Origin: an uncultured virus (IMG/VR IMGVR_UViG_3300046782_000572)
Taxonomy: Duplodnaviria > Heunggongvirae > Uroviricota > Caudoviricetes
Direction: 5' to 3' (one strand)
Virus record (IMG/VR): IMGVR_UViG_3300046782_000572
Length of the DNA: 64,000 nucleotides
The position numbers were made by a program, and so were the translations under genes. How positions within the stretch are numbered: the stretch's first letter is position 1; the number at the start of each line of letters is the position of its first letter. This document shows, one piece after another, positions 1-64,000 of this stretch. The notes below the pieces were generated by a model. The model had not been told where the DNA came from. It ran no database searches and saw nothing but the letters and a program-made list of their open reading frames with translations.

Positions 1-643
1 GCTCGCCCCCCCGCGGCCGCGGGGGGGGGGCGCCGGCGAGGCGGCGTGCTGGGCATGACGGTCGGTCCCTTCTTGAATGGAAGGATGATTTTCGTCGCTT
101 AGCCAGTGTCGCTAGAGAGGCGACAGAAATGTCGCCAAGAAGTGACATCGTGCGTCAGGTGGTCGCAGATGACAAGGGCAACCGCATTGATTTTCTGTCA
201 CTTTTTAATGCAGCCTTAATGGAACACTACCGCTGGGGATGCCCATTTTGGGCATTCCACAACTGCTTGCGTGTCAATCTGCATTTTTGCGGGTGCGCCT
301 CTATCCTATCGGATAGTTCTTGTCATCCAAAAGGATGATGCGGTCGTGTCTCAGTTTAAACCAAGACATCGGCATCATAGCCGTGCGCCAGATCCTGTGT
401 TAGCGGCTTGAAAACAACTGGATTTTCTATTTTTTTGAGTAGTTCCGCCTCAACTTCGGATCCTAGTCCCTTGCGCTGTACGGCGCGCATAAAGACGTTG
501 CCGCCAAGCTAAAGGCCGCGCCCGGCGTCTTCTTCGCATTGTTGGGAGCGCTTATCATCTACATGAGCGTCGCGCGCCCGTTTTCGGCATCTGTTTATTC
601 ACCTCCAAGTCCACTCGGGACCGATTTCCGTAGATTTGGCTGG

Positions 644-874
644 TTGGGGACACCATTGGGACACCACTTCCAACACATCATTGATATTGCTAGCCTTTTG
701 CTTCCGGCATGCCTGTTGCCACGTACCCTACAAGGGTAATTTATTGTGTCTGGTGTCTTAACATGGCATAGTTGGTGGCCGCAGAAACCCTTGCGGCACA
801 AGCGGAAGTGTCTATGTTGTTCTATGGGCGTGTACAGCCGTACATTCCGCTATTTGGGACACCAGAGGGACACC
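644..874 (+). repeat. Direct GGGACACC repeats, putative integrase arm-type sites / att region
   Basis: TTGGGGACACCATTGGGACACC at 644-665, TTGGGACACCA at 854-864, GGGACACC at 867-874, upstream of the integrase. Confidence 0.45.
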
Positions 875-879
875 CAACA

Positions 880-1359
880 ATGAAGACCAAGATTTTGATG
901 CTCGCGCTCGTCTGCATCGCACTGCCCGCCAAAGCCGATCCGCCCCACCTGAAGGTCGGCCAAATGATCAGTTGGCCCGTGGGGGACGTCTACGATCGAG
1001 ACTACGTCCAGTGCTACGATCTAAAGAACGCGCAGGAGGCGTATCGCATTTACGTCTGGTCCGGTCACAGCGCAGCAGCGGTTGAGGACTTCGTTCAAGC
1101 TCACGACTTGCCGGCTAACCGACGGATCAGCGATGGAGGAGTGGCCGCCTTTTGGAGCAATGTCTGTGGCCCGCTCCTGACAAACCACAAGTATCGGGTC
1201 GCGAAGATATTTGCAGGTTGGGATGGCATCGTTTGCTTAGAGATGACTGACGGGTGGAATCCAGGCGCCAGTCCATCACCGCAGTCAGGGCCACCCGAGC
1301 CGCCGACGTGCTTTTGGGCGGTCCTCGGCATGCCGCCGACGCTTTCACGCAGCCGGTGA
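880..1359 (+). CDS. Putative secreted hypothetical protein
   Basis: Start MKTKILMLALVCIALPAKA looks like a signal peptide; GAGGGA upstream. Confidence 0.6.
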   Translation: MKTKILMLALVCIALPAKADPPHLKVGQMISWPVGDVYDRDYVQCYDLKNAQEAYRIYVWSGHSAAAVEDFVQAHDLPANRRISDGGVAAFWSNVCGPLLTNHKYRVAKIFAGWDGIVCLEMTDGWNPGASPSPQSGPPEPPTCFWAVLGMPPTLSRSR

Positions 1360-1362
1360 TTC

Positions 1363-2601
1363 ATGCCCAAGCCCCGCGCCCCCAAGCTCGAAAGCGCCAC
1401 CGCCCGCCTCAAGCTGCCGATCGCCAAAAAGCCGATCTGGGTGGCCCTGGCGCCCAACATCTCGCTCGGCTATCGCCGCAACGCTGGGGCCGGCACGTGG
1501 AGCGTCCGCGTCCGCGGCAATGGTGCGGAGTGGATGAAGCGCATCGGCCTCGCCGACGATCTTGAGCCCGCCGCGCCGCCGGCCGTGCTGACCTTCTGGC
1601 AAGCCCAGGAGGAAGCCCGCAAGCTGGCGCGTCAGCAGCCGGGGGCGCCGGTCGACGAGAGCCGGCCAGTCACCGCCGGCGAGGCGCTCGATCGCTACGA
1701 GACCTATTTGAAAGCCCGCGGCGGCCGACCCTACAACGCGCAGCAGCCGCGCGCGCTACTGCCGGCGGCCATGCTCGACAAGCCTGTGCAGTTGCTCTCC
1801 CGCGGCGAGCTCGGGCGCTGGCGCGACAGCCTGGTCGGCGATCGGCAGGCCGCGACCGTCAACCGGCTCGTGAAAGGCCTGATGGCGTCGTTTGCCCTGG
1901 CCGCCGAGACCGACGCCCGCGTTCGGGCGCACCTGGGCGAGCTGAAGATCAAGGCGCTGCCGGCGGCGGCACGGGCGCGCAACGTGGTCCTCACCGACGA
2001 TCAGGTGCGGGCAATCGTCCGCGCGGCCTATGAGCATGATCCGCAGCTCGGGCTGTTCGTCGACGTGCTGGCCGCGACCGGGGCGAGGCCGGTCCAGGTG
2101 GCGCGTCTCACCATCGCCGATCTGCTGGACGTCCCGCCGCGCCTCATGATGCCGAGGTCGGCCAAGGGCGGCAGCAAGGACCGACTCGCCCGTTTGGCCG
2201 AGCACGTCGCCGTGCCCGTCACCGCCTCGCTAGCGCGGCGCCTGAGGGCCGCAGCCGAGGGGAGGGCTACACATGCCCCGCTGCTCGTTCAGCGCACCAG
2301 CGGGCTTCCCTGGGGCCATGACCCGTGCTCGTTCTATCGCCCGGCGGTCCGCGAGGTCGTCGCGGCGGTCGGGCTCGATCCCGATCGGATTACGCTGTAC
2401 GCGCTGCGGCACTCGGCCATCACGCGGCAGTTACTGGCCGGCACGCCGATCCGAATTGTGGCGGCGGTCAGCGATACCAGCGTCGTGATGATCGAGAAGC
2501 ACTACGCGAAGGACATCGCCTCGCACAGCGACGAGATTTTCCGCCGCGGCCTGCTGCAGGACGAGGCGCCCGCCGACAACGTGGTTAGTCTGAAGAGGTA
2601 A
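1363..2601 (+). CDS. Tyrosine recombinase/integrase
   Basis: TGARP (R), YALRHS (HxxR variant), IEKHYA (Tyr); N-terminal arm-binding-like domain. Confidence 0.9.
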   Translation: MPKPRAPKLESATARLKLPIAKKPIWVALAPNISLGYRRNAGAGTWSVRVRGNGAEWMKRIGLADDLEPAAPPAVLTFWQAQEEARKLARQQPGAPVDESRPVTAGEALDRYETYLKARGGRPYNAQQPRALLPAAMLDKPVQLLSRGELGRWRDSLVGDRQAATVNRLVKGLMASFALAAETDARVRAHLGELKIKALPAAARARNVVLTDDQVRAIVRAAYEHDPQLGLFVDVLAATGARPVQVARLTIADLLDVPPRLMMPRSAKGGSKDRLARLAEHVAVPVTASLARRLRAAAEGRATHAPLLVQRTSGLPWGHDPCSFYRPAVREVVAAVGLDPDRITLYALRHSAITRQLLAGTPIRIVAAVSDTSVVMIEKHYAKDIASHSDEIFRRGLLQDEAPADNVVSLKR

Positions 2602-2614
2602 CCCCCAAACGCAG

Positions 2615-2638
2615 AACCCCGGCCTAGCGGCCGGGGTT
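2615..2638. terminator. Hairpin between convergent units
   Basis: AACCCCGGCC-TAGC-GGCCGGGGTT perfect 10-bp stem just after the integrase stop. Confidence 0.55.
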
Positions 2639-2810
2639 GTGGATCGAGGGTTGGGCACACCGCTACTTCCGCGTCATTTTGCTGGTCTGGGCCAGGGAAC
2701 GTCCCGGTCTCGATAACTATATAATAGCGATTACTTGGCGGAAGTCAAGTATAGTTAATTGTCGCATGTATATCGTTCTCCTCTGAGCGTCATTTTCCGG
2801 CCTTTCCCTC

Positions 2811-3185
2811 TCAAGAGCCGAGGGCCTTTGCGACCTCGAACAGCTTCTCTTCGGCATCGGCGAAGCGGCGGCCAATATTCGCCGGGATGGTCTGGTCCTC
2901 GTGCGGCGCGGTGTCGATGCACGCCAGGAACGCCGCGCGCGCGTCGCGCCATTCGAGCAGCACCGAGGCGACCGCCGCGAGGGCAGCCTTTCTCTTTTCC
3001 AGAATCATAACGGCTTGCGTCAAATCGCGCTCATTCTGCCAAGTGACGTTGACGGCGTATTCGCGTTCCTTTGGAGGGGCCAATTCTCGTTCATCGGTGA
3101 ACTGCTCGGTGACTTGTATATCGAGCGAGCCGTGCAACGGGTTGAGAAGGTCGAGCAAGATTTGGATTGTCTCGGCATCGATCAT
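2811..3185 (-). CDS. Hypothetical phage protein; C-terminus homologous to 58135-58317
   Basis: Shared EWRDARAAFLACID..PHEDQ..FADAEEKLFEVA. Confidence 0.7.
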   Translation of the reverse strand: MIDAETIQILLDLLNPLHGSLDIQVTEQFTDERELAPPKEREYAVNVTWQNERDLTQAVMILEKRKAALAAVASVLLEWRDARAAFLACIDTAPHEDQTIPANIGRRFADAEEKLFEVAKALGS

Positions 3186-3367
3186 AAAAGGCGCTCCGAC
3201 TGCGCCTGCTTCTCGTAGTCGTCCGCGATCTCGACCAGGATATCGATCTGCCGCTTGGCGTCACCCGCCTCGATCTTGCCGATCTCGATCCAGTGCGGGT
3301 ACAGCCGCCGGCGCAGCTTCAGCTCGCGCTCGATCTCCCTGAGCTTATCCTCGGCTGCGATCACCAC
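3182..3367 (-). CDS. Small hypothetical phage protein
   Basis: Overlaps both neighbours in the operon; EIERELKLRRRLYP. Confidence 0.65.
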   Translation of the reverse strand: MVIAAEDKLREIERELKLRRRLYPHWIEIGKIEAGDAKRQIDILVEIADDYEKQAQSERLL

Positions 3368-3546
3368 GACTTGACCTTCTCGATGGCGGCGCGTGCAATC
3401 TCGCGGGCTTCGTATTTGGTCATTGCAGTAAGCGTTTTGCCGGGTGCTGGGTTTGCGCCGCGAAAGCCCTCGACAATAGCCTCCAAAGCCTCAAGCAGAT
3501 CGGGTCCGGCTCTCCTGATGCGCTCAAGCTCCTCTAGGGTTTTCAT
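3361..3546 (-). CDS. Small hypothetical protein, homologue of 58718-58906
   Basis: Near-identical MKTLEELERIR.AGPDLLEALEAIVEGFRGA. Confidence 0.75.
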   Translation of the reverse strand: MKTLEELERIRRAGPDLLEALEAIVEGFRGANPAPGKTLTAMTKYEAREIARAAIEKVKSW

Positions 3547-3562
3547 GACATTTCAAATCCCC

Positions 3563-3653
3563 AAAATATCCCTGCCTTGCCTCGCCATGCCACGCCCGGC
3601 CACACCCAGCCTGGCCGTGCCGGGCCGTACCGCGCCTCGCCTCGCCGGGCCAT
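3563..3653 (-). ncRNA. (GGY-NN)16 pentamer tract, putative gapped-code guide RNA
   Basis: 16 in-phase RCC-NN units on + (3574-3653, two use ACC), tail GGCAGGGATATTTT on -; NN string matches 58928-58969. Confidence 0.8.
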
Positions 3654-3658
3654 ATCCA

Positions 3659-4189
3659 TCAAATGTTCATATGAAACCGCATCGAGCAGATCCACTGATG
3701 CACCGTCGCGTCCTCCGGCATTCCGTCCGCGGCGGCATCGAGATAGGGCTGCAGCTTGCGGACGATGTTCAAGACCGTGCTGTGATCGAAGCCGCCGAGA
3801 CGGCGGCCGATCTCCACTGTGCTGCGCGTCGTCAATTTGCAGCATAGCGACATCGCGATTCCGCGGGGGTAGACGACCTCGAGATTGCGCCGGCGGGCAA
3901 ATAGCTCGGTCTTGGAGCAGCCGAACGACAGGCACGTTTCCCGCACGATCTCATCGACCATTGACGTCGGCGCATGAGGCGCGGTCGGTGGGCGGATTCG
4001 CTCAGGCAGTGCGGCGGGCGACGATGGCGAAGCGGGTCGCGCAAGGTGCTGCAAGAGCGCTGCGGGCGGCCGCGGCCGCGGCGGCGCAGGCATAAGCTGC
4101 CGCCAAAATGCCGAGTGGATCGACCGGTACCTCGCCAGCATTTCGTCCGCGCTCGAATAATCCGGCACTTGTGCGGGTGCGACCTTCAT
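3659..4189 (-). CDS. DnaA C-terminal (Bac_DnaA_C-like) HTH protein
   Basis: RR..EVVYPRGIAMSLC..T.RS.VEIGRRLGGFDHSTVL; start set at MKVAPAQ. Confidence 0.8.
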   Translation of the reverse strand: MKVAPAQVPDYSSADEMLARYRSIHSAFWRQLMPAPPRPRPPAALLQHLARPASPSSPAALPERIRPPTAPHAPTSMVDEIVRETCLSFGCSKTELFARRRNLEVVYPRGIAMSLCCKLTTRSTVEIGRRLGGFDHSTVLNIVRKLQPYLDAAADGMPEDATVHQWICSMRFHMNI

Positions 4190-4191
4190 TG

Positions 4192-4392
4192 CTACGCCTT
4201 CCGCTCTACATCGCTTTCGATTTCTTCCATGCGGACTATCAGGTGGTCTAACGCAGTATCCCGATCCTCGTGATGGGTCAGAAACCACAGCAGAATGGCG
4301 GCGAGCATGCCCTCTCGACTATCGTCGTCGAGGGGCGTGAGGATGCCCCGCATGATGTTGAGGTCGCGATGGACCTCAGTTTCGGTTTTCAT
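4192..4392 (-). CDS. Hypothetical protein, homologue of 59398-59601
   Basis: Shared VHRDL..MR.IL.P..DD.REGMLA. Confidence 0.75.
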   Translation of the reverse strand: MKTETEVHRDLNIMRGILTPLDDDSREGMLAAILLWFLTHHEDRDTALDHLIVRMEEIESDVERKA

Positions 4393-4411
4393 GTTGCCTC
4401 TCCGCTAAATT

Positions 4412-4576
4412 GACAAAGGTATCCCTGCCCTGCCTTGCCCCGCCACGCCTGGCCCCGCCACGCCTCGCCCTGCCGCGCCCCGCCGCGCCGCGCCACAACC
4501 CAAATCCACAAAAGTATCCCTGCCATGCCTCGCCATGCCTCGCCGTGCCATGCCGCGCCGGGCCACGCCGCGCCAA
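4412..4576 (-). ncRNA. Two (GGC-NN) tracts (11 and 14 units), putative guide array
   Basis: Units 4522-4576 and 4427-4496, each followed on - by GGCAGGGATAC(T/C)TTT. Confidence 0.75.
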
Positions 4577-4589
4577 AATCCTGCGTCCG

Positions 4590-4805
4590 TCATGACGCGC
4601 CTCGCTTTCCTTCGGCGATCATCAAGGCGTCGCGCACCCGCATGCCCAGGCGGCCGGGGCTGACGCGGATGATCCGGGCACTGTGCGCTCTTTGCAAAGT
4701 TCTCACGCTGACGCCGGCCAGCTCGGCGGCCTGGCGGATATTGATAATTTTCAACAGTTCGATCTCCGTAGGGAGTGGCGAGTCTTCAAGGCGCTTTCTG
4801 CTCAT
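4590..4805 (-). CDS. Excisionase-like HTH protein
   Basis: INIRQAAELAGVSVRTLQR HTH pattern. Confidence 0.65.
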   Translation of the reverse strand: MSRKRLEDSPLPTEIELLKIINIRQAAELAGVSVRTLQRAHSARIIRVSPGRLGMRVRDALMIAEGKRGAS

Positions 4806-5010
4806 TCTTCGGACCTCCTTCTCGCTCGGTGATCCATTCATTTGCCGCCGCCATTGAGATCACCGCCCGACTGCCTAATTTCATTTCGCGCGGGCCGAGT
4901 CCCTGTCTGCGTAGTTTGTAGTAAAACGGCACTGAGATGCGGAACGCCTGGCAAAATTCCGGGACACTCATAGCTAAAACCGGCGTGTGGTGAGATTTCT
5001 TGCTCAGCAT
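4786..5010 (-). CDS. AlpA/excisionase-like HTH protein
   Basis: AMSVPEFCQAFRISVPFYYKLRRQGLGP. Confidence 0.7.
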   Translation of the reverse strand: MLSKKSHHTPVLAMSVPEFCQAFRISVPFYYKLRRQGLGPREMKLGSRAVISMAAANEWITEREGGPKNEQKAP

Positions 5011-5023
5011 TACCCGCCCCTTA

Positions 5024-5196
5024 AATCATCCAAGTATCCCTGCCTCGCCTTGCCTTGCCAGGCCAGGCCAAGCCGCGCCCCGCCATGCCGCGCCTCGCCT
5101 CGCCGCATCGGGAAATCGCCAAAGTATCCATGCCTCGCCCTGCCATGCCCCGCCGCGCCGCGCCACGCCAAGCCTGGCCTGGCCCCGCCTCGCCGC
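5024..5196 (-). ncRNA. Two (GGC-NN)13 tracts, putative guide array
   Basis: Units 5132-5196 and 5042-5106 with GGATACTT tails; starts 2 nt after the ParB-like gene stop. Confidence 0.75.
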
Positions 5197-5198
5197 AC

Positions 5199-5861
5199 TC
5201 AAGCCGCACTCGATTTCGCCTGAGCCTTTACATTCGCCCAAAGCGAAATCAGCCTTTCCATCTCATGTGTGAAACCGTCGGATCGCGGCCACATATCGGT
5301 CTCGATCAGCACGCAAAGCTGACGCAGATGAAACGTCGCCTTGCCGCCGCTGTATCTGCGATTGAGCGCTTGTTGTTCTGTGTTGAGCGTTTCGCCGTGT
5401 AGGTGGCTCAGGCCGCCTTTGAGTGCGATCGGATGGCCGTCTGGCGCGTTGGCAAAGCCGCGCTCGATCTTCTCAATCCTTTCGAGAGGCAGACGAACCA
5501 CCTCGGCAATCTGCTCGCGCGTATAGCCATACTGCTCCAATCGAAGCACCGAATGACGGATCGTATATTGATCAAGCGGCGTGCCGTGGCCGATATTTAA
5601 CCTAACAGCGTCGGCGAACATGTCGGCGTCGCTGGCATACTTTTTCTCGATGACATCGACCTTTGTTATGCCCTTGCGCCGGTAAACTTCCAAACGGTGG
5701 CGCCCATCGACGAGACGGTGCGTCTTTACTTCCACAACGAGTGGAGGAAACTTGGCGCCAGCCTCGCCGGCAAGCGCAAGCCGCTGAATGTTGAATTCGG
5801 ATACGCCATTTCTTGGATACATAGTCTCGTCGAATACTATTTCGCCGATCGCTAGTTTCAT
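5199..5861 (-). CDS. ParB/Srx N-terminal domain protein
   Basis: FPPLVV....RLVDGRHRLEVYR and N..HG.PL motifs; AAGGAGG RBS before MKLAIG; the longer ORF-track start is translated repeat. Confidence 0.8.
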   Translation of the reverse strand: MKLAIGEIVFDETMYPRNGVSEFNIQRLALAGEAGAKFPPLVVEVKTHRLVDGRHRLEVYRRKGITKVDVIEKKYASDADMFADAVRLNIGHGTPLDQYTIRHSVLRLEQYGYTREQIAEVVRLPLERIEKIERGFANAPDGHPIALKGGLSHLHGETLNTEQQALNRRYSGGKATFHLRQLCVLIETDMWPRSDGFTHEMERLISLWANVKAQAKSSAA

Positions 5862-5876
5862 CGGTTCCTCCTTAGT

Positions 5877-6153
5877 CAAAACCCTGCCCTGCCCCGCCTT
5901 GCCTCGCCCGGCCAGGCCCCGCCACGCCACGCCAGGCCAAGCCGCGCCCTGCCTCGCCCAGCCGCGCCCAGCCCCATTGGAAATTGCCAAAACAGCCCTG
6001 CCATGCCTCGCCCCGCCCCGCCACGCCTTGCCGCGCCGCGCCGGGCCTCGCCGCGCCGTAACTGCAATCGACAAAGTATCCCTGCCTTGCCTCGCCCGGC
6101 CAGGCCCCGCCATGCCTCGCCTGGCCGCGCCTCGCCAGGCCGTGCCACGCCGC
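5877..6153 (-). ncRNA. Three (GGC-NN) tracts (14, 13, 18 units), putative guide array
   Basis: Units 6084-6153, 5995-6059, 5886-5975 separated by AT-richer linkers. Confidence 0.75.
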
Positions 6154-6156
6154 ATC

Positions 6157-6798
6157 TCAATCCTCGACTGTGAACGATCTCACCGCGAAGCGGCCAAACG
6201 GCCCGTTTTTTTGTGGCCGATAATCGCCGACGCCCATGCGGTTGCCGGCGTCGCCCATGATTTCGGCGATGATCTCCGGGGTTTTGATCAGCACCGGATC
6301 AAATTCAACTCGAAAGGTCGCGGACCACTCATCGAAACGCGGTCGGCGTCGAATGATGCCCTGGCGCTGTACAATCGCGCGTCTGCTGTCGATCACATAA
6401 TCCTTGATCGGCGAGCCATCGCGACGCTGTAGAGGGATCAATTCTTCGGCCACCACAACGTGGGCCAGGTGGCTCTTCATGGTCGAACGCTTGGCCTTCC
6501 AGGCACTGGCGGCGCCAAGCAGCGAGGCGCGAAAGGCTTCGCCCTTGATTGCGCAGGTGCCATCCGGAAGGCGATAGACGCCGTTCTCGGCTTCTACTTC
6601 GGCCTCGGGGATTCTCGTGCCGCGCTTGGCGCTCGTATCGCCGCCCATGGATTCCGGGTTATGAGTGAGCAGCGGTTTGATGCCATCGATGGTGATCTGA
6701 ATTGTGCGGATCGTTGGCGTCGCTGGCCCAAGTGCGGGTTCTGACGCCGCCGGTATGGAAACTTTCGCTTTTGGTTTCGTCGTCGTTTTATCCAACAT
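6157..6798 (-). CDS. Stand-alone RAMP/Cas7-like protein (Vipr-like), putative RNA-guided effector
   Basis: GIKPLLTH, GEAFRASLLGAA, RRRPRFDEW, G-rich loop AGNRMGVGDYRPQKNGPFGRF; GGAGAG RBS; flanked by pentamer tracts. Confidence 0.75.
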   Translation of the reverse strand: MLDKTTTKPKAKVSIPAASEPALGPATPTIRTIQITIDGIKPLLTHNPESMGGDTSAKRGTRIPEAEVEAENGVYRLPDGTCAIKGEAFRASLLGAASAWKAKRSTMKSHLAHVVVAEELIPLQRRDGSPIKDYVIDSRRAIVQRQGIIRRRPRFDEWSATFRVEFDPVLIKTPEIIAEIMGDAGNRMGVGDYRPQKNGPFGRFAVRSFTVED

Positions 6799-6815
6799 GC
6801 TGTGCTCTCCCTTGT

Positions 6816-6988
6816 TTAAGACCCTGCCTTGCCTTGCCCTGCCCTGCCTCGCCACGCCTCGCCTGGCCTCGCCATGCCTTGCCTCGCCGTGCCCCGCCGC
6901 GCCGCAACTCATGCAATCCACAAAAGTATCCCTGCCTCGCCACGCCGGGCCACGCCTTGCCATGCCGCGCCGTGCCAGGCCCCGCCGT
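6816..6988 (-). ncRNA. Two (GGC-NN) tracts (11 and 16 units), putative guide array
   Basis: Units 6934-6988 and 6826-6905 between recT and the RAMP-like gene. Confidence 0.75.
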
Positions 6989-7001
6989 AATCAAAATCCA
7001 C

Positions 7002-8180
7002 CTAATTCATCTCATCAAACGCGGCTTTAACTTCCGCTGACAACGCAGCAGTATCATCGGCCGTCATTCCTGCGGCATTACGCAGGCTCCGCGCGTTCGG
7101 CCCGGACCACCATGCGAGCATATCGCCACTGGCTTTTCCGCCGGACCGTTTTGCGGCCTCGATGATCTGGCGCGTCAACATCCGAAAAACCTCGGGGTCT
7201 TTCGGCGGCTGTTTCTGCGCCATGCCGATCAGGGCGCCGACGGTCAACTCGGGATCGGCCCGCGACGCCTCGCCGGTGTCGGCGTCGTGCTCGATCACGG
7301 TGTCGTCGCCCGGCTGCGGGTCGCCCGGGTCGTCTGCGCTCGGCGGCGGCGGATCGCCTTCGCTATCGCTAGTGCTGCTGCCGGCCCACTTCTCAAGCGC
7401 CGCCATCGCGCTGGCGGGCTGGCGCTTCGTCACCTGCTTGCCGCGCTCGGCCGCGCCTTTGAGATCATACAATTCATCATCCCGTCTAACCACGTCATCG
7501 AGGTCGGTTGACATCGGCAATGACTTGCAGTGCAAGCGCACCACGGTTTTGCGGCACATTTCCGGGTAAGCGATCGGATCACTCCATGGGCCTCTCTTCG
7601 ATTTCGAATAGCGCTTGCGGATGTCCTCGATCTCCTCGATTGACATAATTTCGTAAGCCTTGGTGCCGTCCTTGAAGACGGCAATCGAATAGGCCGCGAT
7701 GATCTTGCGCCCGCGCCCACCACGCAACGACGGCCGGTGGTGAATGTGCGGATCGTCGCCGAGTTGATATTCGAAGGCGTCGCCCTCGTGCACGACATGT
7801 GCATACAGATCGGATAGCTCTCCGCTGTTGCGCGCCTTCTTGCGGATGCCGGCAACCATTGGCATCCAAGCGGCCTGATCGCCGCTCTTGCGGCCGTCCT
7901 CGTTTTCGGAAAACGGAACGATAGCGCCTTCTCTGCCGTCCGGCAGCAGGCCGTCAGCGGCGGCTTTCATCGCTGCATTGAAAAGCGATTGCCTCGTACA
8001 CTTAAAAAGCGACGGCGAATTTTGGAGTGCCGTCATGATACATCTATTAAACCGCTCTAACGGAATATGCGCCGGCAGCGCATACGCGAATTGCGGTCCC
8101 ATCTTTTCCAGATCGCGCCGAAACTGTTCGATAACGGCCTTCGGACCTTGCGGAGCGGTGGTGACTTGTTGTGTGTTCAT
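7002..8180 (-). CDS. recT: RecT-family single-strand annealing protein
   Basis: LPAHIPLERF, AADGLLPDGREGAIVPF, GPW..YPEMCRKTVVR..CKSLPMS. Confidence 0.92.
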   Translation of the reverse strand: MNTQQVTTAPQGPKAVIEQFRRDLEKMGPQFAYALPAHIPLERFNRCIMTALQNSPSLFKCTRQSLFNAAMKAAADGLLPDGREGAIVPFSENEDGRKSGDQAAWMPMVAGIRKKARNSGELSDLYAHVVHEGDAFEYQLGDDPHIHHRPSLRGGRGRKIIAAYSIAVFKDGTKAYEIMSIEEIEDIRKRYSKSKRGPWSDPIAYPEMCRKTVVRLHCKSLPMSTDLDDVVRRDDELYDLKGAAERGKQVTKRQPASAMAALEKWAGSSTSDSEGDPPPPSADDPGDPQPGDDTVIEHDADTGEASRADPELTVGALIGMAQKQPPKDPEVFRMLTRQIIEAAKRSGGKASGDMLAWWSGPNARSLRNAAGMTADDTAALSAEVKAAFDEMN

Positions 8181-8202
8181 CGTTTACTCTCCGAGCGTTT
8201 TT

Positions 8203-8262
8203 AAAAAACCCTGCCCTGCCCTGCCTTGCCTCGCCTTGCCTTGCCAGGCCAGGCCACGCCAT
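8203..8262 (-). ncRNA. (GGC-NN)10 tract
   Basis: Units 8213-8262 with tail GGCAGGGTTTTTT, upstream of recT. Confidence 0.65.
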
Positions 8263-8268
8263 AATTCA

Positions 8269-8613
8269 TCAAATCTGCTTCGCCTGCCGAGCCCATCGGG
8301 CTAGATGATTCGGGAAGCTCGCCGCTTCCATCGATGCCCGATCGCCGAAGAGATCGTCGGCGAACTCGACAAGCTCGAGATAGGACATTCGATTCAAGAT
8401 AGTTGCGATGGCGCGCTGGCGATGGTTCGTCGAAGTGAGCATCTCGACCATTCGACGATGGTCTTCGTGTTCTAGGCGCGCCTCAGTTTTCACGCCGACC
8501 ATTTCCACGATGGACGGATCAGAGTTGGATCGGCTCCAATCCAAGGAGCGTGGCCTGGGTTCGCTCAACTCATCTGCCAGTGCCGCCAGAGCGTTACGAT
8601 GGTTCTCGGTCAT
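8269..8613 (-). CDS. Hypothetical protein, paralogue of 55573-55938
   Basis: Shared M.YLELVEFA..LFG....AASFP.HLARWAR; ATGA overlap with YqaJ. Confidence 0.7.
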   Translation of the reverse strand: MTENHRNALAALADELSEPRPRSLDWSRSNSDPSIVEMVGVKTEARLEHEDHRRMVEMLTSTNHRQRAIATILNRMSYLELVEFADDLFGDRASMEAASFPNHLARWARQAKQI

Positions 8614-9557
8614 GCGTCCTCCTCGATCCTGCTGGTTCGCAGCACGCGGTAATCGACCGCCTTCTGCACGACCTCCGGTCGGTGCGTGGTTTTCAACGTG
8701 ACGCGCCACCCCTGCACCATCGCGATCTCAGCATCGCCGAGCTTCTCGCGCATTTCAGTCTCGGCGGCCTTCTTGGCCTTCTCGGCCACTGCGATCATCG
8801 CAGCATTGCGTTCGCGGATTTCGCACAGCTCGACAATGCGGTTGTCGCCGCGCAGATCGACCACTTTGCCTGCGACTTCGGTCGGATACATCAGCTTGAG
8901 AAGATCGCCGTCGCGCTCGTAGTCGACGGTCGGCACTTGGCCGGCGTCGAGCGCCTGCCAGAAGCTATGCACGGCGACGCGGATTTTGTGCTCCACACTC
9001 TTGAGGCGCAGCACCTCGATCACGTGCGCATCGAACGTATAATCGCCGATGACCAGCACGCCGACGACGCCGAAAGCGGCGTCCGCGAGCATCACTTCGG
9101 TCGCGTTCTGCAGGATGATCCACAGCGGCGGCGTCGGCTCGCTGTCTTCGCCGAGCCACTCTTTCTTGAACCGGTACGAGCCGATCGTTTTGGTCTGCAA
9201 CACGCCGCGGCCGCGCGGGTCGCCCTCGATGAAGAAATCGGGTGTGACTGCTAATCGCGCCTTCTGATCGTACAAAAACTCATTTGCCTTGACGATTTTC
9301 CATTCGGGCCGCAGCTTGCCAACTTCGGCCGCCACCACGGTTTCGAGCGCATTGCCGCGGCGAACGACGCTGGACTCGGGATCGGGACCGGGCATCTCCA
9401 GGCCGCACTTCTCGGCATGGACACCCCCGACGGTCTGCCAAGGATGGACGCCGAACAGTGCGCCGATGGTCGATCCATTCAGATAAGCCTTCCGACGTGC
9501 CAGCCATGCAGCGCGGCCTGCTTCGGTGGAGGTGTCGATCGGCCAGTGCTCGATCAT
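8610..9557 (-). CDS. YqaJ-like viral recombinase/exonuclease
   Basis: WLARRKAYLNGS, RRGNALE, LAVTPDF, LQTKT; next to recT. Confidence 0.88.
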   Translation of the reverse strand: MIEHWPIDTSTEAGRAAWLARRKAYLNGSTIGALFGVHPWQTVGGVHAEKCGLEMPGPDPESSVVRRGNALETVVAAEVGKLRPEWKIVKANEFLYDQKARLAVTPDFFIEGDPRGRGVLQTKTIGSYRFKKEWLGEDSEPTPPLWIILQNATEVMLADAAFGVVGVLVIGDYTFDAHVIEVLRLKSVEHKIRVAVHSFWQALDAGQVPTVDYERDGDLLKLMYPTEVAGKVVDLRGDNRIVELCEIRERNAAMIAVAEKAKKAAETEMREKLGDAEIAMVQGWRVTLKTTHRPEVVQKAVDYRVLRTSRIEEDA

Positions 9558-9559
9558 TG

Positions 9560-9900
9560 GTGTCTCGTCATGTCACATCCTGTCGTGTCTTGGCATAGTA
9601 TGCCGCGCTTATTTGACAGGCGTTGTCTGAAAAGCACTAAATTTCAGACTGAAATTTTTTTCAAGCGGCCGCGCTCGGGCCAAATGCACAAATGTGCAAA
9701 GTCTGCACATCCGTCATAATGCGCTATTCTGAAATCTCAAATGCACCCGCATAGTTGGGCAAAAAAAGTCTGCGCATTTTGCAAATCGAAATAATTTTCG
9801 ATGCGGATTTTGCGGGTTGGGTTCCACAGGCGTCATCTCTTGACGTTGCCGCAAGTCCGGTCGCAATGTCGAGCACCGAACAAATCCACATCCGGCGAAG
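9560..9900. promoter_or_regulatory. Divergent promoter region between leftward and rightward operons
   Basis: AT-richer gap where the coding strand switches; repeated AAAGTCTGC(A/G)CAT motif; TTGACA present. Confidence 0.5.
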
Positions 9901-9910
9901 GAGTCGACGA

Positions 9911-10291
9911 ATGACCGCAGCGGCAAGTGGCGGCAACGATATCGCCGCGAAAGCGGAAGCCTACATCAGGCAGATCGAGGAAATCGACGAGGACCTGGAT
10001 TCCGAAAAGGGCGAGTACATGAGCAGGTGCCGGTTCCTGCGTGATAAGCGCAAGCACGTGTTCGGCGCCGCCAAGGACGACGGCATCCAGGTCAAGCCGC
10101 TCAAAGCGGTGGTGAAGCGGCGCAAGTACGAACGCAAGATCGAATCGCTGCCGAGCGAGTTCGACATCGATGAAAGCGCGCAATATGAAGCTCTTGCCGC
10201 GGCCTTCGCCGGAACCCCGTTTGGCGATTTCGCCGGCGAGCGAGCGAACGGCCCGCGCAGCGACGACGCGGTAGATCAGCTCGGCATCTAA
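9911..10291 (+). CDS. GapR/DUF2312-like DNA-binding protein
   Basis: AYIRQIEEIDED...KHVFGAAKDDGIQVKPLKAVVKRRK. Confidence 0.6.
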   Translation: MTAAASGGNDIAAKAEAYIRQIEEIDEDLDSEKGEYMSRCRFLRDKRKHVFGAAKDDGIQVKPLKAVVKRRKYERKIESLPSEFDIDESAQYEALAAAFAGTPFGDFAGERANGPRSDDAVDQLGI

Positions 10292-10339
10292 ACAAAAACA
10301 TCGAACGACCCCGCAGGCGCAGGCGGGGGAGGCTGCGCG

Positions 10340-10858
10340 ATGATTGTACTCGATGCTGGTGCCAGCATTCTTGCGCTCGATTCAGCGAAGGTCACCGGTG
10401 TCTGCGAAGGCGTTCCCGGCAGCGATCCTGTTCTCGAAACCGTCAACTTCGCTCGGCCGCATGACGATGAGTTCGACATCTGGGCGCGCGCGCAGACATG
10501 GTTCATCCGCCGCATCCTCGATCACCGCCCTGGCCTGATTCTTCTCGAAGGCCTCGTGCCGCAGTTCGATAAGACGCTTCAGTGCGGAATCTTCTCTGCG
10601 TTCGGTGGCATCGCCCGCAACAAGCAAATCCCCATCCTGGTCGCGCCGGTGCAGACGTGGCGCGCAACCATTCTCGGCGACGGCAAGCTCAAGAAGGAGA
10701 TCGCCAAGGCGCGCGCGATCTCGATCTGCGGCGCGCTCGGCTGGTCGGCGCCGGATCACAACGCCGCAGAAGCCGCGATGCAGTGGCTCTACGCGTGTTG
10801 GAAGGTGGCGCCGAATAGCGTGCCGCGGATTCCGCTGTTCATGAGAGGGGCCGCATGA
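10340..10858 (+). CDS. RuvC-like Holliday junction resolvase
   Basis: ILALD..TG, LLE, TWR..ILG.G..K, DHNAAEA. Confidence 0.7.
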   Translation: MIVLDAGASILALDSAKVTGVCEGVPGSDPVLETVNFARPHDDEFDIWARAQTWFIRRILDHRPGLILLEGLVPQFDKTLQCGIFSAFGGIARNKQIPILVAPVQTWRATILGDGKLKKEIAKARAISICGALGWSAPDHNAAEAAMQWLYACWKVAPNSVPRIPLFMRGAA

Positions 10859-11811
10859 CGAAGCGAGCGATCGCAAAGCGTAAGTCGTCCCAACTGGAAT
10901 TGTATGATCCAGAGAAGGGGCTTGCGTCGATTGCTGTCGCTGAGATCGGCGAGAAACATTTCAAGCGCGCAAAGGACCCGAGCAAACTGTTCAAGGCGAT
11001 CGAGGCAAAGATCACGGCGCAGGCCGAATACGTCGTGTGGCGCGACGGCGTGGCAGCGCAACAGGTCGAGCCCAAAAGAAAAGGCAAAGGGGGTAAGATT
11101 TCAGCACTGAAATCGTACCTCCCCACCGCCGACCCTGGCGACGTGGTCGCGCACCGCTGGCGCAAGCGCTTCTGCACCAAGACCAAGAAGGGCACCGCAT
11201 TCGACCGAGCGAAGGTGGCGCTGGCCCTGAAGGATGCGCAGGCGCGATGTCAACGCATCTGCGAGCAAGTAAAGGACGGCACCGTGCGGGGCACGGAAGG
11301 CACCGGCGAATTCGAGTTATACACGCCGGCCGAATACATTGAGGCAGCACGTCTTGTGCTCGCAGCTATCGATCTCGACCCGGCCAGCAATGACATCGCG
11401 CAGAAGACCGTGAGGGCCGAGCACTACTTCACCTCTGAAACCAACGGACTAGAGCGCGAATGGAATGGTCGCGTGTGGCTCAATCCGCCCTATCACCGCG
11501 ATCTGTTGCCGGACTTCGTCGACAAGATGATCGAGGAAGTGACAGCCGGTCGCGTGACGGCCGCAATTATGCTCACCAACAATTGCACCGACACGGAATG
11601 GTTTCACAAGGCGCAGGCATCGTGCGCTGCAATCTGTTTCACCAAGGGCCGCATCAGGTTCACCCAACCAAACGGAATTGAGGTGCTGCCGACACAAGGT
11701 CAAGCGTTCTTTTATTTTGGGCCGGATGTTGCCGGGTTCGCGTCGGTGTTTTGCAAAATCGGTTTTGGCGTCGTGCCGTCGTGGTCCTTCGACGATGGGG
11801 GCGATGCATGA
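10855..11811 (+). CDS. Phage DNA N6-adenine methyltransferase (Dam-like)
   Basis: YTP, IDLDPAS, VWLNPPY, TDTEWF, GRIRF. Confidence 0.88.
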   Translation: MTKRAIAKRKSSQLELYDPEKGLASIAVAEIGEKHFKRAKDPSKLFKAIEAKITAQAEYVVWRDGVAAQQVEPKRKGKGGKISALKSYLPTADPGDVVAHRWRKRFCTKTKKGTAFDRAKVALALKDAQARCQRICEQVKDGTVRGTEGTGEFELYTPAEYIEAARLVLAAIDLDPASNDIAQKTVRAEHYFTSETNGLEREWNGRVWLNPPYHRDLLPDFVDKMIEEVTAGRVTAAIMLTNNCTDTEWFHKAQASCAAICFTKGRIRFTQPNGIEVLPTQGQAFFYFGPDVAGFASVFCKIGFGVVPSWSFDDGGDA

Positions 11812-12557
11812 CGCTTGCCGGGCCAGCATGGGAGTGGGGTCGACTAGCCGAAGAGGCGGTGCGGAAGATGCACGTTCGGGCCGGCGATTGGGTCGTGCCG
11901 ACACATGCCATCGAGAACGGTGGCGCTCCTATGTTGATTGGTTTGATCAGAAAGCACGCGTTGCCGGACTTCCAGGTTTATCGCAGCGGTCGTGGGCGTT
12001 GGGTAGAGGTGAAATTTAAGGATCACTGCGACAAATATCAAAAGCTACAGCAATGGCAACACGGGATCGATTTGCCGAGCTGGCACGCCTATTTAGAGGT
12101 GGAAAAGCAAACTGGTATTCCCGGTCAACTCGATATTATTCAGTACAAGCCCGGGTTCAAAGCTGATCCGTCGCCGATATTGTTGTGGCAAACTTTCGCT
12201 GAGTTGATGATGCACGCGCAAATCGTGCGTAATCCTCATACGACGTTTCGCAATGGCGCTGTCTATTGGCCAATTGGCGCTTTCAAGCAATCACCAATCG
12301 ATTTCGTTGCGCCTCCCGATCTGCCGTCGGTTGCTACGAACTGCAATCCATGGGAGCAAAAATCAAAGCTCGGCATCGCCCCGCAGATGAAGATCGAGTT
12401 CTGCAACGAATCGCCCTTTGAGCGCTGCCTGTGTCATTGCGGCAAGCCAGGGACGTTTGGCTACAAGAACGGCGCCGACAAAATGATTTGGTATTGCGCC
12501 GATCATCGCCCGGGCCTGTTTTATGCTGACGCACAACGGCAGGAGCCAGCCGCATGA
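11808..12557 (+). CDS. Putative PD-(D/E)XK nuclease-fold protein
   Basis: LPDF...WVEVKFK motif; C-terminal Cys cluster. Confidence 0.55.
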   Translation: MTLAGPAWEWGRLAEEAVRKMHVRAGDWVVPTHAIENGGAPMLIGLIRKHALPDFQVYRSGRGRWVEVKFKDHCDKYQKLQQWQHGIDLPSWHAYLEVEKQTGIPGQLDIIQYKPGFKADPSPILLWQTFAELMMHAQIVRNPHTTFRNGAVYWPIGAFKQSPIDFVAPPDLPSVATNCNPWEQKSKLGIAPQMKIEFCNESPFERCLCHCGKPGTFGYKNGADKMIWYCADHRPGLFYADAQRQEPAA

Positions 12558-13165
12558 TCCTGCCGCGCGACCATATGTTTGCCGGCCTGCCGGCGCGATC
12601 AGCCAGGGCAATCCTCGCGGACCCGGCATGGCATTTCCGCTGCCACACCGAAGATGTGGGCACCCGCGATCCGCGGCGGCACTACTCAACGATGTCGATG
12701 GCCGAGATTTGCGCGCTGCCCGTGAAGGATATTGCCGCACCGGATTGCCATTTGTTTTTGTGGGTCACCGGCCCGATGCTAGAATTCAGTTTCGAGGTGA
12801 TGCAGGAATGGGGTTTCAGATACTCGGCGATTGCGTTCACCTGGGTGAAGCTAAAGCGCGACCATGTGCTCACCGGCGAGCGTGATCTGCACGTCGGGCT
12901 CGGCTACACGACGCGCAAGAACACCGAGTTATGCCTATTGGCGCGACGTGGAAGCCCGAAGCGCCGCAGCGCCAAGGTGCGCGAGCTGATCGTCTCGCCG
13001 CGGCGCGAGCACTCGCGCAAGCCCGACGAAATCCACGAGCGCATCGAGCGGTATTGCGCCGGCCCTTATGTGGAATTGTTCGCGCGCTCGTCGCGCAAGG
13101 GGTGGAAAACCTGGGGCGCCGAGGCGACGAAATTCGACCAGCCAATGAGGGAGGCGGCAGAATAG
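12554..13165 (+). CDS. MT-A70 family adenine methyltransferase
   Basis: ILADPAW, HLFLWVT, FTWVK, GLGYTTR, HSRKP, ELFAR. Confidence 0.9.
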   Translation: MILPRDHMFAGLPARSARAILADPAWHFRCHTEDVGTRDPRRHYSTMSMAEICALPVKDIAAPDCHLFLWVTGPMLEFSFEVMQEWGFRYSAIAFTWVKLKRDHVLTGERDLHVGLGYTTRKNTELCLLARRGSPKRRSAKVRELIVSPRREHSRKPDEIHERIERYCAGPYVELFARSSRKGWKTWGAEATKFDQPMREAAE

Positions 13166-13199
13166 CCCAGGTTCGGCGTACTCGTCGAAAGAAACAGAC

Positions 13200-13550
13200 A
13201 TGAAGCGCGTCATCCTCGAAAGCCCGTATCAAGGCGGCCTGTTGCGCCGCTGGCTCAACGTGCGTTTTGCGCGCGCCTGCTTGCGCGATTGCCTGATGCG
13301 CGGCGAGGCGCCGCTCGCGTCGCACTTGCTCTACACGCAGCGCGGCGTCCTGAACGACGACGTGCCCGACGAGCGCGAGCTGGGCATCGACGCCGGTCAC
13401 GCGTGGATTGGGAGCGCCGAGGCGATGGTGATCTACATCCCGCGCGGCGGCCGCATCACACCCGGCATGGACGTCGGCATCAAGCGCGCAAAGGAGCACG
13501 GCATCGCGATCGAATACCGGCGGCTCGAACCGACAGACCACGGGACGTGA
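13200..13550 (+). CDS. Conserved phage protein, nucleoside-deoxyribosyltransferase-like fold (tentative)
   Basis: VILESPY, GEAPLASHLLYTQ..LNDDVPDERELGI. Confidence 0.65.
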   Translation: MKRVILESPYQGGLLRRWLNVRFARACLRDCLMRGEAPLASHLLYTQRGVLNDDVPDERELGIDAGHAWIGSAEAMVIYIPRGGRITPGMDVGIKRAKEHGIAIEYRRLEPTDHGT

Positions 13551-13554
13551 AACC

Positions 13555-14454
13555 ATGGCCCGCATCCGCAGCATCAAGCCGGAATTCTGGGTGAGTGATC
13601 AGGTCACCGAGTGCTCGATACCGGCTCGACTGCTGTTCGTGGGGCTCTGGACATTCTGCGACGACGGCGGCCGGATGCCGTTTTCGACCAAGCGTCTCAA
13701 GAAGCAAATCTTCCCCGCAGACGACATTTCCTCGGATGACATTCGTCGAATGCTCGACGAATTGTCGTCGAATGCGTTGGGGCAACCAATGGTGAAGCTC
13801 TATGATGTTGATGGAAAACAGTATTTGCAAATCACCGGGTGGGCTAAACACCAGCGCATCGACCGGCCTAGCTACCAGTTTCCAGACGAAACAGGCGTCA
13901 TTCCAAAGAACAATGGCCAGTACGCTCGACGAGCCCTCGACGGCGGAGTCGAGTCGAGTCGAGTCGATCTTAAGAGAGTCGATAGGAGTCGAGGGGAGTC
14001 GAACAAACGAAACCGCGCGCGCGCGCGCGGCAGCGGCTCGGTCGGTTCGGACCCCCCTTCGAATTCAACCGATGATTGGCCAAGCGATTTCCGCGAGCAA
14101 TTCGCGGAAGCCTACCCGCACAAAGTCAGCATGGCCGCAGCGCTCGCGATGCTCGACGAGGCGCGAAAGGGCGGCAAGGTTTCCTGGCGCGGCCTGCTCG
14201 CCGGCCTCGCCTGCTATCGCGAAACCAAGCCCGAAGATCGCCATTGGATGAACCCGAAAACGTGGATCGAACAGGAGCGGTGGAATGACAAACCAGCACG
14301 CGCCAACGGCAAGCACGAGCGCCATGTCGCCGACGAACTCGCCGAGGAAGCTCGCCGATTTGAGAGCCAGAGTAGCGGCGCGGCTGTCCGTGTCGGAGGC
14401 GCTGAACTTGGTGGGGATCATGCTCAAGTCGTACCCGGCAACAAACCAAGCTGA
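13555..14454 (+). CDS. Phage replication initiator-like protein
   Basis: MARIRSIKPEFW..ARLLFVGLWTFCDDGGR; C-terminal AYPHKV..NPKTWI.QERW. Confidence 0.8.
   Translation: MARIRSIKPEFWVSDQVTECSIPARLLFVGLWTFCDDGGRMPFSTKRLKKQIFPADDISSDDIRRMLDELSSNALGQPMVKLYDVDGKQYLQITGWAKHQRIDRPSYQFPDETGVIPKNNGQYARRALDGGVESSRVDLKRVDRSRGESNKRNRARARGSGSVGSDPPSNSTDDWPSDFREQFAEAYPHKVSMAAALAMLDEARKGGKVSWRGLLAGLACYRETKPEDRHWMNPKTWIEQERWNDKPARANGKHERHVADELAEEARRFESQSSGAAVRVGGAELGGDHAQVVPGNKPS
13946..14000 (+). repeat. GAGTC pentamer iterons inside the replication gene (candidate origin)
   Basis: Seven in-phase GAGTC copies in the linker region. Confidence 0.5.
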
Positions 14455-14974
14455 TACTCGCGAATATGTCGTCGCACTCGCCGGCGCGCTTGTGCTGCAC
14501 CCTCGCGAAATCGCTGCAGCATGCGTTCATCCGGTCATCGGCGTCGTGCGCGAGTGCATGTTCAAACCGACGATCGCCGACATCGCGCGGTGGTGCGGGC
14601 GAGAAGAAACGCCGCTGTTTGCGGCGTACAATGCCGCAGAGGCAGAGGCCCGCACAGCGAACGCGCTCGCCAATGCGCCGCGCATCGTCGATCGCAGCGG
14701 TCGACCGGACATCGACGAGCTGCGTGCCAAGCACGGCCCGACCTGGGGGTTGAAAACAATCGTCGAGGTCGAACGCGACGAAGCGCGCGCTGCGGACGAT
14801 CGGCGCCAGCGCGAAATGCGCGACCGGCAGGTGCTCGCCGAGTATGCCGCGCTCGGCCTCGATCCGGTCTATGCGAGCGATGGCGCGCTGGCGTCGCCGT
14901 CGCTGTTGCGCTCGATCAATCGCATGCCCGCAAAGCGAAACACCAATGCGTTCGAAGGCGAGGACGTGCGATGA
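14285..14974 (+). CDS. Hypothetical protein (helicase-loader position); true start probably near 14420
   Basis: Follows the replication gene; ECMFKPTIADI. Confidence 0.55.
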   Translation: MTNQHAPTASTSAMSPTNSPRKLADLRARVAARLSVSEALNLVGIMLKSYPATNQADTREYVVALAGALVLHPREIAAACVHPVIGVVRECMFKPTIADIARWCGREETPLFAAYNAAEAEARTANALANAPRIVDRSGRPDIDELRAKHGPTWGLKTIVEVERDEARAADDRRQREMRDRQVLAEYAALGLDPVYASDGALASPSLLRSINRMPAKRNTNAFEGEDVR

Positions 14975-15207
14975 AAACCATGCAGACCAAACGACAACCG
15001 CGTGTGGCGGCTCTCGCTAAGCCTGCTTCTGAAAACCCCGTGGCGCTCGCTGGGCGCCAAGGATTCGATGACGGCTATTTTCGCAACGACGACGAGCAAA
15101 TGAATTTCGAGACCGAAGCTGAGCGCGCAGCCTATGACCGGGAATTCGCGCTCGGCAGAGATCAGCGCAAGGCGGCCGATAAACTCGCACGACAGGCGAA
15201 GCGATAA
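14971..15207 (+). CDS. Hypothetical protein
   Basis: ATGA overlap with the upstream gene. Confidence 0.5.
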   Translation: MKTMQTKRQPRVAALAKPASENPVALAGRQGFDDGYFRNDDEQMNFETEAERAAYDREFALGRDQRKAADKLARQAKR

Positions 15208-15370
15208 TGCTGATCTTGCTCGATTTCGAAAAGACGCCGCAACTGCGCGAGATGGAAATCGATGTCGGGAGCTTGCGCCGCTTGCAAATGTTGGCATGCT
15301 ACGAAGAGTCCGAACCCGCGCGTCGGGAAATAGCAAAAGTATTTGCTCAGTTCGTAAAACCCGGTGACCT

Positions 15371-15967
15371 ATGCTGAAGATCGAATTCGACTTCACCGAA
15401 TGGGAGCGACAAGCGCAATCGATCGAGGGCGCAGCCGATCAGCTCCCCTACGCGATGAGCCTCGCGCTTAACCGCGCTGCCGACGTCACGCGCCAATTCC
15501 TGATCAAGGCGACGTGGCCGCAGCATGTCGTGCAGCGCAACGCCAGCTTCATCGCGGCTTCGCTGACGACCAAGGACTCGCGCGCCAGCAAGCAATCGTT
15601 GGCGGTCGAAATCTACGACAAGCTCGATCGCGGAAATCTGCGCATGCAGGCGCTGGGCGGTCAGCGCGCACCGCGCGGCGGATCAAACCTCGCGGTGCCG
15701 GCGAGCAGCATCCCGAAATCTTCGCGCGGCGTGCCTGGAAACTTGCGGCCGAGAAATCTGCCGCCAAGCTCGACATTCAAGAAAGGCGACGTGCTCTACA
15801 GCAAGGACAAGCGCACCAAGCGCATGCGGCTGCTCTACGTGCTCAAGCATCAAACGAAAATTCCAAGACGCGTGCCGTTCTACGAGGATTTTGCGGAGTC
15901 GATGGCGCGCGAGCTGCACCGCACGATGCCGCTGGCAATGCAAAAGGCGATGGCGACGAGACGGTGA
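15371..15967 (+). CDS. Phage protein, minor-tail-Z-like
   Basis: QLPYAMSLALNRAA N-terminus; basic composition. Confidence 0.55.
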   Translation: MLKIEFDFTEWERQAQSIEGAADQLPYAMSLALNRAADVTRQFLIKATWPQHVVQRNASFIAASLTTKDSRASKQSLAVEIYDKLDRGNLRMQALGGQRAPRGGSNLAVPASSIPKSSRGVPGNLRPRNLPPSSTFKKGDVLYSKDKRTKRMRLLYVLKHQTKIPRRVPFYEDFAESMARELHRTMPLAMQKAMATRR

Positions 15968-15980
15968 AAGGACGAAACCA

Positions 15981-16145
15981 ATGCAAAACCTCGGTTTGAT
16001 CTTGCTCGTGTTCGCGTTCGTGCTGGTCGCAATCTCGTCGCGCATCGGCTCGGCCGGCGTGTGGGACATCTTCAAGATCGGGATCGCATGCTGGATCGCG
16101 AGCGAGCTGATCGGCGGCGTCGCCAGATCAGGGCTGCTGCATTGA
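15981..16145 (+). CDS. Small membrane protein
   Basis: Two hydrophobic segments; AGGA RBS. Confidence 0.55.
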   Translation: MQNLGLILLVFAFVLVAISSRIGSAGVWDIFKIGIACWIASELIGGVARSGLLH

Positions 16146-16158
16146 GCGCAAGAAAGGC

Positions 16159-16359
16159 TCAGCGCCGTTTCGATGTCGGTCGGAATATGTCGGGCCTGAT
16201 GTCTGCGGGCTCCATGGCGAGAAGGTCAGCGACTTGGTGGACGCGCGCGACCGGAACGCGCTTCCATTGATAGACTGCGGTTCGCTTGATGCCACATGCG
16301 GTCGCAATGCGAATGCTAAGGCCGCGCTCGCTGCGAATGCGGTTGATGATCGGGTCCAT
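16159..16359 (-). CDS. Cro/YdaS-like HTH protein
   Basis: IATACGIKRTAVYQWKRVP...IRPDIF. Confidence 0.75.
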   Translation of the reverse strand: MDPIINRIRSERGLSIRIATACGIKRTAVYQWKRVPVARVHQVADLLAMEPADIRPDIFRPTSKRR

Positions 16360-16411
16360 AGGCGCGTCCTCTCGATTGCGTGCTGATCTTTAAGATAAGC
16401 GAGGCTTATCG

Positions 16412-16618
16412 ATGTTGAAAGACTCGGATGTCGTGACCCTCGCCTATGACTTCGAAGCGTTGACCGGGCTCGTCGAGTTTGTTGCTGGCGCGGCCTATCG
16501 CGTCGCCGATGTGGTCGAATACTTCGACGACGCGAGCGATGGAAAGGTAACGCGGATCAATATCCTGCAGGCCGGTAGCGCCGAGGTTGTGTTGCGTGCT
16601 CCGTTCGCGTGCGTCTAG
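16412..16618 (+). CDS. Hypothetical protein
   Basis: Compact ORF with GAGG upstream. Confidence 0.4.
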   Translation: MLKDSDVVTLAYDFEALTGLVEFVAGAAYRVADVVEYFDDASDGKVTRINILQAGSAEVVLRAPFACV

Positions 16619-16831
16619 GAAGCCCGCTGATGCGTTGCGCGTGGTTTGGCTATGGCGCTAGCGGCGACGTGCTGAAAGCTTACGGGCGGCCCGTTTGCCG
16701 AAGCCTGCGATGGCGTCGGCCCTCTAATCGAAGGCGTGCCCTCCCAAGGTACTGTGGAGCCTGGGGAGTGCCGCGGGGACCGCGCGACCGTGGTGTTTGA
16801 ACGTATTTGCAACCGGTGATTTCGCGCTTTT

Positions 16832-17494
16832 GTGGAGGGAAAATTGGGCGGATTGCGCGACAGGATTGTGGAGCTGCGCCGGGTGAAGGCCGCGGACCTT
16901 CGGACCAATCCGAAAAATTGGCGCCTCCATCCCGAAGGTCAGCGCTCGGCGGTCGGCGAAATGCTGGCGTCGATCGGCTTTGTGGGCGCGCTGGCGGCGC
17001 GCGAGGTCAACGGCGGGCTGGAATTGCTGGACGGCCATCTCAGAAAAGACCTCGCGGCCGAAAGCAAGGTGCCGGTTTTGATCCTCGATCTCAATGACGA
17101 GGAAGCCGACAAGATGCTGGCGACCTTCGACCCTCTCAGCGGGCTTGCGCTGGTCGACGGCGAGAAGCTCGACGACCTGTTGCGCGGCGTGTCGCTCGAC
17201 GAAAATGCAGAGATCAGGCGCATGCTGGCCGACATGCACGTCGAGTTGGTCGACGAGATGAAGGACAAGCCGGAGGCGGCGCGCGAGGTGGAGGGCATGG
17301 CGCTAGAACCCCACGAGCACTACGATTATTTGGTGGTGCTCGCCACGACAACGCAGGAATGGAACGTGCTTTGCGAGCGCCTAGGACTCGAGCCGGAGAA
17401 GCGCAGGCACGGGAGGATGGGAACATGCCGCGCAATGAGAGCAAGCAAGCTGCTCGATCGGGTGACCGCCGTAACAAAAAAGAAATCTTCATGA
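16832..17494 (+). CDS. ParB-like domain protein
   Basis: NPKNWRLHP, LLDGHLR; C-terminal EHYDYLVV domain. Confidence 0.75.
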   Translation: MEGKLGGLRDRIVELRRVKAADLRTNPKNWRLHPEGQRSAVGEMLASIGFVGALAAREVNGGLELLDGHLRKDLAAESKVPVLILDLNDEEADKMLATFDPLSGLALVDGEKLDDLLRGVSLDENAEIRRMLADMHVELVDEMKDKPEAAREVEGMALEPHEHYDYLVVLATTTQEWNVLCERLGLEPEKRRHGRMGTCRAMRASKLLDRVTAVTKKKSS

Positions 17495-17625
17495 TGGATT
17501 GCTACTGGCTCGCGCGCTTCTACCAACAGAACCCGAGTGAGTTCTTGAGACAGACGCCAGCTACAATCAAGCAACACATGAAGTTTAGCCGCAAGCTGCT
17601 GGCGCGGGCGAAGGCATCAAAATGA
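17491..17625 (+). CDS. Small ORF resembling the tail-chaperone frameshift extension
   Basis: CYWLARFYQQNPSEFL vs CYRLAEIYGRNPAEFL at 37.2 kb; ATGA overlaps on both sides. Confidence 0.55.
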   Translation: MMDCYWLARFYQQNPSEFLRQTPATIKQHMKFSRKLLARAKASK

Positions 17626-18389
17626 AGCGGCTGGATTATGCGATCATCGTGCCGTCGAGGCGCCGCGCCCATAACATGGGGACAATCAAGCTGCTGTTGC
17701 CGACGGCGACGATCTGCATCGACGAGCGCGAGGCCGACGACTACATGGCCGTCGTGCCGAAGGCGCGCCTGCTCCTGCATCCGCCGTTGGAGGGCCTGCC
17801 GGCGGTGATGAATTGGATCCAGGACAACGTCAATCAACAGATCCTGGTGGAGATCGACGACGACTTTGCGGGCGTGCAGGTCACGACGGGCTCGCGGCGC
17901 TTCATCACCGACAGCGAGGAAATCCTGGCGATCGTCGAGAACGGCGCGCAGGCATGCAGCGACCTCGGGCTGACCACGTTCTGCTGGTCGAGGACGCCCA
18001 ACACGACAGTCATCCACCCCGACATGCGGCCGGTCGTGCCCACGCAGGCGGTGTGCACGGCGTTCGGCGTGATGGGCGCGGCGAGACACCGCAAATACGA
18101 TACCCGCTTCACCGGCCGGGCCGACATCGATTGGGCGCTGACGACCCTTCTCAAGGACCGCTGCCTGCTGGCGGACGTCAGATATTATTTCGACACCGGG
18201 GACGCGTTCGCAGGCCGCGGCGGAAACGTCGGCGTGGTGACGGCCGAGCAGTTCACGGCGGCATCGCGCGGGCTCGTCGAGAAGTGGGGCAACGCGCTTT
18301 CGATGAAGCCGCCCGGGTATGCGCGCAAGCGACAGGTGGCGCCGCTGCGGATCGTGGCGACGCGGACAAACAAGGTGGCGCAGCGATGA
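17622..18389 (+). CDS. GT-A fold glycosyltransferase (TET-associated/GREB1-like type)
   Basis: IIVPSRRR, R-equivalent MNWI, EIDDD, ADIDW, GRGGN motifs. Confidence 0.65.
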   Translation: MKRLDYAIIVPSRRRAHNMGTIKLLLPTATICIDEREADDYMAVVPKARLLLHPPLEGLPAVMNWIQDNVNQQILVEIDDDFAGVQVTTGSRRFITDSEEILAIVENGAQACSDLGLTTFCWSRTPNTTVIHPDMRPVVPTQAVCTAFGVMGAARHRKYDTRFTGRADIDWALTTLLKDRCLLADVRYYFDTGDAFAGRGGNVGVVTAEQFTAASRGLVEKWGNALSMKPPGYARKRQVAPLRIVATRTNKVAQR

Positions 18390-19501
18390 AGGTGCTGATA
18401 ACGGGCGGCGACGGTTTCATCGGGTGGCCGACAGCTCTGCGGCTGTCAACGCGCGGCGACGACGTGCTGGTGCTGGACAACTTCATGCGGCGGCGGCTCG
18501 CCAAGTCGCTGACGCCGATCAAGCTGCTGTCGGTGCGCTTGAAGCGCTGGTGGGAGCTGACCGGAAAACCCATCCAACACTGGACCATGAACGTCTGCGA
18601 CGACTTTCGTCAGCTCGACGAGGTGGTCAGGTGGTTTCAGCCGGATGCGATCATCCATCTGGCGGTGCAGCCGTCCGCGCCGTACTCGATGCGCGACGCC
18701 GGCACAAGGATGGAAACGGTTCGCAACAACGTCATGGCGACGACCGCGGTGCTGACTGCGGCGATCAGCGCAAAGGTCAGGCCGCACATCGTCCATATCG
18801 GAACGATGGGCGTCTACGGTTATGACGCGGCGGGCGTGATCCCCGAGGGCTACATCGACATGATGGACAAGCGGGTGCTGCATCCGACGAATCCCGGTTC
18901 GCTCTATCACGCCACGAAGGTGATGGATCAGACGCTGTTCGCCTTCCATGCGAAAACCGCCGGCCTCAGAATAACCGATCTGCACCAGGGCATCGTGTGG
19001 GGCACGCAGACCGACGAGACGCGGATGGACGACGCGCTGATCAATCGCTTCGACTACGACGGCGACTTCGGCACCGTCGTCAATCGCTTCCTGATGCAAG
19101 CGGCGGTCGGGCATCCGCTGACGGTGTACGGGACCGGCGGCCAGACCCGCGCCTTCATCAACATCAACGACACCGTGCGTTGCTTGGAGCTGGCGCTCGA
19201 CAGCCCGCCAAATCCAGGCGAGCCCGTGCGGATCATGAACCAGATGACAGAGGTTCGCCGCGTCCGCGATCTGGCAAACATGGTGGCGCGGCAGACCGGG
19301 GCCGCGATCGCGCGCCTCGACCAGGAGGCGGCCGAGAACGACCTCGCGGTGGACAACAGCTCGCTTCGCCAGCTCGGCTTGGCAGCGCCAACCCTGTTGG
19401 CGGACGGGCTGCTGACGGAAACCATTGACATCGCCAGCCGCTTCGCCGGGCGCGCCGACGTGGGCAGGGTCGCCAGCACGGCGAATTGGAGGGCGGCGTG
19501 A
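18386..19501 (+). CDS. sqdB: UDP-sulfoquinovose synthase homologue
   Basis: GGDGFIGWPTAL, APYSM, GTMGVYGY, NPGSLYHATK, RITDLHQGIVWGT, NRFDYDGDFGTV, GTGGQTRAFI. Confidence 0.88.
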   Translation: MKVLITGGDGFIGWPTALRLSTRGDDVLVLDNFMRRRLAKSLTPIKLLSVRLKRWWELTGKPIQHWTMNVCDDFRQLDEVVRWFQPDAIIHLAVQPSAPYSMRDAGTRMETVRNNVMATTAVLTAAISAKVRPHIVHIGTMGVYGYDAAGVIPEGYIDMMDKRVLHPTNPGSLYHATKVMDQTLFAFHAKTAGLRITDLHQGIVWGTQTDETRMDDALINRFDYDGDFGTVVNRFLMQAAVGHPLTVYGTGGQTRAFININDTVRCLELALDSPPNPGEPVRIMNQMTEVRRVRDLANMVARQTGAAIARLDQEAAENDLAVDNSSLRQLGLAAPTLLADGLLTETIDIASRFAGRADVGRVASTANWRAA

Positions 19502-20325
19502 AGGTTCTGGTCACCGGCAGCGCGGGCTTCATCGGCGCCAACCTCATGCGCCTGTTGGGCGCGCGCGGGGTTCCGTTCGATCGCCATCTCGGACAGGACG
19601 TCATGTCGGCGGAGATCGAGGAAGAGGTCGCCCAGGTCGACGCGGTCGTCCATCTGGCCGCGGCGACCGGCGTCGAGGAATCCGTTCGGAATCCGACCGA
19701 AAGCCTGGACAACGTCGATGGCGTTCTAAGCGTGCTGGAAGCGTGCCGGCGGTCGGGGGTGCCCGTGGCGCTGGCGTCCACTGCCGGCGCGCTGGCGGGC
19801 CTCCCGCGGTCGCCCTATGCGGCTTCGAAGCTGGCCGCGGAAGCGTACTGCCACGCCTATCGGGAGTCCTACGGGGTGATGACCACGGTGTTGCGGCTCG
19901 GCAACGTCTATGGCCCTTATTCGGCGCACAAGCGCAGCTTCATCGCCGCGCTCTGTCGGGCCGCGCGCGACGGCGCGCCGTTCGAATTGTACGGTAGCGG
20001 CCTGCAAAGACGGGATTTCGTTTTCGTGGGGGATGTTTGCCAAGGCATCCTGGCGGCGCTCGAAGCGCGCGTGCCGGGTACATTCAACCTCGCCTCGGGC
20101 CGATTAAAACGACTCGACACCGTCATGGCCATGGTCGAGGAAATATCGGGGCGCCGCGTCATTCAGGTATGGAAGGAACAGCGGCAGGGCGAGGCCGATC
20201 CAACAATCGGCATCGACATTTCAGCGGCAACGGACGCCTTCGGCTACAGGCCATCGACGCCGCTGGCGGATGGGCTGCGGCAAACCTGGGATTGGTTTGC
20301 CGCGCAGCCGGCGTGGACTTTCTAG
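19498..20325 (+). CDS. NAD-dependent epimerase/dehydratase
   Basis: TGSAGFIG, HLAA, YAASK, NVYGP, RDFVFV. Confidence 0.88.
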   Translation: MKVLVTGSAGFIGANLMRLLGARGVPFDRHLGQDVMSAEIEEEVAQVDAVVHLAAATGVEESVRNPTESLDNVDGVLSVLEACRRSGVPVALASTAGALAGLPRSPYAASKLAAEAYCHAYRESYGVMTTVLRLGNVYGPYSAHKRSFIAALCRAARDGAPFELYGSGLQRRDFVFVGDVCQGILAALEARVPGTFNLASGRLKRLDTVMAMVEEISGRRVIQVWKEQRQGEADPTIGIDISAATDAFGYRPSTPLADGLRQTWDWFAAQPAWTF

Positions 20326-20921
20326 AATTCCGGCTCGAACAGGTCGGCCTTGGCCGCCGGCTTGCGCTTCTTGGGTTGCTGATCGCGCAGCACCAGCATC
20401 CGGTAAGCTTCGTCCTCGTAGACGTCCTTCGGCGGCTGCGGCACCAGCTTGGCGGAATGCTCCCGAAAATAATCGAGGCCGCGCCCGCGCTTTTTGCCCT
20501 CGTAGGTGTGGCCGTCCTTTGCCCAATCGGGGATGACCGGAATCGTGCCGCCGATCAGGTTGCCTTGCCCGATGGCGATGGCGAAATGGTCGCCTTCGCG
20601 ACTCTTGGCGGCGCGGCACATGGCGCGGATTGCGTTGCCGATCGCCATGCGCGAACCGCCGAGCTTATCGGGGTCGTACCATCGCAGCGCCTGCTCGACG
20701 CACGTGGCAACGAACGGAACGATGGTCCGGTCGGCGGTGTCGATATCCTCGTGGGAAATGATTTCGAGGCGCTTGCACACCATCGAGTGATAGGCTTTCG
20801 ACGTGTGCATCAGCTCGACGGCGAACTCCATCGCCTCGCGCTCCATGCCGCGCCGGATGCACTTCTGGATCGCGGACACGCAGGCCATCGCGGGGAGGCC
20901 GTGTAGGGTATCGGGCATCAT
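20322..20921 (-). CDS. RarA/MgsA C-terminal-like protein without the AAA+ domain
   Basis: VSAIQKCIRRG, KRLEIISHEDI, AKSRE, IPDWAKDGHT. Confidence 0.65.
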   Translation of the reverse strand: MMPDTLHGLPAMACVSAIQKCIRRGMEREAMEFAVELMHTSKAYHSMVCKRLEIISHEDIDTADRTIVPFVATCVEQALRWYDPDKLGGSRMAIGNAIRAMCRAAKSREGDHFAIAIGQGNLIGGTIPVIPDWAKDGHTYEGKKRGRGLDYFREHSAKLVPQPPKDVYEDEAYRMLVLRDQQPKKRKPAAKADLFEPEF

Positions 20922-20934
20922 TTGGGATTCTCCG

Positions 20935-20965
20935 AAAAAAGGGGGCGGGCACCGGCCCGCCCCTT
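20935..20965 (-). terminator. Rho-independent terminator
   Basis: GGGGCGGG/CCCGCCCC stem followed by T6 on the minus strand, after the 20971-21399 ORF. Confidence 0.55.
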
Positions 20966-20970
20966 GGGGG

Positions 20971-21399
20971 TTAGTTGGCGCGCGCGCGGCGCCGGGCGCG
21001 CGATGCGGCGGTGCCGCGTGCTGGCGAGTCGTCGGGGAGCCCCGCCGCTGCCGCTTCCGCCGCCTCGCCATCCGCGATGGGCTCGGGCAACTGGTGGGCC
21101 AGCACCGGGTCTTGCGCCGGCGCGGGCTCTGCGGGCTCTGCCGCGAGCGCGGTATGGACGGCGCCGAGCGTGACGAGCGCGGCCGTGATGACCTCCACGC
21201 TTTCGGCGACGGCGTATCCTCCGCCATCGGTGAACGTGATCCGCGTGCCCGGCTTGCCGCCGCGGCGAGCGTAAAAATTGCGGATGGTTTCCGCGTGGAT
21301 CACCACGTGCTCGCGGGTTTCGACGGCGTCGTTCTGCCCGGTGTCTTCATTGTAGTGCGCCTGACCGGCTTCGATTTTGCTCAGGGTGATAAGTTTCAT
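20971..21399 (-). CDS. Hypothetical protein
   Basis: AGGAACCAAG RBS; Ala/Pro-rich tail. Confidence 0.6.
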   Translation of the reverse strand: MKLITLSKIEAGQAHYNEDTGQNDAVETREHVVIHAETIRNFYARRGGKPGTRITFTDGGGYAVAESVEVITAALVTLGAVHTALAAEPAEPAPAQDPVLAHQLPEPIADGEAAEAAAAGLPDDSPARGTAASRARRRARAN

Positions 21400-21522
21400 G
21401 GTCTTGGTTCCTAAGGTTTGGCGATACTTGCTCCGGGGTATCGCCGGCCCGGTAAAAAGAACTCAGCCACGCCGCGACGGCAAAGGCTAGCTTATCTTTT
21501 GCATGGCGCTCGGCACATTCGT

Positions 21523-21798
21523 TCATGGCGTTCGGGTCGGCCGTGTTCCGGGAATTCGCACCGGTGGGATTGATCCATCGACGAAAGGTTTAATTCGCCC
21601 GGCTTCGCTCGGAGTTTCTTGTTCGATCATCGCTTCCGGGCGTTCCCGTAAGATGGCCAGGAAGACGCCAGCCAGCAGAGGCGATATGATTAAAGCCAGG
21701 AGGAACCAGCCGCCCGCATTCCGGTTGCGTCGCACGTCGGCGAACATGCCAACGGCGATCGAGAATGCAATCCAATGAACGAATATCAAGACAGTCAT
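21523..21798 (-). CDS. Small membrane protein
   Basis: RNRNAGGWFLLALIISPLLAG hydrophobic motif. Confidence 0.55.
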   Translation of the reverse strand: MTVLIFVHWIAFSIAVGMFADVRRNRNAGGWFLLALIISPLLAGVFLAILRERPEAMIEQETPSEAGRIKPFVDGSIPPVRIPGTRPTRTP

Positions 21799-22000
21799 TT
21801 GCTTTGTCCTTGGTTGATGTGAAACCGCCGGACCTTGAGTCCGCGCGGGTTGGCGAATGTCTGGATGCGCACGGTCACGAGGCCAAGCGCCACCAGCTCG
21901 TCGAGCACGCCGACCTCGATGCCGTGCATGCGCATCGCATCCTCGGTGGCGCCGGTCGGGCACCCCGCAAGCATGCGGAGCGCCTTTTGGTGGAGGGCGT

Positions 22001-22423
22001 TCATCGCGCCGGCCCTGGCGGGACGAACGCGAGCACCGAGTTTGCGCTCCAAATCCACTGGATGATTTGACAGGTCAAAGGATCGAGCAGCGGCGCCGGC
22101 CCGGTAAGCACCAGGACGCCGCTGGCGTCGGTCGTGCCGCTCACCTTGTAAGGGACGTGGTCGCACCGGCTGGGCGCATAGGCGGTGGCGTAGAGCACGC
22201 CCTGGCGCCATTGGCCGTGAACGAAGACCGTCCCTGGTGCCGCGTATCCCCACAGGCCGGGCCGCAGGCGAACGTAAACGATATCGATCGAGTCGTCTGG
22301 CAACAGCACGATCTGCATCGTCGACCCGTTGTGATCCACGAGGCGCGGCGCCTGGGGTGCATCGGCTGCGAACGCACCGCCACCGATCATGGTGGCGGCG
22401 ATAAGGCTTGCGACGGTTTTCAT
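22001..22423 (-). CDS. Putative secreted protein
   Basis: Signal-peptide-like MKTVASLIAATMIGGGAFA; VDHNGSTM. Confidence 0.55.
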   Translation of the reverse strand: MKTVASLIAATMIGGGAFAADAPQAPRLVDHNGSTMQIVLLPDDSIDIVYVRLRPGLWGYAAPGTVFVHGQWRQGVLYATAYAPSRCDHVPYKVSGTTDASGVLVLTGPAPLLDPLTCQIIQWIWSANSVLAFVPPGPAR

Positions 22424-22629
22424 CGGATGTGGTTTCCTTCGTCGGCGTAGACGTTGTTCGTGCAGGCCCACACGAGCGCGCCGACCCAGCCGATAAAGGT
22501 CCAGCCGAGACACAGGTTCATGACGAAAATCGCCAGCGCGTTTCTGTGCTCCCGAAACATCGCGACCAGGGTGGGCAGCAAGTAGATCGAGCCCAGGATC
22601 ACCAGTGTTATGAGGGTCATGGTTCTCAC
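22420..22629 (-). CDS. Superinfection immunity (Imm-like) protein
   Basis: YLLPTLVA..R.H.NALAIFVMNLCLGWTFIGWVGALVWA. Confidence 0.85.
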   Translation of the reverse strand: MRTMTLITLVILGSIYLLPTLVAMFREHRNALAIFVMNLCLGWTFIGWVGALVWACTNNVYADEGNHIR

Positions 22630-23328
22630 TCACTGATCGATGCGGGACGGGTAAACGACGTGCGAAACCGGCGTGCTGGCGTAAGAAACCCGCAGGGCGG
22701 TCGGCGGCGCCTCCTGGCGCGCGGCGCGCGCGCCCCAGGGGAGCCCGAAATTGTCGGCGCAGTCGGGGCCGTAGCCCATCGCCGTCGAGCGCTCGTCACG
22801 CAGCGGGATATTGCAGAAGCAGCAGGCACCGTGCAGGCGCCCATGTTCCGCGGCGACGCGCGCCGGGTCCGCCGCGAGGGCGCGCAGCTTGTCGCCGATG
22901 GCGGCGGTGTTCGGAACGTCCCGCGCGGGCTGGAATTCGCCCGCGAGGGTGACGCGGCCGAACCAAGCGCGCTCGCCCTGATCGTTCTTTTCCGCGGCCG
23001 TGATGGTGAGACTCCCGGGCTGCTTGGCGCGCGGCCCGGCGACGCCGACGCGGAAACCGTCCATCACGATTTTCGGAAACCGGAGATGGCGGCGGGCGCG
23101 ATCGAACATCGCAATCAGGGCCGACAGGTCGCCGACGACTTGGCCGGCGGGCTGCGGGCGCTCGGCAATGGCGTAGTAGGTGTCGCCGAAGCCTTCGCCG
23201 ACCTTGGCGCCAAGCAGCACCTGCTTGCTGGCGCCGTCGCGCTTGGTGACGGTGACGGTTTGGCCGGCGAGGGCCGGGTTCGCGGAGCGGATGGCCCATT
23301 GGCCGTTTAGCTTGGAATAGGTGTTCAT
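22630..23328 (-). CDS. DUF6011-like zinc-finger protein
   Basis: CCFCNIPLRDERSTAMGYGPDCA. Confidence 0.7.
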   Translation of the reverse strand: MNTYSKLNGQWAIRSANPALAGQTVTVTKRDGASKQVLLGAKVGEGFGDTYYAIAERPQPAGQVVGDLSALIAMFDRARRHLRFPKIVMDGFRVGVAGPRAKQPGSLTITAAEKNDQGERAWFGRVTLAGEFQPARDVPNTAAIGDKLRALAADPARVAAEHGRLHGACCFCNIPLRDERSTAMGYGPDCADNFGLPWGARAARQEAPPTALRVSYASTPVSHVVYPSRIDQ

Positions 23329-23659
23329 GACTTGGTTCCTGGGGTTTTGGGGGTTACCGCGCCGGCCCGCGAAGGCTCAGCCCGGAGATGGGGGAAAACG
23401 TCGCGTAGAGCGCGCCGTTGACGGTGATGGTGGCCTCGAAGCACGCCTTGCGGGCGGCCTCGACAGCCTCGCCGAGAGTCGAAAACTGGCGGGAATAGTC
23501 GAAGTTGGTGAAGTAAACGGTGAACATTGAAGGGTTTCCTTTTCCCCTGAGATTCGCCGCTGCGGCGAACCGGTATGGATTCAAGTGTCAGCGGAGCCCG
23601 GAAAAGGAAAGCAGTACTTATCATTTTGCCCGCATGGCGGCTCGACATCGGACGCAGGG

Positions 23660-24244
23660 CTAGGGGCACCGTTTAAGCGCGTCCTTGGGAGGGGTTTTGA
23701 CCATCCGCGGCTTGCCTGCCGGGGCAGTGCGTTTCGCCTCTGGACGGGGCGCTAAAACAGGCCGTCCCATGCGCCGCGTGCGCTTGCGCTCCACGTGCGA
23801 CGGGCGCTTGGCGTCGTAGGAATGTTCCAGCGCGGCCCGGAGCGGCGCCAGCTTCAATCCGAAATCCCGGTAACCCTGCTCGATTGTCTGAAAGTAATAT
23901 TCGGCCGGAGGATAAATGCCCGTCGAGTTCATGGTGTAGAGCATGATTTCGGTTTCGCCATCGGGCAGATCGTCCAGCTCGACATACTCTTTCGAGTACA
24001 TGCCGCGATCGGGATAATCCCGGTCGAAGCCCTCATAACGGTCGAGCGCGCGTTCGCACTCTGCCGTGATGCGCCAGAGGCCGCCGGGGCATTGGGAGTC
24101 TTCGTCGAAGATCACATCAGCAACGCCGCGGAACACCAAGCGCGTGCTCGGCAGGATAAGCGATTGAAGCGGCTCGGCAGCAGGACATCGGACGGCCATC
24201 CGCCCGACGTGAAGGTTCGATCCATAGGCGAAATAGAGGGTCAT
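23660..24244 (-). CDS. Gamma-glutamylcyclotransferase (GGCT/AIG2-like)
   Basis: LYFAYGSNL, RCP.A, LDRYEG. Confidence 0.85.
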   Translation of the reverse strand: MTLYFAYGSNLHVGRMAVRCPAAEPLQSLILPSTRLVFRGVADVIFDEDSQCPGGLWRITAECERALDRYEGFDRDYPDRGMYSKEYVELDDLPDGETEIMLYTMNSTGIYPPAEYYFQTIEQGYRDFGLKLAPLRAALEHSYDAKRPSHVERKRTRRMGRPVLAPRPEAKRTAPAGKPRMVKTPPKDALKRCP

Positions 24245-24270
24245 GGTTTTGTCTTTCTGTTTTTCGGGGT

Positions 24271-25287
24271 TTAGCGCGCGGTGGCGGCGGCGCGGCGAGC
24301 GCGCAAGAATTCGCGCTCTTCTGCGGTCGCCTCGATCAGCTCGGCGAAGCCATCAAGGGTTGCCGGGACGGCGCCGCTGTTCGGCGCGGGCGCTTGCGCG
24401 GTGATGAAATAGCGCTCGCCTCGTTTCGAATAGGCGATGCCGGCGAGGCGCGCGTGGCGCTTTACGGAGATCACCGAAAATCCGAAGCGCTCGCAAATCT
24501 CGAGGATGGTCGCGCCTTCCGGGCGCCCGCACATTTCAAGCATCGCGCGAGTCTTGAGCGCGAAATTGGCGTGGTCGATCGCGATCATCTGGCCAGCGCC
24601 GGTTTTGCCGGCCTTGGCCGCCGCGACGAGCCGCAGGCAAACCATGATCCAATTGATTGCCTTGGCCGCGTCCGTGGTCCCGGCATGGTGGCGGAATTCG
24701 ACGGTCGGCTTGTGGTGCGGAACGATGTTGACCTTGTGATATTTTGCGGCGCCTGCCCCGCTGGCGCGTGCAAGCGCGAACGCCAATTCTTCTTTTGTGC
24801 GCGCGGCGTTGACCGCGGCCTGATCGACAAGCGTGACCGAGCGGCAATACTGCGCGCCGTTGCTGCGACGCGACGCCGGCATGATTTCGTCCAGCGCCGA
24901 TTCGAATCTGCCGTAAAGCTTGATCAGCGACTTGAAAAATTCGACGCCTTCGTTTTGCGCGCCGACGTGGACGTGAAGGCCGCATGTCGCGTTGACGGTG
25001 GCGCCCACGCTCGTAAGCGCCGCGCAGATTTTGCGGACCTGCTCAAGGCCGTCGTCGCCCGTGAGAATCGGCGAAACGAATTCGAGGCCGATACCGCCCC
25101 GGATGGAGCCATCGGTGGTCGCCTTCCAGCTCCCGGCCGGGGCCGGGTCGTTATAAATTCGGCCGAAATAAACCGGCAGCCCGGCCGCTGCGGAAACCGC
25201 CCGCGCGCCCTCGCGTTCGTTAAGCCCGGCGGGGAGAACCACTTCGAATTCCGCGCCGAAAGTGAGATTGGAAATAGAGGGGTGCAC
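24271..25287 (-). CDS. Putative amidoligase (Amidoligase_2-like)
   Basis: TFGAEFE, TDGSI, EFVSPIL, TCGLHVHVG, TVEFRHHAGT. Confidence 0.85.
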   Translation of the reverse strand: MHPSISNLTFGAEFEVVLPAGLNEREGARAVSAAAGLPVYFGRIYNDPAPAGSWKATTDGSIRGGIGLEFVSPILTGDDGLEQVRKICAALTSVGATVNATCGLHVHVGAQNEGVEFFKSLIKLYGRFESALDEIMPASRRSNGAQYCRSVTLVDQAAVNAARTKEELAFALARASGAGAAKYHKVNIVPHHKPTVEFRHHAGTTDAAKAINWIMVCLRLVAAAKAGKTGAGQMIAIDHANFALKTRAMLEMCGRPEGATILEICERFGFSVISVKRHARLAGIAYSKRGERYFITAQAPAPNSGAVPATLDGFAELIEATAEEREFLRARRAAATAR

Positions 25288-25473
25288 GTTTTGCTCCGAT
25301 GTTTTTGCGCGACGGCCGTTGCCGACGCCCTCAACATCAGTCAGCGGCGCTAAAAAGAGAAGCCATACTTATCTTTTATTCGACAACCCGATCATGCGGC
25401 CCGCGCAGGCGGGACTTCATTTGTTCCCCGCAACAGCGTACGTCATTCGTTCCACCTACAAAGGAGGCCGGAA

Positions 25474-26202
25474 ATGGCTAGCGAACCGGAGGCCGGCAGC
25501 GTCACGGCCGAGCAGGCGCGGCTTCTGTTGATGCTCGACAGCGCCGCGGAATTGAAGCGCCTGGAACGTGACGGCGCGGTCGCGCAGATCGCGCCAGGGC
25601 GTTATTGGCTTAAAGACCTCGTGCAAGGCTACATCCGGTTTATGCGCGAGCACCGCCACGATACTGAAACGAATGTGCTGGCTGCGTGCTGGGGACTGAG
25701 CCAGCAAAGGATAAGCCAGCTCGCGAATATGGGATGGATCAAGCCGCTCGCCGGCATGAAGGGCAAATACAATTGGATCGAGGCATGCAGCGGCTTCGTC
25801 CGCTTTCTGCGCGACGAGGACAGGCGGTCGACGAAGTCAGCGGCGGACTCCCGCATGCGCGACGCCAAGGCGCACGACATCGAGGTTCGCACCAAGCAGC
25901 GGCTCAACCGCCTCGTGCCGATCGAAATATACGATGAAATGATCGACAGCATGGCCGGCGTGGTAAGAAGCGAGTTCGCCGGGCTCGCCGCAACATGCAC
26001 GCGCGACCTGACGATGCGCCGGATCATCGAGCGGGAAGTGAATGCAAGACTACGTCGGATCGCAGAACACGCAATGGCACAGGCCCTACGCTTGGAGGCG
26101 CTGGGCGGCGCTGATCATGCCATCGGAGCCGACCGAGCCGGACCTGTGGGCAGCGGCAAACCGGACCTACCCGCCAACGGCGGCGGTGCCGGGGCCGCGT
26201 GA
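25474..26202 (+). CDS. Terminase small subunit (Nu1-like)
   Basis: Two winged-HTH-like segments plus coiled coil, overlapping the large subunit. Confidence 0.7.
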   Translation: MASEPEAGSVTAEQARLLLMLDSAAELKRLERDGAVAQIAPGRYWLKDLVQGYIRFMREHRHDTETNVLAACWGLSQQRISQLANMGWIKPLAGMKGKYNWIEACSGFVRFLRDEDRRSTKSAADSRMRDAKAHDIEVRTKQRLNRLVPIEIYDEMIDSMAGVVRSEFAGLAATCTRDLTMRRIIEREVNARLRRIAEHAMAQALRLEALGGADHAIGADRAGPVGSGKPDLPANGGGAGAA

Positions 26203-28066
26203 TCCGCTGCTCACGCCCTATGTGATCGAGCCGGAGCGCGTCATCGCCAGCGGCGTCTACAAGCGCGTCGTGCTGGTGATGGGGGCGCAGAGCGGAAAAT
26301 CGGAAGCGATGCTCGACGTCGCCGGGCAGCGCCTCGACCAGCGGCCAGGGCCGATCCTGTACGTCGGCCCCAACAAGCAATTCCTCACCGAACAGTTCGA
26401 GCCGCGCGTCATGGCGCTGCTCGACGAGGCGCCGTCGCTGATGGCCAAGGTCGCGCGCGGCAAGCGCATGACCAAGACCCGCAAGATCGTGGCCGGCGTG
26501 CCGTTCCGCCTCGCGCATTCAGGCTCGTCGACAGCGCTCAAGTCAGATCCCGCGGTGCTCGCCCTGGTCGACGAGTACGACGAAATGCGGGACAACGTAA
26601 ACAATCAGGGCGGGCCGCTCGGGCTGGTCGAGCGCCGCGGCGACACCTACGCGGATTTCTGTTGCGTTGTGACATCGACGCCGAAGCGCGGCCGGGTCGG
26701 CGCCGTCAAGGACGACGTTTCGGGACTCTTTTTTTGGGGCGTCGCAGTGAGCGAGGACATCGAAAGCCCGATCTGGCAGCTCTGGCAGCAGGGCACGCGG
26801 CACCATTGGTGCTGGCCGTGCCCGCATTGCGGCGACTATTTCGTGCCGCGCTTCAACCTGTTGCGCTTCCCCCTCAAGGCATCGCCGCTCGAGTCCGCGC
26901 GCCAGACTTTCCTCGAATGCCCGCATTGCGGCGGCGTGATTGGGGATCAGCACAAGGCCGACATGAACGCGCGCGGCCGCTATGCGGCGCCGGGGCAGAA
27001 CGTCGACAAGACCGGCGTCGTCCACGGCTTTCCGCCCGAAAGCAAGGCGGTGTCGTTTTGGGTTTCCGGGCTCGCATCGCCGTTCGTCACCTTCGGGGAG
27101 CGCGTCGCGGTTCTGGTCGAGGCCCAGCAGTCGGGCGACGACGCCATGGTGCAGCAAGCCATCAATGCGGGCTTCGGCGAGCTGTATTCGCCGGGCGGCG
27201 GCGAGGTGCCCGAATGGATGGAGATCCAGGAGAAATCGAGGCAGGCCACGTACCAGCGCGGCGAGGTGCCGGCAGACGTCATGTATCTGACGCTGGCTTG
27301 CGACGTGCAGCGGCATTCCATTCCATGGGTGCTGCGCGGCTGGGGCGCGCGCGCGACATCATGGCTGATCGACTACGGCTATCTGCGCGGCGACACCACC
27401 GACGAGGACATCTGGAACGCGCTCGGCGATCTCGTCTCGGCGCCGGTCGGCGGCTTGGCGATCAGGCTCGCATTCGTCGACTCGGGCTTCCGGCCCGGGA
27501 AAACAGACACGCTGCCGCTGAATCGCGTCTACGAATTCTGCCGGCGGTTCATGCGCCGCGTGCGCCCCACCAAGGGATCGAGCGCGCCGATGCGCACCCC
27601 GCTGTTGCTGAGCAAGATCGAAGTCAGCCGCAAGGACGGGCGGGCGGCGAAGTTCGGGCTCGACCTCGTGCGGCTCGACACCGATCACTGGAAAAGCTGG
27701 GTGCACGAACGGCTTAGGTGGCCGGACGACCACATCGGCGGATGGCATGTGTTCCGCGGAGTCGACGACGATTACTGTCACCAGCTCGTCAGCGAGGCGC
27801 GGCTCAAACAGCCTACAGGGCGCGTCGAATGGGTCCAGCGATCGAGGGACAACCACTTTTTCGATTGCGAGGCGATGTCGGCCGCGGCCGGCTACCTGTT
27901 GAACGTGCAGCGCATCCCGTTGCAAAACAAACGGGAAGGCACTATGGATGGCGTCGGCAGGAAGCCGGAAACCCCATCCGAGGTAGTCGAGGCGCCCCCA
28001 CCAATCCCGCCTCGCGGCGGTCGACGGGGCAGGCGCATTTTCAGATCGAGTTATCTCGGAGCCTGA
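26042..28066 (+). CDS. Terminase large subunit, GpA family
   Basis: GAQSGKSE Walker A, LVDEYD, STP, CPHC pairs, RDNHFFDCE. Confidence 0.93.
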   Translation: MQDYVGSQNTQWHRPYAWRRWAALIMPSEPTEPDLWAAANRTYPPTAAVPGPRDPLLTPYVIEPERVIASGVYKRVVLVMGAQSGKSEAMLDVAGQRLDQRPGPILYVGPNKQFLTEQFEPRVMALLDEAPSLMAKVARGKRMTKTRKIVAGVPFRLAHSGSSTALKSDPAVLALVDEYDEMRDNVNNQGGPLGLVERRGDTYADFCCVVTSTPKRGRVGAVKDDVSGLFFWGVAVSEDIESPIWQLWQQGTRHHWCWPCPHCGDYFVPRFNLLRFPLKASPLESARQTFLECPHCGGVIGDQHKADMNARGRYAAPGQNVDKTGVVHGFPPESKAVSFWVSGLASPFVTFGERVAVLVEAQQSGDDAMVQQAINAGFGELYSPGGGEVPEWMEIQEKSRQATYQRGEVPADVMYLTLACDVQRHSIPWVLRGWGARATSWLIDYGYLRGDTTDEDIWNALGDLVSAPVGGLAIRLAFVDSGFRPGKTDTLPLNRVYEFCRRFMRRVRPTKGSSAPMRTPLLLSKIEVSRKDGRAAKFGLDLVRLDTDHWKSWVHERLRWPDDHIGGWHVFRGVDDDYCHQLVSEARLKQPTGRVEWVQRSRDNHFFDCEAMSAAAGYLLNVQRIPLQNKREGTMDGVGRKPETPSEVVEAPPPIPPRGGRRGRRIFRSSYLGA

Positions 28067-28082
28067 AACAAGGCTCGGTTTC

Positions 28083-28286
28083 TTGCCTTTCAGCCAAGCG
28101 CAGCTCGATTCTCTGACGCAATTGATTGCGTCCGGCGTCAACAGCGCCGGCTACGGCGACAAGCGCACCGAATTTCGGTCGCTGTCCGACCTCAGACAAA
28201 TCCTCAACGACATCGAAACGCAGCTCAACGGCGGCAAGCGCACGCGGCAAATCCGCATGTACTCGCCGGCGGACAAGGGGCTGTAG
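28083..28286 (+). CDS. gpW-like head-tail joining protein
   Basis: IASGVNSAGYGDKRTEFRSLSDL between terminase and portal. Confidence 0.75.
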   Translation: MPFSQAQLDSLTQLIASGVNSAGYGDKRTEFRSLSDLRQILNDIETQLNGGKRTRQIRMYSPADKGL

Positions 28287-28287
28287 G

Positions 28288-29859
28288 ATGGGCAAGCTCC
28301 GAGCGCTGCTCTCCGAAGGGATCCTGGGGCGCTTCTTCAAGAACCAGTTCGGCACCCCCTGGCGCAGCGGCTATGACGGCGCCGGAATCAGGCGCCGTCT
28401 CAAGGGCTGGCTCCCCTCGCAGTACACCACCAACGTCATCATGACTTCGTCGGGGCGCCTCCTGCGCGCGCGCTGCCGCGACGTGCTGCGCAACAACCCT
28501 CACGCCAACGCCGCCGCCGAGAGCTTTGCCGCAAACGTCATCGGAACCGGCATCAAGCCGTCGTCCCTGCTCAGCGAACAGCCTGACCTGCGGACCACGC
28601 TGCAACGGCTGTGGCTCGATTGGACCGACGAGTGCGACGCAGACGGCATCGCCGATTTCTACGGCATGCAGAGCATCGTGGCGCGTGCGCTGTTCGAAGC
28701 CGGCGAGTGCTTCATCCGTTTTCGAAATCGCAAGGTCGAGGACGGCTTTCTGGTGCCGCTGCAAATCCAACTGCTCGAAAGCGACATGTGCCCCTACGAG
28801 TGGAACATGCAGGCGCCCAACGGCAACTGGATCATGAACGGCGTCGAGCTGGACTTGCTCGGCCGGCGCGCCGCCTATTGGTTCTATCCCACTCACCCCG
28901 GCGACATGCCGATCGAGCCGACCGGGAGCCTCATGCCGGTGCGCGTTCCGGCGTCCGAAGTGCTGCACATCTTCAAATGCACCAGGCCCGGCCAGATGCG
29001 CGGCGTGCCGCTCATCACGCCCGCGCTCATCCGGCTGTTCTTCCTCGATCAGTACGATGATGCGGAATTAGAGCGCAAGCGCATCGCCGCGATGTTCGCC
29101 GGCTTCATCACGTCGGCGGCTCCCGAGGACGTCATTCCGATCGACGGCGACGACGACAGCAGCGGCCAGGACGGAATTTCGCTGTCGGGACTCGAGCCCG
29201 GCACCCTGCAGACGCTGCTGCCGGGCGAGGACATCAAGTTCTCCGAGCCCGCCGACGTCGGCGGCACCTACGAGGCGTTTCAGTATCGCCAGCAGCTCGC
29301 GGTGTTCAGCGCGCTCGGCATTCCATATTCGCTGTGCACCAGCGACCTGCGCCGCGCGAACTACAGCTCTCTGCGCGGCTCGATCGTCGAATACCGGCGC
29401 AAGCTCGAACAGTTTCAACACAACATCTTCGTTTTCCAGATGTGCAGGCCGATCTGGCGGCGCTGGCTCGACACCGCGGTCCTGGCCCAGGCGCTCCCGC
29501 TCGAATCCGGCGTCTACCTCGCGGCGCAAGCGGCATATCAGGCCGCAAAATGGATTCCGCAGCGCAACGATTGGGTCGATCCATTGAAGGACCGTCAGGC
29601 CGAAAAGCTTGCCGTTGATGCGGGCTTCAAGAGCCGCAGCGACGTGATCGAGGCCGAGGGTTCCGACCCCGAGGAAACCGACCAGCGCATTGCCGCGGAT
29701 GCGGAGCGCGCAGAAAGCCTCGATCTCACATTCCCCGTCGTTTACGCGGCGGCCACTCAGCCGATGTCGCCGAGCGATCAGGCCGCGGCCGACCAAGCCG
29801 AGGCAGACGCGCAGGACGCGGCCGATCAGGCGGCGTCGGACGCGGCAGAGGCAGCATAG
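28288..29859 (+). CDS. Portal protein, lambda family
   Basis: LRARCRDVLRNNPHA, RPGQMRGVP, NYSSLR, WVDPLKD. Confidence 0.93.
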   Translation: MGKLRALLSEGILGRFFKNQFGTPWRSGYDGAGIRRRLKGWLPSQYTTNVIMTSSGRLLRARCRDVLRNNPHANAAAESFAANVIGTGIKPSSLLSEQPDLRTTLQRLWLDWTDECDADGIADFYGMQSIVARALFEAGECFIRFRNRKVEDGFLVPLQIQLLESDMCPYEWNMQAPNGNWIMNGVELDLLGRRAAYWFYPTHPGDMPIEPTGSLMPVRVPASEVLHIFKCTRPGQMRGVPLITPALIRLFFLDQYDDAELERKRIAAMFAGFITSAAPEDVIPIDGDDDSSGQDGISLSGLEPGTLQTLLPGEDIKFSEPADVGGTYEAFQYRQQLAVFSALGIPYSLCTSDLRRANYSSLRGSIVEYRRKLEQFQHNIFVFQMCRPIWRRWLDTAVLAQALPLESGVYLAAQAAYQAAKWIPQRNDWVDPLKDRQAEKLAVDAGFKSRSDVIEAEGSDPEETDQRIAADAERAESLDLTFPVVYAAATQPMSPSDQAAADQAEADAQDAADQAASDAAEAA

Positions 29860-29870
29860 GGAGCACCCAC

Positions 29871-30887
29871 ATGCGCCAGTGGTTTCAGATGAAAGCCGAG
29901 GAAGCCGCCGCAGAGATCGTCATCTACGACGAGATCGGACGCTCATGGTGGGGCGAGGACACCGTCAGCGCAAAGCAGTTTCTCGACGACCTCAACGGCC
30001 TGGGCGATGTGAGCAACATCACGCTGCGCATCAACTCGCCGGGCGGCGACGTGTTCGATGGCGTCGCCATCCACAACGCCCTGAAGAATCACAAGGCGAC
30101 TGTGACGGCCCATGTCGACGGCATCGCGGCGTCGGCAGCGAGCTTCATCGCAATGGCGGCCGACAAGATCATCATGCCCTCGAACAGCTTCATGCTGGTG
30201 CACGGCGCGTCGGGCTTCGCCATGGGCAGCGCCGACGACATCCGCGCGCTCGCCGACGATCTCGATCGCATCGACAAGTCGCTGACCGCCACCTACGCGA
30301 GCCGCGCCAAGACCACCCAGGCGAAGGTAAAGGCGCTGATGAAAGAGGATCGCCTGATGGATGCCGACGAGGCCAAGTCGCTTGGCTTCGCCGACGAGGT
30401 CACCGCGCCAATCACGATGGCGGCGAAATTCCCGTTGCGGCTGTTACCCAAGGCAGCGGCCGCACGCCTGCAGGCCCTGGCGGGGGACGATGAAACCGAA
30501 CCCCCAGAGCCTGCGGCGGTGCCGGCAGCGGAGCCGGTTCCTCCCGCGCTGCCGGCATCCGATCCAGTCCCGCAGCCCGAGCCCGAGCCCGAGCAGCAGC
30601 CCACCGCCGAGCTGATCAACCTAAACGCCGCCAAGAAGACCGGCGCCGCCGAACACAAGGCTTACGTCGACAGCATCACCGATCTCTGCGCTCTCGCGCG
30701 CGCGCCCGAACGCGTCGGCGCCTACGTGCGCGCGGGCACGCCGGTCGAGCAGGTGCGCAAGGAGCTGCTGGCCCGCGCCGACGAGCCGTCGGTGATGCCG
30801 CAGCATCCGCTGTTGCCGCCTGCGCAAGTCGCCGCGACGGCGTGGTCGAAGATCACCGACAAAATCAACGCCCGTTTGAGGAAGTGA
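29871..30887 (+). CDS. ClpP-like head maturation protease with scaffold-like tail
   Basis: INSPGGDVFDG, DGIAASAAS, LMVH, GFADEV. Confidence 0.9.
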   Translation: MRQWFQMKAEEAAAEIVIYDEIGRSWWGEDTVSAKQFLDDLNGLGDVSNITLRINSPGGDVFDGVAIHNALKNHKATVTAHVDGIAASAASFIAMAADKIIMPSNSFMLVHGASGFAMGSADDIRALADDLDRIDKSLTATYASRAKTTQAKVKALMKEDRLMDADEAKSLGFADEVTAPITMAAKFPLRLLPKAAAARLQALAGDDETEPPEPAAVPAAEPVPPALPASDPVPQPEPEPEQQPTAELINLNAAKKTGAAEHKAYVDSITDLCALARAPERVGAYVRAGTPVEQVRKELLARADEPSVMPQHPLLPPAQVAATAWSKITDKINARLRK

Positions 30888-30905
30888 AGCCAGAAGGAGT
30901 TTCAA

Positions 30906-31619
30906 ATGGCTGAAAATGCAAAAGCAGAGCCCAAGCATCAGGCGGCGATTGGCGCGGATGCGGACAAGAGGGCTGATGAACGTCGTGCGGCTGCATTCAA
31001 GGCAGACGAAAAACTCCGTGCGGACGAATACAAGGCAAATGAAGAGCGGATCGCCGCTGCGCGCAAGCACGCAGAGGCGCGACGGAAAGAAGATGCGCGC
31101 CGCGCGGCGCTGAGCCCCGCCGAGCGTGCGGCGGAGGACGACAAGCGCGCCGCGATGACGCCGGATGAACGCGCCAAGGATGACGAGACAAAGGGCCTGG
31201 TCGCGGAGCAGCAGGACCAGATCAATCTTCTCGTCGGCACGCCGCAGTTTCCGGTTCAGACCGAAACGTCGCACCCGGCCGAGTTCATTCTGTCGGAAGC
31301 GGACGGTCATGGGTCGCGCGATGTCGGCACCATCGCGGACCCGGGATCCGTGAAGATCGGCCAGACGCTGAAGATCGCAACGCAGGCGACTCTGACCGCG
31401 CCGGCGGTGTTCGCTCCGAACGTCACGACCGACACCGCGTGCGACGGCATCGCGATTTACGGCGTCACCACAAATGGCGCCAACGCAAACATCGCGGTTT
31501 TGACGCGCAACGCCGAGGTGAACGCCAACCTTCTCTATTACCCGGTGACCATCACCGGCGCCGACAAGCTGGCAATCGCAAGAGCGCTTGCGGCCCACAA
31601 CATCATCGTCCGCTCCTGA
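30906..31619 (+). CDS. Head decoration protein with charged N-terminal extension
   Basis: HPAEFILSEADGHGSRD, RNAEVN, AHNIIVR. Confidence 0.75.
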   Translation: MAENAKAEPKHQAAIGADADKRADERRAAAFKADEKLRADEYKANEERIAAARKHAEARRKEDARRAALSPAERAAEDDKRAAMTPDERAKDDETKGLVAEQQDQINLLVGTPQFPVQTETSHPAEFILSEADGHGSRDVGTIADPGSVKIGQTLKIATQATLTAPAVFAPNVTTDTACDGIAIYGVTTNGANANIAVLTRNAEVNANLLYYPVTITGADKLAIARALAAHNIIVRS

Positions 31620-31650
31620 GCGAGCGTCCATCCAACAAGGGATCACGGAA

Positions 31651-32664
31651 ATGCTCGATATCTTTCGCGGCGATGCCTTCGGCACAATCCCGCTCTCGAT
31701 CGCAATCAACAACCTGAAATTCGTCCCCGGGTATATCGGAAGCAGGGGGCTATTCAACGAGATCGCCGTGGCGACGACCACGGTCGCGATCGAGGAGCAC
31801 AACAACATCCTCACCGTGGTCAGGCCGACACCGCGCGGCGGCCCGGGCCAGACCATGCCGAAGCCCCGGCGCACGATGCGGGCTCTGGGCGTCCCGCACT
31901 TCGAAATAAACGACGCCATCATGGCCGAGGAAGTTCAGGGCGTTCGCGCGTTCGGCCAGGAGACCGGCACCGAAGCGGTGATGACGAAGGTCGGCGAACG
32001 CATGCAGACCGCCGGTCAATCGCTGGAATACACCCAGGAATACAGCCGGGTCGGCGCCGTCAAGGGCATCGTGACCTATGCGGACGGCACGACGTTGAAC
32101 CTGTTCAACGAGTACGGAATCACGCCGCCGGCGGCCATCAACTTCGTCCTGGGCGCAGCGACGGCGACCGGCGCGATCAGGCAGCAATGTGCGACCGTGA
32201 TCCGCACGATGGGCAACAACCTCGATGGCCAGGGCTTCACGGGCGTCGAAGCGATTTGCGGCGATGCTTTCTTCGATGCCCTGATCATGGCCCAAGAGGT
32301 TCGCGCGACCTATCTCAACATGATGGACGCGTCCGAATTGCGCGGTCAGTACATTTCGGGCGGTCAGGCATGGGGTTCGTTCGCGTTCGGCGGAATTCTG
32401 TGGACCAACTATCGCGGCTATGTCTCTGGCGCCCCGATGGTCGAAACCGACGCCGCCTATTTCTATCCGACAGGCGTGCCGAACCTGTTCCCAACCATCT
32501 ATGCCCCCGCCGACTACATCGAAACCGTCAACACGATGGGGTTGCCGCGCTACGTCAAGCAATACCCGATGGAGAACGACAAGGGCGTCAACATCGACAC
32601 GCAGATGAACGCGCTCAACTTCTGCTCGCGCCCCCTGGCGCTGCTGAAGGGGACGCATTCCTGA
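31651..32664 (+). CDS. Major capsid protein (lambda E-like)
   Basis: MLDIFRGDAF, TPRGGPG, YAPADYIETVNTMGLPRY. Confidence 0.9.
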   Translation: MLDIFRGDAFGTIPLSIAINNLKFVPGYIGSRGLFNEIAVATTTVAIEEHNNILTVVRPTPRGGPGQTMPKPRRTMRALGVPHFEINDAIMAEEVQGVRAFGQETGTEAVMTKVGERMQTAGQSLEYTQEYSRVGAVKGIVTYADGTTLNLFNEYGITPPAAINFVLGAATATGAIRQQCATVIRTMGNNLDGQGFTGVEAICGDAFFDALIMAQEVRATYLNMMDASELRGQYISGGQAWGSFAFGGILWTNYRGYVSGAPMVETDAAYFYPTGVPNLFPTIYAPADYIETVNTMGLPRYVKQYPMENDKGVNIDTQMNALNFCSRPLALLKGTHS

Positions 32665-32698
32665 TCTCGAATACTGGCTGAAACTGCGGGAGATAACG

Positions 32699-33049
32699 AT
32701 GCCACTTGCCATCATCGACGGCCCGACCATCGCGGCGGGTGAATCGCTTTCGGACGGCGTCGATTGCTCGGCGGGCACCATCGTCCGCATCACGGTGCCG
32801 GGAGAATACACCAAGGGCAACATGCCCCACAAAATGACGTTCCAAGTCTCGACGGACGGAAATTTCTATAGCGACCTGTTCGATGACGAGGGACTCGAAA
32901 TCTCGATCACGGCCCGAGAGAACAGCGGCATCGTAATCGACAAGGCATGGGCGCGCGCCGTCGCCTTCATCAAGCTGAGATCGGGAACGCGGGACGTTCC
33001 GGTGAAGCAAGCGGTCGACTGCAAATTCGCAATAGCGATTTCGACTTAG
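32699..33049 (+). CDS. Hypothetical virion protein
   Basis: GPTIAAGESLSDGVD; follows the capsid gene. Confidence 0.6.
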   Translation: MPLAIIDGPTIAAGESLSDGVDCSAGTIVRITVPGEYTKGNMPHKMTFQVSTDGNFYSDLFDDEGLEISITARENSGIVIDKAWARAVAFIKLRSGTRDVPVKQAVDCKFAIAIST

Positions 33050-33058
33050 GGAAAAGCA

Positions 33059-33415
33059 ATGCTCGTGGATTTAGACGCCCTGGTGCTCGACAGGACCGTG
33101 GGGATTTTCTGCGTCGCGTGCAGCTTTACGCTGACCGTCAGCAGCCCCGGGGCGCCCCCGGTCGTGGCGCGCGGAGTGTTTTCGTCCGCGCCGCTCGACG
33201 TGCAGATGGAAGACGAGGTCATCTTTTCCGATCAGCAAACCTCGCTCGGCATCCGCGCGCGTGATTTCACCGTGGTGCCCGATCGCGGCGACATGGTCGA
33301 AATCACCGAACCGACGCATCCGGCGTTCGGCAACAAATACTGGATTGGCGACAGCGATTGGGACGGCCAGGGCGGCATCACGCTCTTGCTGCGCACGCAG
33401 GAGCCGCCCGGATGA
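33059..33415 (+). CDS. Head-tail joining protein
   Basis: Position; ARGVF, PDRGD, DGQGGITLLL. Confidence 0.6.
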   Translation: MLVDLDALVLDRTVGIFCVACSFTLTVSSPGAPPVVARGVFSSAPLDVQMEDEVIFSDQQTSLGIRARDFTVVPDRGDMVEITEPTHPAFGNKYWIGDSDWDGQGGITLLLRTQEPPG

Positions 33416-33999
33416 TCAACTACGGCAACACCGCATCCGAGGTGCACAAGGCCGCTTTCGATCTCGCGGTCGCCGGCTTCGGCGCGCGGTTCAAGACCTA
33501 CCGCAAGACGCCGATGCTGCAAGTGACGCCGCAGGACTTGCCGGTGCTCGGCATCTATCGAGGGCGCCGCAAAAGCGTGGCGTGGGGCCAGTCGAATCAA
33601 GCCGAGCCGAAATTCCAGAGGGAATTGACGCTGGGGTTCTCCGTTGGAATTCACGCGCCGACAGCAACGCAGGACGACGTGTTGGCGCTTCACGACACCA
33701 TGGAAGAACTAGAAGACATGCTGCTCAGCAATCCTTTGTTCGTGAATATGTCGAACGGCTTCGAGAGCATGGACGAAGAAGCGCAAGTCGCAAAGATCGG
33801 CGAAACTACGCTGTACGAAATCCGCAGCCTTTGGGTCGTGACGCTCGGCCAGACGATATTCCCGCCGAATATCCCCGATTGGTTCAACACCCTCCACGTC
33901 GAGAGCCGTTATCCAACGGCGCAAACCGATCCTGCCGAAATTCAACAGGTCATCGTCCAGTACGACGTCGACGAGACCGCAAAGCAAAAGCCGAATTGA
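33412..33999 (+). CDS. Tail completion/terminator-like protein
   Basis: Position before the sheath gene; ATGA overlap. Confidence 0.55.
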   Translation: MINYGNTASEVHKAAFDLAVAGFGARFKTYRKTPMLQVTPQDLPVLGIYRGRRKSVAWGQSNQAEPKFQRELTLGFSVGIHAPTATQDDVLALHDTMEELEDMLLSNPLFVNMSNGFESMDEEAQVAKIGETTLYEIRSLWVVTLGQTIFPPNIPDWFNTLHVESRYPTAQTDPAEIQQVIVQYDVDETAKQKPN

Positions 34000-34014
34000 G
34001 AAGGAGATCGCGCG

Positions 34015-35568
34015 ATGCCCGTATCTTTCAACAGCATCCCGTCAAACTGGCGCATGCCACTGTTTTGGGTGGAGGTGGATCCAAGCATGGCGGGGTATCC
34101 GCGCTCGCGTTTAACCTCCCTGATAATCGGCACAATGCTCCCAAACGGCACCGCGATCCCCGACGTGCCGATTCCGGTGCCGTCGCAAGCCGATGCGCGC
34201 GTGCTGTTCGGTTACGGCTCGATGCTCGACGCCATGGTGCAGTTCTTCACGCAAAACAATTTTGCGCAGGAGCTGTGGGTGCTTCCGATCGCAGAGGCGA
34301 CCGCGGGCGTCGTCGCCACCGGCGCCATCACGGTGACGACGCCAGCAGCTTCCGCCGGCACGCTCCCGGTCTACATCGGCGGCCGACGCGTTCAGGTTTT
34401 TGTCGCCGCCGGCGAGACGGTCGACGTGACCGGGACAAACATCGCAGCGGCGATCAACGCCGACCCCTCGATGCCGGTCGTCGCAGCCGCGGCAGCAGGC
34501 GTGGTGACGCTGACATCGAAGTGGAAGGGCGTCGAGGCAAACGAGATCGACGTGCGGCTTGCCTATGGCGGCTTGCTCGCGGCCGAGCAGGTGCCATTCG
34601 GGCTCGGCATCACGGTCCCGACCGGAAACAAGCTCAGCAGCGGTACCGGCACGGTGGACATCACCAAAGCGCTCGCAAACCTGGGCGATGAAATCTACGA
34701 GTACGTGGCGACCGGCTACACCGACAGCACAACGCTGGCGCTGCTCGAAACGGAATACGGCTTCAGCGACGTCGGCAGATGGGGGTGGATGCGCCAGCTC
34801 TACGGCCATGTGTTCGGGGCGAGGATCGGCGTGACCGCTGCCGGTGACAACACCGGCTACATGGATCTGATGGAGTACGGCCCGAGCAACAACAGCGGCG
34901 TGCTCTCGATCATGGGCGTCGAGCACCATTCGCCGACGCCGTCGTGGTGCTGGGCCGCGGCGTACACCGCAAAGGCCGCGCGCGCGCTGCTGAACGATCC
35001 GGCGCGACCTCTGCAGACCTTGAGCCTCGACGGCTGCCTGCCGGCGCCCAAGCATCAGCGGTTCAACAAGAAGCAGTGCAACGATCTCTCGGGCGTCGGC
35101 ATCGCGACGCAGGCGGCGAGCGACGCAGGAACGCCCGGTATCCTGCGGGAGACGACCACCTATCAGTTCAACTTGTACGGCCAGGGCGACGACGCTTACG
35201 AGCTGGTGCCGACGCTCGCCACGCTATCGGCGCTGTTCCGGCGTCAGCGGCAGGCGATAACCTCGAAATTTCCGCGCTCGAAACTCGCCGATGATGGCAC
35301 GCGGTTCGGCGCCGGGCAGGCGATCGTGACGCCGAAAACCATCAAGGCAGAGCTGATTTCGCAGTATCGCCAGGACGAATTCTTAGGTCTTACAGAAAAC
35401 GGAGACGCATTCAAAACCAATCTAATCGTGGAAAGAGACAGCAACGACCCGAATCGCCTTAACGTTCTCTATCCGCCCGATCTCGTGAATCAACTCCGTG
35501 TTTTTGCGGTGTTAGCCCAGTTTCGCCTTCAGTATAATAGGGGCGTGGATACAGCCATTGCTGCATAA
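34015..35568 (+). CDS. Tail sheath protein (Mu gpL-like)
   Basis: MPVSFNSIPSNWRMPLFWVEVD, DPARPLQTL, KFPRSKLADDG, PPDLVNQLRVFA. Confidence 0.92.
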   Translation: MPVSFNSIPSNWRMPLFWVEVDPSMAGYPRSRLTSLIIGTMLPNGTAIPDVPIPVPSQADARVLFGYGSMLDAMVQFFTQNNFAQELWVLPIAEATAGVVATGAITVTTPAASAGTLPVYIGGRRVQVFVAAGETVDVTGTNIAAAINADPSMPVVAAAAAGVVTLTSKWKGVEANEIDVRLAYGGLLAAEQVPFGLGITVPTGNKLSSGTGTVDITKALANLGDEIYEYVATGYTDSTTLALLETEYGFSDVGRWGWMRQLYGHVFGARIGVTAAGDNTGYMDLMEYGPSNNSGVLSIMGVEHHSPTPSWCWAAAYTAKAARALLNDPARPLQTLSLDGCLPAPKHQRFNKKQCNDLSGVGIATQAASDAGTPGILRETTTYQFNLYGQGDDAYELVPTLATLSALFRRQRQAITSKFPRSKLADDGTRFGAGQAIVTPKTIKAELISQYRQDEFLGLTENGDAFKTNLIVERDSNDPNRLNVLYPPDLVNQLRVFAVLAQFRLQYNRGVDTAIAA

Positions 35569-35579
35569 AGGTTGCGCGT

Positions 35580-35783
35580 ATGAAAAGGCAGTGCAAAAAG
35601 TGTGGCGAAGAATTCCCGGCAACACCGGAGTTTTTCGTTGCCCTCAAGAAAAAGGAGTGGCGTGGTTTAGCGACCGAATGTCGCGCGAAGCCAAACGGCG
35701 CGAACTGTGCCACGCCCGCGTGGGCGGATCAACGCAAGATCCCAGCAAGGGAAAATCAGGCCAAAGGAAATCGAGCACCCTAA
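35580..35783 (+). pseudogene. Zinc-finger remnant of an HNH-type homing endonuclease
   Basis: KRQCKKCGEEFPATPEFF...GLATECR, no nuclease domain follows. Confidence 0.45.
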
Positions 35784-36439
35784 TGGCGGACCCGTTCGGC
35801 AAAATAGCGAAGCCCTATTGGGACGACAAGCCCGTTGCCGTGATCGGCGGCGGGCCATCGCTATTGGGGTTCGATTTCGAGCGGCTGCGCGGCGCGCACG
35901 TTCTCGCCGTGAAGCGCACGGTGTTCGAAATCCCATGGGCCGATGCGGGTTTCGGCGTCAATATGGCGCGGTACATAGAGTGGCGCGATCGGCTCGCCGG
36001 CGTGCAAAGCCGCGTCTATTGGGCCGTGCCCCCGGATCAGGTCGGGGGCGTTCCGTATCCATCGAAGAACATCACGCTTTTGAAGCGGCTCGACGGCCTG
36101 GGCGTCGCGGAAAATCCCGGCGAGATTTACGGCGGCGGCACCAGCAGCTTCGGCGCGCTGCAAGTCTGCATCCACAAGCGAGCGCGGGAAATCGTGCTGT
36201 TCGGCTTCGACTACGACGGAAACTATGACGGCGGATTTCTCAACTTCGGAGAAAAGCAGCGCGCGCGCAGCGCGGGGCGCTGGGCTGAATGGGCGGAACA
36301 CTTTTCGGTTTATGTGCCGCACCTGCGCAGCCGCGGCGTCAACATCGTAAACGCCTGCCCGACATCCGCGATCCGCTGCTTTCAGAAGGTCACGCTGCAG
36401 GACGGCGTGTCGATGCTGCGCCAGAGGGTCGCCGCCTGA
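35783..36439 (+). CDS. DUF115/MptE-like (glycosyltransferase-associated) protein
   Basis: VAVIGGGPSL, GGTSSFGAL, IVLFGFD, IVNACPTSAIRCF. Confidence 0.6.
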   Translation: MADPFGKIAKPYWDDKPVAVIGGGPSLLGFDFERLRGAHVLAVKRTVFEIPWADAGFGVNMARYIEWRDRLAGVQSRVYWAVPPDQVGGVPYPSKNITLLKRLDGLGVAENPGEIYGGGTSSFGALQVCIHKRAREIVLFGFDYDGNYDGGFLNFGEKQRARSAGRWAEWAEHFSVYVPHLRSRGVNIVNACPTSAIRCFQKVTLQDGVSMLRQRVAA

Positions 36440-36462
36440 TCCACGAAACATAGGAGAGCACA

Positions 36463-36822
36463 ATGGCTGGACCGATAGCAGGCACCGCGACCATCAAGGT
36501 CGACGGCAACATGTATCCGCTCAAGGGCAACCTGACGGTGTCTGGCTCGCCGGTCGAGCGCACCGGGATCGCCGGCCAGGACTACGTCCACGGCTATCAG
36601 GAGCTGCCGCGCGTCCCCTACATCGAATGCGACATGTCGACGTTGCCGGAAGTGTCGATCGAGGTCTTGGAGCAGATCACGAACTCGACAATCCAGGCTG
36701 ACCTGATCAATCAAAAGAGCTACGTGCTCCACAACGCGTGGTGCAAGCCGCCGCTCGATATCAACTCGCACGACGGCCAGTTTCGCATCAGGTTCGAGGG
36801 AATCAGTTGCGACGAGATTTAA
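36463..36822 (+). CDS. Tail tube protein (Mu gpM-like)
   Basis: IAGTATIKVDG, GQDYVHGYQELPRVPYI. Confidence 0.88.
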   Translation: MAGPIAGTATIKVDGNMYPLKGNLTVSGSPVERTGIAGQDYVHGYQELPRVPYIECDMSTLPEVSIEVLEQITNSTIQADLINQKSYVLHNAWCKPPLDINSHDGQFRIRFEGISCDEI

Positions 36823-36841
36823 GGGAGGGGAGGGGAATTGA

Positions 36842-37198
36842 ATGACAGAGCAGCCGCGAAAGATAGAGCCGGTCAAGGAGGCCGAACCGCCGGCAGACGA
36901 AAACGTGCGGCCGAAAGAACTGGTGATTGAATTGCGAAAGCCGGTGCAGGCTTTTGGCGCGACGCTCAAAGAGCTGACTTTTCGCAGGCCGACCGGCGGC
37001 GACATCATGGCGCTCGGGGATGTCTATCCGTATCACATCGAAATGACGACAGGCGCTTACAGGGCAAGCCCGGGGCCTATGGGGCGGATCATGTCGACTC
37101 TCGCCCAAGTGCCGCTGTCGACGATCCAGAGCATGGACGGCGACGATTTCGATCATTGCAGCGAGCTGTTGTTATACGGTTTTTTTCTACGACGGTAG
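36842..37198 (+). CDS. Tail assembly chaperone; probable -1 frameshift extends it to 37371
   Basis: LTFRRPTGGDI; T TTT TTT at 37180-37186 opens the -1 frame ORF. Confidence 0.8.
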   Translation: MTEQPRKIEPVKEAEPPADENVRPKELVIELRKPVQAFGATLKELTFRRPTGGDIMALGDVYPYHIEMTTGAYRASPGPMGRIMSTLAQVPLSTIQSMDGDDFDHCSELLLYGFFLRR

Positions 37199-37401
37199 GT
37201 GGCCGAAGGGTGGCGCCAGACGCCGCGGTGATAAACTGTTATCGCCTCGCGGAGATTTACGGACGAAACCCGGCGGAGTTTTTGGCGCTGCCTATAGAAG
37301 AAGTGTTTGACCATATATTCTGGACCGATCGAATGTTTGCGGCCGGCGAAAGATGGAAAAAACGCGGATGACCTGAAAGTCAACCGCCATCGGAGCTTGG
37401 A

Positions 37402-39843
37402 ATGGTTGACGATATCCTGCGCATGCGGGCGACGATTTCGACAGAGGAAAGCCTCGCGGCTCTCCGCACGTGGGGCCGCGAAATCGGCGCAATGCCGCAG
37501 CGGATCAAGCCGGCCGTAAATGACCTGAACAAGACCTTCGGGACTCTCGGCAAGACGATCCAGGGCGTCGGCAAGGAAATAACATCCATCGTTCCGTCTC
37601 TGGGCGCGTTCGGGCTCGGCGCTGCAGGCGCTAGCGTGGCCGCAGGCGTCATCCTGCGAACCTTCAGCGACGTGGCCGACAAGCTCGTTGAGCTGAAATT
37701 CGCCAGCAAAGAACTGGGCATGAGCGAGCGCGAAATTCGCGCTTGGAGCGTCGCGGCTCAGAAGGTTGGCGTTTCATCGCAGTCAATGATGCAGGGCCTT
37801 AAGGGATTTCACGATGCGATGGGAGCCCTGCAGTACAATCAGGGCAGCGCGATGGAGTTGTACGCCAAGGGCGCCGGGCCTCTGGCGTCGAAACTAAAGG
37901 GGTTGAAAGACGAGGGAAAGCAACTAGTCGAAGTCTTCAAATTCAAAGATACGCTTTTGACGCTGCCGAACGGTCAATATCGGGCGCAGCAATTATTCAC
38001 CGATTTGCACCTAAATGCCGAGTTGCTGAGGGTATCTGCGGATGAGGTTGCAGCGACGTTCGCAAAACTGACTCCGAGAACAAATGAACAAGAGGAGGCC
38101 GCGCAAAAGTACATAGAGGGTCTGGTAAACCTTGGCGAAACTTGGGACGAATTGAAGAACAAGGTCGCGACGCCGCTTTTCCCTTGGCTGACTTCCGAAA
38201 TGGAAAAGATGGAGAGATATCAGCAGCAATGGGACGACTTTCTAAAGTGGGTTGATTCAAAGAAGACGGCCGCTGGCACCTTGGGAGCGCCCGTGCAAAT
38301 GCCGCCGCCCCCATTGCCCCCCGCGTTCAAACCGCCATTCGTGCCGACGCCGCCCGGATCAACAGTGCCGGGGTTGCCCGGTGCGGTCTTCAAGTTCGCC
38401 GACATGGGGGGCGGCGGCAAGTACGACGACTTTCTGAGCGCGCTACCGTTCCCAAACGCAGAGGGCCAAATCGAGGACCGGCGCGGCGAGGGCGGCGATG
38501 GGAGCGGCGCGCAACGCATCGTCAAGGCAGGCGTGTTCGAAGCGCTGGTGGATTTCCAGAGCTATGCGCAGGCAGGCGCTGGGGGCGGGCGCGCGCAGTT
38601 CTTCGGCGGCGGCGCCACCGGTGGGATGGGCGCGAGCGGCGGTGTAGGCGGCGGCGGCGCCATCGGTGGCGGCGGCCTTGGCGCGGGCTCTGGCGGCGGC
38701 GGCGGCATCAACATTCCTGGCGGCATCGGTGGTGCTGCTGGCCCGACTGGCGGCGCTGGCAGCGCGGGGGATCGTGATGGCCGTCCGAGCGGCCCTGGTA
38801 GCGTTGGCGCGGGTACGGGCGGCGCCGCTCCAAGGGGCTCGGGGGGCGGTTCGGGTGGCATCACGGCCCCGGCAGGCACGGCGATCACAAAAACAGGCTT
38901 GGCGACTGTAACCACGCCGAGCGGCAAGCAATTCAAGGTAGACGCGCGATACGCCCAAAATTTCAAAGGCTTCCTAAGCGACTATGAAAAAGCGGGCGGC
39001 GTTCTCGGTCCCGATACCGGATCGCTCGGCTTTCGCCCAAGAAATGCCAGTGGGCACCCGATTGGCGCGGCAATCGATGTGAATCAGATCGGCTACGGCG
39101 TCCGCTCGAAACGGGGAACAAGCTTGGCACCCGACGTCGAGGACGCGCTCGCCGCCAAATGGGGAATGGTTTCCGGGCATCAATGGCGAAGACCTGACAC
39201 CGGACATTTCGGAATTCGTAATTTCGAAGCTGCCCGACAGGCGCTAATAAAAAACGGCGTCGAGCCAGGAAAGGCATCGGAGATCGCAGCACAATCAAGC
39301 GGCGGCCCGGGAAATGGAACGACCGTAAAGGGATCGGTATTTGGCAGCGGCTTCGGGTTCGGCACCGATCGAACCGAGCCATATGGCCGCAAGACGGCAT
39401 CCGGCGTGCCAAATTATGTCCCTGGCATTGCGCTGCCGTCGCGTTCCGGCCTGGGCAAGATGCACGAGGTAACAACGCCAGATGGCCGAACTTTCATGCT
39501 GCCGCAGACCGACATTGGGCCGGCGGCGCGCACTGGGCGCGGCATCGACATCTCGGCATCCGCTGCCGAGCAGATGGGCTACTCAAAGAAGGATTTCCCG
39601 ACCGATCAGCCTTTCAGCTACCGCCGCATCGACGAGCGCATTGCCGGCGCCCAGAAGGTCGACGGGCAGGTTCATGTCCAGATCCATTCCGATGGCACTG
39701 CGGCCCGCGCGAAAACGAAAACCAACGGCGATCTTTTCCAGAAGACATCGATCCAAAGCTACAAGCAGATGCAGCCGACGAGCGCGCCTGCCGGCAGGGT
39801 GAACGCGGACGCATCGACTTTGCCTGCCCAGGTGGGCAACTGA
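37402..39843 (+). CDS. Tape measure protein with C-terminal cell-wall-degrading-like domains
   Basis: Position after the chaperone; Gly-rich linker; SGHPIGAAIDVN and TDIGPAARTGRGIDIS motifs. Confidence 0.75.
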   Translation: MVDDILRMRATISTEESLAALRTWGREIGAMPQRIKPAVNDLNKTFGTLGKTIQGVGKEITSIVPSLGAFGLGAAGASVAAGVILRTFSDVADKLVELKFASKELGMSEREIRAWSVAAQKVGVSSQSMMQGLKGFHDAMGALQYNQGSAMELYAKGAGPLASKLKGLKDEGKQLVEVFKFKDTLLTLPNGQYRAQQLFTDLHLNAELLRVSADEVAATFAKLTPRTNEQEEAAQKYIEGLVNLGETWDELKNKVATPLFPWLTSEMEKMERYQQQWDDFLKWVDSKKTAAGTLGAPVQMPPPPLPPAFKPPFVPTPPGSTVPGLPGAVFKFADMGGGGKYDDFLSALPFPNAEGQIEDRRGEGGDGSGAQRIVKAGVFEALVDFQSYAQAGAGGGRAQFFGGGATGGMGASGGVGGGGAIGGGGLGAGSGGGGGINIPGGIGGAAGPTGGAGSAGDRDGRPSGPGSVGAGTGGAAPRGSGGGSGGITAPAGTAITKTGLATVTTPSGKQFKVDARYAQNFKGFLSDYEKAGGVLGPDTGSLGFRPRNASGHPIGAAIDVNQIGYGVRSKRGTSLAPDVEDALAAKWGMVSGHQWRRPDTGHFGIRNFEAARQALIKNGVEPGKASEIAAQSSGGPGNGTTVKGSVFGSGFGFGTDRTEPYGRKTASGVPNYVPGIALPSRSGLGKMHEVTTPDGRTFMLPQTDIGPAARTGRGIDISASAAEQMGYSKKDFPTDQPFSYRRIDERIAGAQKVDGQVHVQIHSDGTAARAKTKTNGDLFQKTSIQSYKQMQPTSAPAGRVNADASTLPAQVGN

Positions 39844-39844
39844 C

Positions 39845-40438
39845 ATGTTGATCAAAGACATCCCAAACGCGCCCTGGCGCAAGAAATGGTATCCGGCATG
39901 GTTTCGGGATGCGACGTTTTTTATGGAAACCGGCACTCGCGGCGGCGGCCGGCGCGTGGCGCTTCATGAGTATCCGAAAAGGTCAATCGATTATGCCGAG
40001 GACATGGGTAAAAAGGCGAACCGGTTTTTGGTCAACGGGTATTTGATAGGACCGAATTATCTCGTCGACAAAGACATTCTCATAAATGCGCTGGAAATGG
40101 ACGGCCCCGGCACGCTGCGTCTGCCGCTGCAATACATGGCGGTCGACCTCGAGGTGATGGTGCAGAACTACAGCGTTTCGGAATCGCGCGAGCGCGGCGG
40201 CTTCTGCACGATCGAAATGGAGTTCGTCGAGTACGGCACGCCGTTCTATCGCCCGACAGTCTCGACAACCGCAGTGGTCGCGCAAGCGGCAACGAACGTC
40301 GAAAACGCTGTGGTGGGGCCAAATGAGCCGACCACGACAACCGCCCAGCAGGCAGCGCCCTATGGGAAGGTGCTTCAGAACGCGGATACCTCGCCGGCGC
40401 CGCCTTCACCGCCAAGCATCTTCACGGGTGCGCCATGA
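39845..40438 (+). CDS. DNA circularization protein N-terminal domain (Mu gpN-like)
   Basis: GGRRVALHEYPKR..YAEDMG, GPGTL. Confidence 0.85.
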   Translation: MLIKDIPNAPWRKKWYPAWFRDATFFMETGTRGGGRRVALHEYPKRSIDYAEDMGKKANRFLVNGYLIGPNYLVDKDILINALEMDGPGTLRLPLQYMAVDLEVMVQNYSVSESRERGGFCTIEMEFVEYGTPFYRPTVSTTAVVAQAATNVENAVVGPNEPTTTTAQQAAPYGKVLQNADTSPAPPSPPSIFTGAP

Positions 40439-41103
40439 CGAGCGACGAAGCAAATGAGGTGCTTGGGATTGTCCAGCGCATCGGGCCGGTGGTGCTTTCG
40501 TCGGCGGTCAATCCGAGCGGAAGCATCGGCACCTCGCTGCGCCGGGCGGTCGGCATGATGATCGTGGACGTCAACATGACAAATCTGCCGACCTTCGCCA
40601 TCGCATTCATGGTGTGCCTGGAATTGGCCCGCATGAGCGCGGCGACGGTGGTGACGATGGACCGGGTCCGCAAGGCGGCCTTGGCAGAGGCGCCGGCGAG
40701 CCTTCCGGCGGTCCAGACGGTGCTCGCGATCGTGCGGCTGACGCTCGCCTGCGAGGCCCGCATCATCACGGCGATGACCTTCGTTTCCCGCGACGATGTG
40801 GACGCCCTCGCAACCGCAGCGAATGCGGCATTTGCTCAGACAAGCGATGTTGCGTCGGACGATCTCGATGCCGGGGTGTATCAGACGCTGATCTCGCTTC
40901 AAGCGGCCGTCGTCAAGCATCTCGCCGATCTCGGGCGCCTGCTCCCGCGCGTCATCAACTACGACTATCCCGTGGTGATGCCGGCGCTTCGCATGGCGCA
41001 GCTCGCCTACGCGGACCCGTCGCGCTTTGCCGAGCTGATCGCTGAGAACAAGATCATTCATCCTGCTTTCTGCCCGCGCCAGGGCAAGATGCTGGCGGTG
41101 TAG
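40435..41103 (+). CDS. Mu gpN C-terminal-like protein
   Basis: MPALRMAQLAYADPSRFAELIAENKIIHPAF. Confidence 0.7.
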   Translation: MTSDEANEVLGIVQRIGPVVLSSAVNPSGSIGTSLRRAVGMMIVDVNMTNLPTFAIAFMVCLELARMSAATVVTMDRVRKAALAEAPASLPAVQTVLAIVRLTLACEARIITAMTFVSRDDVDALATAANAAFAQTSDVASDDLDAGVYQTLISLQAAVVKHLADLGRLLPRVINYDYPVVMPALRMAQLAYADPSRFAELIAENKIIHPAFCPRQGKMLAV

Positions 41104-41104
41104 G

Positions 41105-42337
41105 ATGGCGCTCACGCTCCCCGCCCGTCTCGCTCCGCAGCCGATTCCGGTTCGCCTGAACACCGGCAAGGAAATCGCGACGCTGGAAGTGCGCGGCGGC
41201 CTCTACACAAACTGGACATCGGTGCGGGTCGAGCAGCGCGTGACGGAGCCGTTCCCGGTCTTTCAATTCGAGGCCACCGAAGAGAGCCCAATCCCGCAGA
41301 CCTGGGACGCCCTGCAGTTCGTGCCCGGCGACATCGTGCGGGTCTATATCGGCGGCGTGCCCGCGGTGTTCGGCTACATCACCGAGCGCCACGTCGGCCT
41401 GGACGCGAACAACCACGGCGTTCGCTTGATCGGCTGCGGCGACACTGTCGATCTGACAGATTCATCGGTGCCAATCGAGAAACTGAACGGCCACGACGGT
41501 AAAGCATGGTCGCAGTTGGCGCGCGACCTGATGGAACATCTCGGCATTGCATTGGAGGAAAAGGGTCTGGTCGATCCGACGCCCTACGAGAACATTCAGA
41601 TCCAGCCCGGCGACACAATAATGGCGGCGCTGGAACGCTACGCGAGGGACCGAAACATCGTCATCGGTTCGAACGCCAATGGCGGCCTGCTGGCGATCGG
41701 CGAGCATGCCGCAAGCCCAAGCGGCGACCTGATCGAGGGCGTGAACGTCCTGCGTGCGAATGCAGTGTTTCGGGATCAGAAGGTTTACAAAAAAATCTAC
41801 GTGCTCGGCCAGGGGACCGGAAGCGACAGCTCATACGGCGACGCCAAGAACAAGCAGATCGCATACGAGGTCGGAAGCTCGACGCGGAACCGCTACTTGG
41901 TGACGATTGCCGATGTCGCCGACACCATGCACGGCGTGCAGCGCCGGGCCATGATGGAGAAGGTCTTCACCGAGGGCAGCTTTCTCGACGCCCAGATAAC
42001 CGTCCAGGGCTGGTTCAAGGATCAGAACCAAAGCAGCGATGTGTGGAAGGCCGGCGAATACTACACCGTCACCTCGCCGTCGCTGATCCTCAACGGGCTC
42101 GTGCTCGGCTGTGCGGGCTGCGTCTACGAGCAGAACGATCAAGGCACCACGACCACGCTGCAGATGGTCAGGCCGATTCACATGAACGGCCTGCTCAATT
42201 ATCGCGACGCGATGGCGGAAACGATGGCGAAACAGAGGGCCGACGCCGCGGCGCAGGCGGCAGCGGACATCGCCGCGAAGGCCAAGGCCGACGAGGAAGG
42301 GACGGCGCAAACCAACGCGCCGTTGCTGAGGAATTGA
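41105..42337 (+). CDS. Baseplate hub protein (Mu gpP-like)
   Basis: WTSVRV, GYITER, DLTDSS, LIEGVNV, ITVQGW. Confidence 0.85.
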   Translation: MALTLPARLAPQPIPVRLNTGKEIATLEVRGGLYTNWTSVRVEQRVTEPFPVFQFEATEESPIPQTWDALQFVPGDIVRVYIGGVPAVFGYITERHVGLDANNHGVRLIGCGDTVDLTDSSVPIEKLNGHDGKAWSQLARDLMEHLGIALEEKGLVDPTPYENIQIQPGDTIMAALERYARDRNIVIGSNANGGLLAIGEHAASPSGDLIEGVNVLRANAVFRDQKVYKKIYVLGQGTGSDSSYGDAKNKQIAYEVGSSTRNRYLVTIADVADTMHGVQRRAMMEKVFTEGSFLDAQITVQGWFKDQNQSSDVWKAGEYYTVTSPSLILNGLVLGCAGCVYEQNDQGTTTTLQMVRPIHMNGLLNYRDAMAETMAKQRADAAAQAAADIAAKAKADEEGTAQTNAPLLRN

Positions 42338-42338
42338 G

Positions 42339-43349
42339 ATGAACCGCAACAGCCTCTTGGAGATGTCGGGGCGCGTCATGCACATGGTGCAGCGCTTCAC
42401 CATCAACCAGGGCAACGACAATCCGATGATGCAGACGTTGCACCTCGATGGGATGAACTCGGAGTTTCGCAAAGCCGTCGAGCGCTTCCAGCATTTCGGC
42501 TTCAGCTCCGTGCCGCTGGGGCGCGATCAGCAGCAGCAAGGCCAGCAAGGCGGCGGCGGCGGAACGGGCGGAAATGGCGAGGCGATTAAGGGACCGGCGG
42601 CCGAGGGAATTGCGCTCTTTCCAGGCGGTCAGCGCAACCATCCGGTGGTCATCGCGGTCGACGATCGCCGGCACCGCCCGATGGGGCTAAAGCCCGGCGA
42701 GAACGCGCAATATGACGACATCGGGCAAATGACGTTGATACGCCGCACCGGGGTCTTTCTGCTTTCGCTGGACGACCAGCAGCAGAGCGGCGGCGGCGGG
42801 AGCAGCGGGAGCGGCCAGAGCACGGAGCGGATGGTGTCGCTGCGCCATGTCGAAAAGAAAAAGCAGAAGCGCCCCGGGGGAAGCTCTGGCGGTTCCGGCA
42901 GTTCCGGCGGCGGTGCGAGCGCGGGGCAGCTCGACGCGAGCGGCAGCGGATCGAGCAGCGGCCAGCAGAACTACAAACACGAGGGCGACACCGTAAATAC
43001 CGAATTGCGGGTAACCAAGAAGAAAATCGATTTCAGGACCGGCGACAACAGCGTTGCCGATCACGACAAGGAAGCTGCTCGATGGACCTTCGGCGGCAAG
43101 GAGCACGTCGTTACCTCGACCGATAAGCACACCGTCCAAAGCAAGCAGGTGAACATAAATGGCACTACCTCGACCGTCGTGCAGGGTCTGCAGGTGAACA
43201 TCAACGGCACGCAAGGAATCGCCTTGGCCGGGCCGACATCGGTGAACGGAAATCCGGTCGCCACGACCGAAATGTTCGACGCGCGCGACAGACTGATTGC
43301 CGAACTCGCAAGCAGAGTGTCGGCGCTGGAAGCAAGGATGGGGGATTGA
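42339..43349 (+). CDS. Baseplate spike/assembly protein (Mu gp45-like)
   Basis: VERFQHFGFSSVP, VIAVDDRRHRPMGLKPGE. Confidence 0.85.
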   Translation: MNRNSLLEMSGRVMHMVQRFTINQGNDNPMMQTLHLDGMNSEFRKAVERFQHFGFSSVPLGRDQQQQGQQGGGGGTGGNGEAIKGPAAEGIALFPGGQRNHPVVIAVDDRRHRPMGLKPGENAQYDDIGQMTLIRRTGVFLLSLDDQQQSGGGGSSGSGQSTERMVSLRHVEKKKQKRPGGSSGGSGSSGGGASAGQLDASGSGSSSGQQNYKHEGDTVNTELRVTKKKIDFRTGDNSVADHDKEAARWTFGGKEHVVTSTDKHTVQSKQVNINGTTSTVVQGLQVNINGTQGIALAGPTSVNGNPVATTEMFDARDRLIAELASRVSALEARMGD

Positions 43350-43855
43350 TGGCCGACATCCGCTATCTGCAACAACTCGATTTTCCAAGCTACGCCGTCC
43401 AGCTCGACTGGCTGATGACGGATCAGAACCTCGTTGCCGAGGGGTACGACCTGCAATCGGCTGTCATCATCGCGCTCGGCACCGACGCGCTGGCGCCGAT
43501 CGACCAGGAGCTGCCCGACCCAGACGCAACGGATCGGCGAGGCTGGTGGGGAGACCTTGACGCAGAGGAGCTGTGGGACGGCTGGCCGGTCGGTTGCCTG
43601 CTCTGGCTTTTGCGTCGCGCGAAGATCACCGGCACGGCCGCAAAGCAGGGCTCGACCCTGGTGCGCGCCGAGGGCTGGACCCGCACCGCAATGGCGCCGT
43701 TCACCTCTCACATGATCGCGTCGCGCATCGACGTGCTGGCCGAGCAGACCGCCATCGATCGCATCGACATCGGCGTTGTGATCTATCGCGGGCCGCAGCC
43801 CGAGATCGAGCTTCGCTACAACGAGCTTTGGACCGATCTGCGGGGAGGGCGTTAA
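43346..43855 (+). CDS. Mu gp46-like baseplate protein
   Basis: LQSAVIIALGTD, DRRGWWGD, GCLLWLLRRAK. Confidence 0.88.
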   Translation: MMADIRYLQQLDFPSYAVQLDWLMTDQNLVAEGYDLQSAVIIALGTDALAPIDQELPDPDATDRRGWWGDLDAEELWDGWPVGCLLWLLRRAKITGTAAKQGSTLVRAEGWTRTAMAPFTSHMIASRIDVLAEQTAIDRIDIGVVIYRGPQPEIELRYNELWTDLRGGR

Positions 43856-43856
43856 A

Positions 43857-44930
43857 ATGCCGTGGCTCACCCCAACCCTGAAAGCGACTCGCCAGTTGAC
43901 GCGCGACTATGTGCTGAGCCAGCTCGGCGCCAAGGCGATGATCCCAAACTCGGTGCTGCGCATCATGAGCGATGCGATGGCCGGGCTCGGCAACATGGCC
44001 TATCTCTATTTGGATTGGCTCGCCAAGCAGATCATGGTCGATACGGCGGAGAGGGAATGGCTTGACCGTTTCGGCATCATCTGGCTGACGAATTCAGACG
44101 GCTCGAAAGGCCGCAAGGCCGCGACCTATGCCCATGGCACCGTTCTGTTCGAGGGAAATCCCGGCATCATAATCCCGATCGGCACGCTGCTGACCGGCGC
44201 CAACAACCTGCAATATCAGACCATCGAGGCCGGCGAGATCGACGCCAGCGGCCAGGGCACCGCCGACGCGGTGGCGCTGACGGCGGGCATCGCCGGCAAT
44301 CTGCCGGACGGGACCGCAGTGTCGATCCAGCCACCTGTGTTTGGCGGCCCGACTGCGACGCTGCAGGGCGACATGACGGGCGGGGTCGACATCGAGAGCG
44401 ACGACCAGCTACGCGAGCGCATCCTGTTCCGCATCCAGAACCCACCGATGGGCGGCAGTCAGGCCGACTACATACGGTGGGCGATGGCGGTGCCGGGCGT
44501 CACGCGCGCGTGGGCTGCGCCCGAGCAGGGCGTGGGCACTATCACGTTGCGCTTTCTCATGGACGACCTTTATGCCGACAATCACGGCCTGCCGACGCCG
44601 GCCGACATTCAGGTCGTGAGCGACTACATCGACACCATGCGCCCGGTGACGGTCAAGGATTGCTACGTTGTGGCGCCGATACTGTTCTTCTACGACATCA
44701 CCATCCGCAATCTGGTGAACGACGATCCGACCGTTCGCGGCCGCATCGAAACCTCGATCGGCGATATGGAATTCGGGCGCTCCGAGCCCGGCCAGACCAT
44801 GTTTCGGTCCTGGGTCGACGAGGCGATCAGCCAAGCGGTCGGCGAGCAGTCTCACGAACTCGACTTCGTCACGACGCCGATGCCGGCGCCCGGCTACATG
44901 CCGACGATAGGAACAATTTTGTACTCATGA
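43857..44930 (+). CDS. Baseplate J/gp47 protein
   Basis: ESDDQLRER, PPMGGSQADYIRWAMAVPGVTRAW. Confidence 0.9.
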   Translation: MPWLTPTLKATRQLTRDYVLSQLGAKAMIPNSVLRIMSDAMAGLGNMAYLYLDWLAKQIMVDTAEREWLDRFGIIWLTNSDGSKGRKAATYAHGTVLFEGNPGIIIPIGTLLTGANNLQYQTIEAGEIDASGQGTADAVALTAGIAGNLPDGTAVSIQPPVFGGPTATLQGDMTGGVDIESDDQLRERILFRIQNPPMGGSQADYIRWAMAVPGVTRAWAAPEQGVGTITLRFLMDDLYADNHGLPTPADIQVVSDYIDTMRPVTVKDCYVVAPILFFYDITIRNLVNDDPTVRGRIETSIGDMEFGRSEPGQTMFRSWVDEAISQAVGEQSHELDFVTTPMPAPGYMPTIGTILYS

Positions 44931-45460
44931 AAAGCGTAGCAGAAAGAGCGGCATACAATAGAAGCTGGCGGGCTGCGAATCCCGAGAAGGTCGCAGCGTA
45001 TAAGAAAAAATGGCCGCGAAACCCGGAGAACAAAGCCGCCTACGACAAGCAATGGCAGGCTGAGAATCCCGACAAGGTCGCCGCTGCCAACAAACGATGG
45101 TACGGCGCAAATGCCGAAAAGAAACGCGTATATAGGAGAGAGCACTATAGAAAGACCGGGGGATACGAAACTTTGAAATCGAAAATTGACTTTGAGAAAA
45201 GAGCGGCTCATTCCCGTCGTCACGCAGCAAAGAAAAACGGCTATGTTGAATGCACCGTTTTTCCGCCGCGGCCGACGGACAGTCGTTGCGACATCTGCTC
45301 TCGTGTAAAGAAATTAGTGCTGGATCACGATCATCATACTGGTGCTTTTCGCGGCTACATTTGCCGCGATTGCAATATGGGACTTGGCAAGTTGGGCGAT
45401 AATCTTGATGGCCTGTTGCGAGCAGTTGAATATCTGAAAGGCGAGCCGCGAGATGCCTGA
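44927..45460 (+). CDS. Endonuclease VII-type HNH (free-standing homing endonuclease-like)
   Basis: CDIC, LVLDHDHHTGAFRGYICRDCNMGLG; basic N-terminal repeats; lower GC. Confidence 0.85.
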   Translation: MKSVAERAAYNRSWRAANPEKVAAYKKKWPRNPENKAAYDKQWQAENPDKVAAANKRWYGANAEKKRVYRREHYRKTGGYETLKSKIDFEKRAAHSRRHAAKKNGYVECTVFPPRPTDSRCDICSRVKKLVLDHDHHTGAFRGYICRDCNMGLGKLGDNLDGLLRAVEYLKGEPRDA

Positions 45461-46223
45461 GCCCGACCGCCACGTGACCAGAACCGGCGAAGAATACGCC
45501 GACGCCCTGCAGAGCCTGTTGCCGCTCGGGCAGGCGTGGCCTCGCGAAGACGACAGCACGTTGATGAAGGTGGTCCGCGGGCTAACCGGGATTTGGGGCG
45601 ACATCGAAATCCGCGCCTCAAAACTCTTGGAGATGGAAAGCGACCCGCGCAGCACGATCGAGCTGTTGCCGGACTGGGAGCGAAATTTCGGACTGCCAGA
45701 CCAATGCTACGCCGAGCCGCAGACCATAGGCCAGCGCCAGCTCGCGCTCGTCATGCGGATGACGATGCTCGGAGCCCAGTCGCGCGAGTTCTTTATCGGC
45801 GTCGCCGCCCAACTCGGGTACTCGATCACCATCACCGAGTATCGCACCTTTGTGGTCGGCATCGACCGATGCGGAGATAATCGCATCTACGGCGACGGCT
45901 CCGATCCGATGTACAACGAATGGGGCCAGCCGATCAAAAACCCGAACGGTCAGAACGTGGCCGGGGGCGAGCTGTCGGAATATCCGTATTACGGTCTCGG
46001 CCCGGAAACCAACCGCTTCTATTGGACGGTGCACGTGCATCTGGCGGCGCTGACTTGGTTTCGCGTCGCCAAGGGACAGACCGGCGTCGATCCGCATCTG
46101 CGCATCGGGCTCGCAACCGATCTCGAATGCCTGCTGAACAGGTTGAAGCCGGCGCACACGCAAATCATCTTCGACTATTCGGGCATCGGAAAGCCCGGCG
46201 ATCCAATGGCAGGGACACCATGA
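45453..46223 (+). CDS. DUF2313/Mu gp48-like baseplate protein
   Basis: LLPLGQAWP, ELLPDWERNFGLPD, LECLLNRLKPAHT. Confidence 0.88.
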   Translation: MPEPDRHVTRTGEEYADALQSLLPLGQAWPREDDSTLMKVVRGLTGIWGDIEIRASKLLEMESDPRSTIELLPDWERNFGLPDQCYAEPQTIGQRQLALVMRMTMLGAQSREFFIGVAAQLGYSITITEYRTFVVGIDRCGDNRIYGDGSDPMYNEWGQPIKNPNGQNVAGGELSEYPYYGLGPETNRFYWTVHVHLAALTWFRVAKGQTGVDPHLRIGLATDLECLLNRLKPAHTQIIFDYSGIGKPGDPMAGTP

Positions 46224-47518
46224 AATACGAAGCGCCCTTCGGAGTTTCCGATCCAAATTCTTCATACATCAATGGCAACCCGTCGACCGGGACGATGGGA
46301 TCGATCCCGCCCGCAGCCTCGATCGAGAACCCGCAGCGTGAGATCGTCAACTTCATAAATGCAAATGCGCTGACGCCGAGCGCTGCCGATCTCTTTCAGC
46401 TCGCGAAGTCCGTGCAGGCTGGGCTCGTCAATTACGGCACTGACCAGGGTGTGCCGAATCAGATCGCGATCACGCCGACCGTTCCGATCTCAGCTTATGC
46501 GCTTGGCCAGCGTTTCGTCATCAAACTAAAATACGGCAATACCTCGAAAGTCACCATAAACGTGAACGGCATCGGCGGGGCGCCCCTCATCCACACCGAT
46601 CTGTCTCCGATAAATCCATATGAACTGATCGCAAATCAATTGATCGAAGTCGCCTACGACGGCGCGAACTTTCAGGCAATTGGCGGCGTCGGCATTGGCG
46701 GCTCCGTGCTGTTGACTGCGCCGCAAAATCTTTATGTCAACGCCAGCACCGGTAGCGATACGCTTTACGACGGCACTTCGGCGACTATTGGCGGCCAGAG
46801 CGGGCCGTTCCAGACGATCCAAAAAGCCCTTGCAACGATGAAAAAATATAACTTGGGCGGATGGACATTTACAATTCATGTGGCCGATGGAACTTATTCA
46901 AATCCAACGCCGGTGGATTTTCCGCAGCCGAATGGTTCCGGCTTGGTGGCGCTAGTTGGAAATACGACAAATCCGAGCGCGGTGTTGATTCTTAATTCAG
47001 GTTCGGGAAGCTGTTGGCGCGCAAGCGCTGGCGGAAACTTCTCCGTGAATGGTTTCAGTTTCCAGGCCACAGCGGCGTCCTCCGGCGATCTCGGATCGGC
47101 ATTATGGTGGACGAGCGGGAGTTCCCTCAGTCTCTATGCTTGCAGTTTTGGCGCGGTTCCCGGCTATCATATTTTGGTCGGGCCAAGTGCGAGCTGTCTG
47201 GTCTTTGGGCCTTGCACGATCACGGGTTCGGCTCTGGCGCATCAATACGGTTACGAGAACGGCACGCTATTGAATGCCACACCAAACAACCCAACTCTGA
47301 ATATCCCAAATGCGGTGACATTCAGTAATGGTTTTGTTATTGCCTCAAACGGGGGGCAGACGCGGCCAATTTGGTCAGGCATCACGGGCGCAGGAAACGT
47401 CACCGGAGCGAAATACATCGGAACTTCCAATGGCGTCATTGACACCAATGGAAGAGGGGCAAGTTACCTGCCCGGAACAATAGCGGGATCGTTGGCGACA
47501 GGAGGGCAATATCTATGA
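46220..47518 (+). CDS. Tail fibre/spike protein
   Basis: GSIPPAASIENPQREIVN N-terminus; PFQTIQKA; beta-helix-like C-terminus. Confidence 0.75.
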   Translation: MKYEAPFGVSDPNSSYINGNPSTGTMGSIPPAASIENPQREIVNFINANALTPSAADLFQLAKSVQAGLVNYGTDQGVPNQIAITPTVPISAYALGQRFVIKLKYGNTSKVTINVNGIGGAPLIHTDLSPINPYELIANQLIEVAYDGANFQAIGGVGIGGSVLLTAPQNLYVNASTGSDTLYDGTSATIGGQSGPFQTIQKALATMKKYNLGGWTFTIHVADGTYSNPTPVDFPQPNGSGLVALVGNTTNPSAVLILNSGSGSCWRASAGGNFSVNGFSFQATAASSGDLGSALWWTSGSSLSLYACSFGAVPGYHILVGPSASCLVFGPCTITGSALAHQYGYENGTLLNATPNNPTLNIPNAVTFSNGFVIASNGGQTRPIWSGITGAGNVTGAKYIGTSNGVIDTNGRGASYLPGTIAGSLATGGQYL

Positions 47519-48126
47519 CAGTTAGCATTGCCAATCATTATTGGATCGTCGGCGGATCGACGACCGATGTCTATTCGAGCGCAACCAACACCATGGTTGC
47601 GGCATCGGATCAGGCCTATATAGATTGGGCCGCAATCCATGCGGCATCGCCAATCGCCAGCGAACCAGAATTGGCAGAAGTGATCAAAGCCTACAACGTT
47701 TTGCCAGCATGGTTGTTAAATGCGCCCACCTTCGTCCAACCAACGCCGACGACATATACAAAAGGGCAGCTTGCGGCCTACGCAGCCGATGCGCGCTATC
47801 GTCACGCAAGCGGCGGCGTGGCCGTCACAAGCCTTGGCGGCGCCGTGCCTTTTCTGACCGATCCGGTGTCGCGCAACACGATAGACAGCGCCCATAACTA
47901 TGCGGTGGCGAATCCAGGGCACGTCACCGACTGGAAGCTTTCCGATGGGAGCTTCATCAAATTGAGCGAGGCGCAACTTGCGACGCTGCTTCAAGACGTC
48001 GCCGGCTTTGTTCAATCCTGCTTCACTTGCGAGAGCAGCACGGTGACGAGCATCAATGCAGGCACCATCACGACGCTGGCGCAGATCGATGCGGCTTTTG
48101 CAGCGATCTCAAATACCTTCCCGTAA
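47515..48126 (+). CDS. DUF4376-like tail fibre-associated protein
   Basis: LAAYAADARY, WKLSDGSF, FVQSCF. Confidence 0.7.
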   Translation: MTVSIANHYWIVGGSTTDVYSSATNTMVAASDQAYIDWAAIHAASPIASEPELAEVIKAYNVLPAWLLNAPTFVQPTPTTYTKGQLAAYAADARYRHASGGVAVTSLGGAVPFLTDPVSRNTIDSAHNYAVANPGHVTDWKLSDGSFIKLSEAQLATLLQDVAGFVQSCFTCESSTVTSINAGTITTLAQIDAAFAAISNTFP

Positions 48127-48138
48127 GGGGCGCGGAAA

Positions 48139-48486
48139 ATGGCCATCGTCAACATCACGGTCGAGAACGACGCCGACTTTTATCGCTTATTTCAGTACGT
48201 GACGGTCGATAGCACCACGCCGATCAACATCACCGGCGCTTCGCTTGAGATGATGTTGCGCCGCCACGCCGCGGACGCCGATGCGCTCTTGCGACTCGCT
48301 ACCGATACCGGCGAGATCGTGATCACCGATCCGGTGCATGGCTTCTTCACGGTCAAGATTCTGCAGGACACGCTTGAGCGGCTTGGGCTCGGCAGCTTCG
48401 ATCATTCCCTCATCATGACGTTAGCGGGTCTAAAAACGAGGGTGTGGGGCGGCACGCTGACCAACAATGCGGGACCGACGCGATGA
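48139..48486 (+). CDS. Hypothetical virion (adaptor-like) protein
   Basis: [11 protein letters not shown]; position among fibre genes. Confidence 0.55.
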
Positions 48487-50261
48487 GCTTCGTCGAGGTC
48501 AGTACCGATTATGACGCCATCGTTTCAGCCGACGACACCAGTGCCGTTGTCGTGCTTGCCTATGACAACATCGAGACGATTGTTTCGGGGGATCAGGGGC
48601 CGCCAGGGCCACCGGGGCCGGCTGGCGGGCCGCCGGGACCGCAAGGACCGCAAGGGCCACAAGGGCCGGCCGGTGGACCGCCAGGACCGCCAGGGCCGCA
48701 AGGAATTCAAGGGCCGCTGGGGCCTCAGGGGCCACAAGGGCCGGCCTCGATCATACCGGGGCCGCAGGGGCCGGCCGGTCCACAGGGGCCGCAGGGCGCC
48801 GCCTCGACTATACCGGGGCCGCAAGGGCCGACTGGCGCAACCGGCGCGCAAGGGTCGCCCGGAGCGCAGGGGCCGACCGGAGCGACGGGCGCTCCAGGTG
48901 CGACTGGGCCTGCGGGAGCGACCGGGCCACCGGGGCCGACCGGCCCAACGGGCGCCGCATCCACCGTACCGGGGCCGCCGGGAACGGCCGGCAACAGCGT
49001 GCTCTACGGCGCCAGCAATCCGACCGCCGGCACTGGGGTTGACGGCAACTTCTATATCAATACCTCGACGAACTTCATCTATGGCCCGAAGGCCGCAGGC
49101 GCTTGGCCGGCCGGCATTTCTCTCGTCGGGCCGCAAGGGCCGATTGGCAACACAGGACCGCAAGGCGTCGCTGGCAATACCGTGCTTTACGGCACGAGCG
49201 ATCCGACGTCTGGAATTGGCGTCAACGGAAATTTCTACATCAACACCGCGAGCAATTACCTTTTTGGCCCGAAGACCTCGGGTGCGTGGCCGGCTGGGAC
49301 GTCGCTCGTCGGGCCGCAGGGACCGCAAGGGATTCCTGGCGCTGGGAGTCCCGCAACTGTGCCGCCTCTTATGGATGGCGCCGCAGCTATTGGAACGTCA
49401 ACAAATTTTGCGCGGCAAGATCACGTCCATCCAAGCGATACGGCGAAGGCCGACAAGAGCTATGTCGACACCGCCGATGCGCTGAAGGCCGACAAGACCT
49501 ACGTCGACACGCAGGACGCGCTGAAGGCTCCGCTGGCCTCGCCAGCGTTCACGGGCAATCCGACAGTCAATGGAACATTGACTGTTGCTGGCAGCATCAG
49601 TGCTGGCGACATCACCGCTTCCCGCTCCGGGACTGCGGGCTACTATTTCTACGGCTCTAGCGGTTACATTGGCTTTGATGGTGCGAACTTCGTTACGCAG
49701 GGAGGCACCCAGTTCGTTTCCAGCGCCACTTTCCGGTCGTCTCATGGATACTGCTGCACGGCCGGTGACGGTGGTGCGGTTCGCTCCAACCGTTTCAACA
49801 TCGATTGGTCGCCGCAGAATTTATGGATCGATGCCACCAACCTTGGCACGATCACTACGTCATCGGACTACCGCATCAAGAAGGACGTGCTGCCGTTGCC
49901 CGCCATGTGGGACACGGTCAAGGCGCTGCGCCCGATCCAGTACACGCAGGCGCAATTCACTCCGCCAAGTCAGATCAAGGCTTACGCCGCCGACAAACTG
50001 AAGGCCGAACAGGCGGCGCAAGAGCAAGGCATCGATCCGCCGCAGGAAGCCTATGGCCCGTTGTTCGCCGCCGACGACATCGAGCGCTGGGGCTTCATCG
50101 CCCATGAGTTGCAGGAGACGCTGACGCCATCGGCTGCGACCGGCGTCAAGGATGCGCCTGACACTATCCAGTCACCTAACCCGTTCACGGTGATCGCGGC
50201 GCTGACGAAAGCACTGCAGGAAGCAATGGCTCGCATCGAGGCTTTGGAGGCGCGGCCATGA
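48483..50261 (+). CDS. Collagen-like tail fibre with C-terminal intramolecular chaperone (peptidase S74-like)
   Basis: Long (GPQ/GPP)n triplets; [35 protein letters not shown]. Confidence 0.85.
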
Positions 50262-50282
50262 CGCAATTAAGAGAAAAAAACA

Positions 50283-50558
50283 ATGATGATGCAGGCCAGA
50301 TCATGGATGAAGGACAACAGCACGTTGCTGTACTTCCTTCTTGCTCAAGCCTTAGCCCTTGCCGGGATTGGTGTTAGCATAATCTCCTACATGGTGCGGC
50401 TGGAAACGCGGGTGAACACGCTCGAAGTCCGCGGCTCGCCGCACCTCGCCGAGATCAACAATCGGCTGACGGTCACTGAGAAAGAGACCGAGGCGAACGC
50501 TGCAAGCATTCGCCGGATCGTCGACGTGCTGACGCGGGAGCTGGGCAAGAAACCGTGA
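50283..50558 (+). CDS. Holin-like membrane protein
   Basis: One TM segment plus coiled coil, directly before the endolysin. Confidence 0.5.
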   Translation: MMMQARSWMKDNSTLLYFLLAQALALAGIGVSIISYMVRLETRVNTLEVRGSPHLAEINNRLTVTEKETEANAASIRRIVDVLTRELGKKP

Positions 50559-50565
50559 GGACAAC

Positions 50566-51651
50566 ATGACCAAGTTGCGCGGCAAGGTCTCGTGGTTCGG
50601 CGGCCCCGAGGACATGGGCGTCTCGCCATCGGAGCCGCTCGCCTTCATCTACTCGGTCGACATGGCGCCGCACCTGTTCCTGCCGACGCAGCCGCCCGGC
50701 ACGACCGGGCTGGCGCGCAGGCTCAACCCGGCCGTCTTCTACATCGCATGCCGCTGGGACTATGACGCTCCTGGCACGTCCAAAGACGACTTGCTCGACG
50801 TCAAGGTGCTGGTGCGCGCGCCCAAGACCGGCAAAGAGTTCGTCTGCGACCCGGCCGACTGGGGTCCGCATGTCGATACCGGGCGCATCGCCGATATCTC
50901 GCCCGGCCTCATGGACGCGTTGGGCATCCAGACCGACGACGAGGTCGAGGTGACATTTCCGCTCGATCAGGAACAGGGAGACACCATCATGCCATACGAT
51001 CGCATTGTCATTTCTTCAGGCCACGGCAAACTTGTGCGCGGCGCCAGCGGGGTGCTCGACGAGGTCGACGAGGCGCGGCGCGTGGTCGAGGCTGTGGCCG
51101 ACAAGCTCGCTGCCCGCGGCGTCGACGTGATGACGTTTCACGATGACACAAGCACGAGCCAAAATCAGAACCTCGAAACGATCGTCAACTATCACAACGC
51201 GCAGCAGCGCGAGCTGGACGTGAGCGTGCACTTCAACGCCTACGAACAGACCAGTAAGCCGATGGGCACCGAGGTGCTGTACGTCACACAGTCGGCGCTC
51301 GCGGGCGAGATGTCGGCGGCCATCGCGGACGCTGGCGACTTCATCGACCGCGGCGGCAAGAAACGGACTGACCTGTACTTCCTGAACAACACCGAGCAGC
51401 CCGCAATCCTGATCGAGACGTGCTTTGTCGACAGCACCGCCGATGCTGCGCTCTACGAAACGAATTTCGACGTGATATGCGAGCAGATCGCCCAGGTGCT
51501 CGGCGGGCCGCCTCAAGTGGCAGAGCGGCCACCGGAAGGCGGCGACCGGCCACCGCGCCCGGTGCCGCCAGCCCGGCCGGCGACCGTTCGGGTCGACATC
51601 GACGTGGTGGGCGAGGTTGTCGTGCTCGTCAACGGCGTGCCGGTCACCTAA
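50566..51651 (+). CDS. Endolysin: N-terminal DPBB/RlpA-like domain plus N-acetylmuramoyl-L-alanine amidase (Amidase_3)
   Basis: DWGPHVDTGRIADISPG; ISSGHG, VSVHFNA, AILIETCFVDS. Confidence 0.88.
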   Translation: MTKLRGKVSWFGGPEDMGVSPSEPLAFIYSVDMAPHLFLPTQPPGTTGLARRLNPAVFYIACRWDYDAPGTSKDDLLDVKVLVRAPKTGKEFVCDPADWGPHVDTGRIADISPGLMDALGIQTDDEVEVTFPLDQEQGDTIMPYDRIVISSGHGKLVRGASGVLDEVDEARRVVEAVADKLAARGVDVMTFHDDTSTSQNQNLETIVNYHNAQQRELDVSVHFNAYEQTSKPMGTEVLYVTQSALAGEMSAAIADAGDFIDRGGKKRTDLYFLNNTEQPAILIETCFVDSTADAALYETNFDVICEQIAQVLGGPPQVAERPPEGGDRPPRPVPPARPATVRVDIDVVGEVVVLVNGVPVT

Positions 51652-51658
51652 ACAGGCT

Positions 51659-52126
51659 TCAATTCTTGCGCTGGCTTAGACCGCTAAGCCATTTCTCGAC
51701 GAGGTGACGCGGCGTTGCCGGATTGCTCATCCAATCGACAAGCGCTTGCCCGGAAACCTTGATCTGGGCCGGCGACACCTGCTTCCGCAAGATAACGGTC
51801 ATATGCACGCTGTCAGATGCCTCGGTCATGAGACGCCCTGATCTCAGCTCACCCATAATTTCATCTTTCGTAAAATTTGCTTGCAGCAAAAAGACGTCGA
51901 GCTGCACCCAGATGTTTCTTGGGTCTTCGCTGAATTGCTCGGCCGCTTCCTCTGGCGGCAAGTACGGCTGCGGTGGTTCGAGCGTGCGTTTATAGTGCAC
52001 CTCCCCAGACTTCATTTTCGCAGCGAGTTTTTTGCGCGCGACCCTGCGCGAGCATCCCGTTGACCGCATAATCTGGTCCAGGGCTTCGTCGATGGCGACC
52101 CAGTCCTTTTTTTCGGTGCTCATCAT
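51659..52126 (-). CDS. Hypothetical protein
   Basis: AGGAG RBS; 155-aa ORF. Confidence 0.6.
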   Translation of the reverse strand: MMSTEKKDWVAIDEALDQIMRSTGCSRRVARKKLAAKMKSGEVHYKRTLEPPQPYLPPEEAAEQFSEDPRNIWVQLDVFLLQANFTKDEIMGELRSGRLMTEASDSVHMTVILRKQVSPAQIKVSGQALVDWMSNPATPRHLVEKWLSGLSQRKN

Positions 52127-52727
52127 TGCGACGTCTCCTCATGACGCGAACGGAAACCGGCACGGGTCTTCGGTGCAGTTCTCCGGGTTGAGGCGGCCAC
52201 ACGGGCAGGTCAAGTCGCCCGACAGCACCTCGCGCGCCCGCTGGCGGCGGTGCGTTGTCGCGGATGACGGTTTCGAGGTGCTTGCTCACGACCTTGACGT
52301 GAAGACCCGCGATCACGTACGTCGCCATCGAGCATTCCAGATGGTGTTCGTTCAGCACGTGCTCGCCGATCTTGCGGACCATGCCCAGTCCTTCGAGATA
52401 TTCCGTGCAGCCGCAACAGGTCTGGCGCGGCACTGGTTCGCCTTGCTCGTCGTCTAAGATCAGGAACAACATCACGGCCTTCATGTCAGTGACGCCCCTT
52501 TTTGAGATAGTCGCGAACCTCTTGCATCGTGCGCGGCGTGATCTCGAACTCGGTGTCGGGCTCGATCTGGGGCACCGCACATTGCCGGCACATCCTGCGG
52601 ACCTTCGGGGTGTGGGGGCGAAACTGCACCCGCCATCCGCATTCACAGCACTTGCCGAGCCTATTGTCAGGCAGGATCAGCGGCGTCGTGATCCGCTCGC
52701 ACATCAAGATCACCTCCCGCGGCTTGG

Positions 52728-53027
52728 TCATATCCAGACCTCGACGATGCACGGATCGTCCTTCGGGTGACGCGCCATCCGCACCAAGCCGCATGGCACC
52801 GCGGCGCGTGCTTCCGTGAGAGTTCTGGCGCAGAAGCAAAACTGATGGAGGATGATTTGCCCCCCAGGCCCCGGCTCCTGGCCGCGCACGACCCAATGGG
52901 CCAAGTGATCGAGCGGCTTCTCGTAGATGACCCATATGATCAGCCGGCCGTCATGATCAGCACAAAGCTGGGCCTCGCGAACGCGGGCGGCGAACTCCGT
53001 AGCGTCGCTTGTCTCGGTCCAGCTCAT
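52728..53027 (-). CDS. Hypothetical protein
   Basis: AAGGAGG RBS; WVIYEKPLDH..RHPKDDPCIVEVW. Confidence 0.6.
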   Translation of the reverse strand: MSWTETSDATEFAARVREAQLCADHDGRLIIWVIYEKPLDHLAHWVVRGQEPGPGGQIILHQFCFCARTLTEARAAVPCGLVRMARHPKDDPCIVEVWI

Positions 53028-53437
53028 GGCGCCTCCTTCGCGGCTCGCCGGCGGCGGCCACCATTGACCCGGAGGTATTTCAGCGCAAAGCGGCCGATGC
53101 GCCCGACGAGCGGCGGCAGGATCAGCGGCGTCGTGATCCGCTCGCAGATCAAAACATACTCATCCCACTTGCGCGTCACGGTTCTAACCGTTCTGAAGTC
53201 TTCGGCGCGCTGGTGTGGCCCAGGATAAATTCCACGTCGACCACGTCGCCGTCGCGCAGGTGCTCCCAATTGCGCCGGATGTAGTCGTGCGCAACCATGT
53301 GGGTGGAGGATGCGCCCCAGTCGTATAACGCATTCGATCGGCTTGTCGTCGGCGGCCGGCGCCTCGATCGTCAGGAGCTTGTATTCGGCCCCGCATGTCG
53401 AACACTTAAATTCGCGCATCGCCCCCCCCCCCCCAAA

Positions 53438-53692
53438 TCACCCCTCGACGAACTCGACGAGTTTGAGCCGCTGCGCAATCTGGCCGGCCGCGAATTCATC
53501 CTTGTGGGCATTCCAAAACCCACGGCAACAAACGCCGCTGCCGCGTTTTGCATGATGGCACTCGCGGTAGCCTTTGAAGCCGATGTGTTTGTCCCGCACC
53601 TCGTCTTCCAAATGTTCAAGATTCCAGCCGAGGTCCGCGCGGTAGATGCACGTTGCGCAAGGTGCAGCCATCACCTTGAAAGTGCCCTTCAT
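53438..53692 (-). CDS. Small Cys/His-rich hypothetical protein
   Basis: PCATCIYR, ECHH, CCRGFW. Confidence 0.55.
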   Translation of the reverse strand: MKGTFKVMAAPCATCIYRADLGWNLEHLEDEVRDKHIGFKGYRECHHAKRGSGVCCRGFWNAHKDEFAAGQIAQRLKLVEFVEG

Positions 53693-54048
53693 AGCTCAGC
53701 CATCCATTCCTTGTCGCCGAACACCACCACGACCGGGCCGACGAGGTAGTCTGGCGAGGACGGCCGCCGCCCCAAGGGCGCCCCCTTGAATTCGGGTCGG
53801 CGCCTCAGAGCCGCATCCCAATGGGCGCAGGCAAGATCATTCAGGGCCAGTTTCTTGCGCTTGCCGTCTTCGTCGCAGAACGCGACGCAGCGCTGCAACG
53901 CACCGTTAACCACGATCGTGTGGAAATATGGCACCACTTCGAGATAGCCGCCGACCGCCTGCTTTAGCGACGGCAGATCGATCGGCGCCGTGAAGTCGAC
54001 CGTGTGCACCGGGCCGTCCGGCGGGATCACCAGCATGGTGCCTTTCAT
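53689..54048 (-). CDS. DUF3846-like protein
   Basis: LKQAVGGYLEVV, CDEDGKRKKLALN, DYLVGPVVVV. Confidence 0.7.
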   Translation of the reverse strand: MKGTMLVIPPDGPVHTVDFTAPIDLPSLKQAVGGYLEVVPYFHTIVVNGALQRCVAFCDEDGKRKKLALNDLACAHWDAALRRRPEFKGAPLGRRPSSPDYLVGPVVVVFGDKEWMAEL

Positions 54049-54175
54049 CAGTACACCCGGATGTCGTCGGGGGTGATTTGGCCGCACGCAACTTGCTCGT
54101 CGATCCTCTGGACATGCGGGGAAATGAGGTCGCGAACAAGCTCGACGTGATGTTCGAGGATTTCGCGACGCAGCC

Positions 54176-54568
54176 TCACTTCGGCCTCGAATAGGTGACG
54201 ACCGCGCGTGCACCGGTCGGCTCTTCGATCCACTCGGTTGTCGGCACGATGACGCCGAGCCATTCGATGGTCACCGTCAGAAGATCAATCGGGATGAACG
54301 GCGCGCGGATGCGGCCTTCGTCGTCGGCGCCGATGATGATCGCGCGGCCGGCATATGGCGCATGCTGGACGGGCAATTTGAACGCGTGGACAGGCTCGCC
54401 CCGCGTGAGGCCGAATTCGTAGACCCAGATCGAATCGTGTTCGTCGCTGATGACGCTGTAATCCATGTCGCCGCCCACGATGCGCCTCATGGCCACGAGC
54501 ATGCCATCGTTCGGCAGGTCGATCGCCTTGATGGTCCGCGCCTCGGGATCGATCAGGTAGGCTTTCAC
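54176..54568 (-). CDS. DUF3846-like protein
   Basis: KAYLIDPEARTI, PYAGRAIIIGADDEG. Confidence 0.6.
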   Translation of the reverse strand: MKAYLIDPEARTIKAIDLPNDGMLVAMRRIVGGDMDYSVISDEHDSIWVYEFGLTRGEPVHAFKLPVQHAPYAGRAIIIGADDEGRIRAPFIPIDLLTVTIEWLGVIVPTTEWIEEPTGARAVVTYSRPK

Positions 54569-54846
54569 AGCTCGGCCACCCGGATGTCGTCGGGGGTGAT
54601 TTCGCCGCGCGCGACGCGCTCGTCGATCATCTGCACATTCATGGGGATGAGGCTGCGAACAAGCTCGACGTGACTTTCGAGGATTCCGTTGCGCAGCCTC
54701 TCGGTTTCTGCCGGGGTGTCGGCGCGAAGCGCGGCCAACATCATCGAGGTCAGATCGGCGAGGGCTGCGCTGACGACCACGGGGTGATGGCCGCGCAGCA
54801 TCGGGGCAATGCTTGCGACTAGGCGTGCGATTTTCTCGGGAGTCAT
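54565..54846 (-). CDS. Hypothetical protein
   Basis: Overlap-coupled ORF; its 3' part is duplicated at 54054-54177. Confidence 0.55.
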   Translation of the reverse strand: MTPEKIARLVASIAPMLRGHHPVVVSAALADLTSMMLAALRADTPAETERLRNGILESHVELVRSLIPMNVQMIDERVARGEITPDDIRVAEL

Positions 54847-55226
54847 GATGAAATCCCCGCAAGGCCCTCGGCGAGGGCCAGCAGTCGGTGGCGCACGCCT
54901 GTGTCGGCGATGCCCACATACGCGCGGAGCATCGCGGCAGCGCCGTGGACGGCCAACAGCTCGGTTTCGATCCGGTCGCCGCCGGCGGTGTTCAGCTCGC
55001 CGAAAAAATAGGCCACATCGACATCGAGCACCTTGGCGAGGATCGCCAACCGTGACGGCGCCACGCGGTTGGCGCCGTTTTCGTATTTCTGCACCTGTTG
55101 AAAGGTGACGCCGATAGTCTTGGCAAGCTCGGTTTGCGTTTTGTTGAGCAGCAGGCGACGTGCCCGGATGCGCAGCCCAACTTCAATGTCGACGTTTGCA
55201 GGCTTTCCTTTTCCACTGCTTGTCAT
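54843..55226 (-). CDS. XRE-family HTH regulator
   Basis: VGLRIRARR..TQTELAKTIGVTFQQVQKYENGANRV. Confidence 0.88.
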   Translation of the reverse strand: MTSSGKGKPANVDIEVGLRIRARRLLLNKTQTELAKTIGVTFQQVQKYENGANRVAPSRLAILAKVLDVDVAYFFGELNTAGGDRIETELLAVHGAAAMLRAYVGIADTGVRHRLLALAEGLAGISS

Positions 55227-55401
55227 AATCGAACCCCTCTCTTGATTTGAGTAGCGGCCGACGAGCAACGCAAGTGATCGTGAGGGAGAGCGAGACGAGA
55301 GAAAGAAGGATTTGTCACAGGGACATATCACGGATTTCCAAATATGGAAACAGGCATACGAAACCAAGATCACGACTTCAAGCATTGCTATTCGGCCTCT
55401 C

Positions 55402-55578
55402 ATGGGGCGAAAGCTACGCTGGCCAGAGCGGATCATGGTGAAGTTGGCGGTCGGGACTCTCGCCCGCATCGCCGCGGTATTGCGGGCAAGGGAACGGCGA
55501 ATGTCGTTCCTGCGGGACGCAATCGAGCGCGAAATCGCGCGCCGGCGGAAGCTAAAAAACAACCGCCCAGAGTCATAG
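55402..55578 (+). CDS. Small ribbon-helix-helix-like protein
   Basis: GTLARIAAVL...RMSFLRDAIEREIARR. Confidence 0.55.
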   Translation: MGRKLRWPERIMVKLAVGTLARIAAVLRARERRMSFLRDAIEREIARRRKLKNNRPES

Positions 55579-55938
55579 CTGCTTTGCGCGGCGCGCCCAT
55601 CGCGCCAGATGGCTTGGAAAGCTCGCGGCATCCAGCGACGGCTGCTCACCAAACAGGCATTCGGCAAACTCGACGAGTTCGAGGTACGTCATCTTGTCGA
55701 CGATGCAGGCGACGGCGCGCTGGCGATGGCCGGCGGTTCCCATCAGAGCCATCATGCGGCGGTGATCATCGACCTGTTCACGCGCCTCGCGGGATATGGT
55801 CGTCAGCTCGACGATCGACGCCGACTCGTGGAGCGGGGCGATCGCGTTCGCGACTGCAGCCAGCCGGCGGCGACGGTCCTGGTCGTGCGCCTCTTCCTCT
55901 GATGCCTCTTGCGCCCAAGCTTCCTGATGATCGGTCAT
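55573..55938 (-). CDS. Hypothetical protein, paralogue of 8269-8613
   Basis: Shared C-terminal motif; GGAGG RBS. Confidence 0.7.
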   Translation of the reverse strand: MTDHQEAWAQEASEEEAHDQDRRRRLAAVANAIAPLHESASIVELTTISREAREQVDDHRRMMALMGTAGHRQRAVACIVDKMTYLELVEFAECLFGEQPSLDAASFPSHLARWARRAKQL

Positions 55939-56496
55939 GACTTCGGTTCCTCCATGGGGGTTGCTGGTGCCACCTTCCGCGATTTCACGGTTTAGATGAC
56001 CGGACCACCCGCCGGCGGGGAGGACCGAATCGCGGCTTGATCTCGCCTCTCACGAGCGCCCGTTGATGGCGCGGCTGCGGGTAGAACTTCCTCCCCTTTT
56101 GGTGTTGCACGTGAAACATCCGGGTTGTGCGGAACGACCGCACACGCCGTGGTAAGCAGCCGCCCCCGGAGTCCGTGGCAGTCCCCGGGAGCGGCCGTCC
56201 CGCGCCGGCGCCGTTGACTCGCCAGCGTAGGAAGCCTGTGGGCGCGGTTTCTGGCGCCTGGCGCCCAGGTGCGGGCGCCGCATGGGCGGGGCCTTTGGCG
56301 AAGGTGGTTCGGGCGGGCGGCGGCATTGCCACCCGCCCGCCGCGCGCCGGCTCACTGCCCGGTTAACCGGCGCTTGGCTCTTATCGGGGTGCGGTTGACA
56401 CGGCCGGCGGTTCCGCTTGGCACGCGAGTCGCCGGCGAGAACAGATGCGAACGCTGGCGCCGTGGCGCCGAGAACGGATGGGGAAGCATCGGAAGG

Positions 56497-56630
56497 AAAA
56501 CCCTGTAAATAACTGTGTAACCCATTGATCTTGCTGCTATGGCGCAAATTGCGGGCTTCCGTGATCCGCCTTTTGGGCCAATGGTTTACCGGGTTTTTTA
56601 CAGGGTTTTTTTTCGACGCTGTAAAAACCG
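56497..56630. repeat. Inverted/direct AAAACCCTGTAAA-type repeats, putative att/arm region of integrase 2
   Basis: AAAACCCTGTAAA 56497-56509 and its exact inverse at 56597-56609, variant at 56585-56597. Confidence 0.5.
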
Positions 56631-56645
56631 CACTTAACGCGATTC

Positions 56646-57836
56646 TCACTTCACCCTCCTGATCGCGGCGCGCCGCGCTTTCGCCTGATCGGCAAAAGCC
56701 TGATCGAGCAGGTCGGCGGCCTGATCGGCGAGCGCACGTTGATTGGCGAGCCGCACGTAATAGCTCGCCATCTGATCGGTCTGGTGACCGAGCTGGGCGC
56801 GGATCAGCGGGATCGAGCCGCCGTTGAGCGCCAGCATGATGCCGGTGTTCTTGCGCAGCCCATGCACCGTGTAGTCGCCGGCGTCGATCTCGCGCAGCAC
56901 CCGCTTGATTTGATGCGAGAGCCCGGAACGCGTGTAGGGCTTTCCCCAATGGCTGAGCAGAAGGTGTTCGCCACGCCGCGGGGTGCGCTTCAAGATATCT
57001 TGAAGCATCTTCGGCGCCCGGATGGTGAGCTGTGCCTTGGTTTTTTTCTGCACCACTTGAATGTGGGCGCCATCGTAGTCCGCCCATTTCATCTTGATCA
57101 CGTCGGACACGCGCTGCCCGGTGCACAGCAACAGGTGAAAGGCGAGCGCGAGCTGGTCGGAGCACGCCGCTAAGAAACGCTGCTGCACGTCGGCGGGCCA
57201 ATCCTTGTGCTCCTGGCGGACGCTGTAGGGCTCCGGCACGTCGCCATCGCGCATCGGATTCTTGACGGCGCCAATGTCGATCTCGGGGAGCGTCCTGGCG
57301 AACCTCCACAGGTTCGACAGCAATGCCTTTTGCAACGACGCGCACGACGCCGAACGATGCTTCCGCTTGATGCGGTCGATGTAGAGCGTGGCATTGCGCG
57401 GATTGAGATCGGTCAGCTTGACCGCCGCCATGCCCTCTTCGCGCATCAGGTCGAGCCCTTTGCGGTAGTTGTATTGGGTATCGGCGGCGTAGGGCTTTTC
57501 GATCAAGTCTGGCATGTCTGGCCGCGCAAAGAAATCCGAGCGCAGCCATTGCTCGATCACCCATCCGATTGCTGGCGGCCGATAGACGTCGCGGCCATCG
57601 ATACGCTCGACCAGCTTGGCGGTGTCCGGCCTCGGCCGGATCATGAGCGATGGCCTGCCACCCGGCTTTGGGTTGCCGCCGTGCTTGCCGGCGCCAAGTT
57701 CGCTGATCAGGCGGTCGTATGCGCGAGCGAATTCGATTGAGGATTCGTCATCCGGCAAGCGCTCTATGGTCTTGCCGTTGGCGCGGAAGTAGAGGTGCCC
57801 CGTCTTCAGACGTTGGATGTATTTGCGCTTCGTCAC
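56646..57836 (-). CDS. Tyrosine recombinase/integrase
   Basis: TGQRVSD, QKKT, HGLRK, LGH, YYVR. Confidence 0.92.
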   Translation of the reverse strand: MTKRKYIQRLKTGHLYFRANGKTIERLPDDESSIEFARAYDRLISELGAGKHGGNPKPGGRPSLMIRPRPDTAKLVERIDGRDVYRPPAIGWVIEQWLRSDFFARPDMPDLIEKPYAADTQYNYRKGLDLMREEGMAAVKLTDLNPRNATLYIDRIKRKHRSASCASLQKALLSNLWRFARTLPEIDIGAVKNPMRDGDVPEPYSVRQEHKDWPADVQQRFLAACSDQLALAFHLLLCTGQRVSDVIKMKWADYDGAHIQVVQKKTKAQLTIRAPKMLQDILKRTPRRGEHLLLSHWGKPYTRSGLSHQIKRVLREIDAGDYTVHGLRKNTGIMLALNGGSIPLIRAQLGHQTDQMASYYVRLANQRALADQAADLLDQAFADQAKARRAAIRRVK

Positions 57837-58090
57837 GTGTCCCTCGCTAACAGTTCATCGATCGTGTTGCGCGGCGTTTCCGGTTCCCCCTCGTAATTCT
57901 CGATGAACGCATCGAGCGAGAGACGGTCCCAGAACACCAAGCCTTCGAGCCGCTTCGGCTTCGGCAACCGGCCTCTTTCCACGAGTCGCAGGAACGTGCT
58001 GGTTCCCATGGAAAGGTAGGCTGCCGCTCGGTCGGCCCGCATGGCCCGCGGTGGGTAGGCAAGCGAATCCGCCAGTTTGTGGCCCACCAC
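57833..58090 (-). CDS. Excisionase/AlpA-like protein
   Basis: PPRAMRADRAAAYLSMGTSTFLRLVERGRLPKP. Confidence 0.8.
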   Translation of the reverse strand: MVGHKLADSLAYPPRAMRADRAAAYLSMGTSTFLRLVERGRLPKPKRLEGLVFWDRLSLDAFIENYEGEPETPRNTIDELLARDT

Positions 58091-58134
58091 GCGGCTCCGG
58101 TGTATTAGGTTATTCGTGCAACCCTGACAAGACT

Positions 58135-58317
58135 TTATTTCCGATCAAGGAAACCTGCGACCTCGAACAGCTTCTCTTCGGCGTCCGCAAAGCGCCGGCT
58201 GAGGTCGGCCGGAATGCCCTGGTCCTCATGCGGCGCGGCGTCGATGCACGCCAGGAACGCCGCGCGCGCGTCGCGCCATTCGATCGCGGCATCGAGGAGT
58301 CGTTCGACTTGCGTCAC
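58135..58317 (-). CDS. Hypothetical protein (homologue of 2811-3185 C-terminus)
   Basis: Direct sequence similarity. Confidence 0.7.
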   Translation of the reverse strand: MTQVERLLDAAIEWRDARAAFLACIDAAPHEDQGIPADLSRRFADAEEKLFEVAGFLDRK

Positions 58318-58721
58318 AGCGGGTGCTCCGTCTGCGTCTTTCCGTTCGCCTTGCCCCGCAGTCGCGCGAGCCGCGACGCGGAAATCCGGCTCACTGCCTT
58401 GAGTCGAGCGCGCAACTTAGCGTTCGTCTCAGTCAAATATTTTGCCTCCCGGCTCGCCCAAGTACCCCAAAGGAACTCCCGCAGACTTTCATGCTCTGTG
58501 CGGACAGCGTTTTCCCATTGACCGCAATAATGGCCGGTTGTGACCTCCAACCACGCCGGGTGAAAGGTACAGGTTGCAGCGATATGCCGTTCGGTCTCTC
58601 TGATGAGTCTTCTGGCATCGTAGCGATCGTATTCCTCACCTTCGAACGTTGGTTTCCAGTCCGCCGGTATCTTGAACCTGACGTGCTTGCAGGTCAGACA
58701 GGCTTTGCGTTGTTCAGTCAC
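58314..58721 (-). CDS. Hypothetical Cys-containing protein
   Basis: CLTCKH, CTFHP, HYCGQW; GTGA overlaps. Confidence 0.6.
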   Translation of the reverse strand: MTEQRKACLTCKHVRFKIPADWKPTFEGEEYDRYDARRLIRETERHIAATCTFHPAWLEVTTGHYCGQWENAVRTEHESLREFLWGTWASREAKYLTETNAKLRARLKAVSRISASRLARLRGKANGKTQTEHPL

Positions 58722-58906
58722 AGCTTGCCGATCTTCTCGATGGCGGCGCGCGCAATCTCGCGGGCTTCGTATTTGGTCATTGGCGTCCACGTATGACCAA
58801 ACGGGTCTGGATGCGCACCGCGAAAGCCCTCGACGATGGCCTCCAATGCCTCAAGCAGATCGGGTCCGGCCTTTCTGATGCGCTCAAGCTCTTCTAGGGT
58901 TTTCAT
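58718..58906 (-). CDS. Hypothetical protein (homologue of 3361-3546)
   Basis: Direct sequence similarity. Confidence 0.75.
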   Translation of the reverse strand: MKTLEELERIRKAGPDLLEALEAIVEGFRGAHPDPFGHTWTPMTKYEAREIARAAIEKIGKL

Positions 58907-59401
58907 TCAAATCCCCATGTGCTCGCGCATCACGCGGACCCATTGGGCCGGCGTTGCTTCGTCCGGCATGCCGACTTTCGTCGCGTCGAGAGCCGCCGCC
59001 ATCTTGCGTATCCCGTGCAGGACCGTGGTGTGGTCCCGGCCAAAGCGCCGGCCGATTTCCGGCAAGGTGCGCAACGTCAAATACTTGCACAGCGAAAACG
59101 CGATTTGGCGCGGGGCCACGACATCTTTAGTGCGGCGCACCGATAGCAGCTTGGCTCTTTTCACTTCGAATTCAGTGCAGACCGCCCGCACAATCTCCTC
59201 GACACGCACCGGCAGCAGCGGCGGCTCGATCGGCTCGACAGGCGGCGGCTCAGGCTCGACGCGGCGCTTGACAGGCGGCGGCGGCGGAGTCGTTCCGACC
59301 TCGGAGCGGTGGGCAAAGAAATGGTTTCGGATCGTGGCGTAGCTCGCAATCATCTCTGCCGCGCTGTGGTAGTTCGACACGTGGGCAGGGGTGCATCTCA
59401 T
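58907..59401 (-). CDS. DnaA C-terminal-like HTH protein (homologue of 3659-4189); contains the apparent guide target
   Basis: [39 protein letters not shown]. Confidence 0.82.
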
Positions 59402-59601
59402 TGCAGAACCTCCCGTTCGCTTTCGATCTCGGCGACGCGCGCCATCAAGCTCGTCATCGCAGCATCTCGATCCGCGTCGTGATGATGGAGAAACCACGCG
59501 ATCATGGTCGCAAGCATGCCCTCGCGGCCGTCATCGTTGAACGGTGCCAAGATATCGCGCATGACGTCGAGATCGCGATGGACACGGCGTTCCAATTTCA
59601 T
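59398..59601 (-). CDS. Hypothetical protein (homologue of 4192-4392)
   Basis: Direct sequence similarity. Confidence 0.75.
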
Positions 59602-60746
59602 GACGGCATCTCCTTCAAAAACGCGAGCGCGGCCTGGACCTCCTTCGCCATCTCGTCAGTGTCAGCCGCGGTCATCTGAGCGCCGTTGCGCATCGTTCTC
59701 GCGTTCGCCCCGGTCCACCACGTGTCGAGCATCGCGGCATCCGCGGGTTTTGCGGCGGCGATGATCTGGCGCACCAGCAGCTTGAAAGTGTCGACATCCT
59801 TGGGCGGACGCTTCTGCGCCATGCCGATCAGATCCCCGATGGTGGGTTCTGGCTCGGCCTGCGTATGCGACTCTTCGCCGGCGTCGTGTTCGACCACAGT
59901 GCCGTCGCCGGGCCGCGGGTCGCCGGGATCATCACCGCCGCCGGCGCCGAACTGCTCAAGCGCCGCCATCGCGCTGCGCGGCTGGCGTTTGGTGACCTCC
60001 TTGCCGCGCTCTTTCGCGCCCTCGAAATCATACAATTCATCGTCTCGGTGCAAGAGCGCGTCGAGATCACTCGATGATGGGAGTTGCTTTGCGTGCCGGC
60101 GAATGACCGTTTTCTTTGCCATCTCGCCGTAGGTAACGCGGTCGTGCCACGGCCCGCCCTTTTTTGCGCGAGAGAATTTTTGCCTGATCTCCTCGACCTG
60201 GCGGATCGTCATCACTTCGCGCGACAGCGTGCCATCCTTGTACTTGCAGATCGAATAGACGTGTGTGATAGGGCGCTCGGTGCCGCCGGTCAGCGCCGGC
60301 TTATGCATGATATGCGGCTCGTCGCCGAGCTGATAATCGAACATGTCGCCGTCGCGCACCTCGCATGCCCACAGGTCGGCGATCTCGCCAGAGTTGCGTG
60401 CCTTCTTCCGAATGCCGGCGATCATCGGCATGTAGGTGGCTTGGTCGCTGCTTTTGCGTTGACCATCTTCGCCGCTTTCGCCGAAAGGCACGATCGCAGC
60501 CTCGCGGCCGTCAGGCAGCAAGCCGTCTTGTGCGCATTTCATGCAGGAATTGAAAATGCTCTGACGCGTGCAGGCGAGCAGCTTCGCGTTGTTTTGGATT
60601 GCAGTCATCACCACGCGCATAAAACGCTCGACCGGAATGTGAGCGGGCAACGCATAAGAAAACTGCGGCCCCATCTTTTCAAGGTCGCGCCGGAATTGAT
60701 CGAGGACGCTGAGCTGCTTGCCGGCCGGCTTGGTCTGTGTATCCAT
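59598..60746 (-). CDS. recT: RecT-family single-strand annealing protein
   Basis: Homologous to 7002-8180; AQDGLLPDGREAAIVPF, GPW..YGEMAKKTVIRR. Confidence 0.92.
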   Translation of the reverse strand: MDTQTKPAGKQLSVLDQFRRDLEKMGPQFSYALPAHIPVERFMRVVMTAIQNNAKLLACTRQSIFNSCMKCAQDGLLPDGREAAIVPFGESGEDGQRKSSDQATYMPMIAGIRKKARNSGEIADLWACEVRDGDMFDYQLGDEPHIMHKPALTGGTERPITHVYSICKYKDGTLSREVMTIRQVEEIRQKFSRAKKGGPWHDRVTYGEMAKKTVIRRHAKQLPSSSDLDALLHRDDELYDFEGAKERGKEVTKRQPRSAMAALEQFGAGGGDDPGDPRPGDGTVVEHDAGEESHTQAEPEPTIGDLIGMAQKRPPKDVDTFKLLVRQIIAAAKPADAAMLDTWWTGANARTMRNGAQMTAADTDEMAKEVQAALAFLKEMPS

Positions 60747-60807
60747 TTTTTCCCTCCTGTTTGAGTTTTCGACGGTCCAGGCGCATTTGCGCGCCCGCCG
60801 CCTTCTC

Positions 60808-62107
60808 GCCTTGCCTGGACCCGCCTCAACTCGACTTGCCTCGACCCGACAAGCCGGGCCACGCCGGCCTCACCAGACCACGCCGCCCGCGCAGTGCCAC
60901 GCCGTGCCACGCCCCGCATTGCTGTGCCGAGCAACGCCGGCCACGCCATGCCTTGCAGTCCAAGCACTGCCTCGTCGCGCCTTGCCCGGCCGCGCCGGCC
61001 GTGCCCCGCCACGCGCGGCCACGCCATCCCAGGCCTCACCGCGCCGTTCCCCGCCAAGCCGCGCCCCGCCGGCCAAGACCGCCCCGCCCGGCCTTGCCGT
61101 GCCGCGCCGCGCCACCCCCGGCCTCGCCGGCCATGCCACGCCGGACCTTGCGTTGCCGCGACCAGCCAAGCACCGTCCCGCCTCGCCGGCCACGTCTTGC
61201 CGGACCTTGCCCAGCCTCGTCTCGCCACGCACAGCCGCCGACATGCCAAGCCCGCCCCGCCTCGCCTCTGCCGGCCCTCCATGACCCCCGGCCTCGCCGG
61301 CCGCGCCAGCCCACGCCCCGCATCGCCCTGCCGGGCCTTGCCCGGCCGCGCCGGCCAAGCCATGCACCGCCTTTGCCCGTCCCGCATCGCCATGCCCCGC
61401 CGCGCCGGCCCCGCACTGCACGGCCTGGACGCGCGAGGACGCCAAGCCGGCCGCGCCAAGCCCGGCCCCAACCGAGCCGCGCCGGCCTCGCACGCTCCGC
61501 CGGGACTGGCCCACCCCGGCCAAGCCTTGCCACGCCGGCCAAGCCCTGCCTGGGCACGCACTGTTCCGCCGCGCTGTGCCAGACCGTGCCAAGCCAAGCC
61601 GAGCCGGCCCAGCCGGTGCACTGCCGGCCTCGCCAGGACGTGACGGGCCATGCCAGGGTCGGCCGTGCCAGGGCATTTCCCGCCGTGCCTTGTCTGCCGC
61701 CGGCCTCGCCGGCCAAGCCAAGCCGAGCACTGGCAGGCACAGCATCGCGTAGCCGCGCCTCGCTCTGCCGCGCCGCGCCGGGCCGGCCACGCCCTGCCAT
61801 GCCAGGACAGGCCAACGCCATGCCATGACCCGCACGGTCACGCCGGCCTCGCGCGCCATGTCCGATCCGGTCTGGCCACGGCTCGCCCTGCCTCGGCTCG
61901 CCTCGCCTCGCCTGCCGAGCCAGCCCATCCCAGGCCCGGCCATGCCGAACCCGGCATCGCCCTGCCGGGCCACGGCTGGCCTCGCCCGGTCACGCCCGGT
62001 CAGACCATGCCTGCCTTGCCACGCCGGCCATGCCTTGCACCGCCCAGCCTGGACTTGCTCTGCAGGGACCTGCCTCGCCTGCATTGCCTCGCTGGCCATG
62101 CTGCCTC
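60808..62107 (-). ncRNA. ~1.3 kb degenerate (GGY-NN)n array, putative multi-guide array
   Basis: Pentamer periodicity with roughly 20 GCCGGCC phase-shift delimiters; overlapping ORFs here are low-complexity artefacts. Confidence 0.72.
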
Positions 62108-62108
62108 T

Positions 62109-62642
62109 TCACACTGCTTTGCCGCTGGGTCTATCGCCCGGCGGTTTGCGCCGACCGCTGCCGGGAGGCGGCGGCCGTTTTCCACGATCCAGACGTTCCC
62201 GAATTGCGAGAACGTCCGAAAGCAAGGCTTCAAATTCCCTGCTAAGATCGAGCATGTGCGCGACCTGCCGCCCGCGATCGATGCCGGCCTCAAGGCGCAC
62301 AAGCTCGTTTTCGATGATCTGGCGAGCATCCGCACGGCGTTGCGCTGCTTGTGTCAGCGCAACGTAGCCACCGCCGACCGGCGAACGGGGATCGTGAACG
62401 TAGTAGATCGCCGTCGCTGGCCGCTCGTCGATTTCGACAACGACACGAACCTCGCGGATAAGTCGTCGCGCGGTGTCGAGACGGTGCTCGTGCGCCGCGC
62501 TGGCGTCATTCCAGTCGAAATCATCGTGCAGAAGGTGCGATGGTTCGCGCGCCGCCTCGACGACGCGCTCAGGACGCACGACGCCGTCCTTGTCGGCCAG
62601 CTTGGTGATGGCGTGCGCCTTGGAAGCTCGCGAGCGCATCAT
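62109..62642 (-). CDS. Conserved phage protein coupled to the RAMP-like gene (putative accessory factor)
   Basis: PERVVEAAREPSHLLHDDFDWNDASAAHEHRLDTARRLIR; ATGA overlap with 62639-63652. Confidence 0.72.
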   Translation of the reverse strand: MMRSRASKAHAITKLADKDGVVRPERVVEAAREPSHLLHDDFDWNDASAAHEHRLDTARRLIREVRVVVEIDERPATAIYYVHDPRSPVGGGYVALTQAAQRRADARQIIENELVRLEAGIDRGRQVAHMLDLSREFEALLSDVLAIRERLDRGKRPPPPGSGRRKPPGDRPSGKAV

Positions 62643-63652
62643 GCGAACTCACCAATGGCTGGTGGGCGGCGGCCGTTTGCCTTCGCCGCCAGGGCCGCGG
62701 TTTTGCGCGGCCGTCCGGGTTTGCGGCGCTCATTGGATTCGGCTGCGGCGACCAGCTCGGGGACCAGGGATCGCGGCTTCTTGCCTTTTCTCGCGTGCCC
62801 ACTCGCAGACGACGGAACCTCCATCTCGCGGCGCCGCGTCTCGGTTTCGAACCACGCCAACAGCTCTTCCGACTCTTCGTCGTAACATATCGGCGACGCC
62901 AGCGCCGCGTCCTGGGGCTTGCGGCCCATGGTGCGCATGACCTCGGCGAACTGCTTGTCGTGCTCGTTGACCAGCATAAATTGACCGTAAGAGCCGGCTC
63001 CCTTCTCAGGGCGCCAATCGCCGACCCCCATGATGATGCCGCCCGCGCCAGCGAGGTTGGCGACATCGCGTTCCTTGATGAGGCTGCTAACGAAGCGCAC
63101 CGGCAGCACTGCGCACCACTTTTCGATGATCGCGCGGGTGCGAATGTTCGGCGTCTTGTTGATGCCGCCTTCGCGCACCACCGACATGAACAGCTTCGGC
63201 ACGCCATAGATCGGGATATCAACTTCGGGGATGCTGGTGAGCTGGCCCACCGCGGTCTTGGTGGCGCCCGGGATGCGCAGCGCCGCATCGGTGATTGCGC
63301 TCTTGAACGCGCCGGCCGGCATATGCAGGCGCGCCGCGCGGCTGTCGTCGCGAGTGCGATAGACCGACGCCTGAAACTCGGCGACCGGATCATGCTTCAA
63401 CGTCGATTGTTTTTCGGCGTCGTTCTTCTTGCGGTCCGGGAAAAGCAGTTGCTGCCGCGCCTTTTCCGACATGCGGTGCATAATCAGCGGCGTAGTGCCG
63501 AGCAGATAAAACTTAACAAGCCCCATTTTCAATTCCATGATCTCGATACTCTCGGGGAGGGGCTTTTTCCCGGTCGCGAAGGGTTTTCCCGACGACCAAT
63601 CAATTGCATCCGATGTCGATGTCTTCGTTTCAGTCTTTGGCTTGCGTCCCAT
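62639..63652 (-). CDS. Second stand-alone RAMP/Cas7-like (Vipr-like) protein
   Basis: GTTPLIMH, PAGAFKSAITDAA, IRTRAIIEKW, AGGIIMGVGDWRPEKGAGSYGQF: same motif order as 6157-6798. Confidence 0.75.
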   Translation of the reverse strand: MGRKPKTETKTSTSDAIDWSSGKPFATGKKPLPESIEIMELKMGLVKFYLLGTTPLIMHRMSEKARQQLLFPDRKKNDAEKQSTLKHDPVAEFQASVYRTRDDSRAARLHMPAGAFKSAITDAALRIPGATKTAVGQLTSIPEVDIPIYGVPKLFMSVVREGGINKTPNIRTRAIIEKWCAVLPVRFVSSLIKERDVANLAGAGGIIMGVGDWRPEKGAGSYGQFMLVNEHDKQFAEVMRTMGRKPQDAALASPICYDEESEELLAWFETETRRREMEVPSSASGHARKGKKPRSLVPELVAAAESNERRKPGRPRKTAALAAKANGRRPPAIGEFA

Positions 63653-63746
63653 CTGGTTCCTCCTGTGGGGTGCGCGTGATCGAGTCGCCTCACGCTGGCG
63701 TTATTAGCGGGCAGAGGCGCATCACTGCGGCTCTGCCCAACGCGGG

Positions 63747-63811
63747 GCCTAGACATGTCAGGCCGTGACAGGCCAAGCCCCGCCCGGCACCGCCTAGCCT
63801 CGCCACGCATT
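63747..63811 (-). ncRNA. Degenerate 13-unit pentamer tract
   Basis: gcc/gac/gtc/gca-NN units in phase, beginning right at the YqaJ stop. Confidence 0.6.
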
Positions 63812-64000
63812 TCATTCTGCATCCTCCTTAAGCCGCTGCGTTCTCAGCACGCGAAAACTAGTCGCGGCCTGCAGGCGTTCTTTTCTGTGAGCAGTTTTCA
63901 AACTGACGCGCCAACCGTGGATCAGTGCGGCTTCGAAATCGCCGATCTTGTCTTTCAACTCTGTTTCCGCCTCAACCTTGGCGGCTTCAGCCTCTCTGAT
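63812..64000 (-). CDS. YqaJ-like recombinase, 3' end only (partial)
   Basis: Manual translation AETELKDKIGDFEAALIHGWRVSLKT..RVLRT aligns with the C-terminus of 8610-9557. Confidence 0.8.
   Translation of the reverse strand: MREAEAAKVEAETELKDKIGDFEAALIHGWRVSLKTAHRKERLQAATSFRVLRTQRLKEDAE

Follow-up and report, generated by a model that had tools for sequence, protein, structure and literature searches.

Why would a prophage keep a guide against a rival's gene directly behind its own, diverged copy of that gene? The question arises in a window of 64,000 nucleotides, the whole stretch of DNA analysed here, in which a soil prophage (element 1) and a rival (element 2), both of them armed, are neighbours on a single contig. 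The system to which the guide belongs is VIPR, already described in bioRxiv preprints of 2026, and is no new kind of system. The main text of one of these sets out the VIPR code, repression and the targeting of rivals, takes Escherichia phage SUSP1 and a Pseudomonas fulva prophage as type II reference systems (10.64898/2026.04.26.720920; structures in 10.64898/2026.04.26.720927), and gives the anatomy of its guide RNAs (vrRNAs) as 9-16 tandem YNNGG repeats with a conserved GGY, a hypervariable NN and an invariable 3' tail (10.64898/2026.04.26.720920). Another reports, in its main text, that guides match self less well than rivals, and that solo vrRNAs directed at vipr occupy the place of a deleted vipr-vap1 (10.64898/2026.10.15.759431).

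The vrRNA gene in question (3553..3654, minus strand) consists of 17 YNNGG units (3654-3570) and a tail (3569-3553) that reaches as far as the ATG (3546) of a downstream 61-aa gene. Five bases (3658-3654) separate the stop codon of the DnaA_C gene of element 1 from the tract, the first variable dinucleotide being 3653-3652; the original prediction had placed the tract 5 nt past this stop, and its coordinates and counts were reproduced. The GGY is retained in 16 of 16 GGYNN units. The guide dinucleotides are those of units 1-14 (3653-3587, minus strand), while units 15-17 (GA AA AG) and the tail are kept across the vrRNAs of the family: most of the 11 vrRNAs of element 1, and those of relatives, share this 3' end, GA AA AG followed by a tail of the GGATAC-TTT-G-GATTT type. 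The NN positions are hypervariable to the extent that no guide is common to phages whose Vipr proteins are 96% identical. The 11-mer TGGGGATTTGA, formed by the last bases of the element 2 gene, recurs as bases 3563-3553 of the tract tail, as had also been claimed. Early ideas for the tract (a G-quadruplex, a RecA/RecT triplet register, a DGR-like template repeat) were dropped; an Rfam scan of the window gave 0 matches, and a tRNA search found none. The stretch occurs unchanged in contigs from 4 soil or rhizosphere runs, beside one contig with an element 2-type junction.

The tract is one part of a larger VIPR module. The vipr gene of element 1 (6157..6798, minus strand) encodes a 213-aa protein, Vipr1, to which a RAMP/Cas7-like fold is assigned from an AF2 model (pLDDT 84.8, pTM 0.77), Foldseek and phrog_4652. 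Foldseek against the PDB returned 110 matches at E <= 0.001, topped by chains of type III-A Csm complexes, one Csm3 structure included (E about 1e-6, prob 1.00, TM about 0.5 for the top hits). Vipr1 has 133 homologues and matched no Pfam family. A ParB-like accessory gene of 220 aa (5199..5861, minus strand) is a candidate vap by its PHROG match (phrog_1033, E 7.5e-13), a weak HTH and synteny: in 11 of the 11 relatives mapped, such a gene comes after vipr with flanking vrRNAs. Neither Pfam nor a PDB sequence search found a nuclease domain in its product. Ten further vrRNA genes, recognised by pentamer anatomy, lie among the early genes (4425..8260, minus strand), at 8260-8206, 6986-6932, 6903-6819, 6151-6082, 6057-5993, 5973-5879, 5194-5130, 5104-5040, 4574-4520 and 4494-4425; none of them has a target within the window. 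The vrRNAs occupy 6 intergenic gaps of the early operon. In two sister phages, L005 and L006, the whole module (vr-vipr-vr-parB-like-vr) sits at the junction of the DnaA_C and 61-aa genes, and the slot ahead of the 61-aa gene comes after the ParB-like gene. A domain search also placed RecT and YqaJ genes near the tract; the RecT gene (7002..8180, minus strand; Pfam PF03837) carries a C-terminal tail allele that a sister-phage guide is predicted to spare (16/24).

Element 2 has a Vipr-like gene of its own (337 aa; 62639..63652, minus strand; 27% identity to Vipr1) and a long, phase-shifting pentamer array (60800..62100, minus strand), probably a staggered vrRNA array, for which no target was found. 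Reciprocal targeting by this array gave 0 hits at 18/20 or better (58 windows of 10 units) and 0 at 21/24 or better (30 windows of 12 units), both under a parsing of the array that may be wrong. Scanning contigs with Vipr1 as a single protein yielded 48 pattern matches and 0 relatives, and scanning with an alignment yielded 2 loci.

The first 14 dinucleotides of the tract agree with codon positions 1 and 2 at the 3' end of the element 2 DnaA_C gene (58969-58928) at 27 of 28 positions. This predicted target site (58928..58969, minus strand) covers 14 in-frame codons, the base skipped in each being the wobble base. The first dinucleotide, AT, is part of a conserved leader, common to the vrRNAs that follow the three self-family alleles (element 1, L005, L006), so the truly variable guide is 13 units long and matches at 25/26. 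The equivalent site in element 1 itself (3680..3721, minus strand; MPEDATVHQWICSM), read as codons 3721-3680, agrees with the guide at 20/28, or 9/14 whole dinucleotides. The counts of 27/28, 20/28 and 9/14 had been given in the original prediction and were recovered. Over 127,916 positions on both strands the guide reaches 27 once and 20 once, at the self site, and at most 18 elsewhere, and 300 guides with shuffled unit order attain a best of 21/28 (mean of maxima 18.15, range of maxima 17-21). Other skip lengths do worse, with bests of 18 at skip 0 and 20 at skip 2 (periods 2 and 4, against 27/28 at period 3); a 28/28 match at skip 3 was rejected as the tract aligning with itself. Two further phages carry the target, L067 at 27/28 despite four changed wobble bases and L066 at 26/28, and one guide mismatch is common to all three known targets, while the self-family alleles (element 1, L005, L006) score 20-21/28. 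The reading of the tract as a guide is borne out: the tract is a vrRNA of the VIPR kind, its match obeys the 1-nt-skip rule of the preprint, and its aim is the DnaA_C gene of the co-resident prophage.

The claim of a resistant self-allele also stands, in that 20/28 (71%) lies under the 80% NN threshold that the preprint uses for calling predicted targets, and no self match of any element 1 guide reaches 72%. That the self allele is spared is a prediction from this threshold. Other apparent matches were set aside: a guide of L040 against the element 1 DnaA_C gene (19/22), in which the skipped base falls off the wobble position, and a match of L020 to L029 (17/20), which has an in-frame stop inside the site. 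A match of L053 to L037 (18/20) was left unexplained; the shuffled null at the same threshold gives 8 hits. A pattern search allowing 3 mismatches found 0 matches among 401 genomes of the order of G002, and 0 in G002 alone.

The genes on either side of the tract can be compared with their counterparts in element 2. The DnaA_C-domain gene of element 1 (3659..4189, minus strand; 176 aa from ATG 4189; Pfam PF08299, E 2.8e-18) has an alternative GTG start at 4288 and a TGA stop at 3661-3659, and the 61-aa gene directly downstream of the vrRNA (3361..3546, minus strand) is a homologue of a 62-aa gene of element 2 (58718..58906, minus strand). In element 2 this gene adjoins the stop of a 164-aa DnaA_C-domain gene (58907..59401, minus strand; Pfam PF08299, E 2.2e-24; 41% identity to that of element 1), the stop codon (58909-58907) directly abutting the ATG (58906) with no tract between. 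The competitor thus has the empty site that had been described, and so do the two other target-bearing phages. A vrRNA lies behind DnaA_C in 3 of 3 self-family alleles and in 0 of 3 target-family alleles (element 2, L066, L067), so that the suggested correlation between a tract and a diverged upstream gene end comes out favourably in a small sample of alleles, in which L005 and L006 are close relatives. Element 1, L005 and L006 likewise have in common a gene-end-plus-leader junction that is absent from element 2, L066 and L067, with only two or three lineages in each class, and the tail junction of element 1 is the same as that of the last vrRNA of L005 and L006. The vrRNAs directly behind DnaA_C in those two phages match none of the DnaA_C alleles compared, and their exact gapped guide patterns had 0 and 0 occurrences in IMG/VR. 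Alignment searches of IMG/VR with DnaA_C and RecT returned only 6 loci each, mostly on the same contigs.

The idea that the end of the self gene had been specially recoded is not upheld. Between elements 1 and 2 the 14-codon segment retains 7/14 identical amino acids, against 41% for the whole gene, so the target segment has diverged no more than the rest, and recoding is further disfavoured by the occurrence of the lineage of the self allele in sister phages that lack this guide. Against L066, a backbone without VIPR, element 1 has 81% amino acid identity in RecT, 83% in p66 and 94% in p61a, but 48% in DnaA_C. DNA homology between the two ends at position 4080 of the window and is back only at 3549, with the sole exception of a weak 107-nt match inside the gene (3810-3704, 73%). 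The arms around this diverged block are conserved, at 86% over 332 nt and 88% over 191 nt in L066, and at 68% and 84% in element 2.

Relatives show the arrangement again, a guide beside the carrier's homologue of its target, in a sample that is small and biased. L005 and L006 carry, right after the recombinase gene, a guide that agrees with the recombinase tails of rivals at 22/24, 21/24 and 20/24, and with the phages' own at 16/24. Among 29 distinct sister-phage guides, two match all three rivals, both at the homologue of the gene upstream of the guide, and a third (9 units) matches only element 2, at 15/18; the null for such matches is 0.85 hits per replicate. The expectation that tracts match homologues of the gene just upstream is thus supported by 2 of 2 robust pairs of sister guide and rival. 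Matches of at least 85% to a foreign vipr occur for 2 of 20 guides immediately downstream of their own vipr and for 0 of 154 others (Fisher p = 0.013), or, among short guides only, for 2 of 10 and 0 of 71 (p = 0.014), in a placement test devised post hoc, after inspection of the data. One guide, of L031, has a thin margin, with 18/22 to its own vipr and 20/22 to those of rivals. When 177 distinct guides were compared with their own flanks (+-1.5 kb), their mean similarity did not exceed that of shuffled guides (0.620 against 0.610, Wilcoxon p = 0.12). The locus set is small and centred on vipr, with many contigs of 1-3 kb, which favours nearby targets. Placement could be scored for few guides, since no target is known for 10 of the 11 in element 1 or for about 27 of the 29 in the sister phages.

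Taken together, the tract is probably a vrRNA gene of the VIPR system of element 1 that silences a rival DnaA_C gene and spares the self allele, with its placement read as selected linkage. The vrRNA would be transcribed as part of the minus-strand early operon and, by the published mechanism, each YNNGG unit would be bound by one Vipr protomer that hides GGY and presents NN. The 13-14 presented dinucleotides would then pair with codon positions 1 and 2 of 14 codons, skipping each wobble base, at the 3' end of DnaA_C in prophage 2 and its allelic relatives, and would form a roadblock in the rival early operon 22-63 nt ahead of the next gene. Prophage 1 would be spared because its own DnaA_C is of another allelic lineage and mismatches the guide at 8 of 28 positions, and the guide would lie at this spot because the junction of DnaA_C and the 61-aa gene serves this phage lineage as the home of its VIPR module.

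Several accounts of the adjacency compete. The layout may be a by-product, the junction being the insertion site of the lineage and the nearness a matter of chance and ascertainment. The whole module fills the junction in L005 and L006, where the slot follows the ParB-like gene, vrRNAs are spread over 6 gaps of the early operon, the flank-similarity test is non-significant, and the locus set is biased, all of which fit such an account; yet both sister guides that match all rivals match the gene just upstream (rough odds of ~1/7 each by gene count, or ~0.05 by distance), the vipr placement test gives p = 0.013, and the vipr-targeting solo vrRNAs in the main text of 10.64898/2026.10.15.759431 occupy the deleted vipr locus. 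We hold a by-product to be a real but lesser possibility. Autoregulation, in which the partial self match would tune the phage's own DnaA_C and downstream operon and the element 2 match would be incidental homology, can point to several guides matched at 71-82% to nearby genes of their own phage. It is very improbable, given that three rival alleles score 26-27/28 against only 20-21/28 for all three self-family alleles, and that 20/28 falls inside the range of shuffled maxima for the window (17 to 21).

Two further accounts had been raised with the original prediction. By homing-like drive, VIPR binding, or a nick or cut by the ParB-like protein, at the rival site would lead RecT/YqaJ to copy in the resistant gene end together with the guide, a block that would spread in this way as a selfish cassette. 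The diverged block (4080-3549) between conserved arms in L066 and element 2, the closeness of RecT and YqaJ, the recurrence of the layout and the predicted nucleases of some VIPR types, as given in the main text of 10.64898/2026.04.26.720920, are all compatible with it. But blocks between conserved arms are ordinary phage mosaicism, the VIPRs characterised in that text block transcription without cutting, and no nuclease was identified here, the accessory protein showing no more than a ParB-like PHROG match and a weak HTH. Element 2, a neighbour on the same contig, remains unconverted, and other guides accompany the same "resistant" allele and leader in sister phages. Nor is the recognition site destroyed by the tract, since it lies inside the upstream gene (3721-3680) and the tract comes after the stop codon, and the predicted resistance of element 1 comes from 8 substitutions that belong to another allelic lineage. 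Neither cleavage nor conversion finds support here, and homing through RecT/YqaJ is unlikely. Slightly less likely still is local genesis, by which new guides would arise from the gene just upstream, whose self copy would diverge afterwards. Four guides are each the first vrRNA to follow a gene, with the self-equivalent site about 20-210 nt upstream, and a guide of L035 matches its own vipr at 12/12 across its first six units. Guide 3653-3587, however, is closer to the rival allele family than to its own; its 20/28 to self equals the identity of elements 1 and 2 at those positions, its single mismatch to element 2 is unlike element 1 too, and there is no known process that would convert NNx codons to NNGGY units. 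The suggested acquisition of the guide from adjacent sequence is not sustained, its self similarity being the homology of the two elements, and we do not read the layout as evidence for copying of the guide from the adjacent gene.

The layout is instead probably a selected linkage of weapon and antidote, in which recombinants combining the guide with a sensitive allele would silence themselves. A wider rule is somewhat less than an even bet: that a VIPR guide directed at a close relative stays no more than about 200 nt downstream of its carrier's resistant allele of the target gene, and that such a block avoids suicidal recombinants and spreads as a selfish cassette. The linkage blocks would be "DnaA_C 3' part + vrRNA" here and "recombinase tail + vrRNA" in the sister phage, and a block recombined through conserved flanks into a rival backbone would convert the rival, guide and resistant allele spreading together. 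The main texts of the VIPR preprints (bioRxiv, 2026) hold no positional rule for guide and self-homologue that we could find, and we found no discussion of positional linkage in that of 10.64898/2026.10.15.759431.

The element 1 system resembles the VIPRs of SUSP1 and P. fulva in its small RAMP protein, its YNNGG vrRNAs with hypervariable NN and conserved 3' tail, its 1-nt-skip code with the wobble base skipped, its prophage-borne setting with targets in resident or rival prophages, and a putative accessory gene of DNA-binding type beside vipr. It departs from the reference systems in that its Vipr has no Pfam family, its accessory gene is ParB-like, the vrRNA tail is only about 17-23 nt, and the vrRNAs lie scattered along the early operon at distances of up to 2.5 kb from the vipr gene. 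Its target lies on the guide's own contig, in the neighbouring prophage, whereas the own-contig control in the preprint's main text gave no hit of at least 80%. As with the solo vrRNAs of the SUSP1 family, as far as the main text describes them, guides are directed against relatives' homologues of carrier genes, self matches score below rival matches, targets lie near gene ends and the guide sits at a locus homologous to its target. In the SUSP1 family, however, the self target is deleted, whereas element 1 and its sister phage keep a diverged early-gene allele (DnaA_C, recombinase tail). With the class 1 CRISPR-Cas backbone (Cas7/Csm3) the system shares the RAMP fold and periodic breaks in guide-target pairing, but it has no CRISPR array, cas1/cas2 or spacers, and in VIPR 2 of every 5 guide nucleotides carry the information and face 2 of every 3 in the target. 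Poison-antidote and homing elements (homing endonuclease genes, restriction-modification, toxin-antitoxin) are alike by logic only, the common logic being a weapon aimed at alleles without it, a tightly linked resistant target and an "empty" site in the victim. Unlike homing elements, the element 1 tract leaves the recognition site uninterrupted, 22-63 nt upstream of the gene junction, and neither cleavage nor a transfer into the empty site is in evidence.

The guide at 3654-3553 is a textbook-clean natural instance of the VIPR code, 27/28 and wobble-skipping, against an early gene of a neighbour. The step beyond the main texts of the VIPR preprints is the layout, a guide beside its own resistant allele. 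If that linkage is systematic, VIPR cassettes would act as poison-antidote units, which would explain mosaic replacement of early-gene alleles in phages; the gene next door would predict the target of a guide, and it would become possible to test how phages acquire and retain new guides.

The vrRNA tract of element 1, one of two neighbouring prophages on the window contig, lies on the minus strand (3654-3553) between the TGA (3661-3659) of the prophage's own DnaA_C gene and a 61-aa gene whose ATG is at 3546, and consists of 17 Y-NN-GG pentamers and a short tail. Ten further tracts of like build are spread over five more gaps between genes of this early operon, likewise on the minus strand, and most share the conserved final units and tail. 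Genes and tracts follow one another as YqaJ, a 146-aa gene, one tract, RecT, two tracts, a 213-aa gene, three tracts, a 220-aa gene, two tracts, two small HTH genes, two tracts, a 66-aa gene, DnaA_C, the tract studied here, two 61-aa genes, a 124-aa gene and, farther on, an integrase. Because terminase, portal, sheath, baseplate and amidase are also encoded, element 1 is a complete myovirus-type prophage; between its early and structural regions lies an NAD-dependent epimerase/dehydratase-type gene (17813-19501, plus strand; PF01370, E 2.8e-24), possibly a cargo gene. Element 2 opens with an integrase of its own near 56.6 kb and contains homologues of the 61-aa, DnaA_C, 66-aa, RecT and YqaJ genes.

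Comparing the NN dinucleotides of the tract (the guide) with all window positions on either strand, while passing over one target base for each unit, reveals a lone outlier, a 27/28 match at 58969-58928 that is in frame with the DnaA_C gene of element 2 and places the skipped base at the wobble position. Element 1's own DnaA_C gene has the second-best score, 20/28, at the homologous codons (3721-3680). Shuffling the order of the units in 300 guides gave a maximum of 21/28, and skips of 0 or 2 bases gave best scores of only 18 and 20. In element 2 the DnaA_C gene and the next gene abut (58907/58906) with no tract between. All counts of the original prediction were reproduced. A leader common to the vrRNAs behind the DnaA_C alleles of element 1 and its sister phages L005 and L006 includes the first dinucleotide (AT), so the variable guide comprises 13 units, with 25/26 bases matched in element 2. 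On sequence grounds the tract is most likely a guide with its target in the co-resident prophage's DnaA_C gene.

VIPR systems are covered by three 2026 bioRxiv preprints (10.64898/2026.04.26.720920, 10.64898/2026.04.26.720927, 10.64898/2026.10.15.759431). As described there, a small RAMP protein (Vipr) coats vrRNAs that consist of 9-16 YNNGG repeats and a 3' tail, and the complex recognises DNA by NN pairing alone, leaves one base of the target unread in each unit, usually at the wobble position, and represses transcription in rival phages, satellites and resident prophages (10.64898/2026.04.26.720920). By the defining features that can be examined in sequence or predicted structure, the element 1 system is VIPR, a further member of a system type already described. 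Its 213-aa protein Vipr1 (6157-6798) has no Pfam family, a confidently predicted fold (pLDDT 84.8) and 133 homologues, metagenomic almost throughout; its best structural matches are type III-A Csm complex chains, including a Csm3 structure (E about 1e-6, probability 1.00, TM about 0.5). The ParB-like 220-aa gene (phrog_1033) follows vipr in 11/11 mapped relatives, with vrRNAs beside both genes in 10/11. Vipr is 96% identical between element 1 and L005/L006, yet they have zero guides in common and the module sits at a different position in the early operon; from this comparison, guide content and module position turn over much faster than the Vipr protein. A distant Vipr-like gene is also present in element 2 (62639-63652, minus strand; 337 aa, 27% identity to Vipr1, same phrog_4652), together with a 1.3 kb run of degenerate pentamers (60800-62100, minus strand) that changes phase at repeated GGCCGGCG motifs and is probably a 'staggered' vrRNA array. 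Each of the two prophages is therefore armed. No targets of this array were found in the window or any of the loci.

Two related IMG/VR loci carry DnaA_C alleles of the target family. L067 (same contig as L062 and L063) scores 27/28 despite four different wobble bases and a swapped order of two acidic residues, and L066 (same contig as L061) 26/28 because an Arg codon is of the AGR instead of the CGN family. The alleles of element 1, L005 and L006 form a separate family scoring 20-21/28, under the 80% NN match that serves as the threshold for predicted targets (10.64898/2026.04.26.720920). That self-match scores lower than rival-match, and that rivals are targeted by this code, is already published (10.64898/2026.10.15.759431 and 10.64898/2026.04.26.720920, respectively). 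A vrRNA with the same leader follows 3/3 self-family alleles, and a tract follows 0/3 target-family alleles (element 2, L066, L067), the association that the original prediction proposed as a test, here in a comparison of two or three lineages per class only. The further proposal of a resistant self-allele with a recoded gene end holds in one part: sparing of the self allele is predicted from its score, while special recoding is contradicted by the amino acid identity between elements 1 and 2 (7/14 in the 14 codons vs 41% over the whole protein) and by the occurrence of the same allele family in sister phages without this guide. Ile-Cys within the footprint of the guide (3680-3694, minus strand) is peculiar to element 1, the other five alleles of both families having Val-Arg there; this suggestive change might be escape from its own guide or might be ordinary divergence, and it falls within the general 59% identity between the element 1 and L005 alleles.

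In L005 and L006 the entire VIPR module (vrRNA, vipr, vrRNAs, ParB-like gene, vrRNAs) separates DnaA_C from the 61-aa gene, and the single vrRNA of element 1 shares its 5' junction with their first vrRNA and its 3' junction with their last, making this junction the lineage's VIPR site. Sequence comparison indicates that it is a hot spot in other phages too: it is empty in element 2, holds a small ORF and a duplicated 61-aa gene in L066, and in L067 has a deletion that reaches into the 62-aa gene. In the VIPR-less L066 the second of the two 61-aa copies (10132-10317, 11216-11401) is preceded by a fragment (11170-11225) resembling another DnaA_C gene end (…WVRVMREHM…), and the junction has therefore been rearranged repeatedly. 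An 11-mer noted in the original prediction is indeed common to the element 2 gene end and the element 1 tail; it also fits the tail consensus, and sits within the homologous leader of the 61/62-aa gene. L066 is the closest VIPR-less backbone, with neighbouring proteins 77-94% identical to those of element 1 vs 48% for DnaA_C. DNA homology between them ends at 4080 and resumes at 3549, with one weak 107-nt match between (3810-3704, 73%), so the 3' two-thirds of DnaA_C plus the vrRNA form a mosaic block between conserved arms.

Among 29 distinct guides of element 1, L005 and L006, two match all three rivals (chance level 0.85 hits per shuffled replicate), and both match a homologue of the gene just upstream, the second pattern that the original prediction proposed to test. 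One is the tract studied here; the other is an L005/L006 vrRNA (8934-9003 and 8933-9002, respectively) starting inside the last recombinase codons. It matches the recombinase C-terminal tails of L067 (8925), L066 (8964) and element 2 (59807, minus strand) at 22/24, 21/24 and 20/24, vs 16/24 for its own allele (the same in element 1), located some 170 nt upstream of that vrRNA. The L005/L006 recombinase differs from element 1's RecT in its N-terminal domain, which is fused to the same tail of roughly 100 aa. A third rival match, 15/18, comes from a low-complexity guide of 9 units and does not rise above noise. When 174 distinct guides were compared with 43 distinct vipr genes, own vipr excluded, foreign-vipr matches of at least 85% occurred for 2/20 guides immediately downstream of their own vipr vs 0/154 others (Fisher p = 0.013; 2/10 vs 0/71, p = 0.014, for guides of at most 11 units), in a test picked after data inspection. 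The first vrRNA downstream of vipr in L031 (843-902) matches conserved vipr motifs of other phages (20/22 in 13 loci among the matches listed), vs 18/22 for its own vipr, a margin of only two bases; that in L035 (2465-2524) scores 17/20 at the 3' end of the L033 vipr and 15/20 against its own. Vipr-targeting solo vrRNAs are reported to occupy the exact site of deleted vipr-vap1 (10.64898/2026.10.15.759431). Several observations count against recurrence of the layout. The L005/L006 vrRNAs directly behind DnaA_C match none of the DnaA_C alleles compared, and no exact target for them occurs in IMG/VR; averaged over 177 guides, similarity to the sequence flanking each guide is not raised (p = 0.12); and most guides are without a known target. 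The locus set, moreover, is vipr-centred and has many short contigs. A guide of L053 (1985-2044) scores 18/20 against an unannotated ORF of L037 (6602, minus strand) and 16/20 against a site 572 nt off on its own contig, opposite strand.

Two explanations of the adjacency raised by the original prediction fare poorly. Cleavage-driven homing, in which guide and resistant allele spread together, finds no evidence: element 2 is adjacent yet unconverted, no nuclease was identified, and characterised VIPRs repress rather than cut (10.64898/2026.04.26.720920). Nor is there evidence that the guide was copied from the adjacent gene, since its likeness is to the rival family and it matches the self allele just as closely as the element 1 and element 2 alleles match each other. 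Selected linkage of guide and allele is the reading we lean towards, as appreciably the more probable. A rule placing guides just behind the carrier's resistant allele was not found in main-text passages of the three preprints, whose supplementary tables may bear on it. By analogy with characterised systems, the vrRNA and Vipr1 would most likely bind a rival DnaA_C gene at its 3' end, on the template strand, and block the rival early operon on joint prophage induction or superinfection by a relative, while element 1's own allele lineage would be expected to escape. A guide parted from its resistant allele by recombination with a rival would silence its new genome, and for that reason only tightly linked pairs of guide and resistant allele would persist.

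Follow-up and report, generated by a model that had tools for sequence, protein, structure and literature searches.

What does a 1.3-kb tract of five-nt repeats do in the early operon of a prophage, downstream of two small genes, one of which encodes a protein that resembles a CRISPR backbone subunit? The window analyzed here is the whole 64,000-nucleotide stretch of DNA from an uncultured virus (IMG/VR record IMGVR_UViG_3300046782_000572), and it contains two related prophages, elements 1 and 2, separated by 50 kb in the same genome. We conclude, with a probability of about 0.93, that the early operon of element 2, a prophage, encodes a VIPR (Viral Interference Programmable Repeat) system consisting of a Vipr protein, a vap-like protein, a staggered vrRNA array of ~21 units and a short upstream tract. 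The first accounts of VIPR are preprints from 2026 (bioRxiv 10.64898/2026.04.26.720920 and companions), and the element 2 system is therefore of a published kind rather than a new one. Its parts are as follows.

63755–63811, minus strand: short vrRNA-like tract of ~9–12 GGYNN pentamers just upstream of vipr (from sequence)
62639–63652, minus strand: vipr, an ORF for a 337-aa minimal Cas7-like RAMP protein (p337; core at about residues 43–228)
62109–62642, minus strand: vap-like accessory gene, an ORF for a 177-aa protein (p177), overlapping vipr by 4 nt (62639–62642)
~60808–62100, minus strand: staggered vrRNA array, 21 units of GGYNN-type pentamers with 4-nt steps at GGCC|GGC (from periodicity, parsing and shuffles)

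This small vipr-vap operon has a phage context, since its neighbors in the minus-strand early operon of element 2 include an integrase, an excisionase-like HTH protein, RecT and a DnaA_C-like protein; Pfam searches of the neighbors scanned gave the RecT, integrase, HTH and DnaA_C families only, and the window has no tRNA genes. All 24 of the sequencing runs listed with this DNA are metagenome DNA.

The 337-residue protein is a Vipr protein

The sequence-only reading had described p337 as RAMP-like from the order of its motifs, and the named motifs are present as GTTPLIMH, GAFKSA, RTRAIIEKW and GVGDWRPEKGAGSYGQF, all on conserved columns of a 30-sequence family alignment in which G52, R173, W179, G205, G209, P215 and G223 are invariant. 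Pfam has no family for p337 or p177, and p337 matches phrog_4652 with E=6.9e-19. As a single query p337 barely detects the Vipr protein of Escherichia phage SUSP1 (E=0.75), while the A1 profile of 30 homologues finds the solved SUSP1 Vipr chain (PDB 36pp_D) with E=7e-34 and aligns with the Vipr protein of phage wV8 over 179 columns by hhalign (99.6% probability). The AlphaFold model of p337 (mean pLDDT 78.5) gave 79 Foldseek matches at E≤0.001, and the top ones are Csm3/Cas7-family chains (probability 1.0, E 7e-6 to 4e-4, TM to target ~0.5, sequence identity 8–14%). The protein thus has the RRM core, glycine-rich loop and thumb of a homologous minimal RAMP, to which a helical and basic C-terminal extension of ~110 aa is added. 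The SUSP1 residues reported to read the GGY triplet are H17, R138, D177, W178 and R179, and in both pairwise and hhalign alignments p337 residues H59, R173, D212, W213 and R214 lie opposite them; R214 is nearly invariant in the 30-sequence alignment. By profile, hhalign and Foldseek, then, p337 is a member of the Vipr family. A search of genome contigs with p337 found no relative, and the Vipr proteins of elements 1 and 2 are 24% identical.

The 177-residue partner

The ORF for the coupled partner that the same reading had proposed is present, and its 4-nt overlap with vipr fits coupled translation. It matches phrog_15946 (E=1.1e-18), and of 26 ORFs matched by its family, 22 are immediate neighbors of a Vipr ORF. 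The family accompanies 13 of 20 loci with staggered arrays and 8 of 60 others (Fisher p=2e-5), and p177 is a recurrent Vipr neighbor that is linked to staggered arrays. Its sequence gave no tblastn match in isolated phages, and its profile is not homologous to wV8 gp095, the SUSP1-type vap1 protein that adjoins the wV8 Vipr (hhalign probability 0.1%). The AlphaFold model of p177 (mean pLDDT 85.8) has no Foldseek match at E≤0.001, and VIA-align gives its N-terminal domain only winged-helix-like rows with Z values of 5–6.7, which are below that tool's distinctive level; DNA binding by p177 is for these reasons a weakly inferred property.

Anatomy of the staggered array

Sequence self-identity across the array is 0.52 at a lag of 5 nt and 0.49 at a lag of 10 nt, compared with 0.24–0.33 at lags 1–4, and the neighboring RecT coding sequence, used as a control, gives 0.22–0.32 at every lag. 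The phase of the GCC triplet falls by one at successive boundaries. The boundary word GCCGGCC (GGCCGGC in gene sense) occurs 20 times, whereas in 1000 shuffles it averaged 1.6 occurrences and never exceeded 7, and 20 such boundaries delimit 21 units, in good agreement with the continuous ~1.3-kb array of about 20 guides that had been proposed from sequence. Thirteen of the units are 53–76 nt long, which bears out the expected 50–75 nt with a 4-nt slip, and the others comprise two of 85 nt, one compound unit of 181 nt and five short ones (9–42 nt); several irregular steps are present besides these five. Units abut directly at GGCC|GGC without a spacer, 3′ tail or pseudoknot. The 15 parsed units that have at least 8 pentamers, which are the element 2 guides considered below, contain 184 pentamers, of which 116 (63%) have a GGY scaffold triplet; the most frequent triplets are GGC (109), TGC (17), GTC (10) and GAC (9), and 68 (~37%) are non-GGY. 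Element 1 has GGY in 149 of 149, so that the greater degeneracy noticed earlier in element 2 is real. The variable NN positions include all 16 dinucleotide types, with TA present only once in 184.

Could the tract instead encode a genuine low-complexity protein? A 409-aa ORF (60870–62099, minus strand) has the features that such a reading needs, being long, starting with ATG, lying in operon orientation and beginning 9 nt past the stop codon of the 177-aa gene. However, all six frames are open across the tract and five of them contain long ORFs (249–409 aa), an openness explained by how rarely TA occurs at the variable positions. In addition, the period is 5 rather than 3, the 4-nt steps shift the frame, and the three longest ORFs match no Pfam family. 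We consider a protein-coding function extremely improbable.

Searches for other kinds of element within the array were negative. No Rfam family reached its gathering score (the best, sX9, scored 26 bits against a required 44, with E=0.15, and was taken as chance) and no hammerhead was present; an E-value scan of 56000–64000 gave no CRISPR repeat family, and a promoter and terminator scan, a weak test, found no minus-strand site inside the array. Duplicated starts are shared by units of the array (61352 and 60996, for instance, and 61128 and 61298). Unit content also differs between metagenome samples, a sign that guide turnover may be rapid.

Arrays of this kind are linked genome-wide to Vipr genes. 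The DNA-only pattern (GCCNN)9GCC occurs in at least 135 viral stretches, and among 80 such loci fetched with 4-kb flanks 65 have an ORF that matches the Vipr profile within 4 kb. Nineteen other loci were checked by eye, and in every one the array has GGCNN in gene sense, as at the element 2 locus, where at least four YNNGG/GGYNN pentamers flank vipr on its sense strand. At least two four-nt steps are found in 20 of the 80 other loci.

Decoding the guides

The published rule (bioRxiv 10.64898/2026.04.26.720920) is that guides are read as NN.NN., a 1-nt skip in which two of every three target bases are read and the skipped base is usually the codon wobble base. The sequence-only reading had proposed the same NN.NN. 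patterns, and two guides of the array match targets perfectly (22/22) under them. Three features define the cases discussed first; the second perfect guide is described in the next section.

60811–60865, minus strand: last guide unit of the array, 11 pentamers, matching RecT of related phages (by NN match)
7888–7920, minus strand: predicted target of this last guide in the element 1 RecT gene (19/22 NN)
58929–58967, minus strand: predicted target, in the element 2 DnaA_C-like gene, of the element 1 guide at 3574–3651 (25/26 NN)

The last guide matches the RecT gene of viral contig L140, a related phage without VIPR, at 22/22 NN positions over the codons for VPFGENEEGQK, with the wobble base skipped, and its local scores of 22 on L140 and 20 on contig L143 compare with a shuffle maximum of 14. 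Its 11 well-formed pentamers match element 1 RecT at 19/22, against a maximum of 18 in 500 whole-window shuffles, and element 2's own RecT at 16/22. In the opposite direction, element 1 guide 3651 matches the element 2 DnaA_C-like gene at 25/26 positions over 13 codons (500-shuffle maximum 20) and the homologous site of element 1 itself at 18/26. The skip models were compared on element 1's guide, which gave 26/32 for a 1-nt skip, 19/32 for none and 21/32 for a 2-nt skip. In all decoded cases (RecT, patatin and DnaA_C-like) the skip falls on the wobble position of the codon, in line with the published rule, and the element 2 targets obey the 1-nt skip with at least 80% of NN positions matched and without self-targeting (two of 15 guides at 22/22, and the own-element site at 16/22). 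The two co-resident prophages are therefore predicted to carry guides against each other's essential early genes, RecT and the DnaA_C-like gene.

Most guides gave no target in the DNA scanned. When the 26 guides of the window were all scored at full length, only element 1 guide 3651 came out above shuffles, and local scoring on both strands of ~1.7 M, 2.3 M, 0.31 M and 4.4 M positions added only the RecT match. The earlier failure to find a convincing target inside the window by eye therefore stands for 14 of the 15, the exception being the last guide, whose match to element 1 RecT exceeds the shuffle maximum. The wider search that had been recommended, of decoded units against element 1 and against viral and metagenome contigs with shuffled controls, yielded two of the 15 guides above controls; the other 13 have no match above controls in the ~4.4 million positions scanned. 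Exact seeds of four of these other element 2 guides gave 0, 3, 0 and 0 matches in viral contigs, and the three seed matches were rejected as targets, as they do not extend past the seed (23–24 of 38) and are probably due to chance. The upstream tract at 63755–63811 also gave no target (best local score 12, against 11–13 in shuffles), nor did a solitary vrRNA-like tract in L140 have one in the window (score 11, shuffle maximum 14). Vipr was found in none of five related virus records (G002–G006), and their remaining DNA held no further targets.

The decoded matches bear on two rival explanations. The coding reading discussed above offers no account of the perfect agreement between foreign genes and the NN bases under a 1-nt skip. 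A second possibility is that the pentamers form a structural or protein-binding repeat without guide function, such as an iteron- or centromere-like site, a G-quadruplex RNA or a TRAP-like sponge, whose NN positions have changed by neutral drift. A polymerizing binder would be well served by fixed triplets at 5-nt intervals, (GGNNN)n could in principle give two-tier G-quadruplexes, and most array units have no identified target. But neutral drift would not yield in-frame matches of 22/22 and 25/26 to foreign genes when shuffles reach only 14 in local score and 20/26, and the encoded partner is a homologue of Vipr, a relative of which was solved bound to such RNA. Homology to Vipr and the decoded targets led us to drop the RecT 5-nt footprint, G-quadruplex RNA, TRAP-like sponge and centromere/iteron candidates, and we regard a repeat without guide function as very improbable, if marginally less so than a protein-coding tract.

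A guide that matches CBASS effector genes

The second perfect guide lies within the array:

61129–61187, minus strand: guide unit (guide 61187) of 11 pentamers plus a terminal GGCC, whose NN bases spell DGGLWANNPV[MI] of CBASS patatin effectors (by exact gapped matches)

The exact gapped pattern of guide 61187 has 30 matches (22/22) in metagenome contigs, and 29 of the 30 are in frame and in sense within ORFs that have the DGGLWANNPV motif. All 20 full ORFs tested match PADLOC "Effector, Phospholipase" models (E 1e-84 to 1e-118), and a CBASS cyclase, E2, E1-E2 or JAB gene adjoins in 16 of 18 loci. Viral contigs contain a single match, to the same patatin motif. The exact pattern was absent from all 401 sampled genomes of the class to which genome G007 belongs, as was the backwards control; against the best 30 patatin-family loci from 251 genomes of that class, the guide scores 18–21 of 22 in 14 loci. 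Other guides of both elements match none of 30 metagenome CBASS loci or of these 30 patatin loci, and 365 guides from other VIPR loci reach a maximum of 15 against CBASS loci, which equals the null maximum of 15.

These matches raise the possibility, which we hold tentatively and at slightly below even odds, that guide 61187 evolved to recognize the catalytic-aspartate motif DGG[LIV]WANNPV and that VIPR acts here as an RNA-guided counter-defense that silences the effector gene of the host or of a rival element. A code that skips the wobble base could make one guide effective across many diverged CBASS operons. Anti-CBASS factors are generally known as proteins that act on the cyclic-nucleotide signal. 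A functional guide 61187 would likewise leave CBASS disarmed, whereas the route proposed here is RNA-guided and silences transcription of the effector gene. Our literature search found no pairing of vrRNA with CBASS, and CBASS is unmentioned in the VIPR preprints that were searched for that word; a guide directed at CBASS is thus a lead not yet in print.

Is the array as a whole in working order? Published work on SUSP1 reports that changing GGY abolished silencing (10.64898/2026.04.26.720920), and with ~37% of its scaffolds non-GGY the element 2 array may be partly decayed, or its Vipr protein may read a looser scaffold. A stronger version of the first alternative is that the array is mostly a decaying fossil, in which only a few guides remain active and most units are no longer loaded or no longer have a target. 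The 68 non-GGY triplets of 184, the five very short units and irregular steps, the duplicated unit beginnings, and the 13 of 15 guides without a target in ~4.4 million positions are all in accord with it. On the other hand, each of the two decoded guides has 4–5 non-GGY scaffolds in its 11 pentamers and nonetheless a perfect NN code, which argues for a tolerance of such scaffolds in this Vipr clade; the same preprint reports that other VIPR types have related consensus repeats (NNNGG, YNNNG and NNNNG); the missing targets may simply be absent from the collections scanned; and the vipr and vap ORFs are intact. We judge a mostly fossil array unlikely, though far more plausible than either of the rivals considered above, and favor a VIPR locus whose Vipr reads degenerate scaffolds.

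Relationship to known systems and proposed mechanism

In published staggered arrays (10.64898/2026.04.26.720920), vrRNAs overlap by 1 nt such that the end of one is the start of the next, and the 20 GGCCGGC steps found here, each a 4-nt step in a 5-nt lattice of contiguous overlapping units, have this form. Element 2 shares with the published staggered systems a lone Vipr RAMP, an accessory gene, contiguous GGYNN-type arrays, carriage by a phage and 1-nt-skip targets with a wobble skip. It differs in the step itself, which is GGCC|GGC here and GGCA|GGC in 18 other staggered loci that we parsed, in the length of its array (21 units, 1.3 kb) and in a scaffold that is only 63% GGY. Among the alternative architectures, the preprint states sRNA-seq confirmation for ribozyme-interspersed arrays and single-vrRNA systems, and does not state it for staggered ones.

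Type II VIPR of SUSP1 and the Felixounaviruses has a homologous Vipr, the same conserved GGY-reading residues and the same layout, in which vipr-vap lies between a single upstream vrRNA tract and a downstream array. Unlike type II, element 2 encodes a Vipr with the C-terminal extension and a partner that is not vap1, and no invariant 3′ tail or pseudoknot caps its units. Element 1 is closer to type II, with tail-capped units that have the conserved 3′ end CAGGGATACTTTG and a Vipr that detects the Felixounavirus copies by tblastn. The proposal that element 2 represents a second subtype beside element 1 is upheld by the low identity (24%) of the two Vipr proteins, the staggered tail-less array, the different partner family and the co-occurrence of that family with staggered arrays (above).

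Class 1 CRISPR backbone proteins (Csm3/Cmr4/Cas7 and Cas7-11) have the same RRM, G-loop and thumb fold as Vipr, and the VIPR preprints describe a periodic thumb-driven base flip that is common to both. The VIPR period is, however, 5 nt, with three bases hidden and the target read discontinuously, whereas that of CRISPR is 6 nt with one base flipped. The element 2 locus has neither a CRISPR repeat-spacer array (repeats of ~25–40 nt) nor further cas genes, and Tandem Repeats Finder reported only periods of 5–19 nt.

In the mechanism published for SUSP1, whose Vipr was solved bound to vrRNA (10.64898/2026.04.26.720927, PDB 36pp), Vipr protomers polymerize along the vrRNA, one per pentamer, burying each GGY triplet and presenting the two variable bases; these pair with double-stranded DNA by the 1-nt skip, and the resulting gapped R-loop or triplex blocks transcription. 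In element 2 the array would presumably share the operon's transcript and be processed at GGCC|GGC, the divergent Vipr would tolerate degenerate scaffolds, and binding would silence the targets.

Significance

The element 2 locus confirms VIPR rather than revealing a new kind of system, and it provides a well-resolved natural example of a staggered array that is tied to a specific accessory family (phrog_15946-like). It shows that guides with 4–5 non-GGY scaffolds in 11 pentamers can carry a perfect code. In their reciprocal guides, elements 1 and 2 offer a compact example from nature of the "sword and shield" conflict that the preprint proposes, and, if our reading of guide 61187 is true, VIPR would have a role in phage counter-defense against host immunity.

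Organization of the Element 2 Early Region

The window carries two related prophages, element 1 and element 2, with the early genes on the minus strand in both. The features on which the analysis rests are the following:

1363–2601: element 1 integrase, followed by the structural module (terminase, portal, capsid, sheath and baseplate genes)
56646–57836: element 2 integrase, at the start of the element
~63755–63811 (−): short pentamer tract, first in the element 2 early order
62639–63652 (−): 337-aa gene
62109–62642 (−): 177-aa gene
~60808–62100 (−): 1.3-kb non-coding tract (the array)
59598–60746 (−): RecT gene of element 2

Beyond RecT the order continues with small genes and then genes for a DnaA_C-like protein, an excisionase-like HTH protein and the integrase. 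The ORFs of the 337-aa protein (p337) and its partner (p177) overlap by 4 nt, in keeping with the coupling proposed in a sequence-only reading of this DNA.

The Array Is a Staggered Pentamer Tract

A 5-nt period is pronounced in the tract (lag-5 self-identity 0.52; the RecT gene gives 0.22–0.32 at any lag), and its fixed triplet regularly slips one position back in phase. Read in the gene's direction, the lattice is GGYNN, where NN are the two variable bases, and the slips are 4-nt steps of the form GGCC/GGC, a word present in 20 copies (mean 1.6 and maximum 7 in 1000 shuffles). These steps delimit 21 units, 13 of them 53–76 nt long, so that the continuous ~1.3-kb array of about 20 guides, with units of mostly 50–75 nt set apart by a 4-nt slip (GCCGGCC), was correctly described from the sequence alone. 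So was the greater degeneracy of its scaffold, since the fixed triplet is GGY in 116 of 184 element 2 pentamers versus 149 of 149 in the element 1 arrays. The other sequence observations of that reading proved correct as well.

Could the tract be translated as a real protein, which would speak against a guide array? Long ORFs are open across it in five of the six frames because TA is almost missing from the variable dinucleotides (1/184), and the period is wrong for coding; Pfam has no family for the three longest ORFs in the tract. The longest candidate considered, of 409 aa, is therefore no sign of a gene and was rejected. A promoter/terminator scan found no promoter-like or terminator-like site on the array's own strand inside the array, nor was a known RNA family or ribozyme found in it; as the array also lies inside the operon, we may reasonably infer, and go no further than that, that it is transcribed as a single RNA and cleaved at the steps.

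Contigs from other metagenome runs differ within the array: one variant (run X23) lacks 125 nt (61334–61458), contigs of two runs (X16 and X23) have ~152 extra bases near 61796–61802, and a few base changes occur at 61557–61581 and 61888–61889. The differences point to units gained and lost, although repeats are hard to assemble and errors could give the same picture.

The Element 2 Locus Is a VIPR System

VIPR, a phage RNA-guided system with a Cas7-like RAMP protein, is described in its preprint (10.64898/2026.04.26.720920) as comprising a minimal RAMP protein (Vipr), vrRNAs of 9–16 YNNGG repeats and an accessory vap gene; it is for the most part phage-borne, falls into seven types, and reads its targets by pairing of the NN bases alone, passing over one target base for each pentamer. 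Pfam has no family for p337 or p177, and PHROGs places them in phrog_4652 and phrog_15946, respectively, both of unknown function. A profile of 30 p337 homologues matched a single solved structure, PDB 36pp, the "SUSP1 Vipr protein" (E = 7e-34), and the family profile aligned with the Vipr of phage wV8, like SUSP1 a Felixounavirus, with 99.6% probability. The best Foldseek matches of the p337 AlphaFold model (mean pLDDT 78.5) were Csm3/Cas7-type chains, so the RAMP-like assignment made from motifs holds. The residues of SUSP1 Vipr that read GGY, as named in the structural companion (10.64898/2026.04.26.720927), have counterparts in p337 at H59, R173, D212, W213 and R214. The element 2 locus is a VIPR system of the staggered-array class with a partner other than vap1, and as such is of a kind already known; its 4-nt step in a 5-nt lattice fits the published staggered arrays, whose vrRNAs overlap by 1 nt (10.64898/2026.04.26.720920).

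p337 also has a C-terminal extension of ~110 residues (~230–337; window 62639–62960), made up of helices (233–284) followed by a disordered, basic tail whose pLDDT is <50. It is missing in 27 of the 30 aligned homologues; its helical part is common to one viral locus (L049), and another (L079) has a short C-terminal piece only.

A Distinct Partner and a Recurrent Subtype

In a two-step profile search, ORFs of the p177 family immediately adjoined a Vipr ORF in 22 of 26 cases. The accessory of SUSP1-type VIPR is vap1, whereas the element 2 partner comes from another family, unrelated to vap1 of wV8 (gp095) by hhalign (probability 0.1%). The AlphaFold model of p177 is confident (mean pLDDT 85.8); its N-terminal 107 residues resemble winged-helix proteins only middlingly (VIA Z 5–6.7), and Foldseek returned no match for the model at E ≤ 0.001. 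A p177-family partner accompanies 13 of the 20 arrays that have two or more 4-nt steps, versus 8 of the 60 others (80 loci; Fisher p = 2e-5). The step is GGCA/GGC at other staggered loci and mostly GGCC/GGC in element 2. The Vipr proteins of the two elements are only 24% identical, that of element 1 finds Felixounavirus copies directly, and most element 1 units close with a conserved CAGGGATACTTTG rather than a step. Since staggered array and p177-family partner recur together, element 2 represents a recurrent VIPR subtype apart from element 1, which upholds the earlier view of a second, architecturally distinct system.

Arrays and Vipr Proteins across Viral Contigs

Searching viral contigs by DNA alone for ten GCC triplets at 5-nt spacing gave at least 135 stretches. 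Among the 135 loci listed, tblastn with the window's two RAMP-like proteins matched 35 and 44 (22–49% identity), and tblastn with RecT over the same loci matched 1. By profile search, a Vipr family member is present in 65 of 80 listed loci with 4-kb flanks (on 71 contigs, as nine locus pairs share a contig) and in 18 of 55 short ones, and at all 19 loci compared by eye the GGCNN reading of the array is on the coding strand of the gene. Homologues at loci found by pattern alone, in a constant orientation, indicate that Vipr protein and pentamer arrays belong together across very diverse phages.

Fifteen of the 80 loci (L010, L021, L025, L027, L036, L048, L054, L056, L057, L061, L062, L066, L067, L068 and L077) lack an ORF matching the Vipr profile within 4 kb; their vrRNAs may be solo (orphan) ones, or Vipr may be more distant or lost at a contig end. 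Some Vipr loci (L004:3951–4658, L028 and L060) have unbroken lattices, up to ~120–142 pentamers long, that lack both 4-nt steps and tails.

Element 1 and Its Relatives

Element 1 has 13 perfectly regular GGCNN tracts of 10–18 pentamers each (3560–8265, −), most ending in CAGGGATACTTTG. Seven intergenic gaps among at least eight early genes hold these tracts, which are not confined to the neighbourhood of vipr; around them are the YqaJ side, RecT, Vipr (6157–6798), a ParB-like gene, HTH genes and a DnaA_C-like gene. The ParB-like gene (220 aa; 5199–5861, −) follows Vipr with three arrays between. It has tblastn relatives at 3 of the 135 listed array loci (L034, L042 and L094), so a vap role is possible, and it may be the accessory gene of element 1.

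A Vipr-less relative, L140, has a single 15-pentamer tract (6602–6674, +) with an element-1-like 3′ end (GGCAGGGAT...) that resembles the solo vrRNAs described for SUSP1 relatives and satellites; no target for it was found in the window. Two IMG/VR contigs (L144 and L145) encode proteins 100% identical to those of element 1 early genes and have the same 11 arrays, so element 1 can be recognised as a circulating phage in public metagenomes.

Decoding of the Guides and a CBASS Lead

Guides were parsed from units of at least 8 pentamers, giving 15 from element 2 and 11 from element 1, and their NN codes were slid along DNA under four skip models. No target in the scanned DNA was found for 13 of the 15 element 2 guides, and one was found for only 1 of the 11 from element 1; four exact seed scans with other element 2 guides gave nothing convincing.

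The unit at 61129–61187 was picked for its mixed composition ahead of any result, and its full NN code (22 fixed bases) was scanned over metagenome contigs. It gave 30 exact matches, 29 of them in sense and in frame in ORFs of 161–401 aa with the motif DGGLWANNPV[MI]. All 20 full-length ORFs tested matched PADLOC "Effector, Phospholipase" models end to end (E 1e-84 to 1e-118), and in 16 of 18 loci an adjoining ORF was a PADLOC oligonucleotide cyclase, E2, E1-E2 or JAB protein, neighbours that belong to the CBASS gene set, in which the effector is known as CapV. The sole exact match in viral contigs has the same patatin motif. Random matches are expected at very roughly 0.1, estimated from 4^22 (~1.8e13) and 241 million records of unstated length. 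The exact pattern was absent from 401 sampled genomes of the alphaproteobacterial class of G007 (a Salinarimonas genome record); among the best 30 patatin-family loci from 251 genomes of that class, 14 score 18–21 of 22 (shuffles ≤15).

This guide may thus be directed at a CBASS patatin effector gene, which, for four reasons, we keep as a lead and not as the main claim. The 30 matches count as one event because the loci are homologous; no second guide from either element, and none from 365 other vrRNAs, converges on these CBASS operons; transcriptional silencing would leave effector protein already made in place; and CBASS operons ride on mobile elements too, so the guide might be aimed at cargo of a rival instead of at host immunity. 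CBASS is mentioned in neither of two VIPR preprints searched for the word, and the literature searched gave no paper pairing vrRNA with CBASS.

Guides of the Two Prophages against Each Other

Within the window, the element 1 guide at 3574–3651 scores 26/32 at a 1-nt skip versus 19 and 21 at 0- and 2-nt skips, and it stands out at the 1-nt skip only. (A 3-nt-skip "hit" of this guide is its own DNA, by construction, and was discarded.) Its first 13 dinucleotides match the DnaA_C-like gene of element 2 (58929–58967) at 25 of 26 bases, the skipped base being the codon wobble position; the guide's own homologue gives 18/26, and 500 shuffles never exceed 20. In the other direction, the last element 2 unit (60811–60865) matches the RecT gene (70% identical) of L140 at 22/22, over a 33-nt site coding for VPFGENEEGQK; on the local score scale L143 gives it 20, where shuffles go no higher than 14, and it scores 19/22 on the element 1 RecT and 16/22 on its own. 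The NN.NN. decoding put forward in the sequence-only reading is borne out by this match and by the exact patatin matches; a hit above shuffled controls, the absence of which would have refuted that reading, was obtained for the last unit, and 13 other guides had none in the scanned DNA.

L139, L140 and L143 are close relatives without Vipr. As the matches run in both directions and extend to L140 and L143, each of the two prophages has a guide aimed at the other, and VIPR-less relatives are aimed at as well. Judged from these decoded matches, early genes of the other element seem to be the targets in both co-resident prophages, whose own alleles, at 18/26 and 16/22, seem to be spared. Guides against fellow phages in the window would be inter-phage conflict of the kind described in the VIPR preprints (10.64898/2026.04.26.720920 and companions).
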